A stretch of 34,738 bases of DNA from Stramenopiles sp. TOSAG23-2. Its lineage: Eukaryota. Both the position numbers and the translations under genes were made by a program. Under the pieces are notes generated by a model. That model was given only the letters and a program-made list of their open reading frames with translations. It was not told where the DNA came from and made no database searches. The DNA lies in assembly GCA_900128395.1 (NCBI GenBank), contig LT649347.1, positions 1-34,738 on the forward strand, written 5' to 3'. This document shows positions 1 to 34,738 of this stretch, one piece after another (the stretch's first letter is position 1; each line of letters begins with the position of its first letter).

Positions 1-1
1 T

Positions 2-393
2 GAATGGTATACCAAAGCAGCAGAACAAGGACATGCACTAGGTCAATGTAATCTTGGTACAATGTATTACAATGGTGATGGTGTTACAATGGATGACAAA
101 AAATCAGTTGAATGGTATACAAAATCAGCAGAACAAGGAAATGCACGTGGTCAATTTAATCTTGGCGTATGTATCAAAATGGTGATGGCGTTACAAAGGA
201 TTACAAAAAAGCAGTTGAATGGTATACAAAATCAGCAGAACAAGGATATGCACGTGGTCAATGTAATCTTGGTGAAATGTATCATAATGGTAAAGGTGTT
301 ACAAAGGATAAAGCAAAAGCTGTTGAATGGTATACAAAAGCAGCAGAACAAGGAAATACATTTGCAATTGATGCACTTAAAGACTTGTCATAA
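2..393 (+). CDS. Sel1-like repeat (SLR) protein, 3' part, with a 1-nt frameshift at ~167-168 (pseudogene or sequence error)
   Basis: 36-aa repeats of the form EWYTKxAEQGxAxGQxNLGxMYxNGxGVTxDxxKxV run from base 2. The frame switches at CTTGGC-GT-ATGTAT, where sister repeats have a full codon. Stop TAA at 391-393; 5' end lies outside the window. Confidence 0.9.
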
Positions 394-590
394 GATTAGA
401 TTTTCACAGGGTTTGCAACAGGTAAAAGGTGGGTTATAATTATGCTCGTGCTTTGTACGCGGTCGTAATTACGAAGTACGAGAGTTCCCAGGGAGTTCCA
501 TATATCATAGTTGAAGATTGCTAATATATATAGATTGCTTTTGATAAAAGTAAAAAAAGTACACACATCATTTTTTTTTCAAATATTTCT

Positions 591-2003
591 TTACAAAACA
601 ATAGTTTTTTTTTTACATAAAATCGTATCGATCTTACGAATTGCTTGATCCATCATATTTTTATTTTGCATATTATACCTTGCACCATAACCTTTTAAAC
701 AATTCATAGCACCAATGAAGGAAGCTCGTTTTAATGTCATTTCAATTGCTTGATCCATCATATTTTTATTTTGCATATTATACCTTGCACCATAACCTTT
801 TAAACAATTCATAGCACCAATGAAGGAAGCTCGTTTTAATGTCATTTCAATTGGATATGAATGAACAATACCTTCAATGAAACCACCAATAAATGCATCA
901 CCTGCACCTGTTGTATCGACAATCGGATTTATATTTGTATCTAAATTATATGCATCTACATGATACATATCATATACATTTTCTTTTATTTTTTTAACTG
1001 CTATACAACCTTCTTCACCTAATGTTATTATTAAATATTTGCATTTAGGATAATGATCTAACATTCGTAATAGAGATATTTCCATTTTATTTAAATTATT
1101 ATTATTATTATTATTACAATAATATGTATCCTCCTTCCACTTGTTATTATTATTATTATTATTGTTTGTATTATTTCCATGCAATTCCAATGGGTAATGT
1201 TTATTTGATACAATATATGTTGCATGATTTAATAATCGACGTAAACCTTCTCCATGAATTTTCATTAATGCTTTCGATCGTAATTCAGCTTCTACTAATA
1301 TATTAATTTTTTTCTCTATTGCAATTTTTACAGCAAAATATGCAGCATCCAAATGTCGTCCATCACAATGTAATAATGATACATCATGAAATAAAGAAAG
1401 GTGATTGAATAGGAATTGTTCTGATACATCCGATATACGTTGCTCGTATGGCATCGATATGATAGTTCTTGTATCGTTTGCCACCATGACAAAGCTAGTG
1501 ACGGTTTTTTTTTTAGTATTATTTTCCTCATCTATTGTTATTTTTTCAACTTCAACTCCATCAATATTAACTTGTTCACTTTTTAATTCATCCATTAATA
1601 TCTTTCCATTCAAATCATTTCCAACTTTACTTATTAAACGAGATTTGATTCCTAATCTACTTAGTTGCACTGCAGTATTTGCAGCATTTCCACCACCACC
1701 AAGTTGTTCACTTTTTAATTCATCCATTAATATCTTTCCATTCAAATCATTTCCAACTTTACTTATTAAACGAGATTTGATTCCTAATCTACTTAGTTGC
1801 ACTGCAGTATTTGCAGCATTTCCACCACCACCAAGTTGTTGTTTCAATGCAGTTTGTTTTGTATCTTGTTTTGGAAAATTATCAACAACAACGACATAAT
1901 CTAATACTAACATACCTAAAGATAATACATAACAATTATTATCATGTTGTTTCCCGTTATTATTATTATGATGATTTTGTAATGATGAAGAAGGATTATT
2001 CAA
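591..2003 (-). CDS. PfkB/ribokinase-family carbohydrate kinase (ketohexokinase/sulfofructose-kinase-like); start uncertain, two internal duplications
   Basis: GGGGNAANTAVQLSRLG, SKVGND, IITLGEEGC and DTTGAGDAFIGG PfkB signatures. The first in-frame ATG (1913) lies inside the first conserved strand. Confidence 0.9.
   Translation of the reverse strand: MNNPSSSLQNHHNNNNGKQHDNNCYVLSLGMLVLDYVVVVDNFPKQDTKQTALKQQLGGGGNAANTAVQLSRLGIKSRLISKVGNDLNGKILMDELKSEQLGGGGNAANTAVQLSRLGIKSRLISKVGNDLNGKILMDELKSEQVNIDGVEVEKITIDEENNTKKKTVTSFVMVANDTRTIISMPYEQRISDVSEQFLFNHLSLFHDVSLLHCDGRHLDAAYFAVKIAIEKKINILVEAELRSKALMKIHGEGLRRLLNHATYIVSNKHYPLELHGNNTNNNNNNNNKWKEDTYYCNNNNNNNLNKMEISLLRMLDHYPKCKYLIITLGEEGCIAVKKIKENVYDMYHVDAYNLDTNINPIVDTTGAGDAFIGGFIEGIVHSYPIEMTLKRASFIGAMNCLKGYGARYNMQNKNMMDQAIEMTLKRASFIGAMNCLKGYGARYNMQNKNMMDQAIRKIDTILCKKKTIVL
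639..853. repeat. Exact 105-bp tandem duplication within the PfkB CDS
   Basis: Units start at 639 and 744, with AATTG microhomology at 639, 744 and 849. Duplicates IEMTLKRAS...MMDQA. Confidence 0.95.
1572..1840. repeat. Exact 132-bp tandem duplication within the PfkB CDS
   Basis: Units start at 1572 and 1704, with TTGTT microhomology at 1572, 1704 and 1836. Duplicates QLGGGGNAAN...ELKSE. Confidence 0.95.
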
Positions 2004-4057
2004 TAATACATGGAACCCATTTAAAGTTTGAAGATACTACACCTTGTGTATATGCAAAAGTCAGAAGTGATCATAGATTATTTAGAAAATATGTCAAGAA
2101 GAAAATCAGTATATTAGAAGTAGATACCGAAGCAACACAAAGTGTAAATGTTGTACGGACGAAGATAGTGGAGCAAGCATCTCATGGTATGACACACGAA
2201 GAAGGTGGTTGGCCAGCTCAACTCGCTGATGAAATAACCCTTGAAGATACTCAAAGAATAAGAAAAAGAATATTAAAAGATGATAATTTTGTAAATAGTG
2301 TAAAAAAAGCTGCTGAAAAAGTCAATTATTGCGTAAATCAAAACATTGCTATTGACATATATGAAGATTATTTCGAAGATGAAGCGAACGATCATGATTT
2401 AACAGCATCAGACACATCCATTAAAGAAATTTGTACTGTATTAGATCCTAGCCTAACACCACGTGCTGTTATCAATATGTCTTGGTCAAAAACTGATATG
2501 GAACGTATAGTTTGTGCGTATTGTAATCCAACCTTTTCATCTACATCTAGTGGCGAAAATTTGCAAGGTTATGTTTGGAATATACTAAATCCAACAAAAC
2601 CAGAATTAGAGTTGGTTCCACAATCCCAAATACGAACTGTAAAATTTCGTAAAAATGGACAAGAGATTTTAACAGGATTGAGGAATGGGACACTTAATAT
2701 TTTTGATATACGCGCTGGATCTCATCCTGTCTCCACATCTTCGATCGATTGTAGTCATGAAGAGTCGGTTAGACAAGCAGATTGGCTTGTTACAAAGGGT
2801 GGCTTTGAATGCGTTTCTGTATCTACTGATGGTAAATTATGTTTTTGGGATTCTCGTAGATTAGATTCTCCAATACAATCAAATGTCTTAAGATGTCCAA
2901 AACTATCATCCAATCCAATACGCGGTGCAAAAGGTGGTGTGCCAGGTGGTGGTGCTAGAAGAGGTGGTGGCGGATTGAACCGTATGCTTTTGAAGTACCT
3001 TTCACCATATTCTCATAATCGCGTAAAGGAATATAGTGGAAATATTTTGCCTGGTACATGTGTTGCTGTTCCAACTACTATGCTTGGAAAAATTGACATT
3101 ATAACAGGAACAGAGACTGGGTTGATACTTTTATGTTCTGGTAAAAGTAGTAGATCGGAACATAAAGATAACAATAGCAATAGCCCATCAAATAATTATA
3201 GCAGTAAAAGCAGTAGCAGCCCATCAAACAAAAACAATAATACTGGAATACACAAAAGTAATAATAATAATAATACCATTCAAGAACAAATGATCGATAA
3301 TATTTTCTTAGGACATTTATCGTCTGTCCTTTCAATCAGTCGCAACCCATGCTTTCCAAATATTTTTTTATCAACTGGTGATTGGAGTACAAAAATTTGG
3401 TCCACTGATTTACCATGTCAAATAGCAAGTACAAATTATGGGACATACCATACAACTTCTGCTATGTGGAGCCCAACAAAAGTAGATACTTTTTTCGTAA
3501 CCGATGCTAGTGGAACAGTAAAAGCTTGGAAATATGAAACAATGGAACAAAAATGTTTTTATGAAAAGAAATTAACCAGTTCGCCAATTGTATCAATGGA
3601 AATGTGCAGTGATGGAGCATCTGCCATTGTAGGTGATAGTAAAGGTCGTACGATGGTATTAAATTTAAGTGAAAATTTATGTCGAAAATCTCAACGTGAT
3701 GAAAAGCAATTTATGAATTTAATGTCTAAACGAAAATTGACTGTAGGTGCTCAAGCAAGATTTGCAAGGCGTAAAGCAGAAGCATTTCCTGGTAGTAATG
3801 AGGAACATGATGATATAGCAGTAAATTCTGATGTTTATTTAGCTGAAGATTCCCATAATAATGATCCATCCGCTCAAAGGAATAGAAGCAGCAGAAGTAG
3901 AAGTGCTAGCATCTCGAAAGATGTTGATACTCTCTTACAATCTTTTGAGTTCAAGAAAATAGATGAAGAAGTAGATAAATTTTTTGTTAATCTTGTAAAT
4001 GAAAATTTACCACAATCAGTGATACGCATGTACGATGATGGGAAAGAAGAGAGTTGA
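1982..4057 (+). CDS. DNAI2: Axonemal dynein intermediate chain 2-like WD40 protein (divergent)
   Basis: GMTHEEGGWP and NQNIAIDIYEDYF match IC2/DNAI2 N-terminal motifs. WD40 repeats include SVSTDGKLCFWDSR and SRNPCFPNIFLSTGDWSTKIW. First ATG is at 1982. Confidence 0.8.
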   Translation: MMKKDYSIIHGTHLKFEDTTPCVYAKVRSDHRLFRKYVKKKISILEVDTEATQSVNVVRTKIVEQASHGMTHEEGGWPAQLADEITLEDTQRIRKRILKDDNFVNSVKKAAEKVNYCVNQNIAIDIYEDYFEDEANDHDLTASDTSIKEICTVLDPSLTPRAVINMSWSKTDMERIVCAYCNPTFSSTSSGENLQGYVWNILNPTKPELELVPQSQIRTVKFRKNGQEILTGLRNGTLNIFDIRAGSHPVSTSSIDCSHEESVRQADWLVTKGGFECVSVSTDGKLCFWDSRRLDSPIQSNVLRCPKLSSNPIRGAKGGVPGGGARRGGGGLNRMLLKYLSPYSHNRVKEYSGNILPGTCVAVPTTMLGKIDIITGTETGLILLCSGKSSRSEHKDNNSNSPSNNYSSKSSSSPSNKNNNTGIHKSNNNNNTIQEQMIDNIFLGHLSSVLSISRNPCFPNIFLSTGDWSTKIWSTDLPCQIASTNYGTYHTTSAMWSPTKVDTFFVTDASGTVKAWKYETMEQKCFYEKKLTSSPIVSMEMCSDGASAIVGDSKGRTMVLNLSENLCRKSQRDEKQFMNLMSKRKLTVGAQARFARRKAEAFPGSNEEHDDIAVNSDVYLAEDSHNNDPSAQRNRSSRSRSASISKDVDTLLQSFEFKKIDEEVDKFFVNLVNENLPQSVIRMYDDGKEES

Positions 4058-4395
4058 GTTTTGTGGTGTGGAGTGGTGGGAGAGATTCCTCTTTAAAATT
4101 TTCACGCAGCAGTACAATGTGGTGTGTATATATATATATATATATTAACATTTTACACGAAACTAATTTAACACCCACCCTTGATGGGAGGATAGAATTA
4201 TTGGATGAACAGAAGATATTCAGGATAAAACGTATTATAGTTTACTGTGTATATAAACATTGTAACATACGTTAAATCATTTGAAGTGAAAGAAAAATGC
4301 ATATATATATTTATCATATTTACTTAATCCGTTTTTAGTGTATGATTTTAATCTGCCTCCATATTTTTTCTTAATTTTCCCTCTCTCTCCTCTCC

Positions 4396-5718
4396 TCACT
4401 TTTTAACCTCCTCGACTGATTTAAATTTATCTACAGATGTTACAATTTTAGGACATAAAGTTTTACTACTAGTCTTGTTGTTACTTTGTTCATCGCTGCT
4501 ACATTCGCTATTAAATAATATTTCATGTGGACATGCATTGGTCAATGTTTTCTTTGCATTGTGAATAGATTGGGCATCTACATCGGTACTCGTGCTCCAA
4601 TGTTTACTGTGGTATACCATCAATGTTAACATTAATGGTAAATACCATAATGATGATTTAAATACCGCTTTTGCATTTTTATTATTCGATTCTTGTGAAA
4701 ATTTTCTTGCTAAATAATATACATAACCATTTATAAAAATAGATTCAACTGCAAACATGTATGATGTAATTTCCATCGCAGATGCAATTAATGGCAACGG
4801 TATCATATATGCCGTATACCTTTCAACTAACTTTGCTGTACGAACCCCAGTCGGGTCTGCTACAGGTACCATTTTATAACCACCCGCTGCATAATCTTTA
4901 CGATGAATCCATGCTAATGAGAAAAAATGTGGAAATTGCCATAAAAATAATGTACTTGCAAGCAAACCAGCTTCTGGTGTAAGCAATGAACCTGTAGCAG
5001 CTGCATATCCCATAACTGGTGGTATTGCACCAACTATTGCACCAACCCATGTATTCCATTCCGAATGCAATTTCATCGGAGTGTATACACCAGCATACAA
5101 TAAAATATTTCCTACGCCTAAAGCAGCTGTCATCGGGTTTGCACCTAATGCTAATAAACCTGCACTTGCAACACCAGTGGATACACCCCAACCAGCTGCA
5201 TGCATTCTTGATATTTTATTACGTGGCAATGGTCTACCTCTTGTCCTATTCATTAACGAATCTGTTTTTATTTCATATACTTGATTAAAGGTATTCGCGG
5301 AACAAGCGGCAAGAGTTGTGCCTATACTAACTGCAGCTAATCCAGACCACCCTATTGGTGTGCCTGCCATTAAAAAACCAGCTGACGTTGTCATAACAAC
5401 TAAACTAGATAACCTAGCTTTTGATAATTGTGAATAAATTTTTACTTGTTTACTTAATGCTTTACTATTTCCAGGTATTAATGGTATAGGACCTTTCGTC
5501 GCGGTAGCACGAGTTGTCGTTGCTGTTGTTGCATCAATGACGGTGGTGGTGGTCGTGGTGGTGGTGGTGCTGCTGCTACTATTGTTACGCCGTATTAAAC
5601 ATTGTCGATTTCTATTTATTATTATATTATGGTTGCAGCTATTCTTATTATTTTTAACGTTTTTTACGAAATAATGTTGTTTCGATAATATTTTTCTCAT
5701 TCCAGGCGAACGCATCAT
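4396..5718 (-). CDS. COX10: Protoheme IX farnesyltransferase (heme O synthase), mitochondrial
   Basis: LSKARLSSLVV, NQVYEIKTDSLMNRTRGRPLP, YTPMK, NTWVGAIVGAIPPVMG, WQFPHF and DYAAGGYKM motifs; basic N-terminal presequence-like extension. Confidence 0.96.
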   Translation of the reverse strand: MMRSPGMRKILSKQHYFVKNVKNNKNSCNHNIIINRNRQCLIRRNNSSSSTTTTTTTTTVIDATTATTTRATATKGPIPLIPGNSKALSKQVKIYSQLSKARLSSLVVMTTSAGFLMAGTPIGWSGLAAVSIGTTLAACSANTFNQVYEIKTDSLMNRTRGRPLPRNKISRMHAAGWGVSTGVASAGLLALGANPMTAALGVGNILLYAGVYTPMKLHSEWNTWVGAIVGAIPPVMGYAAATGSLLTPEAGLLASTLFLWQFPHFFSLAWIHRKDYAAGGYKMVPVADPTGVRTAKLVERYTAYMIPLPLIASAMEITSYMFAVESIFINGYVYYLARKFSQESNNKNAKAVFKSSLWYLPLMLTLMVYHSKHWSTSTDVDAQSIHNAKKTLTNACPHEILFNSECSSDEQSNNKTSSKTLCPKIVTSVDKFKSVEEVKK

Positions 5719-5840
5719 CTTGAATCACTGTGTATTCCTGACACACACACACACACAGAGAGAAATCAATACACAAAAAGACACTATATATATATATATA
5801 ATATAAATCAAATTGTGGTAATCTTTGTTATATCTCCACA

Positions 5841-6296
5841 TATATATATGATGTATATACTGTATTCACATCAAGGATATTAAATGAATATATATATATT
5901 CTATCATACACACAGTTATGAAGTCAGTGGTGATCGAATAATAGGCCCACATCGCGTGTGTGTTTTTTGGCCGGGCGGCCTTGTGGCACCTTTTGTAAAA
6001 TATTAGAAGACGGATAAAACCTTTCCCAAAAACAGAGTATAGCTTTACTATACCAATTTATATATATGATGTATATACTGTATTCACATCAAGGATATTA
6101 AATGAATATATATATTCTATCACACACACAGTTATGAAGTCAGTGGTGATCGATAATCGGCCCACATCGCGTGTGTGTTTTTTGGCCGGCCCGGCCGGGC
6201 CTTGTGTGGATTGTGGCACCTTTTGTAAAATACTAGTATAAGAAGACGGATAAAACCTTTCCCAAAAACAGAGTATAGCTTTACTATACCAATTTA
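5841..6296. repeat. Imperfect ~220-235 bp tandem duplication in the intergenic region
   Basis: TATATGATGTATATACTGTATTCAC...GCTTTACTATACCAATTTA occurs twice, with small indels and substitutions. Confidence 0.9.
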
Positions 6297-6514
6297 TGTA
6301 TATTTAATAGGTAGACATTGAAAATATCAATAAAACTCGGATATTCTTGATATTTTCATCCAAATTAACATTGGCCAAGAAGACGGATAAAACCTTTCCC
6401 AAAAACAGAGTATAGCTTTACTATACCAATTTATGTATATTTAATAGGTAGACATTGAAAATATCAATAAAACTCGGATATTCTTGATATTTTCATCCAA
6501 ATTAACATTGGCCA
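6240..6514. repeat. Exact 137-bp tandem duplication
   Basis: AAGAAGACGGATAAAACC...AACATTGGCC starts at 6240 and at 6377. Confidence 0.95.
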
Positions 6515-6718
6515 TTTTTGGATTTTATTATTATGAATTTATTTTATCCTTGCGATCATATAAAAATTTCAAAAAAATAAATAAAAAATGTATGACTATA
6601 CACACACATATATACATTAACATACAGATATACATGTTGTAAATGAGATAGTTCATATATACGAAATGAAATAGTAGTAATATTTAATTGTAATAATAAT
6701 AACAACAACAACAATTGT

Positions 6719-7486
6719 ATGCGTCGTCAATACGGGACATTGGGTGAGACGAGAAATACAATGAATACTAGAAATGATAACAATGGCAGAATATCGCTAA
6801 CTAATAGTGATTATAATACAAATAATAATAGGAACAATGATTTTTTAATGTTGCCAGAGGAAGAAGAACGCATTGAAAACAATTTTTCAGAAAGTGAAAA
6901 GGCACAACAAGAATGGTATCATATACTAGCAAACAGATTAAGATACACACAAGGTTATATTTTATTTTACATGTTTGTTTTAATATTAGGAGTTATTGTC
7001 TTAGTATGGTCTATGTATGATTTTATTAAAGTTGAAAATCAAAGACGGTCTGGTGGTGGTAGTGGAGGTAAAAACGATGAAAGTGAAAGTAAAAGACACC
7101 CAGCCCTTTTAGCATTAGATGTAATATTAGTTATTTGCATTTGTATCGAAGTATTGATACGATATTTAGCAACAAGTGAAAATTTCTTCAACCGTTGTTC
7201 TAATTTTTCCGACGTTGCATTAAGTTTGCTTTGTGTAATAGGATTATTTTTGGATTTTAGTGTGCCTTTAAAAAATGATAATGGCATTAGTTTTTTAATG
7301 TTTTTAAATACTGCATTATTATGCGTCAGGGGTTTGTGGGTATTGATTCGTGTAATTAAAATCATGATGGATCGTAGAAAAGCACAAGCATTAGCTGATT
7401 TGGAGCAAAATCAAATTATTTTTGAAGATGATGGTGGTGATATGCAACAAAGTTATCGTGAATTTGGCAACTATGTCGAGAGTTGA
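6719..7486 (+). CDS. Four-TM stand-alone voltage-sensor-like (S1-S4) membrane protein
   Basis: Four hydrophobic helices: S2 ICIEVLIRY, S3 FFNRCSNFSDVALSLLCV, S4 VRGLWVLIRVIK with spaced basic residues. No pore domain follows. Confidence 0.65.
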   Translation: MRRQYGTLGETRNTMNTRNDNNGRISLTNSDYNTNNNRNNDFLMLPEEEERIENNFSESEKAQQEWYHILANRLRYTQGYILFYMFVLILGVIVLVWSMYDFIKVENQRRSGGGSGGKNDESESKRHPALLALDVILVICICIEVLIRYLATSENFFNRCSNFSDVALSLLCVIGLFLDFSVPLKNDNGISFLMFLNTALLCVRGLWVLIRVIKIMMDRRKAQALADLEQNQIIFEDDGGDMQQSYREFGNYVES

Positions 7487-7915
7487 GTATGCATATTAGT
7501 ATGCATATGTGTGTATTGAGAGCATAATATTCTTCCAAAAGAGAGAGAGATATAAAATTATATTATTTAAAAAAATTATATATCATAGGGGATTAAATTT
7601 TTAAATTAGTCTATATAATTCCTTTTAGAGTGTTCGTAACTTTTACGGTTCATAGATTTTAAAACGACACATCTAATTTTATCTTTCAAGATGGAGAAGT
7701 CCTGTGAAGCATTTTTTTCGTTCTGGCACACTCTTTGTGTATAGGTTTATTTATGATAGGCTTTTAAAAAATATTACACACAAAGTATTTTCTTTTTTAT
7801 TTTACATTTTTAAAACGACAATTTTATGTACACAAATACAGTGTACGGCTCGTATATATATATACACATTTTCACCACCCACCTGGTGTCTTATATGTGT
7901 GTAAATACGTACACA

Positions 7916-9304
7916 CTACTTCTCAGCATCTTTAAAACTATTTAACATTTCAGCAACAGGATCATGTTTATTTTCATGATGATCACATACACCATCAACA
8001 GCAAAACATTCAACACAATGACGATAACACATACCCCGCCCAATAGTCTGAGCGTATATACATGGTCTATATTCTTGCCTTCGTCTAGCTAATTTATCTT
8101 CATACTGTTCTTGTTCCGCTTCGTTTCTTCGTTGTATAATCCCTAATTTTTCTAAACGCATTGATTCTCTTAATTCTTCTTGATGTTTTAAATATGCACG
8201 TTTAACTACTAATGGTATAATAATTGGTGGTTTATAATTCATTTCATGAAATTTTTCAATCAACCAAGTTAATAATTTGAAAAAGCCTAACTCGTCATAA
8301 TGATCTAAATTTCTTGGATTTCCATCAATCATATTTGCAACATTATATATAGCAATTTGGCAAATATGCAAATCTAATACAAAAGGTGTCGTCCTTTTTT
8401 TCTTTTCGTCAGGATCTTCTATCCCCATAATTTTATTTTTCAAATTTATACGTTTTCTAGGCTCATTATTTGCCCTTGCTGCTTTTCGTTTTCTTACCTC
8501 TTCTTCTAAATGTTTCTTATGTTCCCTTTCACCCCAGCCAGAAAATTCATGTATTGCACCGATGCAACGAGTGGTCATGCCTAATTTGCCACATAATGAC
8601 CTTCCTTCTGCACCTACTGATAAATTGCAAGAAATGTTCAAACCAAATAATGTTATCCGATGGTTTGGACAATATTCTTCCATTGCATAACACATTGTAT
8701 GTATCGCAGATTCTGCATTTTCTTTTATTTTTTCTATATTATCTTGATGTTCTGGCCCTGTTAAGTCAGCTACTGCTTGCAAGCCAACTTGCTGTACGTC
8801 TTCTTTTAAAGGATGGTTTCTCATTATTTCCAATATTTTTAAAACATCATTTGCTTTAAATGCCGCATCGATTTGTTTTTGTCCTACTCTATTACAAACC
8901 ATAAATAATTTTGTTAAACAAACATTTGCATCTTCCATCACATAACTATCATATTTATGTATTTTTAATAACACTTCAAATAAATCTTTAGCTTTTAATA
9001 TTCTCATTTGTTCTGCACATCCTTCATGATCCATCGTGAATGTCCATAATCTACAAGCGGCACGTACAACCAATTCATTCGCCTTATGTTTTTCACATGA
9101 TTCAATTATTCTTGCATTGCCTTCCAACTCATAATAAAATTCCATATGTGCGTCACTTTTATTAGCAATATCTTGTATAGTTTCTATACCAAACATTTGC
9201 ATTTCAGGGTCGTCTATTTCAGAAGTTAAATTATCCAACCATTCGCCTAGTTTTGCTTTCCAAAACATTAAACGTTTAGTTCTCATACTAGCTCCACTTC
9301 CCAT
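7916..9304 (-). CDS. Armadillo-like helical repeat protein with a putative N-myristoylation site
   Basis: MGSGAS start; ARM-like segments such as ILEIMRNHPLKEDVQQVGLQAVADL; coiled-coil and Cys/His-rich C-terminus. Confidence 0.7.
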   Translation of the reverse strand: MGSGASMRTKRLMFWKAKLGEWLDNLTSEIDDPEMQMFGIETIQDIANKSDAHMEFYYELEGNARIIESCEKHKANELVVRAACRLWTFTMDHEGCAEQMRILKAKDLFEVLLKIHKYDSYVMEDANVCLTKLFMVCNRVGQKQIDAAFKANDVLKILEIMRNHPLKEDVQQVGLQAVADLTGPEHQDNIEKIKENAESAIHTMCYAMEEYCPNHRITLFGLNISCNLSVGAEGRSLCGKLGMTTRCIGAIHEFSGWGEREHKKHLEEEVRKRKAARANNEPRKRINLKNKIMGIEDPDEKKKRTTPFVLDLHICQIAIYNVANMIDGNPRNLDHYDELGFFKLLTWLIEKFHEMNYKPPIIIPLVVKRAYLKHQEELRESMRLEKLGIIQRRNEAEQEQYEDKLARRRQEYRPCIYAQTIGRGMCYRHCVECFAVDGVCDHHENKHDPVAEMLNSFKDAEK

Positions 9305-10050
9305 TTTTATTTTTTATGTACAATTAAATATTTTACGACTAGCAAAATGTGAGTGGTTATTTATTAATTTCTGGAAATACGTTAAATTATTTCTTCTTTA
9401 TTAGTTTTATTTAAAACTGATTTAGTTGTAATAATAATGTACTATATATAGATATAATAGTTGTTTTTTTATTATTATTTTTTTTTCTTCTTCTTTTTTT
9501 TTTTCTATTATGGTATGTGTATGCTAATCAGGGGATTTGTTCCATAACAACTATAAAATCATCAGAAACATCCAATTGGAGGGATTTATTATCATAATAA
9601 ATTATTTTCATTTCATTAATATATTAGTATTGTATGATTATGTTTATATCGGATTTTTCATACATATGTATAAATTGGGAATTTATCTGTTTTAACGTAA
9701 TATTAATACATCAATAGTACACTTACACATATTATTTTATACTTTTGTGATGTGTAAAGTAATAGTTATAGTGTGACTTACAAAATCGAAAAAAAAAAGG
9801 CTGATGCTGTGGTGCTGTGCCAAAATTTCCAAATTACTACAGTTTCCTTTTTATATAGTCAATAATTTATACTTCTTACAGTAACAAAAAGCTTATTAAC
9901 TTACACGAAAATCCTTTTTTTTTTTATGGGAAAGATTTTACAATTATATATTTATATACATATACATGCCAGAATGTAAATATAGAAAGAGAAAGTGAAC
10001 AAAAAGTATATAAGCTACATTGTATTTGATATATTTCATATAATTTCATA

Positions 10051-10581
10051 ATGGGTGGTGTGTGCGATAAAATTACCAACTGGCGTGGGCCGAATCGATG
10101 TGTGCCAATGTATGGCCATCCTGCATCAGATATTGCTGTCTTCGTTGCAAACTTATTTATGATAGGATTTGCCATTGAAGCGTCGCTTCGTGGTGTAGAT
10201 AGTAATGAAGTGTGTGAATATCCTTTAGATTCCTGGATAATCATGCAAGTTTTGATGATGGTGCTGCTGCAGATAGTGGCCCCTTTGCTCTTAATTATCC
10301 CAGAAAAGCCAAATGTATTATCACCTATGATGTCTTTTGCTTTATTTTTTGCACAGTGGATTATCTTATTAATTGGCTGGGTATGGGTCTTTTCACCATC
10401 TAACTGCTCGTACAGTGCTCCGTATTTGTATGGTGGTGCATATTGGTTAGTAGTAGTATATACAATGACAGTAGCTTTGGAAAGTGTATGGTATGGTAGA
10501 ATTTATTATGCTTTTTATAAAAATAATCCAAATAAACAAATGTTTGCTGTTAAATGCGATGCATGTTCATGTTATGCATAA
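10051..10581 (+). CDS. Small 4-TM membrane protein of unknown function
   Basis: 176-aa ATG-initiated ORF with four hydrophobic segments and loop cysteines (CEYPLDSW; GWVWVFSPSNCSYSAPYLY). The pattern recalls TM modules of some RING E3 ligases, but no RING is present. Confidence 0.7.
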   Translation: MGGVCDKITNWRGPNRCVPMYGHPASDIAVFVANLFMIGFAIEASLRGVDSNEVCEYPLDSWIIMQVLMMVLLQIVAPLLLIIPEKPNVLSPMMSFALFFAQWIILLIGWVWVFSPSNCSYSAPYLYGGAYWLVVVYTMTVALESVWYGRIYYAFYKNNPNKQMFAVKCDACSCYA

Positions 10582-11219
10582 TAAAGTGTGTTATTATATA
10601 ATTATTGTCGCCCACGTATAAATGTATAATATATAACAATTATTATATGCATATCAAATTACATTTCTTGGATCAAATATTGTATTTACTATTACATGAG
10701 ACGGTGTCAATTTGTGATGTGTGGAGTGGTAAAAAGAGAGAGATATATTAAACTTCGTATATATTTTAAAAAATCAATTTCTATTTTTTTACAACTAATG
10801 TAATTAGCATACACACAGGACTAGCAATGACAAAATATTCGTACTTATTAGAATACATATGTTATATAGGAAACATAGAAAAACAGAAAGTGCATTTTGA
10901 TAGGAGAAGCAATTGTTGTAGTGTTTGTAATTTAAGTACAGATGTACGTATTTCGCAATAGCATAGACACATCATTGTGACACGAAGCCGGATCGGTTGT
11001 TTTTATCACACAACAAAATCACAATAACATGCACCACCTGAAAATAACACTATGGACTATTGAGATAAATACAGAATAAATAGAATATTCATAAATATAT
11101 GATGTAAAAAATAGAAAGAAAAAGTAGTCGTCACATATGTATATATATATATATATGTATAAAACATTGTATATTTTTATAAAAGGAAAAAACCACGAAA
11201 CATAAAAAACAAAAAAACA

Positions 11220-11987
11220 ATGAACCCAACGGATCCAGTAGAATGGTACATGGAAATACCCATCGTATCTAGAGCATATTTAACTGGTGCATTTTTAACA
11301 ACTGCTGCTTGTGCATTGGATGTCGTCTCGCCATTTTCGTTATATTATAACTATAACGCTATATTCTTTGAAGGGGAAGTATGGCGTCTTGCAACTAATT
11401 TCTTTTTTTTCGGAATGTTTGGAATCGATTTTATCTTTCATATGTTTTTTTTAATGCGTTATTGTCGTTTACTAGAGGAGAATTCATTTAGAGGGCGAAC
11501 TGCAGATTTTATATGTATGATTGGTTTTGGTGCTATTATAATGAGTGCTATGGCAATATTTTTAAGTGTACATTTTTTAAGTAACTCGTTAACGTTTATG
11601 ATGTTATATGTTTGGGGACGACGAAATCCATACGTACGCATGACATTCTTTGGTATTTTAACATTCACCGCGCCTTATTTACCATGGGTAATCTTAGGTT
11701 TCTCTGCTATGGTTGGTAACAATTTAGTCACTGATTTAATTGGTATTGGTGTTGGTCATTTATATTATTTTTTTGAAGACGTATATCCAATAGTAGCTGA
11801 GATACGAGGATGGCGTATTAAACGTTGGTTAGAAGCGCCAGATTTTCTTAAAAGTTTATGTGGTGAATATAGAAATAATATTAATGTAGCAGCAGAAATG
11901 GCAGCAGCAGCATTATTAGGAGAAGCAGATGATGAAAATGATAACAATGTTGTAAATAATAATCAAGTTGTACCAAATGAAGAATAA
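11220..11987 (+). CDS. DER1: Derlin-2-like ERAD membrane protein
   Basis: IPIVSRAY, EVWRLATNFFFFG, YCRLLEENSFRGRTADF, YVWGRRNP, FTAPYLPWV and GHLYYFFEDVYP motifs. Confidence 0.96.
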   Translation: MNPTDPVEWYMEIPIVSRAYLTGAFLTTAACALDVVSPFSLYYNYNAIFFEGEVWRLATNFFFFGMFGIDFIFHMFFLMRYCRLLEENSFRGRTADFICMIGFGAIIMSAMAIFLSVHFLSNSLTFMMLYVWGRRNPYVRMTFFGILTFTAPYLPWVILGFSAMVGNNLVTDLIGIGVGHLYYFFEDVYPIVAEIRGWRIKRWLEAPDFLKSLCGEYRNNINVAAEMAAAALLGEADDENDNNVVNNNQVVPNEE

Positions 11988-12288
11988 TTATGTACATATG
12001 ATATGTTACATGTATACATCAAAAGAGTAGTATACAGGGCAGTGTGTTACACAGAGTACACGACGAAACGAGAATATTGAATTTGAAAAATAATACGAAA
12101 GCGTTCGTATTATGTGTACATGTACACGCGAAAGAGTATTAAAATTTGTACACTACACTGTAGTATCATACAACTGTTATATACAAGTTTTAAGTTTCGC
12201 AAATCGCAGAATATGCACGCGCCGTGAAAAGCACAACCACCCTACCCCGAAACCTCTCTCTCTTTCTCTTCCCTCCTTTCTTGTGTTT

Positions 12289-12672
12289 TTACAATTTGCT
12301 ATTATCAATTCTTCGTCGCATTTCTTTATACATTTCACCTTTTAATATACTTGTACGTGCACCACTTGGACCACGATTAAAAGCATCTGTATTGTCAATT
12401 TTCAATGTCAATAAATTATCAACGCGTTCCTTTTGTTATTTTCATACACCTTCAAATGGGAAATCATGCTTTACGTATGGTTTGACATTATCAGTTACTA
12501 GGTACGTACCGGGTACCATTACACCAGCAATAAAAGCACAACAACAATATATCCAAAACAACAAACAACAACATAACAACCAAAAAAACTTTTCTTTCTT
12601 CTTCTTACTTTTATTTTATTTTTACTTTTTTTGAAAATCATCAAATTTTTTAAATGAACAGGTAAAAAACAT
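12289..12672 (-). other. Cryptic gene or pseudogene: 115-aa single-TM protein if two 18-nt GT-AG segments (12608-12625, 12430-12447) are spliced out
   Basis: One frame runs from ATG 12672 to TAA 12289 with four internal stops, all inside the two 18-nt segments. A GA-rich tract follows the stop, as for neighbouring genes. Confidence 0.45.
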
Positions 12673-12735
12673 TATCGATAGAAGATAAGATTAGATATAA
12701 ACCAATACATAACTATATTTAAAAAAAAATGAAAA

Positions 12736-14475
12736 ATGTCCACAATTCAAAATTTTATAAAACGTCATTATATAAAAATTACCTGTTCTAATACAAGATT
12801 TCACAAATATAATAATAATTATACTAATTATACAAATTACAATTATACCACACGTCAATTTTCCAATAATAATAATTATGCCATGCGTGTATATTTAATA
12901 GCTGGCGAACCATCTGGTGATGTTATTGGTGCAAATTTAATAGAAAGTTTAAAAAAACAAACAAATAATAATAGTATTGAATTCTCTGGTGTTGGTGGTG
13001 AACGTATGATTCAAGCAGGTTTATCTAAATCAATCATTTCAATTGATAATATTGCAGTTATGGGTACTATTGAATTAATTAGTAAAATATATAATTTAAA
13101 TAAATGTGTAAATAATGTTGTTGATGATATTATAGACAACGATCCTGATGTTATTGTAGCAATAGATGCAAAAGGTTTTAATAAAGCCGTTTTAAAACGA
13201 TTATATAAAAAAAAATATGGTAAAGCAGATCGTCAATTATTACAGAACGATTTACCTATATCACCTACTATTATTGGGAAGAAAATATCACCACCACCGC
13301 CTATTGTACAATATGTTGCCCCATCCTATTGGGCATATAAATCATCATCAAAAGATAAACCAAAAGAATTATTAAAACATTTTAATAAAATTTATCATAT
13401 ATTACCATTTGAGGGTGAATTATTAAATGAAAACAATGTTCCAAATCTATATGTTGGTCATTCCGCAGTTGAAGAAATGATGAAATTATTTCATAATAAT
13501 CTTAATAATAATAATAGTAGAAACAATCATAACAACTTCAACAATAATAACAACGATAATAATAATTTTTTATTGCATCTACGAAAGAATATCGATTCAT
13601 ATCGTGAAAATGCTCGAATACGGTTTAAGATTGATGATAATAATAGTATTAATAAAATTGATAAAGTTTTACTATTATTTCCCGGTAGTCGATTACAAGA
13701 AGTTGATAAATCATTGCCATTGATTTACGATATGTTGAAAAATCTTCTTATTAATAATGTTAATGATGACAATATAACACAAAAATACAATGAAAAATGG
13801 ACTATTATCATACCAACATTATCTGTAAATACTCCAGTTGGTAAAAAAGTCGCTGCGTTTGTAAATAATTGGAAACAAAATCATAAAAACATGCCATACA
13901 TAAACAATATAATATATGTAAACAATGATGATGTAGAGATGAAACGAGATTCATTTGCTGCTGCTGATGTTGCAATTGCTATGTCAGGTACCGTTGTTAC
14001 AGAATTAGCATTAGCAAATATTAAAACATTAGTAATTTATCCAGGATCAATGATTACTGGTATGTTAGCAAAACAATTAGCAAAAGTGAAATATGTTTCT
14101 ATTCCTAATATTATGACAAATAGATTATTAATTGATGAATTATTATTTGATAATTGCACAGTTGAAAATTTAACAACAAAAGCAGAATCATTATTGTTTA
14201 ATTTTAATATTAGTAAAGAGAAGGAGGAGGAGGAAGAAGAAGAAGGGAAATCTGATAAAGATAATAATACTATTCTTGATGATTGTTTATTATCATTATT
14301 AAATCATAATTATACAATGGTAGAACATGAAAATAGGAAAATAGTAGAAGGAAACGATGAGGAAGAACAAGAAGAAGAAAAAAAGGATGTTGTTCATTTT
14401 CATTTTCCAAGTGACATTGCTGCAAATGATATATTGAAATTAGGAAATGATTATATATTTCATAATAGAAGATAA
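12736..14475 (+). CDS. lpxB: Lipid-A-disaccharide synthase (GT19), probably mitochondrion-targeted
   Basis: VYLIAGEPSGD, AVMG, QYVAPSYWAY, ILPFE, YVGH, FPGSRLQEV, SGTVVTELAL and YVSIPNI motifs; ~49-aa N-terminal extension without acidic residues. Confidence 0.93.
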   Translation: MSTIQNFIKRHYIKITCSNTRFHKYNNNYTNYTNYNYTTRQFSNNNNYAMRVYLIAGEPSGDVIGANLIESLKKQTNNNSIEFSGVGGERMIQAGLSKSIISIDNIAVMGTIELISKIYNLNKCVNNVVDDIIDNDPDVIVAIDAKGFNKAVLKRLYKKKYGKADRQLLQNDLPISPTIIGKKISPPPPIVQYVAPSYWAYKSSSKDKPKELLKHFNKIYHILPFEGELLNENNVPNLYVGHSAVEEMMKLFHNNLNNNNSRNNHNNFNNNNNDNNNFLLHLRKNIDSYRENARIRFKIDDNNSINKIDKVLLLFPGSRLQEVDKSLPLIYDMLKNLLINNVNDDNITQKYNEKWTIIIPTLSVNTPVGKKVAAFVNNWKQNHKNMPYINNIIYVNNDDVEMKRDSFAAADVAIAMSGTVVTELALANIKTLVIYPGSMITGMLAKQLAKVKYVSIPNIMTNRLLIDELLFDNCTVENLTTKAESLLFNFNISKEKEEEEEEEGKSDKDNNTILDDCLLSLLNHNYTMVEHENRKIVEGNDEEEQEEEKKDVVHFHFPSDIAANDILKLGNDYIFHNRR

Positions 14476-14913
14476 TAAAGATATATAGAAATTTGAAATA
14501 ATTTTATAAATAAATTTTATATTCACATAGGAAAATAAATTAATTAGAATACAAAATAGTATGATAAATAAATTAGTAGAAAGCCGTACGAGAGAGAGAT
14601 GATGGTTAATGTACGTGTGTGTGTTTCTATGAAAAAAAGGGTGACTGTGTTGTTGTTAAAATAACACACATTTTTAAAGAATGTAAAGTATTAGAGGGAA
14701 GAATATCATATAGCTCTATCAATATGTTTTGTCTTGTGTGATTGTAATACATGTGTATACGGCGAAAGAGATCTGTAGTAGAGGTAATTTTTTATTTTGC
14801 CTTCCACGCATATTTTTTTTTTTTCTAGATGTGTGTGGTGTAAAATTTTTTAATTTTTTATCAACTAAATAATATGTTACTATTACAATTATATATATAT
14901 ACTCCTAACAAAA

Positions 14914-15378
14914 TTATGCAACCAATGCAGATGCAGTAGCTGATTCATACTTCCAGTTTGGTGTAACTTGACGAGTGCGTCTGTAATAACGAGCCAAACG
15001 GTGAATTTTCGATTCAACTAAAATTAATCTGAATTTGGCGTCTGTATCTGGGCGATTTTTTTCCAAATGTTTACGGATGGAAACTGCTTTTTTAATTAAA
15101 CAGTACAAATCTTCTGGGATAGCTGGTGCTAAACCATTTTTTTTCAAGATACGAAGGATCTTGCTACCGGTTACGGATCTTACTTGTGGGATACCGTGGG
15201 AATCACGAAGGATAACACCGATTTGGGATGGTGTTAAACCTTTTTTTGCTAACTTGCAACAATGATCTTCAACATCTTGTGGGGATACTACTTTCGTTAA
15301 CCAAGATGGTGGTGATCTTTTGTATGGAAGTGCGGAGGAAGAGATACCCTTTCCAGGGTTTGCTTGCATACGACCCAT
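14914..15378 (-). CDS. RPS13: 40S ribosomal protein S13 (uS15)
   Basis: [29 protein letters not shown] and [18 protein letters not shown]; intronless. Confidence 0.99.
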
Positions 15379-16302
15379 GTTTGTTTAATTATTTATTATA
15401 TATTATATATTCCTTTAAAATGATAATCCAAAATAGACAGACGATATATTCTTGTTGTATATATAGTGTGTTCTAAAGTACTTTGTTCGTGTATAACATA
15501 TTTGTATTATAAATATATATATATTGTCACTATTTTAATGGAATTTCCATGCTAAATAATAAAACCTCTTTTGTATTTTCAATACTGTGTAGTGTTATTA
15601 TAATATATAAATTGACAAATTTATTAAATTGAGTGGTCAATCACTGGCCAGAACATATTCTCCATCCTGTGTCTATAGTAATTTATGGCTTTCTCGGTAT
15701 TACACCTGCTGTGTACCTACTATATGATGGAGAGTGGAAAATGACTGGTATTCTATTTTCCCATTCAAGTATGAATTATTATCATTTGGTAGCGCCGCTA
15801 AGATCTATAATGCTGTGTACATAGTATCTAATGCTGTGTCCCTCGTGTTGTGCCTCGTCTCTCCATCGAGTTCAAAGTTCAAAACAGGTCATAAGTCTTA
15901 TTATATAGGGTATTAGTAGGAATTAATAGTATCCAGGTCGGTAGAGTTTTAGTAAAAACAACAATTTGAATTTGAATTATTTTTTTAACCTTAACCTGGC
16001 AACGCGCAACGACAAAATAAAAACGACGCGTGCATACAAGAATTTAACCTGGACATACTATACTATACAGTAAATAGCACAATATATATCTATATCCAAA
16101 CAAGAAGAAGTTTATTATTTGTTATTTTATTAATTTATATTCAAATTAGAGATGTTGTTGATTTTCAAAGAAAACTATATATAGACGACAAAAGAAAGAA
16201 AGATTTTCAGTATAATTAAACGTGGAAACATATACATTAATAAACTTGTATAATTTATTAGCCAGAACCAATATATACATACAGAAAGAGCAACACATAT
16301 AC

Positions 16303-17157
16303 ATGGGTGTCCTTGTTGTATATGGTAAAGATGGGTGTGAATTCTGTGGTTTGGTTATGGACATTTTAGAAAAATTATTAAATACTATTAAAACGAATGA
16401 ACCAAATATTGATTTAAAAATTAAATTAATTGATTGCCAAGATGGTGCGCGTGCTGCACAGTGTATGAAATTGACAAAGAAAAGAACTGTACCACATATT
16501 TTTTTCAATGAATTGTATATTGGAGATTCGAGTAGATTAATAGCATTAAATAATGAAGATCCACAAGGTTTATATCAACAAGCATTAAATGCAGGAAAAA
16601 TAGAAAGTAATTTTCCACCACCAGCAGAAGCTGCAATGATAAAAGTTACAGAAGATGCTGCTTTTTCTTCACAACCTACGAAAGGACAAGTACAAAATTT
16701 ATTAAATTTTGGTATTAAATCAATGATTAATTTATGTACAAATGATGAATTTCAAGGTGATTTTTCCACAGAGGAAGAATGTAAAGTGGCAAAACAAATT
16801 GGTGTTACATATTTTCATAAACCATTTCATCAAACTTCAAATGATAATTTAGCCAATATAGCAAATGAAATTGTGGAGATAATAAACAATTGTCCAAAAC
16901 CAGTATTAGTCCATTGTGATTCCGGGCGACGTGCATGTTTATTAGTATTATTACAAGCATCACGTGTCATGAAAGCTAATGTAAATAAAATTGGAGAATG
17001 GAGTATAGGTTTAGGACATAATTATTCAGAAAATCCACCATCACCGAAACAATTACCACATTTAAAATCAAAATTTAGAATTAAAGAAGGAAGAGGAGTT
17101 GATTGGATTACAGGATTTTATTCCTATTTAAAATTAGAAGCGTTAGGAAAGCAGTAG
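16303..17157 (+). CDS. Glutaredoxin fused to a DUF442/Blh-like (PTP-fold) sulfurtransferase/phosphatase domain
   Basis: YGKDGCEFC and TVPHIFFNELYIG (Grx); SSQPT, GIKSMINLC and PKPVLVHCDSGRRA (CX4R loop). First ATG is at 16303. Confidence 0.8.
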   Translation: MGVLVVYGKDGCEFCGLVMDILEKLLNTIKTNEPNIDLKIKLIDCQDGARAAQCMKLTKKRTVPHIFFNELYIGDSSRLIALNNEDPQGLYQQALNAGKIESNFPPPAEAAMIKVTEDAAFSSQPTKGQVQNLLNFGIKSMINLCTNDEFQGDFSTEEECKVAKQIGVTYFHKPFHQTSNDNLANIANEIVEIINNCPKPVLVHCDSGRRACLLVLLQASRVMKANVNKIGEWSIGLGHNYSENPPSPKQLPHLKSKFRIKEGRGVDWITGFYSYLKLEALGKQ

Positions 17158-17328
17158 AGAGAGAAAAGAGAAATATTTATATATATTAAACGTATATAGA
17201 GTACTGTATAAAAATATAAGAAAGAGATTTAGAAGCGTTAGGAAAGCAGTAGAGAGAGAAAAGAGAAATATTTATATATATTAAACGTATATAGAGTACT
17301 GTATAAAAATATAATTAAAGAAAGAGAT
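17134..17328. repeat. ~95-bp near-exact tandem duplication spanning the Grx gene stop codon and 3' flank
   Basis: TTAGAAGCGTTAGGAAAGCAGTAGAGAG... starts at 17134 and 17229; the copies differ by a small indel. Confidence 0.9.
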
Positions 17329-17424
17329 TCATTTATATAATATTTAAATTTAAAAAATACCACCCCCCCCTTCATTCACCAAAATAAATGTCCTGCACCC
17401 CGTCTTCTTCTCTTCTCTCTTCCC

Positions 17425-20400
17425 TTATCTACGATTTGGATACAAATCATCTTCAATAAATGCATTGCGAATTTGTGCTAAAAATTCAACTTCTACAGGT
17501 GGTGGCACACCATTCGGTGATTCAATACGACGCTGTAGGATCCTATCCAACGCTTGTTTGCATCGAAATATCGTTGTTGACGTTTTTTGATCACCACGAA
17601 AATAAATCCAATCATCAACACCAAAAAATGGTGGTTTTGTTTCAGCTTTTACTGCATTTTCTACATTTCTTTCATAACGATCACCAACATATGAAATAGT
17701 CCAAGTATTATTACGTTTATCAATATTAAATACATCATCGTGATCTGTTACCCATTTTCGTATACTACCAATGCGTTCTCTGTGTTCTGGGAAATTTCGT
17801 TTTAATAAACCTGATAGTTTAGCCATACCAAAAGTTCCACCTTGTGAAACAATAAAATCTTTAATAAATTGTACAGTTGGGTCTGAATATTGAGGAGTAT
17901 TGCTATTATTACTACTACTAGTATTATTGTTGTTGTTGTTATTATTAACCTGTTTTTGTCCCCAGATATTCCCTTTCGAATCAAATTCTAGAAAACCATC
18001 GTTTCCATCTGAAACACCACCAAATAATAAAATTGGCAAAGGACTAACTTCTGTTGTATCGTATACAAATATACCTCCAACTGTACGTTGCTTATCATAA
18101 TAAACAAGCCATCGATGTTCCCAATTATTGTGAGCAGAATTTACAGAACCTGGATGAGGTGTCACTTTGCCATTGCTTTTGGTAAGGAAAGCGGTTTTGA
18201 ATTTATGTCTTCCCGGATCGACACGAATTAAATTTGGATATAACCCAGCAACTAATACTGCTTTTACTATTCCCCATTCATTGCTTACATCATCCATATC
18301 ATCGTAGTTTTGATAATTTTTATGTTTATTATTATTTTTGCTCTTCTGATTATTATTACGTTGTAAAACTAAACCACTATCCATTAATAATTCACGAAAT
18401 TGTTCTCTCATATCTCTTACCATTCGTAATGTTTGCTCACTTAAAAAGTTTTGCCAACAAAAATCTCTTGATCGCCCGTTTGATTCTGCATATAACCAAT
18501 CATTATATGCTTCTAACACTGCTCTGTGATCGGATGGTTCCCCCTTTGCAAAGGAACGTTTTGCACGATCTGCTTTATCTTTATGCTCCATTGGCATAAG
18601 GAAAGGATTTCGATGACTTAAAATGGCAGTAATAGTTAAAACTGGCTCTAAACAATCAAAAAGTGCAGCATATACCAATGCTTTTCCAATAGCAGGTTCA
18701 AGTGGAAGTGTCGCCAGATGTCTACCAAGTGCTGTCAATTCCTCGTTATGCGCATGTAATGCGCCAATTCGAAATAATTTTGTTAATGCATTTTCCAATG
18801 CAAGATCTTTTGGAGGTGTCAATGCTTTTGAAATAAACTTTTTAATGCCACCTACACCAGGCTCTGCAAGTTTCAACGCGCGAACTTGTAAACATAATTG
18901 TTCTAATGGCGTACGAACTATTTCGGGCAATTGATAATCATCTAAATCTTCCAACTTTGAAGATGGAAACAAATGCCAACATTTACCAGCTTGAACACGA
19001 CCAGCACGTCCCCTACGTTGTTTTGCTGATGCTTTTGAAACCCATGTTGGCAATAAGCATGCTAAATTTGCTTCTTCATCATATGTTTTTTCCTTATGCT
19101 TCCCACAATCAATTACATAGACAACATCGTCAATAGTAATAGATGATTCTGCAATATTTGTAGCAATGACAATTTTTCTTTTTCCATTTGGTGGCTTTTT
19201 AAATATAACACGCTGTTGCGATGTTGGCATAGAACCGTGTAATGGAAACAATGCCCATCGTGATGACCTTCCACTTTTTTGTAGTAATTCATAGCATTTT
19301 TGAATCTCACTAAATCCAGTTAAAAATATCAAAATAGCACCATCCGGTTCCTCCATATCAATTCTTTCTACCATGCTATTCACAACACCATATGGTAATT
19401 CATCTTCATCAAATACTGATAAACTTTGTACAGTTACTTCTGAATAACCTTTTTTTCTTAAATTTTGAAAAAAAAATTGTTGTTTTTGTTTTGCAATTTC
19501 TTCAGGATCCATTTCTGTATTATTATCACTATCATCATTATTATTATTATTATTATTATTACCGGATGATAATTTGCTGTCATTGTCATTTTTAAATCGT
19601 TTTGATACAGATTTTTTACCATATTTTTTATTTCCGAAACCTCTACGGCGTCTACCACCACGACCTCGTCCACCCCCACGATTGTTATTTCTACCTGCTC
19701 CGCCATTTTGTGGATTTTGATTCAAATCATATTTTGTCCATTCCAATGCATCTTCTAAGAAATGATCCTCAACTGGAAAGGTAAAACCTGGTATATGCAC
19801 TTTTGGTACATTATTCATTGTTGATACGGAATTGTTAAAATACGTTGCAAATGTATCCGCATTTAATGTTGCAGACATTAAAACAATACGTAAATCGGTA
19901 CGTATCTTTAGTAAATCTCGTAATACTATTAGTAAAAAATCAGATTCAATATTTCTTTCATGTACTTCATCAAGAACAATATGGCTAACACCAATTAATG
20001 ATGGATCTACTTGTAATCGTCGAAGTAAAATTCCATTTGTACAATACAAAAGCCTTGTATTACTTGATGTTCTACGTTCTAATCGTATTTGATATCCAAC
20101 AAATCCAGTGCCAACTTTTTCACACATTTCATCTGATACTCGTTCAGCAACTCCTATTGCACTAATACGACGTGGTTGCGTACAAATAATATTGCATAAA
20201 TGGCCACGGCCGTTCATAATTTCATTTTCTAATATTAATTGTGGAACTTGCGTTGTTTTACCACATCCAGTCTCACCAGAAATAACCACAACTTGATTAT
20301 TTGCTATCGTTTCCACAACAGAATTGCCATTTTTAAATGCAGGCAAACGTTTTCTTTGTTTTAACATATTTTGATATTCAGCACTATTTTTTTTATTAAT

Positions 20401-20935
20401 AAATTCATTTTTCATATTTGCAATATCTTCCTGTGAAAGATTCCTATTATCATTATTATTATTCCATTGTCTTCGCTTTGCATTTTTATTTGTGTCCATA
20501 CTATTATTATTATTATTATTATCTTGACTATTATTATTCGGATCAAATCGCTTTTTTTTGCCGCTGCCTTTTGAATTACTTTCTAAATTTTGTAATACCT
20601 TTGTTAATGAGGTTTCTAATTGTTTAGAGAGCCAGAATACTTCCGGGTCAGTATCGCGTAATTTAACTTTTAACTTGCGAAGTTTTTCTGCCTTCTTTTC
20701 TTCTTCGGTTAATTCCTTGATCTGTGTATTTGAGACATCATTAATACCAGCAACTTGTAATATTGCTTGGTCTGCTTCTCTTTTTTCTTTATTTCGTTTT
20801 TCATGATATTCTTCACGTTCCAATTGATATTTTGGATCTGATTTTCTTGCTTCACGTTCTTCATATGATAAACCATATAATTCCCTTTGTGGATGGCCTT
20901 TTGGTAAATGTTTTCTCCAATCATATCCACCTCTA

Positions 20936-20969
<34 letters not shown>

Positions 20970-21183
20970 CACCACCTCGTCTGTTTCCACCACGGCCACG
21001 GCCACGTCCTCTTCCACCACCACCTCGCCTATTTCCACCTCTTCCATTGCCTCTTCCACCACCTCTTCCTCTCCTATTTCCATTATATCCTCCACCGCGC
21101 CTGTTACCACCACCACTACCACCACGCCTATTGCCACCACCACTACCACCACGACTTCGATTGTTGTTGAAAAATGATGCCAT
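17425..21183 (-). CDS. DHX36: DEAH/RHA RNA helicase, DHX36-like, with RGG-rich N-terminus
   Basis: GETGCGKTTQ, TQPRRISA, DEVHER, MSAT, ATNIAESSITIDDV, QRRGRAGRV and DYQLPEIVRTPLEQLCLQ motifs; HA2 and OB regions. Paralog assignment (versus DHX57/DHX29) is tentative. Confidence 0.88.
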
Positions 21184-21772
21184 GTTTGGGTTAATTTTTT
21201 TTATCTGAAATGTATTTATTTATTTATACATATGTGTGTGTGTGTGTGTGTATGTATTGATTTTCTAAATAAATATAAAGAAGAGTGTTTATATGTGTGA
21301 ATGTGGTGGTGAAAAATTTTGTACTTAAAACGTAAATAGTAGTTACATGATAGGAATGAGAATTTCCTAAAAATTAATATTATTCCGATAAGTTCCGAAA
21401 GTTATCCAAATGAACATTAATAATGATTATAGTTTATATCATTTATGGAATAATTCGCAAATAAAATTTGGTCCGCCATTGATTTTTGCACATTTCGGTT
21501 AAAAAAGGCCACAGGAAGCCGCAGCACCAAATTTAAATTAAAATAATTATTCGGTGCACCAACTTTTAAATTTTGTGTTTTTACCTTGGTATGTGGTGCG
21601 TATGTGCGTATCCAATATTAATAGGCAAAATAAAATAAAAAATAATTATTAAAATATTAAAATAGATTGATAGGTGGGAGAACACGACATGGGAAGGAAA
21701 TAGAAAACATATAAATAGTAAAATGTATATCCAATTTATATCACTTATCAATCATCAACAAAAAAGAAATAA

Positions 21773-22169
21773 TATATCATCATAGAAGAAGATTTAGAAG
21801 AGCTTGGTTTAAGTGGATTTCAACGACACCAATTTAAAAAAGCAGTAACGAACGTGAAGAAGAAAAAGAAGACACAGCAAAACGACGACAATAATAGCAC
21901 GACGACTAATGATGATATTGTTGGTAATGATGGAAATAATAATAATAATAACGATGAAGAGAGCAGTAAAAATGTCATGAAAAAGAAAAAAAACGATGAA
22001 CAAAAAGAGAAGAAGACTACTCCTAAAGATGCTGATTAACAAATGAACATGATGTGGTGAAGAAGAAAGAAGAGATAAATCATTATTACGACCTCGTACA
22101 AAATCAACGACTACGCATGATGTAGAAAAAAATGTACTGATGGAGGGGTATGAAGTTCCTCATTCTTGA
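21773..22169 (+). pseudogene. Degraded gene fragment: C-terminal half of a SAM-like domain plus Asn/Lys-rich linker
   Basis: IEEDLEELGLSGFQRHQFKKAV resembles SAM helices 4-5. It is preceded by an in-frame TAA with no ATG, and protein-like text continues in shifted frames after TAA 22039. Confidence 0.45.
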
Positions 22170-22240
22170 GGTAGCTACTCTGTATAAAGCGCGTACATAA
22201 ATAAACTAAATGTATAGCTATGATATATACGGCTTGAAAG

Positions 22241-22398
22241 TTGAAAGTAAAGTGCATTTTATATTATGCATACACATTTATACCAATAAATATACGAGTG
22301 TATAAGAGCGTGTATTAAATTAAAAATATCACAAAACACCGCACACTACTATTATTATACGAACTTCGTATTTTAATATTATATAATACGAATTCGTA
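22241..22398 (+). repeat. Degenerate direct repeat, left copy (partner at 25434-25597)
   Basis: Shared ordered blocks TTGAAAGTA, GTGCATTTT, TACACATTTATA, TACCAATAAA, GAGTGTATAA, AATTAAAAATATCACAA and ATACGAATTCGTA. Confidence 0.8.
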
Positions 22399-22983
22399 TT
22401 ATATATTATATAATACCTACTATACTTGATAGGGTTTGCAGCCAACATGATACTGTAGCTTGCCCTGGGCTTGCAAAAAGTCCATCCTTTTTCCGGGGTT
22501 ACTCTTGTCTCTTGTACTTGTGTTATGCTAGCCTGGCTAGCTGAAAATTAAAATATAGCATTACAAATGATGTGTAGTCCAGTATAGTGCATTATTAGTA
22601 CTATAATATAAAATAGAAACGAGGTGTCATGACGATCATGACGTTGTGCTGGAGTGATACAAGTCCTGAAGTTGTACAGTCGTGGGGGTTGGTGAATTAG
22701 CATGGACACACCATGTACTTGGATATATTAAAATATATATGAAACCAAAAAAGGGGAGAACTACACACATACTAATTAATATAATAGTTTACGTAAAAGT
22801 ATACTGTACAATATACATAAGCAATATACATCTTTATCAACTTACCACCAAAGATCTATGAAAATAGAAGCTATCTTATTCATTGGAGTCCGAGATAAAA
22901 AACAAAAGTACGTGATAAAAAAGGTACAATATTTGTAAAACAAAAATATTGTTATTTAATTTACGAGTTACAACATTAAATAA

Positions 22984-25077
22984 ATGTTGGAACAAACTCA
23001 AGTGACGCTAGAGTTATCAGGAAAACAAGATGGTGAGAAGAAAGCCATACCAGAATCGGCGGAAGCTCGAGGAAATACATATAGATTAACAAGGTGTCAG
23101 AAACTGAGGATATTATGTGGGTATGAAAGCATCTTATTACTCTTAATGTTTCTAGCAGTTGGTGGGGGGCATTTCTTTACATTTTGGCTGTACCGCAGCA
23201 GTAATTGGAGGTGGGTGTATTTTGCCATGGCATTATTTTCGTGGTTAGTCTCGATAAGTTTTCTAGCAAGAACAATTTCGGCCGTATTTTCTACTGAAAA
23301 AAAACGGAAGAAAGAACCTACATCACAAGATTCAACTGATGCGAAAAAAATGACAAATGATAATGCATCTGAAACACATAAACCTGCATTGAATAACCCA
23401 AATGAACCTACACAAACTACAAATAGATGCGGAAATTGTAAATATTTTAACAAGGTACGTACCATTATAACGAGAATTAAGAATGACGTGTTTGAAGTTA
23501 ACGGAAAGTATTATCTTGTCAAGCTGTACGTGTCTGAGGCAATAGAAAATGGCTGGCAGCTATACACTATGTTCAACCTTTATTTATGTATATTGCCCAT
23601 TCGAATGGCTACTATATTATCTTTTTTCCTGGTGGCAGAGCTAGTAGCAAATTTATACGTGACATTTCATCTTAGTTCGCAAATTGTTCGAGATCGTTTG
23701 CTTATAATTGACATGATTACTGATTTGTTTTGCCTTGCCTTTCCTTTGTTGTACAATTTTTTTGCATATCGAATGCCTCTGTCTATTTTTGAAAGCTTCC
23801 AAATTTTACTGATTCCAACATTATGCTTGATAAGTAAGGCAAATGATGTTTGGGTGGATATAATACATGTGGATCTTCAACGAATCGAGACAAAACGGGT
23901 AGCTTCAAGAAGAAGATCAAGCCGGAGGTCTAGCATTTTTGCCTTACAATCTAACAGAGAAATGTTTGGCAACCAATTGCAACAGTTTCCTAAAAAATGT
24001 CGATATGGATTTGCTGTTTTAAATCTATTCTTTATGCTATGTTTTTTTGCAATTGGGATTATCCAGGTTGTATATTCTATATCCTATGAAAACAATGGGA
24101 GACAAGAGTGTCAAAAACTGTATACAAAACAAATTTGGGATCAATGTGTACTAAAAATCCCATTTTGCAAGAACCCTTTTGTTGGTAAATGCGATTGTGC
24201 AGTGTTAACTCTCAAAAATTATACAGAAACAAAATTTCCACCATCATTTGAGGGCTTACAATCTTTAAAAATGCTCAATATATATACAGGGCGATTAGAG
24301 GAATTACCAGATAATATTGGAGAAAAACAGGCCAACTTAGTCGAAATTGCCATAATACGCAACCCTTTAAAACGATTGCCTAATAGTGCTTCGAAATTAA
24401 AGCAATTGCTAAGACTTAAACTAATTAGCACCAACATAACTGAAATACCAAATCCTGCTCAATGGACATCTTTAATAACACTAATAGTCAGGCTGTCCAA
24501 GCTGCGTATTTTACCAGAAAACATTGGCTTATTACAAATGCTAAATTGGTTGGATCTGAATAATAATCTGATACAAAAGCTCCCTGATAGCATCGGTTCT
24601 TTGGAAAATTTACGAGTACTTTCAGTATCTCATAACAGTATAAGCGAGCTACCAGATGCAATAACTGCATTGAAGAGGCTACAATATATATATGGAGTTA
24701 ACATCACACTAAGTAAGCTACCAAAAAATATAGGAAACATGAAAGCATTAACCGGAATTGACGTGCGTAATAATTTATTGAAGGAACTTCCAGCTTCAGT
24801 ATCGAATTTAAAGAATATTGCAGAATTTTATGTAGCAAGAAATCCTCTATGCCCAGATCATAAATTCCCAAGTAATCTAGTTGAAGCTGAAGGATTATGC
24901 GTGGAACAATGTTCTGTTGGATGTCAAATTTCATGGAAAGGAGATGGTTTTTGCGATGATGCTGAGCATAGTCATGGATATTCAGATGGATATATTCCTC
25001 CTAAAGCAAATGCTGGATGTAACACAGCAAATTGTAATTATGATGGTGGAGATTGTTCTCAGCCTTACGAGGAGTAA
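22984..25077 (+). CDS. Multi-pass membrane protein with C-terminal leucine-rich repeats and an LNR/Notch-like Cys-rich domain
   Basis: About 7 hydrophobic segments, a Cys cap (CVLKIPFC...CDC), about 9 LxxLxLxxNxLxxLPxxIG repeats, then CSVGCQISWKGDGFCD...CNTANCNYDGGDC. Confidence 0.88.
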   Translation: MLEQTQVTLELSGKQDGEKKAIPESAEARGNTYRLTRCQKLRILCGYESILLLLMFLAVGGGHFFTFWLYRSSNWRWVYFAMALFSWLVSISFLARTISAVFSTEKKRKKEPTSQDSTDAKKMTNDNASETHKPALNNPNEPTQTTNRCGNCKYFNKVRTIITRIKNDVFEVNGKYYLVKLYVSEAIENGWQLYTMFNLYLCILPIRMATILSFFLVAELVANLYVTFHLSSQIVRDRLLIIDMITDLFCLAFPLLYNFFAYRMPLSIFESFQILLIPTLCLISKANDVWVDIIHVDLQRIETKRVASRRRSSRRSSIFALQSNREMFGNQLQQFPKKCRYGFAVLNLFFMLCFFAIGIIQVVYSISYENNGRQECQKLYTKQIWDQCVLKIPFCKNPFVGKCDCAVLTLKNYTETKFPPSFEGLQSLKMLNIYTGRLEELPDNIGEKQANLVEIAIIRNPLKRLPNSASKLKQLLRLKLISTNITEIPNPAQWTSLITLIVRLSKLRILPENIGLLQMLNWLDLNNNLIQKLPDSIGSLENLRVLSVSHNSISELPDAITALKRLQYIYGVNITLSKLPKNIGNMKALTGIDVRNNLLKELPASVSNLKNIAEFYVARNPLCPDHKFPSNLVEAEGLCVEQCSVGCQISWKGDGFCDDAEHSHGYSDGYIPPKANAGCNTANCNYDGGDCSQPYEE

Positions 25078-25433
25078 TGCACTAATCAGAAATAGAGAGT
25101 AGCTATATACCCACAGTATATCATATGCAAAAAAAAAAAATAAAAAAATCTTGCATTTTGAACTACATTGACAATTTCTTCAGCTAAATCCTTTGGCAAA
25201 CTAGTAGCTCGAGCTACCTACAGTAGCAGCAGCATGTGTACCGTACCATGCACTGCAATGCATGCTTTGCTGGTAAAACAGATGTGTTCAGCCAACAACG
25301 AAAAAAAAAGAGAGAAAAGGCCAGTGAAAGGTTAATAAGCCGGAAATCTATTCTAAAAATATATTTTGTTCATATCATATCTTAAATGATATTATGCATA
25401 TCATACCAAGTATCATAGTATTATTTCAAGATA

Positions 25434-25597
25434 TTGAAAGTATTAGTGCATTTTTATATTTTACACATTTATATGATGTACAAGTACCAATAAAATACGA
25501 GAGTGTATAATATTAAAAATTAAAAATATCACAACACACCACACATGACTATATTATTATATTTTATAATAAAATATTCGTACATACGAATTCGTAC
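25434..25597 (+). repeat. Degenerate direct repeat, right copy; also the 3' flank of the 25607-27211 gene
   Basis: Same ordered blocks as 22241-22398. Confidence 0.8.
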
Positions 25598-25606
25598 GTA
25601 ATGATT

Positions 25607-27211
25607 TTACACCGTTTTTGCCATTCCCCCCATACTACTACTACTATCAATACTTAATCTCCTTTTTCTTTCTTCTTGTTTTTTTTCTTCTTGTTGTTTT
25701 CTTCGTTCATTTGCAATCATATCAGCAGCAGTTGTTATTTTATTCCTATCATCATCGCCACCTGTCATACTTCTTTTTAATCTTTCTAATTTTTTTTTCT
25801 TTTCTAAATCTTTATATATTTTCGCAGCTGTATCGTTTAAAATCAATGGTGAATTCATATGTAAATCGCGTTTTAATTCATTTGTACGCGGTTCCTTCAT
25901 TATAATTGTACCTAAACAACCATATCGTGGCTTAAATACATTTTCATCCTCCCTACCAGATGGACCCGTTTTAATACTACAACCATTTTTACTCCAATGT
26001 TCTTCATCTTTCATAATGGTAAAATTCCATCCTAAATCAGGATATACTTCCGTTAATGTTGGATTTAAACGTCCACATTTATCTTTAAAAGAGGAAGATG
26101 GACCTTTTAATTTAACTTTTAATGCTGATAATGCCATTGAATTTGTACGTTCATGAGCTGGTATTGTTTTTTGTATTATTGTTATTTCATCATCATCGGA
26201 ACTATAGTAATCTGGATCATCTTCCTCCATCGCTGTGCCTAAATATTTTGGTTTATATTCTTTTCCACTTGTATCATATTGAAATTTATGTTCTGGAAAA
26301 CGTTCATCTGTACATTTAAATGGAAACCAATAGGTTTGACTTTTATCCAATGTTGATCTTGGAGAATTTATCTTATCACTACCACGTTCCATTGTTTTTG
26401 TAAATGCCATGGTATCACGTGGTACATCATGAAATTTAACACCTTTATTTCGTCCTTTCCAATATAAATTCGTTTGTCGTATTTGCATACCAATTGTATC
26501 TACTGTATCATTTGGTTTTAATTTTACCGCTGGTATTCGTGGACCGGAGGAATCAAATGCTTGTCTATATGGCATTTTTTCCCATCTTTCTATATTTCGT
26601 TTTGCAACAGCTGCAATATCAGTATACATGTTTTCTCCTTGATACATTTCATCTGATCCAAAACCAATTTTTTTACCAATCCAACTACCACGTTCACCTT
26701 TTAAAAATGTAAATGTACGTCCATTTTTTTCCCCCCAACTAACGCCACCATCTTTATCCCATACTTTTTCTAACTCATCTTTATATACATTGATCATTTT
26801 TTTCACTAAACGTTTATGATTTCGTTGTTTTGATGGAGGTTCTAATATCTGTTTATATAATGTTTTATCAGTTCCTTTCCTCGAATTTCTAAGCTTTGCT
26901 AATGCAGTATTACGTTTTCTTTTCTCCCTAGCTTCTTTACGGTTCATAGCATGTGTATATTTATCAAAATTTACCATCGAGGATCTTAAACGTTTTATTT
27001 GTGAAGCACATACTGAACGTGCTTGATGCGATGATTCTAACGATAGATCAATATCTTCTTTCTTTTTATGTCGTTGTTTTTTTCTACGTCCATTATTACC
27101 AGTTTGTATCGGAGATGGTTGTTGACCAAATGTTTTTTTTTGCTCTGGTGGTTTATTGTTCGTATTACGCCTTGCAATAGTCGGAGATGAATACGATTTA
27201 TTTAATTTCAT
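25607..27211 (-). CDS. Hypothetical basic, hydrophilic protein
   Basis: 534-aa ATG-initiated ORF with host-like codon usage; no domain recognised. Confidence 0.75.
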   Translation of the reverse strand: MKLNKSYSSPTIARRNTNNKPPEQKKTFGQQPSPIQTGNNGRRKKQRHKKKEDIDLSLESSHQARSVCASQIKRLRSSMVNFDKYTHAMNRKEAREKRKRNTALAKLRNSRKGTDKTLYKQILEPPSKQRNHKRLVKKMINVYKDELEKVWDKDGGVSWGEKNGRTFTFLKGERGSWIGKKIGFGSDEMYQGENMYTDIAAVAKRNIERWEKMPYRQAFDSSGPRIPAVKLKPNDTVDTIGMQIRQTNLYWKGRNKGVKFHDVPRDTMAFTKTMERGSDKINSPRSTLDKSQTYWFPFKCTDERFPEHKFQYDTSGKEYKPKYLGTAMEEDDPDYYSSDDDEITIIQKTIPAHERTNSMALSALKVKLKGPSSSFKDKCGRLNPTLTEVYPDLGWNFTIMKDEEHWSKNGCSIKTGPSGREDENVFKPRYGCLGTIIMKEPRTNELKRDLHMNSPLILNDTAAKIYKDLEKKKKLERLKRSMTGGDDDRNKITTAADMIANERRKQQEEKKQEERKRRLSIDSSSSMGGMAKTV

Positions 27212-27689
27212 TTTAGTAAAAGATATTTATAATATATATATATATAGTCTGTGTGTAAATATTTCTCTTCTACATTTCCCCTCCTCGTTAATCTTACTAT
27301 ACATTCGATATATCTTGTTAACTTCAATTTTATTATGGTGCTATGGGCGAAGACTTATAACTTATAACTATAGTAGTCGTCCGTGGTGTATCTCGATAAA
27401 CGGATTTTTGCTATTGCCGATCTTAATCTGCCGATCTCAAAAAAAATCATGCCGAAAACCTTATTAAATCCGAACGAAAACCTTATATTTAGATTGTTGT
27501 ATGCCAGCCTAAGGCCAGTATTAATATGTATTTTTAAGGCAGCTATAAGTACTTTTAAAAAAATATATTAATATAACTGTGGTATGCAACGTATGATATA
27601 TATTATATATACAGTATAATATTAATATATACTTATGTCCCCCACACACATCACACCAACTCTTTTACGCGTACTAGCATTTTTTGTTT

Positions 27690-29006
27690 TTAAACTTTTT
27701 TCATATTATTCATCCATTGTTTATTTGGGGGTAAAATACTATTAAATGGACCTTGAACTTTGTTAGTTTTTTGCATTTTGGAAACATCTCGATGACGCAA
27801 TTTTTGATCAATTGCTTCTAATTCAACTGCTGTTACCCATTCCAAAAAAGGATCCAATTTCGACCTCGCTATTGTTAAGATACCATCTTGAAATCGCATT
27901 CCTGGAACGACTTGTAACTCATGCTTTTCTGGCATTTTACCATGTCTCCATTCTTTAACAACAATTGATGGTAATATTTGAAGTTCATATAAATATCGAA
28001 ATAAAACCAATGCTTTATTACTATCATAAATTTCTGACTGTACAACTAAACGGCGTTCTAAATAAGACATTAAAAGAATCTCCGCATCTTTTCGAACATT
28101 GTGATATTTCTCAAACAACTTTTTCAATGTCAATGGAAATGATTTCTCCAAGGTTTCATGATTTTCTGTGTGAAAAATAATTTCAAACCAAAATCGAAGA
28201 ATTTCTAAATTATCTAAACTAAAATGTTTTAAAGTTTTTTTCACTGCTTTGAAAAAATTAACACGTGATTTTTTCGATGAAACCATTGCATTTTTTACAT
28301 GTACACTAAAATTTTCATGGTTCTTCCCAGAAAATCTTTGATAGGCAAGGTCACAACGTTTTACATTATCTCTATTTTCTAATTTTAACTTTAACATTTT
28401 ATCACGCTCTAGCCGGCGTTTTTCAGCTGCTTTTGGACCTATCTTGCCTCTTTGGGAAAAACGTGATTTTAAATTGTTAATGTTATGTTTTAAATGTTTA
28501 TCATTATTCATTCTCTCCCATTGCATTTGTCTACCATTTTTAAAACCTGGGGAGAGACCTATCACTTCCGAACCTTTTGGATACCGCTTAGCTTTCGTTT
28601 TTCGCCCTCTGCTTTTTTTCAAAGGGGAGTTAGTATTAAAAGTAGGACTGAAAAGAGACTTTGGTAAACCATGGTTTGGCGGTGTAGGTTGCATTGTATT
28701 TGTATTATTCATATAGGAGTAGTCTTTTTCTATTTCATTTTTAACTGTTTCTGAAAGGGACTGCATTGGTATAGGGCTCTTTAGAGATTGCGTATTTGTA
28801 CCTAATTGATTTAACAATTCACGTCCTACAATTTCATTTTGATTACTTTTTACATAACGAGTCCTGCTAGCAGTATTAGCATTACCAAAATTAATAAGAT
28901 TACCACTATCATTATCATTTACTTTTTTCATTTTTTCAGCGGATAATCCATCTATTTTACTCAAAACATTTTGAGTATTCTTCAACGAGTCATTCATGCC
29001 GTCCAT
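27690..29006 (-). CDS. Hypothetical protein with a divergent C-terminal W2 (eIF5/eIF2B-epsilon/eIF4G-type) domain
   Basis: LFRYLYELQILPSIVVKEW and ARSKLDPFLEWVTAVELE resemble W2 AA-boxes. First ATG is at 29006. Confidence 0.65.
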   Translation of the reverse strand: MDGMNDSLKNTQNVLSKIDGLSAEKMKKVNDNDSGNLINFGNANTASRTRYVKSNQNEIVGRELLNQLGTNTQSLKSPIPMQSLSETVKNEIEKDYSYMNNTNTMQPTPPNHGLPKSLFSPTFNTNSPLKKSRGRKTKAKRYPKGSEVIGLSPGFKNGRQMQWERMNNDKHLKHNINNLKSRFSQRGKIGPKAAEKRRLERDKMLKLKLENRDNVKRCDLAYQRFSGKNHENFSVHVKNAMVSSKKSRVNFFKAVKKTLKHFSLDNLEILRFWFEIIFHTENHETLEKSFPLTLKKLFEKYHNVRKDAEILLMSYLERRLVVQSEIYDSNKALVLFRYLYELQILPSIVVKEWRHGKMPEKHELQVVPGMRFQDGILTIARSKLDPFLEWVTAVELEAIDQKLRHRDVSKMQKTNKVQGPFNSILPPNKQWMNNMKKV

Positions 29007-29330
29007 TAGAAACAATGTATATATTATTGAATATTAACGATAATAATATACACTGATGAAGTTGGTAGAAAACAATAGTAGTATTATATAATTTTATAAT
29101 AATATTATTGATTCGTGATAACATCACATTGATTACGATCGTTCGGATTGTATTGATATTGTTGGAATTGCATGCAATTGCATAGGTAATATTAATAATA
29201 GTATTTTTTTGTTGAATTTTTTATAACTGCTATGCAACGATTTTTTTTATCGACGACGATGTGAATGGCCTTTTAGTAATCTTAATTATAATGCTATGTG
29301 AATGCTAATTATAATATTTATAAAAAAACA

Positions 29331-29521
29331 GCAGCTTTCCAAGCTTTCCAGCCTTTCCTAGAGCGGATCCTCTCTAGCCTTTCCAGGCTTTCCAGGCTGT
29401 CCAGGCTTTCCAGCTTTCTTTAATAGCACTTTACCTGCTGGCTGGCTGGCTGGTATAATCAGCTTTCCAGCTTTCCAGGCTTTCTGGCTTTCCTGGCTTT
29501 CCAGGCTTTCGTTCCAGGCTT
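29331..29521. repeat. Degenerate 8-9 bp minisatellite (GGCTTTCCA) in two blocks
   Basis: Repeated (G)GCTTTCCA(G) units at ~29333-29418 and ~29461-29521; a GC-rich island in AT-rich intergenic DNA. Confidence 0.85.
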
Positions 29522-29765
29522 TTTTCATTTTTTCAAGTCATGGCAGCACCATGCCTTATAGGCATGCATGCTGCAGTTATTTATTATTTCGAAATTATAT
29601 ATATACTACAGATAATTAATATTGATTTTAGATGATTGTTTATTACTTTTTACCTGGTTAATTTAACAAGCAAGAAAATCATCACCACATGATATACTGC
29701 ATGTGAAAGCTTCTCACTGATATAAAAGTATTGATAAACTATAGAAAGAGAGAAAAGATGACAAT

Positions 29766-32700
29766 ATGATTAAAACATTGCATGATAAAGACCCAAATAA
29801 ATGGCAAAAAACAACATTAAAACATTTTAAAAATGTTATGGAAAAATTATGTCATCCTGAACAAGAAGAGGAACAAAATACAAAAGATGAAGAAGAAGAA
29901 AAAGAACAAATTGTTATTGACCCATATATAATATTAACAACAAAAGATTATTTAGGGCGTATTCCTATATATCATGCAATTACAAACGGAGCAAATAAAT
30001 ATGTAGTTGATTACATTAAGAATATTATGGTAGAAGGTGGAGTCTCTGAAAAATTTTTAAACAACATAATTGGCAATGCTACTATCACAAGTGCTGAAAA
30101 CAATAATACTGACAATAATAATAACTGTAGAATGATAGCTGGTCTATACGAATGTGACATTGATGCAGAAGCGTGGAAATATACAACTGCAGATCATGTC
30201 AAATTATTAATGAAAGAAAAAATAAAAGAGAAGAAAAAAATGAATGGTACAAGTCCTGGTGGAAGTAAATACGATGTAAACGATACCAAACGTATGGAAC
30301 AAATGCTTAATACAGATGGTGGACGATGGGGTAATATACCGATATTTTATGCTGTATATTATAGCGCGAAAATGAGTGTTGTTAAATATATGTTTGAAAA
30401 TAATAAATATGGAACTTTAAATTGGCGTAGTGACACTGGTTGGACCTTGCTCCATTACGCTGCTATTTGGAATCAATGCCATTTGTTGCCATATCTAATA
30501 TTGGCATATGGAATGAACGAAAATGGATTATATGTTAAAGATGAGGATGGAATGACTGCACTTGATGTAGCAAATGATTTTACTAGGAAAGATGCTGCAA
30601 CAATACTATCAAAACCTTTTATTACATTAAAGGAATATTACATTCATATGGTAAAAACTGAGAAGCATAACAAAGACATAACGTGTAAATTTAATGAAGA
30701 ATTGAAAACTTTTTTAAATATTATAAAAGATGAATATGCATCTCAAACGAAAAATATTGAAAAATACTATGATTTTGAAAAAATAGATGATGATGATGAA
30801 ACGTATATGTTTGAATTTTTAGAAAATTACGATGAAACATTTATGAAAATAGATATAGAAAATAAAAACGAAGATACAAAATTGTTTGCAAAAGATGGTC
30901 CAGCGTTAATAAATTATATCAACTTGTTTAAGATATGGGATTATGGATCTATCAAAGAAGAGGAAAAAGTCATAATTTGGAAACATTTACTTAATTTATG
31001 TAATATTGCATTGCAGTACATAGATATAGAAGAAAGCGATATTGACTTGTTGGTAGAAGAATATTCAATATTACATTTAGCAATTTTATTAAAGGGAGAT
31101 TTGGACGGCATTGACTTCATTTTAAATGAAGAGCCTGATTTAACATGCAAACTAGATATTTTAGGACGAACACCATTGCACTGCATACTCAATAATATAA
31201 ATGTTAATGATTTAGAATCGCTTGAATTAGGATTGACATATTTTAAACGGCTTGTGCATGTGAAACCGTCATCTGCAACAATTTTAAATGTCGACAAAAA
31301 AACGCCATTACAATTAATATGCGAATTACCATACCATTCAATTTTATCAATACCATCAAATGCAAATAGACGGATACGCGAAAGCGAGAGAAATGACGAG
31401 GATCAAGACGTTTGCAATAGCAAGAAAGATGACATTTCAACTGTTCATTTAGAAATAATTAAAGTTTTATACAATGCAATGCCATCAACAACGTTTCACG
31501 ATCAAGAACATCATGATCGTCAAAATATAATCAAATCCTATTGCATCTGGCCAAAAGCATTATTATGGTTTAAATTGCTTGGATCGACATATGCGCGGTA
31601 TACTATTACTCAATCTACCAACATATCAACAATACACAAATCAAATATGGCAATAGTCCATAATGCAGTGGATTTAATGGAAAATAATAAAAATGTCGTG
31701 TTAAAAATAATGAAAGATAAAGAAAATTTCTTAAATGAAATTTATGCTAGGAAAATTAAGGATGATGCATATAGAAATAATATTGATGAATGTGCAATTA
31801 AAGTTTTAGGTTGGCATGTACCATTTGATCAAGACGCATTTGCAACAATAGATAAAAATGCTTCTAAGTTAAGCCAAAAAATTGTAAACAGGTATGAAAA
31901 CGCAGAACGTACAAACAACGCTGGCGAATATGTACTAGTGTTAGAACCAGCTATATGCACATTATATGATGATATTAATACTCAGTTTTTTGCAGGCCGA
32001 AATATTCAAGAAGTAATTCAAACTTTTTATGAAATTGTTACTCGTGTAAATCAATTACACAAATTAGGTCTTGTTCATTGTAACATTAAGCCAAAAAATA
32101 TTTTAAAAGTAAAAAGTAATGCAACAACGGGTGATCCTAGTAGGAATTTTAAATATAAACTTGCAGACTTATGTCAATGTAAAAATATTGGTGAATTTCG
32201 TTGTATAAAAGAAGAAGCCACAGGCGACAAAGGCAAACCAATAAGTGACAATGAAAAGTTTGATTTAAATAGTAAGAGTGGAGAATATTCTTCCGCCTAC
32301 ATGGCCCCAGAATTTGCACAACATTTTTTCGCAAATTTACAACCACAGAAAGGGATTGAAGTTAAACCATCTATGGACATTTGGTCTTTAGGAGTAATTT
32401 TATATGAATTGTGCACTGATGAATTCTTATTTAAAAAAGACACCAGTCGAGATAATTTATTAAACAATATAGATAAAGCTAGATTATGTTTATGGCATAC
32501 AATACCTGATGATAATTATTTAGACAAAGTTTTTTTAAATACTATCATCGAAAAAAAAGAAGGTGAAGAGGATGATGAAAAGAAAAAAAGAACGGATGCA
32601 ATTAAAGCTTCCGTTTTCTTTGCGAAAAATTTGATCCGCTGGTGCTTAAAAGGGAAGGAAAATGAAAGACCATCCATTGATGACATATTCAACCATCCTT

Positions 32701-34106
32701 TCCTATCTAGCTTAAAACAAAAAGAGGAGGAAGAAGAACAGGATGAAGAAACAGATGATGAAGGTGTTTATGAGGAAAATGAAAGTGATCATAATAATAA
32801 ACCAGGAAACGAACAAGATGGGGACATAGTAGAAATGAAATATCATGGATTTTTAAGCTATCCACAAGGTGATGGGGGTATTCTTGGTGCAAATTTCTAT
32901 AATGTACTACATAATAATTTAGGGATAAACTTATGGTATGATATGCCAATCACGCATACACATTCATTTGAAAAAATGAAAAAGGGTATACTTGCCAGCG
33001 ATATTTTCTTCGTAATTTTAACAGAAGATATATTATCCACACAAATTTGCCAAAATGCATTTGCAGTCGCTATTGAATATAACAAGCCAATTCAAATAAT
33101 AATTGAAAATGAAATGCGTTTTAACGGGTTTGATATAGATACGGAATGGGAACAGCGTTTAGTACCTGCTGATTTAGAAAGAAAACAAGAAGACGCATTG
33201 AGGAAAGCAGATGGGGAATGGCAAAAAGCTATTGGGTTATTAAATTTTACAAAAGCAGACACATCATCTGGAAGAGATATTGGTGAATTAGAAAAGGATA
33301 TCGCAAAAAAAGAAAAGGTTGTGATGAAATTGAAACTCGAAATCAAAAGCAGAGAAAATCTAGAAAAAATAATTGAAGAGGTAAAAGCTAATCTACAAAA
33401 TGCTGTGCCATATCGCCGTTTGCCTTTCGAGCAATGTGCTATGTTGTACGAAATATGCAAACGTAATCAATGGCATTTACCTCCAAAAATATCGAAAAGC
33501 GTGTATGTAGATACAATTCAAGTGGATAATGCTTATTTCAGACAATTGAAACCACGATGTAAAGTATACGTCATTTACAATTCGTTTAATGGCGATGATA
33601 TTCTAAATGAAATTAAAGAAAATATTCCATATATCACATTTACGGAGGATATTAATGATGTACCATTAGTGACATCCTACTTAGTTATATTAACAAAAGC
33701 AATACGAATTAGAAAAAGGGATGCTTTTTTCATGAAATGTTTAAACGATGATCAACGTTATGAAAACGTTGATAGGTTAATAACAATTACAAAACGGCAT
33801 CACGAGGATAGTACAGCAGTTTATAGTGATAAAGATGGATGGTTATTTGGCTCAGATGAGCAAAGAAAAGAACCGCGTGAGATTGCAGATGCAATTTCAA
33901 ACCATGAACCTATATATTATCGCCCAAAATCACATTGTATTGACACAAATGATCGTAAGAAAGAAGATGACCAAGCATATCCATATCGACATGAATTTAA
34001 CTGTATGAAAATGGAATTATTAAAACAAATTCGTCGTATGCATGAAGAGTATTGCAATATATTATTTGATCCTAAAAAAAGAAAGAAGGACAAGGCGGAG
34101 AGGTAA
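29766..34106 (+). CDS. Ankyrin repeat - virus-like insert - ankyrin - pseudokinase - TIR-like multidomain protein
   Basis: Ankyrin motifs (GWTLLHYAA, DEDGMTALDVA, GRTPLH); kinase motifs VVLK, HCNIKPKN, KLADLC, YMAPE, DIWSLGVILYEL and RPSIDDIFNHPF; TIR-like YHGFLSY...LWYD...GILASDIFFVILT...ICQNAF...KPIQII. Confidence 0.88.
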   Translation: MIKTLHDKDPNKWQKTTLKHFKNVMEKLCHPEQEEEQNTKDEEEEKEQIVIDPYIILTTKDYLGRIPIYHAITNGANKYVVDYIKNIMVEGGVSEKFLNNIIGNATITSAENNNTDNNNNCRMIAGLYECDIDAEAWKYTTADHVKLLMKEKIKEKKKMNGTSPGGSKYDVNDTKRMEQMLNTDGGRWGNIPIFYAVYYSAKMSVVKYMFENNKYGTLNWRSDTGWTLLHYAAIWNQCHLLPYLILAYGMNENGLYVKDEDGMTALDVANDFTRKDAATILSKPFITLKEYYIHMVKTEKHNKDITCKFNEELKTFLNIIKDEYASQTKNIEKYYDFEKIDDDDETYMFEFLENYDETFMKIDIENKNEDTKLFAKDGPALINYINLFKIWDYGSIKEEEKVIIWKHLLNLCNIALQYIDIEESDIDLLVEEYSILHLAILLKGDLDGIDFILNEEPDLTCKLDILGRTPLHCILNNINVNDLESLELGLTYFKRLVHVKPSSATILNVDKKTPLQLICELPYHSILSIPSNANRRIRESERNDEDQDVCNSKKDDISTVHLEIIKVLYNAMPSTTFHDQEHHDRQNIIKSYCIWPKALLWFKLLGSTYARYTITQSTNISTIHKSNMAIVHNAVDLMENNKNVVLKIMKDKENFLNEIYARKIKDDAYRNNIDECAIKVLGWHVPFDQDAFATIDKNASKLSQKIVNRYENAERTNNAGEYVLVLEPAICTLYDDINTQFFAGRNIQEVIQTFYEIVTRVNQLHKLGLVHCNIKPKNILKVKSNATTGDPSRNFKYKLADLCQCKNIGEFRCIKEEATGDKGKPISDNEKFDLNSKSGEYSSAYMAPEFAQHFFANLQPQKGIEVKPSMDIWSLGVILYELCTDEFLFKKDTSRDNLLNNIDKARLCLWHTIPDDNYLDKVFLNTIIEKKEGEEDDEKKKRTDAIKASVFFAKNLIRWCLKGKENERPSIDDIFNHPFLSSLKQKEEEEEQDEETDDEGVYEENESDHNNKPGNEQDGDIVEMKYHGFLSYPQGDGGILGANFYNVLHNNLGINLWYDMPITHTHSFEKMKKGILASDIFFVILTEDILSTQICQNAFAVAIEYNKPIQIIIENEMRFNGFDIDTEWEQRLVPADLERKQEDALRKADGEWQKAIGLLNFTKADTSSGRDIGELEKDIAKKEKVVMKLKLEIKSRENLEKIIEEVKANLQNAVPYRRLPFEQCAMLYEICKRNQWHLPPKISKSVYVDTIQVDNAYFRQLKPRCKVYVIYNSFNGDDILNEIKENIPYITFTEDINDVPLVTSYLVILTKAIRIRKRDAFFMKCLNDDQRYENVDRLITITKRHHEDSTAVYSDKDGWLFGSDEQRKEPREIADAISNHEPIYYRPKSHCIDTNDRKKEDDQAYPYRHEFNCMKMELLKQIRRMHEEYCNILFDPKKRKKDKAER

Positions 34107-34738
34107 ATAATAAAGGTCCTAATAGACTTTTTAGAAGGATAGTATTTATACATATATTCAAAAAATATAATTAAAATAAAATATAACCAATATATTTAAC
34201 ATGCATATATATGATGGTTAATATAACATATGAGTAAGAGAAAAACACATATATGATGGTTAAAATCTAAGTTATAATATGCATAATATATGATACATGA
34301 TATAATTTATATATAATATATGAGTAAGAGAACATTTTATATATATATTTAAAATACCGTAAAATTTGTTTTAATATTTCAATACATCTCTCTCTACTGT
34401 GCTACTCTCTACGAACGGTACCTAAATTCTTCTCTGTTCAACTTCTGTTTTCGTTTTGATTAATTATTAATTTTGATATTTCACCTTTTAATTGTATCAA
34501 CAAATGATTTATTTTTTTATATTTCTTCGGTATTCCCCCCCCCCATAGAATTATTCAAATCATCAGCATTACTATGATGATGGTCCGCTAAGGACGATAA
34601 ATTATCGTCTCCTCCAATTGTTTTCCTATCTTTCCTATTTAACAAATCTTTTTCATATACATTTTCTAAACGGCCTCCATCAATGGAGCACAATAATTAG
34701 AATCTGTACTTGGTCCTATCAGATTTGTATACTGAGGA

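Follow-up and report, generated by a model that had tools for sequence, protein, structure and literature searches.

A giant-virus-like helical domain within an ankyrin-pseudokinase-TIR-like protein of a stramenopile, a candidate virus-derived bait

The stretch of stramenopile DNA considered here (34,738 nucleotides; hereafter the window) raises the question of how a segment reminiscent of a giant-virus protein came to lie within a large multidomain protein, and what it might do there. The gene concerned is a single intronless ORF on the forward strand (29766..34106) encoding a protein of 1446 aa (P0001), and the segment as first noted, 30687-31019, is free of stops in frame 1 of that strand and yields residues 308-418 as the 111-aa peptide KFNEELKTFLNIIKDEY ... 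IIWKHLLNLCNIALQY. The original prediction described it as a helical segment between two ankyrin blocks, captured from a virus and serving as a possible bait in a receptor with kinase-like and TIR modules. In our analysis the protein reads, in order, as ankyrin repeats, a virus-like helical domain, a weak ankyrin-like block, a pseudokinase, a TIR-like domain and a conserved C-terminal region (Table 1), with the virus-like stretch slightly longer than, and enclosing, the segment first noted. A Pfam search with the whole protein (E<=1) returned only families of the Ank, Pkinase and TIR_2 types, with NB-ARC/STAND and KEN/RNase domains absent. The first of the two flanking ankyrin blocks is secure, given that Ank_4, Ank_3 and Ank exceed their Pfam cut-offs in addition to Ank_2, while the second stays below threshold (Ank_2, E 3.7e-4, 21.4 bits vs a cut-off of 27.3), so that a placement between two ankyrin blocks holds firmly on one side only. 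The second block is nevertheless conserved in the two relatives of the protein, P0154 and P0168.

Table 1. Coordinates in the window of the modules recognized in P0001
Feature	Residues	Position	Strand	Evidence
Ankyrin block 1	194-282	30345..30611	+	Pfam Ank_2, 43.5 bits (whole protein), 50.3 bits (N-terminal piece)
Virus-like helical domain	305-429	30678..31052	+	Homology to giant-virus N-terminal domain
Ankyrin-like block 2 (weak)	about 436-519	31071..31322	+	Pfam Ank_2, sub-threshold
Protein-kinase fold, predicted catalytically dead	703-980	31872..32705	+	Pkinase, 79.7 bits
TIR-like domain (tentative)	1029-1145	32850..33200	+	Pfam TIR_2, sub-threshold
Conserved C-terminal region	1151-1446	33216..34103	+	Three-member alignment

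Taken alone, the insert shows no ankyrin signal in Pfam at E<=10, the sole row being Adhesin_P1_N with an E-value of 0.2, and its AF2 model (pLDDT 79.7) is all-helical and non-ankyrin, in agreement with its original description; a single-sequence model of residues 180-560 reached a pLDDT of only 34.7. An exhaustive phmmer search with the insert among 1.84 billion protein representatives recovered nine matches at E<=1e-3 (E 5.8e-6 to 9.4e-4), five of which are stand-alone proteins aligned over their first ~110 residues. These stand-alone relatives are 367-439 aa in length and open with the pattern M.KFN..L..FL..IK..YP.Q ... IWND..L.D....NIWKY. It was only through them that a family of giant-virus proteins was reached, a direct scan of the viral_contigs set with the host insert alone having yielded no relative. 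The family is unnamed, and "KFN-IWKY" is a label coined here for its N-terminal domain. Profile comparison with hhalign of the host insert (P0005) against a viral-only alignment, A2, gave a probability of 98.7% and an E-value of 1.7e-16, and the corresponding insert of P0168 gave 98.4% and 7.2e-15. With an HMM derived exclusively from viral N-terminal domains, the insert scored 62.3 bits, whereas 2000 shuffles reached at most 10.9, and of the 140 six-frame pieces of the window the 139 others did not exceed 8.1. Residues 305-429 are therefore homologous to the N-terminal domain of these viral proteins (viral residues ~5-121), with 30-36% identity to the nearest members. A 22-row alignment that includes the host shows W107, I120 and L124 in every row, and Y51, F90 and W121 with a conservation of at least 90%. 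A fold search of BFVD with the insert likewise returned almost exclusively Nucleocytoviricota, including small proteins of 105-206 aa, with 18 of the first 19 rows at a probability of at least 0.9 and every named row down to rank 35 coming from a giant virus; the matches combine probabilities of 0.9-1.0 and TM scores of 0.42-0.66 with E-values of only 0.04-0.5, and the top one is a 316-aa protein of Aureococcus anophagefferens virus. A search of the ESM Atlas with the insert gave no usable match. The viral family that the original prediction had named is thus real and the segment belongs with it, and a degenerate ankyrin is not what the segment resembles.

The viral family, whose proteins are 290-440 aa long (for example P0010-P0014), was found at 36 loci (L001-L036) on IMG/VR giant-virus contigs, on which the NCLDV major capsid protein, an Rpb3/11 fusion and the minor capsid protein P9 (P9_TM) are also encoded. 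The full viral architecture consists of an N domain, a middle helical region and a basic tail. The gene lies directly upstream of the P9_TM gene in 33 of the 35 testable loci, and after six apparent duplicates are dropped P9_TM is still the next gene in 27 of 29. P9, a capsid-to-membrane anchor, is described as a minor capsid protein of the pentasymmetron with a predicted N-terminal membrane helix (PMC6344570). The viral family protein is itself rather probably a factor in particle or membrane assembly. In a search with the longer profile, 119 of the 120 matches listed are proteins of 268-433 aa devoid of Pfam domains, and the sole long protein among them is the product of the P0001 gene.

Downstream of the sensor region, the kinase fold is well above threshold (the Pkinase cut-off being 31.7 bits), and the best PDB sequence matches to it are PIM-1, CDPK, ULK4 and ROCK. 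Its HRD motif is replaced by HCN at residues 771-773 (bases 32076-32084), as in the alignment to PIM-1, where "vhcnikpknil" stands opposite "lHRDIKDENIL". The same position is HCN, HCN and HGN in the three family members, with the catalytic aspartate lost in all of them, and the DFG position, DLC in P0001, has an aspartate that is not conserved among the three. The sequence thus indicates a pseudokinase, bearing out the suspicion that the kinase-like module is dead. The identification of the next module as a TIR domain is tentative, resting on TIR_2 signals that reach 20.7-23.2 bits for P0001 and 21.2 for P0154 vs a Pfam cut-off of 28. A phmmer search of this region against PDB sequences gave nothing, and the TIR and C-terminal part of P0001 had no match in PADLOC or NCBIfam; an ESM Atlas search with the C-terminal part returned 30 feature matches at 0.90-0.93, mostly to TIR_2 clusters. 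NADase TIRs have a catalytic glutamate in a characteristic motif. In the three-way sequence alignment, the candidate column for this residue is N in P0001, H in P0154 and E in P0168. The C-terminal region matches no Pfam family and is 37-47% identical among the three proteins.

The overall reading that an old captured giant-virus domain acts as a bait in an ankyrin-pseudokinase-TIR-like protein appears to us evenly poised between true and false. Of its parts, the proposal that the host copy binds, by mimicry, either the viral family protein itself or a viral partner such as P9 falls just short of an even prospect. On infection, the host insert would bind one of these proteins and so lift an auto-inhibition imposed by the ankyrin repeats. 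Dimerisation through the pseudokinase, as known from RNase L, would follow, and the TIR-like and C-terminal modules, now clustered, would send a signal or bring about cell death. A predicted complex of the host insert with the N-domain encoded at L003, run without alignments, scored 0.01 and speaks neither for nor against binding. A more specific and more doubtful version holds that the protein is a protist innate-immune receptor that senses the assembly of giant-virus particles by means of an assembly factor captured from the virus itself. In that receptor, the insert would join the viral protein or P9 in assembly at the virus factory, and the pseudokinase and TIR modules, clustered in this way, would set off NAD+-dependent signalling or cell suicide.

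The rival that survives best accepts the viral domain and gives it a domesticated, non-immune role, for instance as a protein- or membrane-interaction surface in an ankyrin-pseudokinase scaffold, its viral ancestry being of historical interest only. In keeping with this, the protein occurs in one conserved form in three lineages and not as a receptor family that expands and diversifies, the insert does not vary more than the remainder of the protein, whether among ten near-identical versions or among the three family members, and the TIR assignment is weak. Against it, pseudokinase and TIR-like partners are typical of immune and cell-death signalling, the ESM Atlas neighbours of the C-terminal part are TIR_2 clusters, and the 34 non-synonymous vs 32 synonymous differences that separate the gene in the window from that on an independent contig (L037) are fast for a housekeeping scaffold. 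On the whole we regard such a role as rather unlikely, and the bait reading as the preferred one.

In the bait reading, the domain moved from virus to host. Three cellular proteins (P0001, P0154 and P0168), mutually 35-45% identical, share the whole architecture with the insert at the same site, and therefore the fusion is old and has been maintained. In the phylogenetic tree the three host inserts form one clade (100/99), which falls together with 14 viral rows in a 17-row set corresponding to one viral subfamily (100/98). Given that the tree is unrooted and that the AU test does not reject a position of the host as sister to, rather than within, this subfamily (p-AU 0.42), the tree alone does not fix the direction of transfer. 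The reverse course, in which the domain was born in a protist receptor family, was copied by an ancestral giant virus, for example as a receptor-blocking mimic, and then spread among viruses, draws on exactly these two properties of the tree, since a root on the host branch would make all viral sequences one clade, and also on the frequency with which giant viruses acquire host genes. It is nonetheless quite improbable. The viral family is broad, with loci of 18-46% G+C and at least three deep clades, its two-part architecture and its position beside P9 are fixed, and fold relatives extend across many giant-virus families, whereas only three cellular proteins carry the domain. Furthermore, the similarity sets in with the opening residues of the viral proteins and stops at the viral domain boundary, which is what fusion of the 5' portion of a viral ORF would produce. 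A single capture by the host lineage is thus the most economical reading; virus-to-host transfer is likely, and we hold with good confidence that a virus of the "long" subfamily gave the host its domain in one capture event. In other words, homology and fusion are borne out, and the direction proposed originally is likely without being proven. Paralogues with different inserts were not found in searches limited to words and patterns, the only three relatives all having the same insert: a word-based search with residues 180-560 yielded P0003, which is near-identical, an ankyrin protein that is unrelated, and no others, and a metagenome scan yielded no more than L037, L038 and L039, the last a distant kinase.

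An assembly chimera, or a whole gene belonging to a giant virus or an endogenous viral element, would make the fusion itself spurious as a host feature, and might be entertained given that giant viruses encode many ankyrin proteins and kinases and that the window comes from an uncultured organism. However, seven full-length, near-identical versions of the 1446-aa protein come from several sources, the ORF is unbroken in all 10 of the near-identical versions that were compared, L037 runs collinear with the window over 27592-34668 and has the same neighbours, and 14 DNA runs contain at least half of the sampled words. Contigs from RNA libraries, polyA libraries included, are short and cover only parts of the gene, but they bridge both boundaries first proposed for the insert, 30687 (X16, X17) and 31019 (X15). 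The fusion also recurs in independent assemblies. The neighbours in the window are cellular (Der1, uS15, a DEAH helicase, UbiA and LpxB), and the context of the ORF is eukaryotic nuclear. Beyond this gene, the window has 14 ORFs of 150 aa or more, all of them cellular or without assignment and none an NCLDV hallmark; the block of viral genes, hallmarks included, that would mark a giant endogenous viral element is absent from it. Scans of viral_contigs with two peptide patterns found no relative of the whole protein. Of the viral protein, the host has the N-terminal domain only, the middle and C-terminal parts (IPELL.G.IG.LAKEIA..., RLRKKLEEKK) being absent, and there is no P9 neighbour; together with the cellular neighbours, this points to a captured domain and not a member gene. 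A chimera or viral gene is thus exceedingly unlikely. Chance resemblance of a degenerate ankyrin or low-complexity helical linker in an AT-rich genome, as the K-, N-, E- and I-rich composition and the location between ankyrin repeats might suggest, is refuted by the hhalign E-value and the shuffle control, and also sits ill with the invariant W and IW..L columns shared with the viral proteins, the missing ankyrin signal and the confident non-ankyrin model.

Viewed against known systems, P0001 would apparently add a new form to the immunity that rests on virus-derived or integrated domains. Plant NLRs with integrated domains, or integrated decoys, include RRS1-WRKY and RGA5-HMA. Like P0001, they have an unusual domain, a possible bait, in the sensor part of a signalling protein with a TIR or, in P0001, a TIR-like module. 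They differ in that P0001 has no NB-ARC or LRR in Pfam searches, no diversified paralogues and no paired helper that we could see, and in that its insert resembles a viral protein, whereas the plant decoy resembles the host target of an effector. Mouse Fv1 is a virus-derived restriction factor that arose from retroviral gag. The likeness to such immunity derived from endogenous viral elements lies in a host-kept fragment of a viral structural or assembly protein, which could engage viral assembly by homotypic mimicry; unlike Fv1, P0001 would have a giant DNA virus as its source, and keeps a single domain fused to signalling modules. A third parallel is with RNase L (ankyrin repeats, pseudokinase and KEN RNase) and SARM1 (ARM, SAM and TIR), in which, as proposed for P0001, a repeat sensor comes first, a module for dimerisation or oligomerisation second and the effector last, at the C-terminus. 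P0001 shares with RNase L a kinase fold without the catalytic aspartate, but it has neither KEN/RNase nor SAM, its effector part being a weak TIR and the C-terminal region, and its kinase is not specifically similar to that of RNase L, so that the resemblance is one of architecture only.

To our knowledge, almost nothing is known of the molecular antiviral immunity of marine protists against giant viruses. The insert may let the cell detect these viruses, and the gene is a concrete candidate for a receptor that itself hints at its ligand, namely a conserved viral protein encoded beside P9. It would extend integrated baits, known from plants, and virus-derived restriction factors, known from animals, to the arms race between protists and giant viruses, and, if the more specific receptor reading is true, would be without precedent outside plants and fungi as an immune receptor carrying a bait of giant-virus origin. 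In our full-text literature searches, no paper brought giant viruses together with integrated decoys or domains, or with immune receptors of viral origin; one related preprint describes a viral TIR-nuclease with an architecture other than that of P0001.

The viral family is an uncharacterised and widely conserved candidate morphogenesis gene of giant viruses that merits study in its own right. We tentatively raise the possibility that it is a counterpart of poxvirus A6, in which case it would be the long-sought equivalent, in mimivirus-like viruses, of the poxvirus A6 membrane assembly proteins. Similarity at the level of sequence or profile is absent: the Pox A6 family does not appear in Pfam scans of the viral members (E<=0.1) or of the insert (E<=10), and the A2 profile against PDB sequences (E<=10) retrieved no A6/A7 and nothing relevant. 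A Foldseek search of the PDB reached a best E-value of only 2.5. The best of 48,161 PDB chains by structure is the N-terminal domain of mpox A7 (PDB: 8IZU), a 372-aa membrane assembly protein described as the homologue of vaccinia A6 (PMC11074635).

The segment lying between the ankyrin blocks of P0001, the 1446-residue product of a single uninterrupted ORF, is a virus-type domain embedded in the ankyrin region of the protein. An exhaustive phmmer search of 1.84 billion representative proteins with residues 285-436 of P0001 (query P0005) returned 9 matches at E<=1e-3, namely two short fragments of the P0001 gene, P0007 (1451 aa, E 5e-15), which has the same architecture as P0001, P0009 (151 aa), and P0010-P0014, five stand-alone proteins between 367 and 439 aa long (E 6e-6 to 9e-4). 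These five align to the insert through their first ~110 residues and share the pattern M.KFN..L..FL..IK..YP.Q ... NEIIFSK ... IWND..L.D....NIWKY. Their alignment led to 36 distinct giant-virus loci in IMG/VR, on contigs with 18-46% G+C; six pairs of these loci resemble one sequence filed twice. The viral pattern named in the original prediction is a real one; the five proteins belong to no Pfam family, and searches of Pfam, NCBIfam and PDB sequences gave no match for the viral family as a whole. In profile comparison with an alignment of 25 full-length viral members only, the host segment reached a probability of 98.7% (E 1.7e-16), with its residues 305-429 corresponding to viral columns 5-121. 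An HMM built from 20 viral N-terminal domains gave the host segment 62.3 bits, versus a best of 10.9 bits for 2000 shuffles of the same residues and 8.1 bits for the other six-frame pieces of the window (of 140), which together with the profile E-value indicates that the likeness is not driven by composition. The same scores rule out degenerate ankyrin repeats as the source of the segment, and Pfam detected no ankyrin signal in it when isolated.

An AlphaFold2 model of the host segment, derived from a 22-row alignment, is all-helical (pLDDT 79.7, pTM 0.75). In BFVD this model found no match at E 0.001 or better; the Foldseek probability is at least 0.9 for 18 of the first 19 rows (TM 0.42-0.66), and all named rows to rank 35 are from giant viruses, including Aureococcus anophagefferens virus (316 aa, 25% identity), Yasminevirus, Terrestrivirus, Catovirus, Hokovirus, Heterosigma akashiwo virus, Feldmannia virus, pithoviruses, Medusavirus, Bodo saltans virus, Pyramimonas orientalis virus and others. 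Among the matches are several proteins of 105-206 aa, so that the earlier description as a small hypothetical protein also fits. Among 48,161 PDB chains the best-ranked fold match, a tentative one, is the N-terminal domain of mpox A7 (PDB: 8IZU). According to PMC11074635, A7 corresponds to vaccinia A6 and is a viral membrane assembly protein of 372 aa; its ~121-residue helical N-domain is required for membrane assembly, its C-terminal part forms a lipid-binding cage, and it also interacts with A11.

The three contigs scanned in full (L025, L005 and L027) share a conserved block around the viral family gene. A gene for an Rpb3/Rpb11 fusion is present upstream on the opposite strand in all three; on L025 it is followed by one small ORF, the family gene and a ~220-aa gene, with an NCLDV major capsid protein gene nearby, and L005 and L027 have two small ORFs before the family gene. 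Of 35 testable loci, 33 have directly downstream, on the same strand, a gene that matches PF19066 (minor capsid protein P9, transmembrane helices; 27/29 without the six apparent duplicates), and all 33 matches exceed the cut-off. Locus L010, whose contig ends before the downstream gene, was left out of this count, and the two loci without this match are L011 and L027. The two genes are separated by 25-130 bases, as in L025:9989-10981 and L025:11018-11686. For PBCV-1, PMC6344570 describes P9 as a pentasymmetron minor capsid protein whose predicted N-terminal membrane helix may link the capsid to the inner membrane. From its tight linkage to the P9 gene, the viral family probably helps to assemble the particle or its membrane.

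In a maximum-likelihood analysis, a tree of 58 domain sequences (three from hosts and 55 viral or viral-like, at <70% identity) unites the host inserts in one clade (ultrafast bootstrap 100, SH-aLRT 99), which falls within a 17-row set containing 14 viral members of the "long" subfamily (100/98), set apart from the 41 other viral rows. As an AU test did not reject the 14 "long" viral rows forming their own clade (p 0.42), the host clade is either sister to this subfamily or inside it. The tree is unrooted and by itself gives no direction of transfer; the capture of a viral domain proposed in the original prediction is well supported, with its direction unproven. Distribution makes transfer from virus to host likely: the viral family has both depth and breadth, with a fixed architecture and gene neighbor, and its fold relatives occur in many giant-virus families. 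Cellular carriers of the domain come to three. Further, 119 of the 120 matches listed in the "longer" profile search are domain-less proteins of 268-433 aa, the only long one being the P0001 gene, and, on the viral side, the homology starts with the first residues.

Coordinates of P0001 and other features of the window, with regional pairwise identity among the three host members
Feature	Position	Strand	Support	Identity
P0001 ORF, 1446 aa	29766-34106	+		
Ankyrin block 1 (Ank_2)	residues 194-282		Pfam 43.5-50.3 bits	52-58%
Virus-type insert	residues 305-429			34-41%
Ankyrin-like block 2 (Ank_2)	residues about 436-519		Pfam 21.4 bits (cut-off 27.3)	
Protein kinase (Pkinase)	residues 703-980		Pfam 79.7 bits	37-41%
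TIR_2	residues 1029-1145		Pfam 20.7-23.2 bits (cut-off 28)	26-41%
PfkB kinase ORF	591-2003	-		
WD40 ORF	1811-4057	+		
LpxB ORF, 579 aa	12736-14475	+	E 1.7e-55	
Glutaredoxin-phosphatase ORF, 311 aa	16222-17157	+	phosphatase matches all below cut-offs	
LRR ORF, 697 aa	22984-25077	+	LRR_14 79 bits; LRR_8	

Bases 30687-31019 translate exactly to the peptide quoted in the original prediction (residues 308-418). Its placement between two ankyrin blocks holds for the first block, the second being below the Pfam cut-off. The whole architecture, with the insert at an identical site, is shared by three cellular-type proteins: P0001, P0154 (the full-length version of P0007, 1881 aa; 36% identity to P0001 over 1025 residues) and P0168 (1357 aa; 41% identity over the C-terminal 432 residues), whose insert matches the viral-only profile with a probability of 98.4% (E 7.2e-15). 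The regional identities show that the insert has been maintained as a folded part of the protein. At residues about 890-1420, between its pseudokinase and TIR-like domain, P0154 additionally carries ~430 residues of inserted coiled-coil repeats (recurring LLPEHP/LLPVH ... KH..E), which P0001 and P0168 lack. The kinase-like module is a conserved pseudokinase and, judging from its motifs, predicted to be catalytically dead: the HRD Asp is replaced by Asn in all three members (HCN, HCN and HGN), which also share no conserved DFG Asp. It is followed by a conserved TIR-like and C-terminal part. The TIR assignment is tentative, resting on two sub-threshold Pfam matches and ESM Atlas feature neighbors drawn mostly from TIR_2 clusters, while PADLOC, NCBIfam and PDB sequence searches detected no TIR; at the position of the usual catalytic Glu, placed by motif, only P0168 of the three has E.

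The fusion is very probably real. A cluster of near-identical proteins from ENA, NCBI, JGI and Logan has 23 members, including 7 full-length versions (1445-1446 aa), and window 27592-34668 has a collinear counterpart at 94-98% identity in L037, an independent metagenome contig, upstream neighbor included. The reading frame is open in all 10 near-identical versions compared, and 14 DNA runs each contain half or more of the words sampled from 30300-31400. Four RNA libraries belonging to three studies (two libraries polyA, one oligo-dT) contributed short contigs that match the gene with 0-4 mismatches, with X16 and X17 bridging the boundary at 30687 and X15 that at 31019; as DNA can occur in RNA libraries, these are weak evidence of transcription. 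Just 3' of the ORF, window 34249-34280 is matched by numerous unrelated RNA contigs whose two ends are both loose. This stretch is probably a widespread repeat or low-complexity element, and RNA depth there is uninformative for the P0001 gene. Window 29766-34103 and L037:6001-10338 differ by 34 non-synonymous and 32 synonymous changes, a ratio that is high for a conserved gene; only ankyrin block 1 is free of non-synonymous changes.

RNase L combines an ankyrin sensor, a pseudokinase dimerizer and a C-terminal effector, and SARM1 exemplifies auto-inhibition of a TIR by a repeat domain. The P0001 layout appears to parallel the former in its ankyrin, pseudokinase and C-terminal parts, and the latter in its repeat-domain region and TIR-like module. 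The insert might act as a bait for the viral family protein itself or for its viral partner (P9 or another assembly protein), which would be bound as the virus factory forms. Binding would alter the ankyrin module and cause the pseudokinase to dimerize, and the clustered TIR-like modules could then signal or deplete NAD+. Such an immune-bait function is a reasoned but tentative hypothesis. A classical decoy receptor is disfavored by the weak TIR, the lack of an NB-ARC domain in Pfam searches of P0001, the lack of family expansion or alternative inserts in searches for relatives, and the lack of excess variability of the insert among the 10 near-identical versions; the paralogs with different inserts at the same site that had been envisaged were not found, all three members carrying the same insert. 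The proposed role would combine the plant integrated-domain idea with that of virus-derived restriction factors such as Fv1, and the fusion would extend both known concepts, integrated-domain receptors and virus-derived immunity. A full-text literature search recovered no description of such a fusion, the nearest paper being on a viral TIR-nuclease.

The window, with a G+C content of 29-37%, is nuclear DNA of an intron-poor eukaryote and not of a virus. Both strands carry ORFs for cellular housekeeping proteins, including, besides the PfkB, WD40, LpxB, glutaredoxin-phosphatase and LRR ORFs tabulated, a UbiA prenyltransferase, Der1, ribosomal protein uS15 and a DEAH/HA2 helicase. The LRR protein, encoded two genes upstream of the P0001 gene, shows a weak match to Notch LNR at the C-terminal end and may be another receptor-like protein. 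LpxB (lipid-A-disaccharide synthase), in otherwise eukaryotic surroundings, is a lipid A gene of bacterial type, such as plastid-bearing eukaryotes are known to have. The 311-aa ORF joins a glutaredoxin domain to a dual-specificity/PTP-like phosphatase domain. Counted from the first TTG, the PfkB and WD40 ORFs overlap by ~190 bases, and their true starts are probably internal ATGs. Finally, window 1-354 recurs on L037 downstream of the P0001-type gene (L037:13284-13904 and L037:16063-16338; 83-89% identity) in overlapping, staggered, tandem-like matches, and resembles a satellite or dispersed repeat of the host genome.
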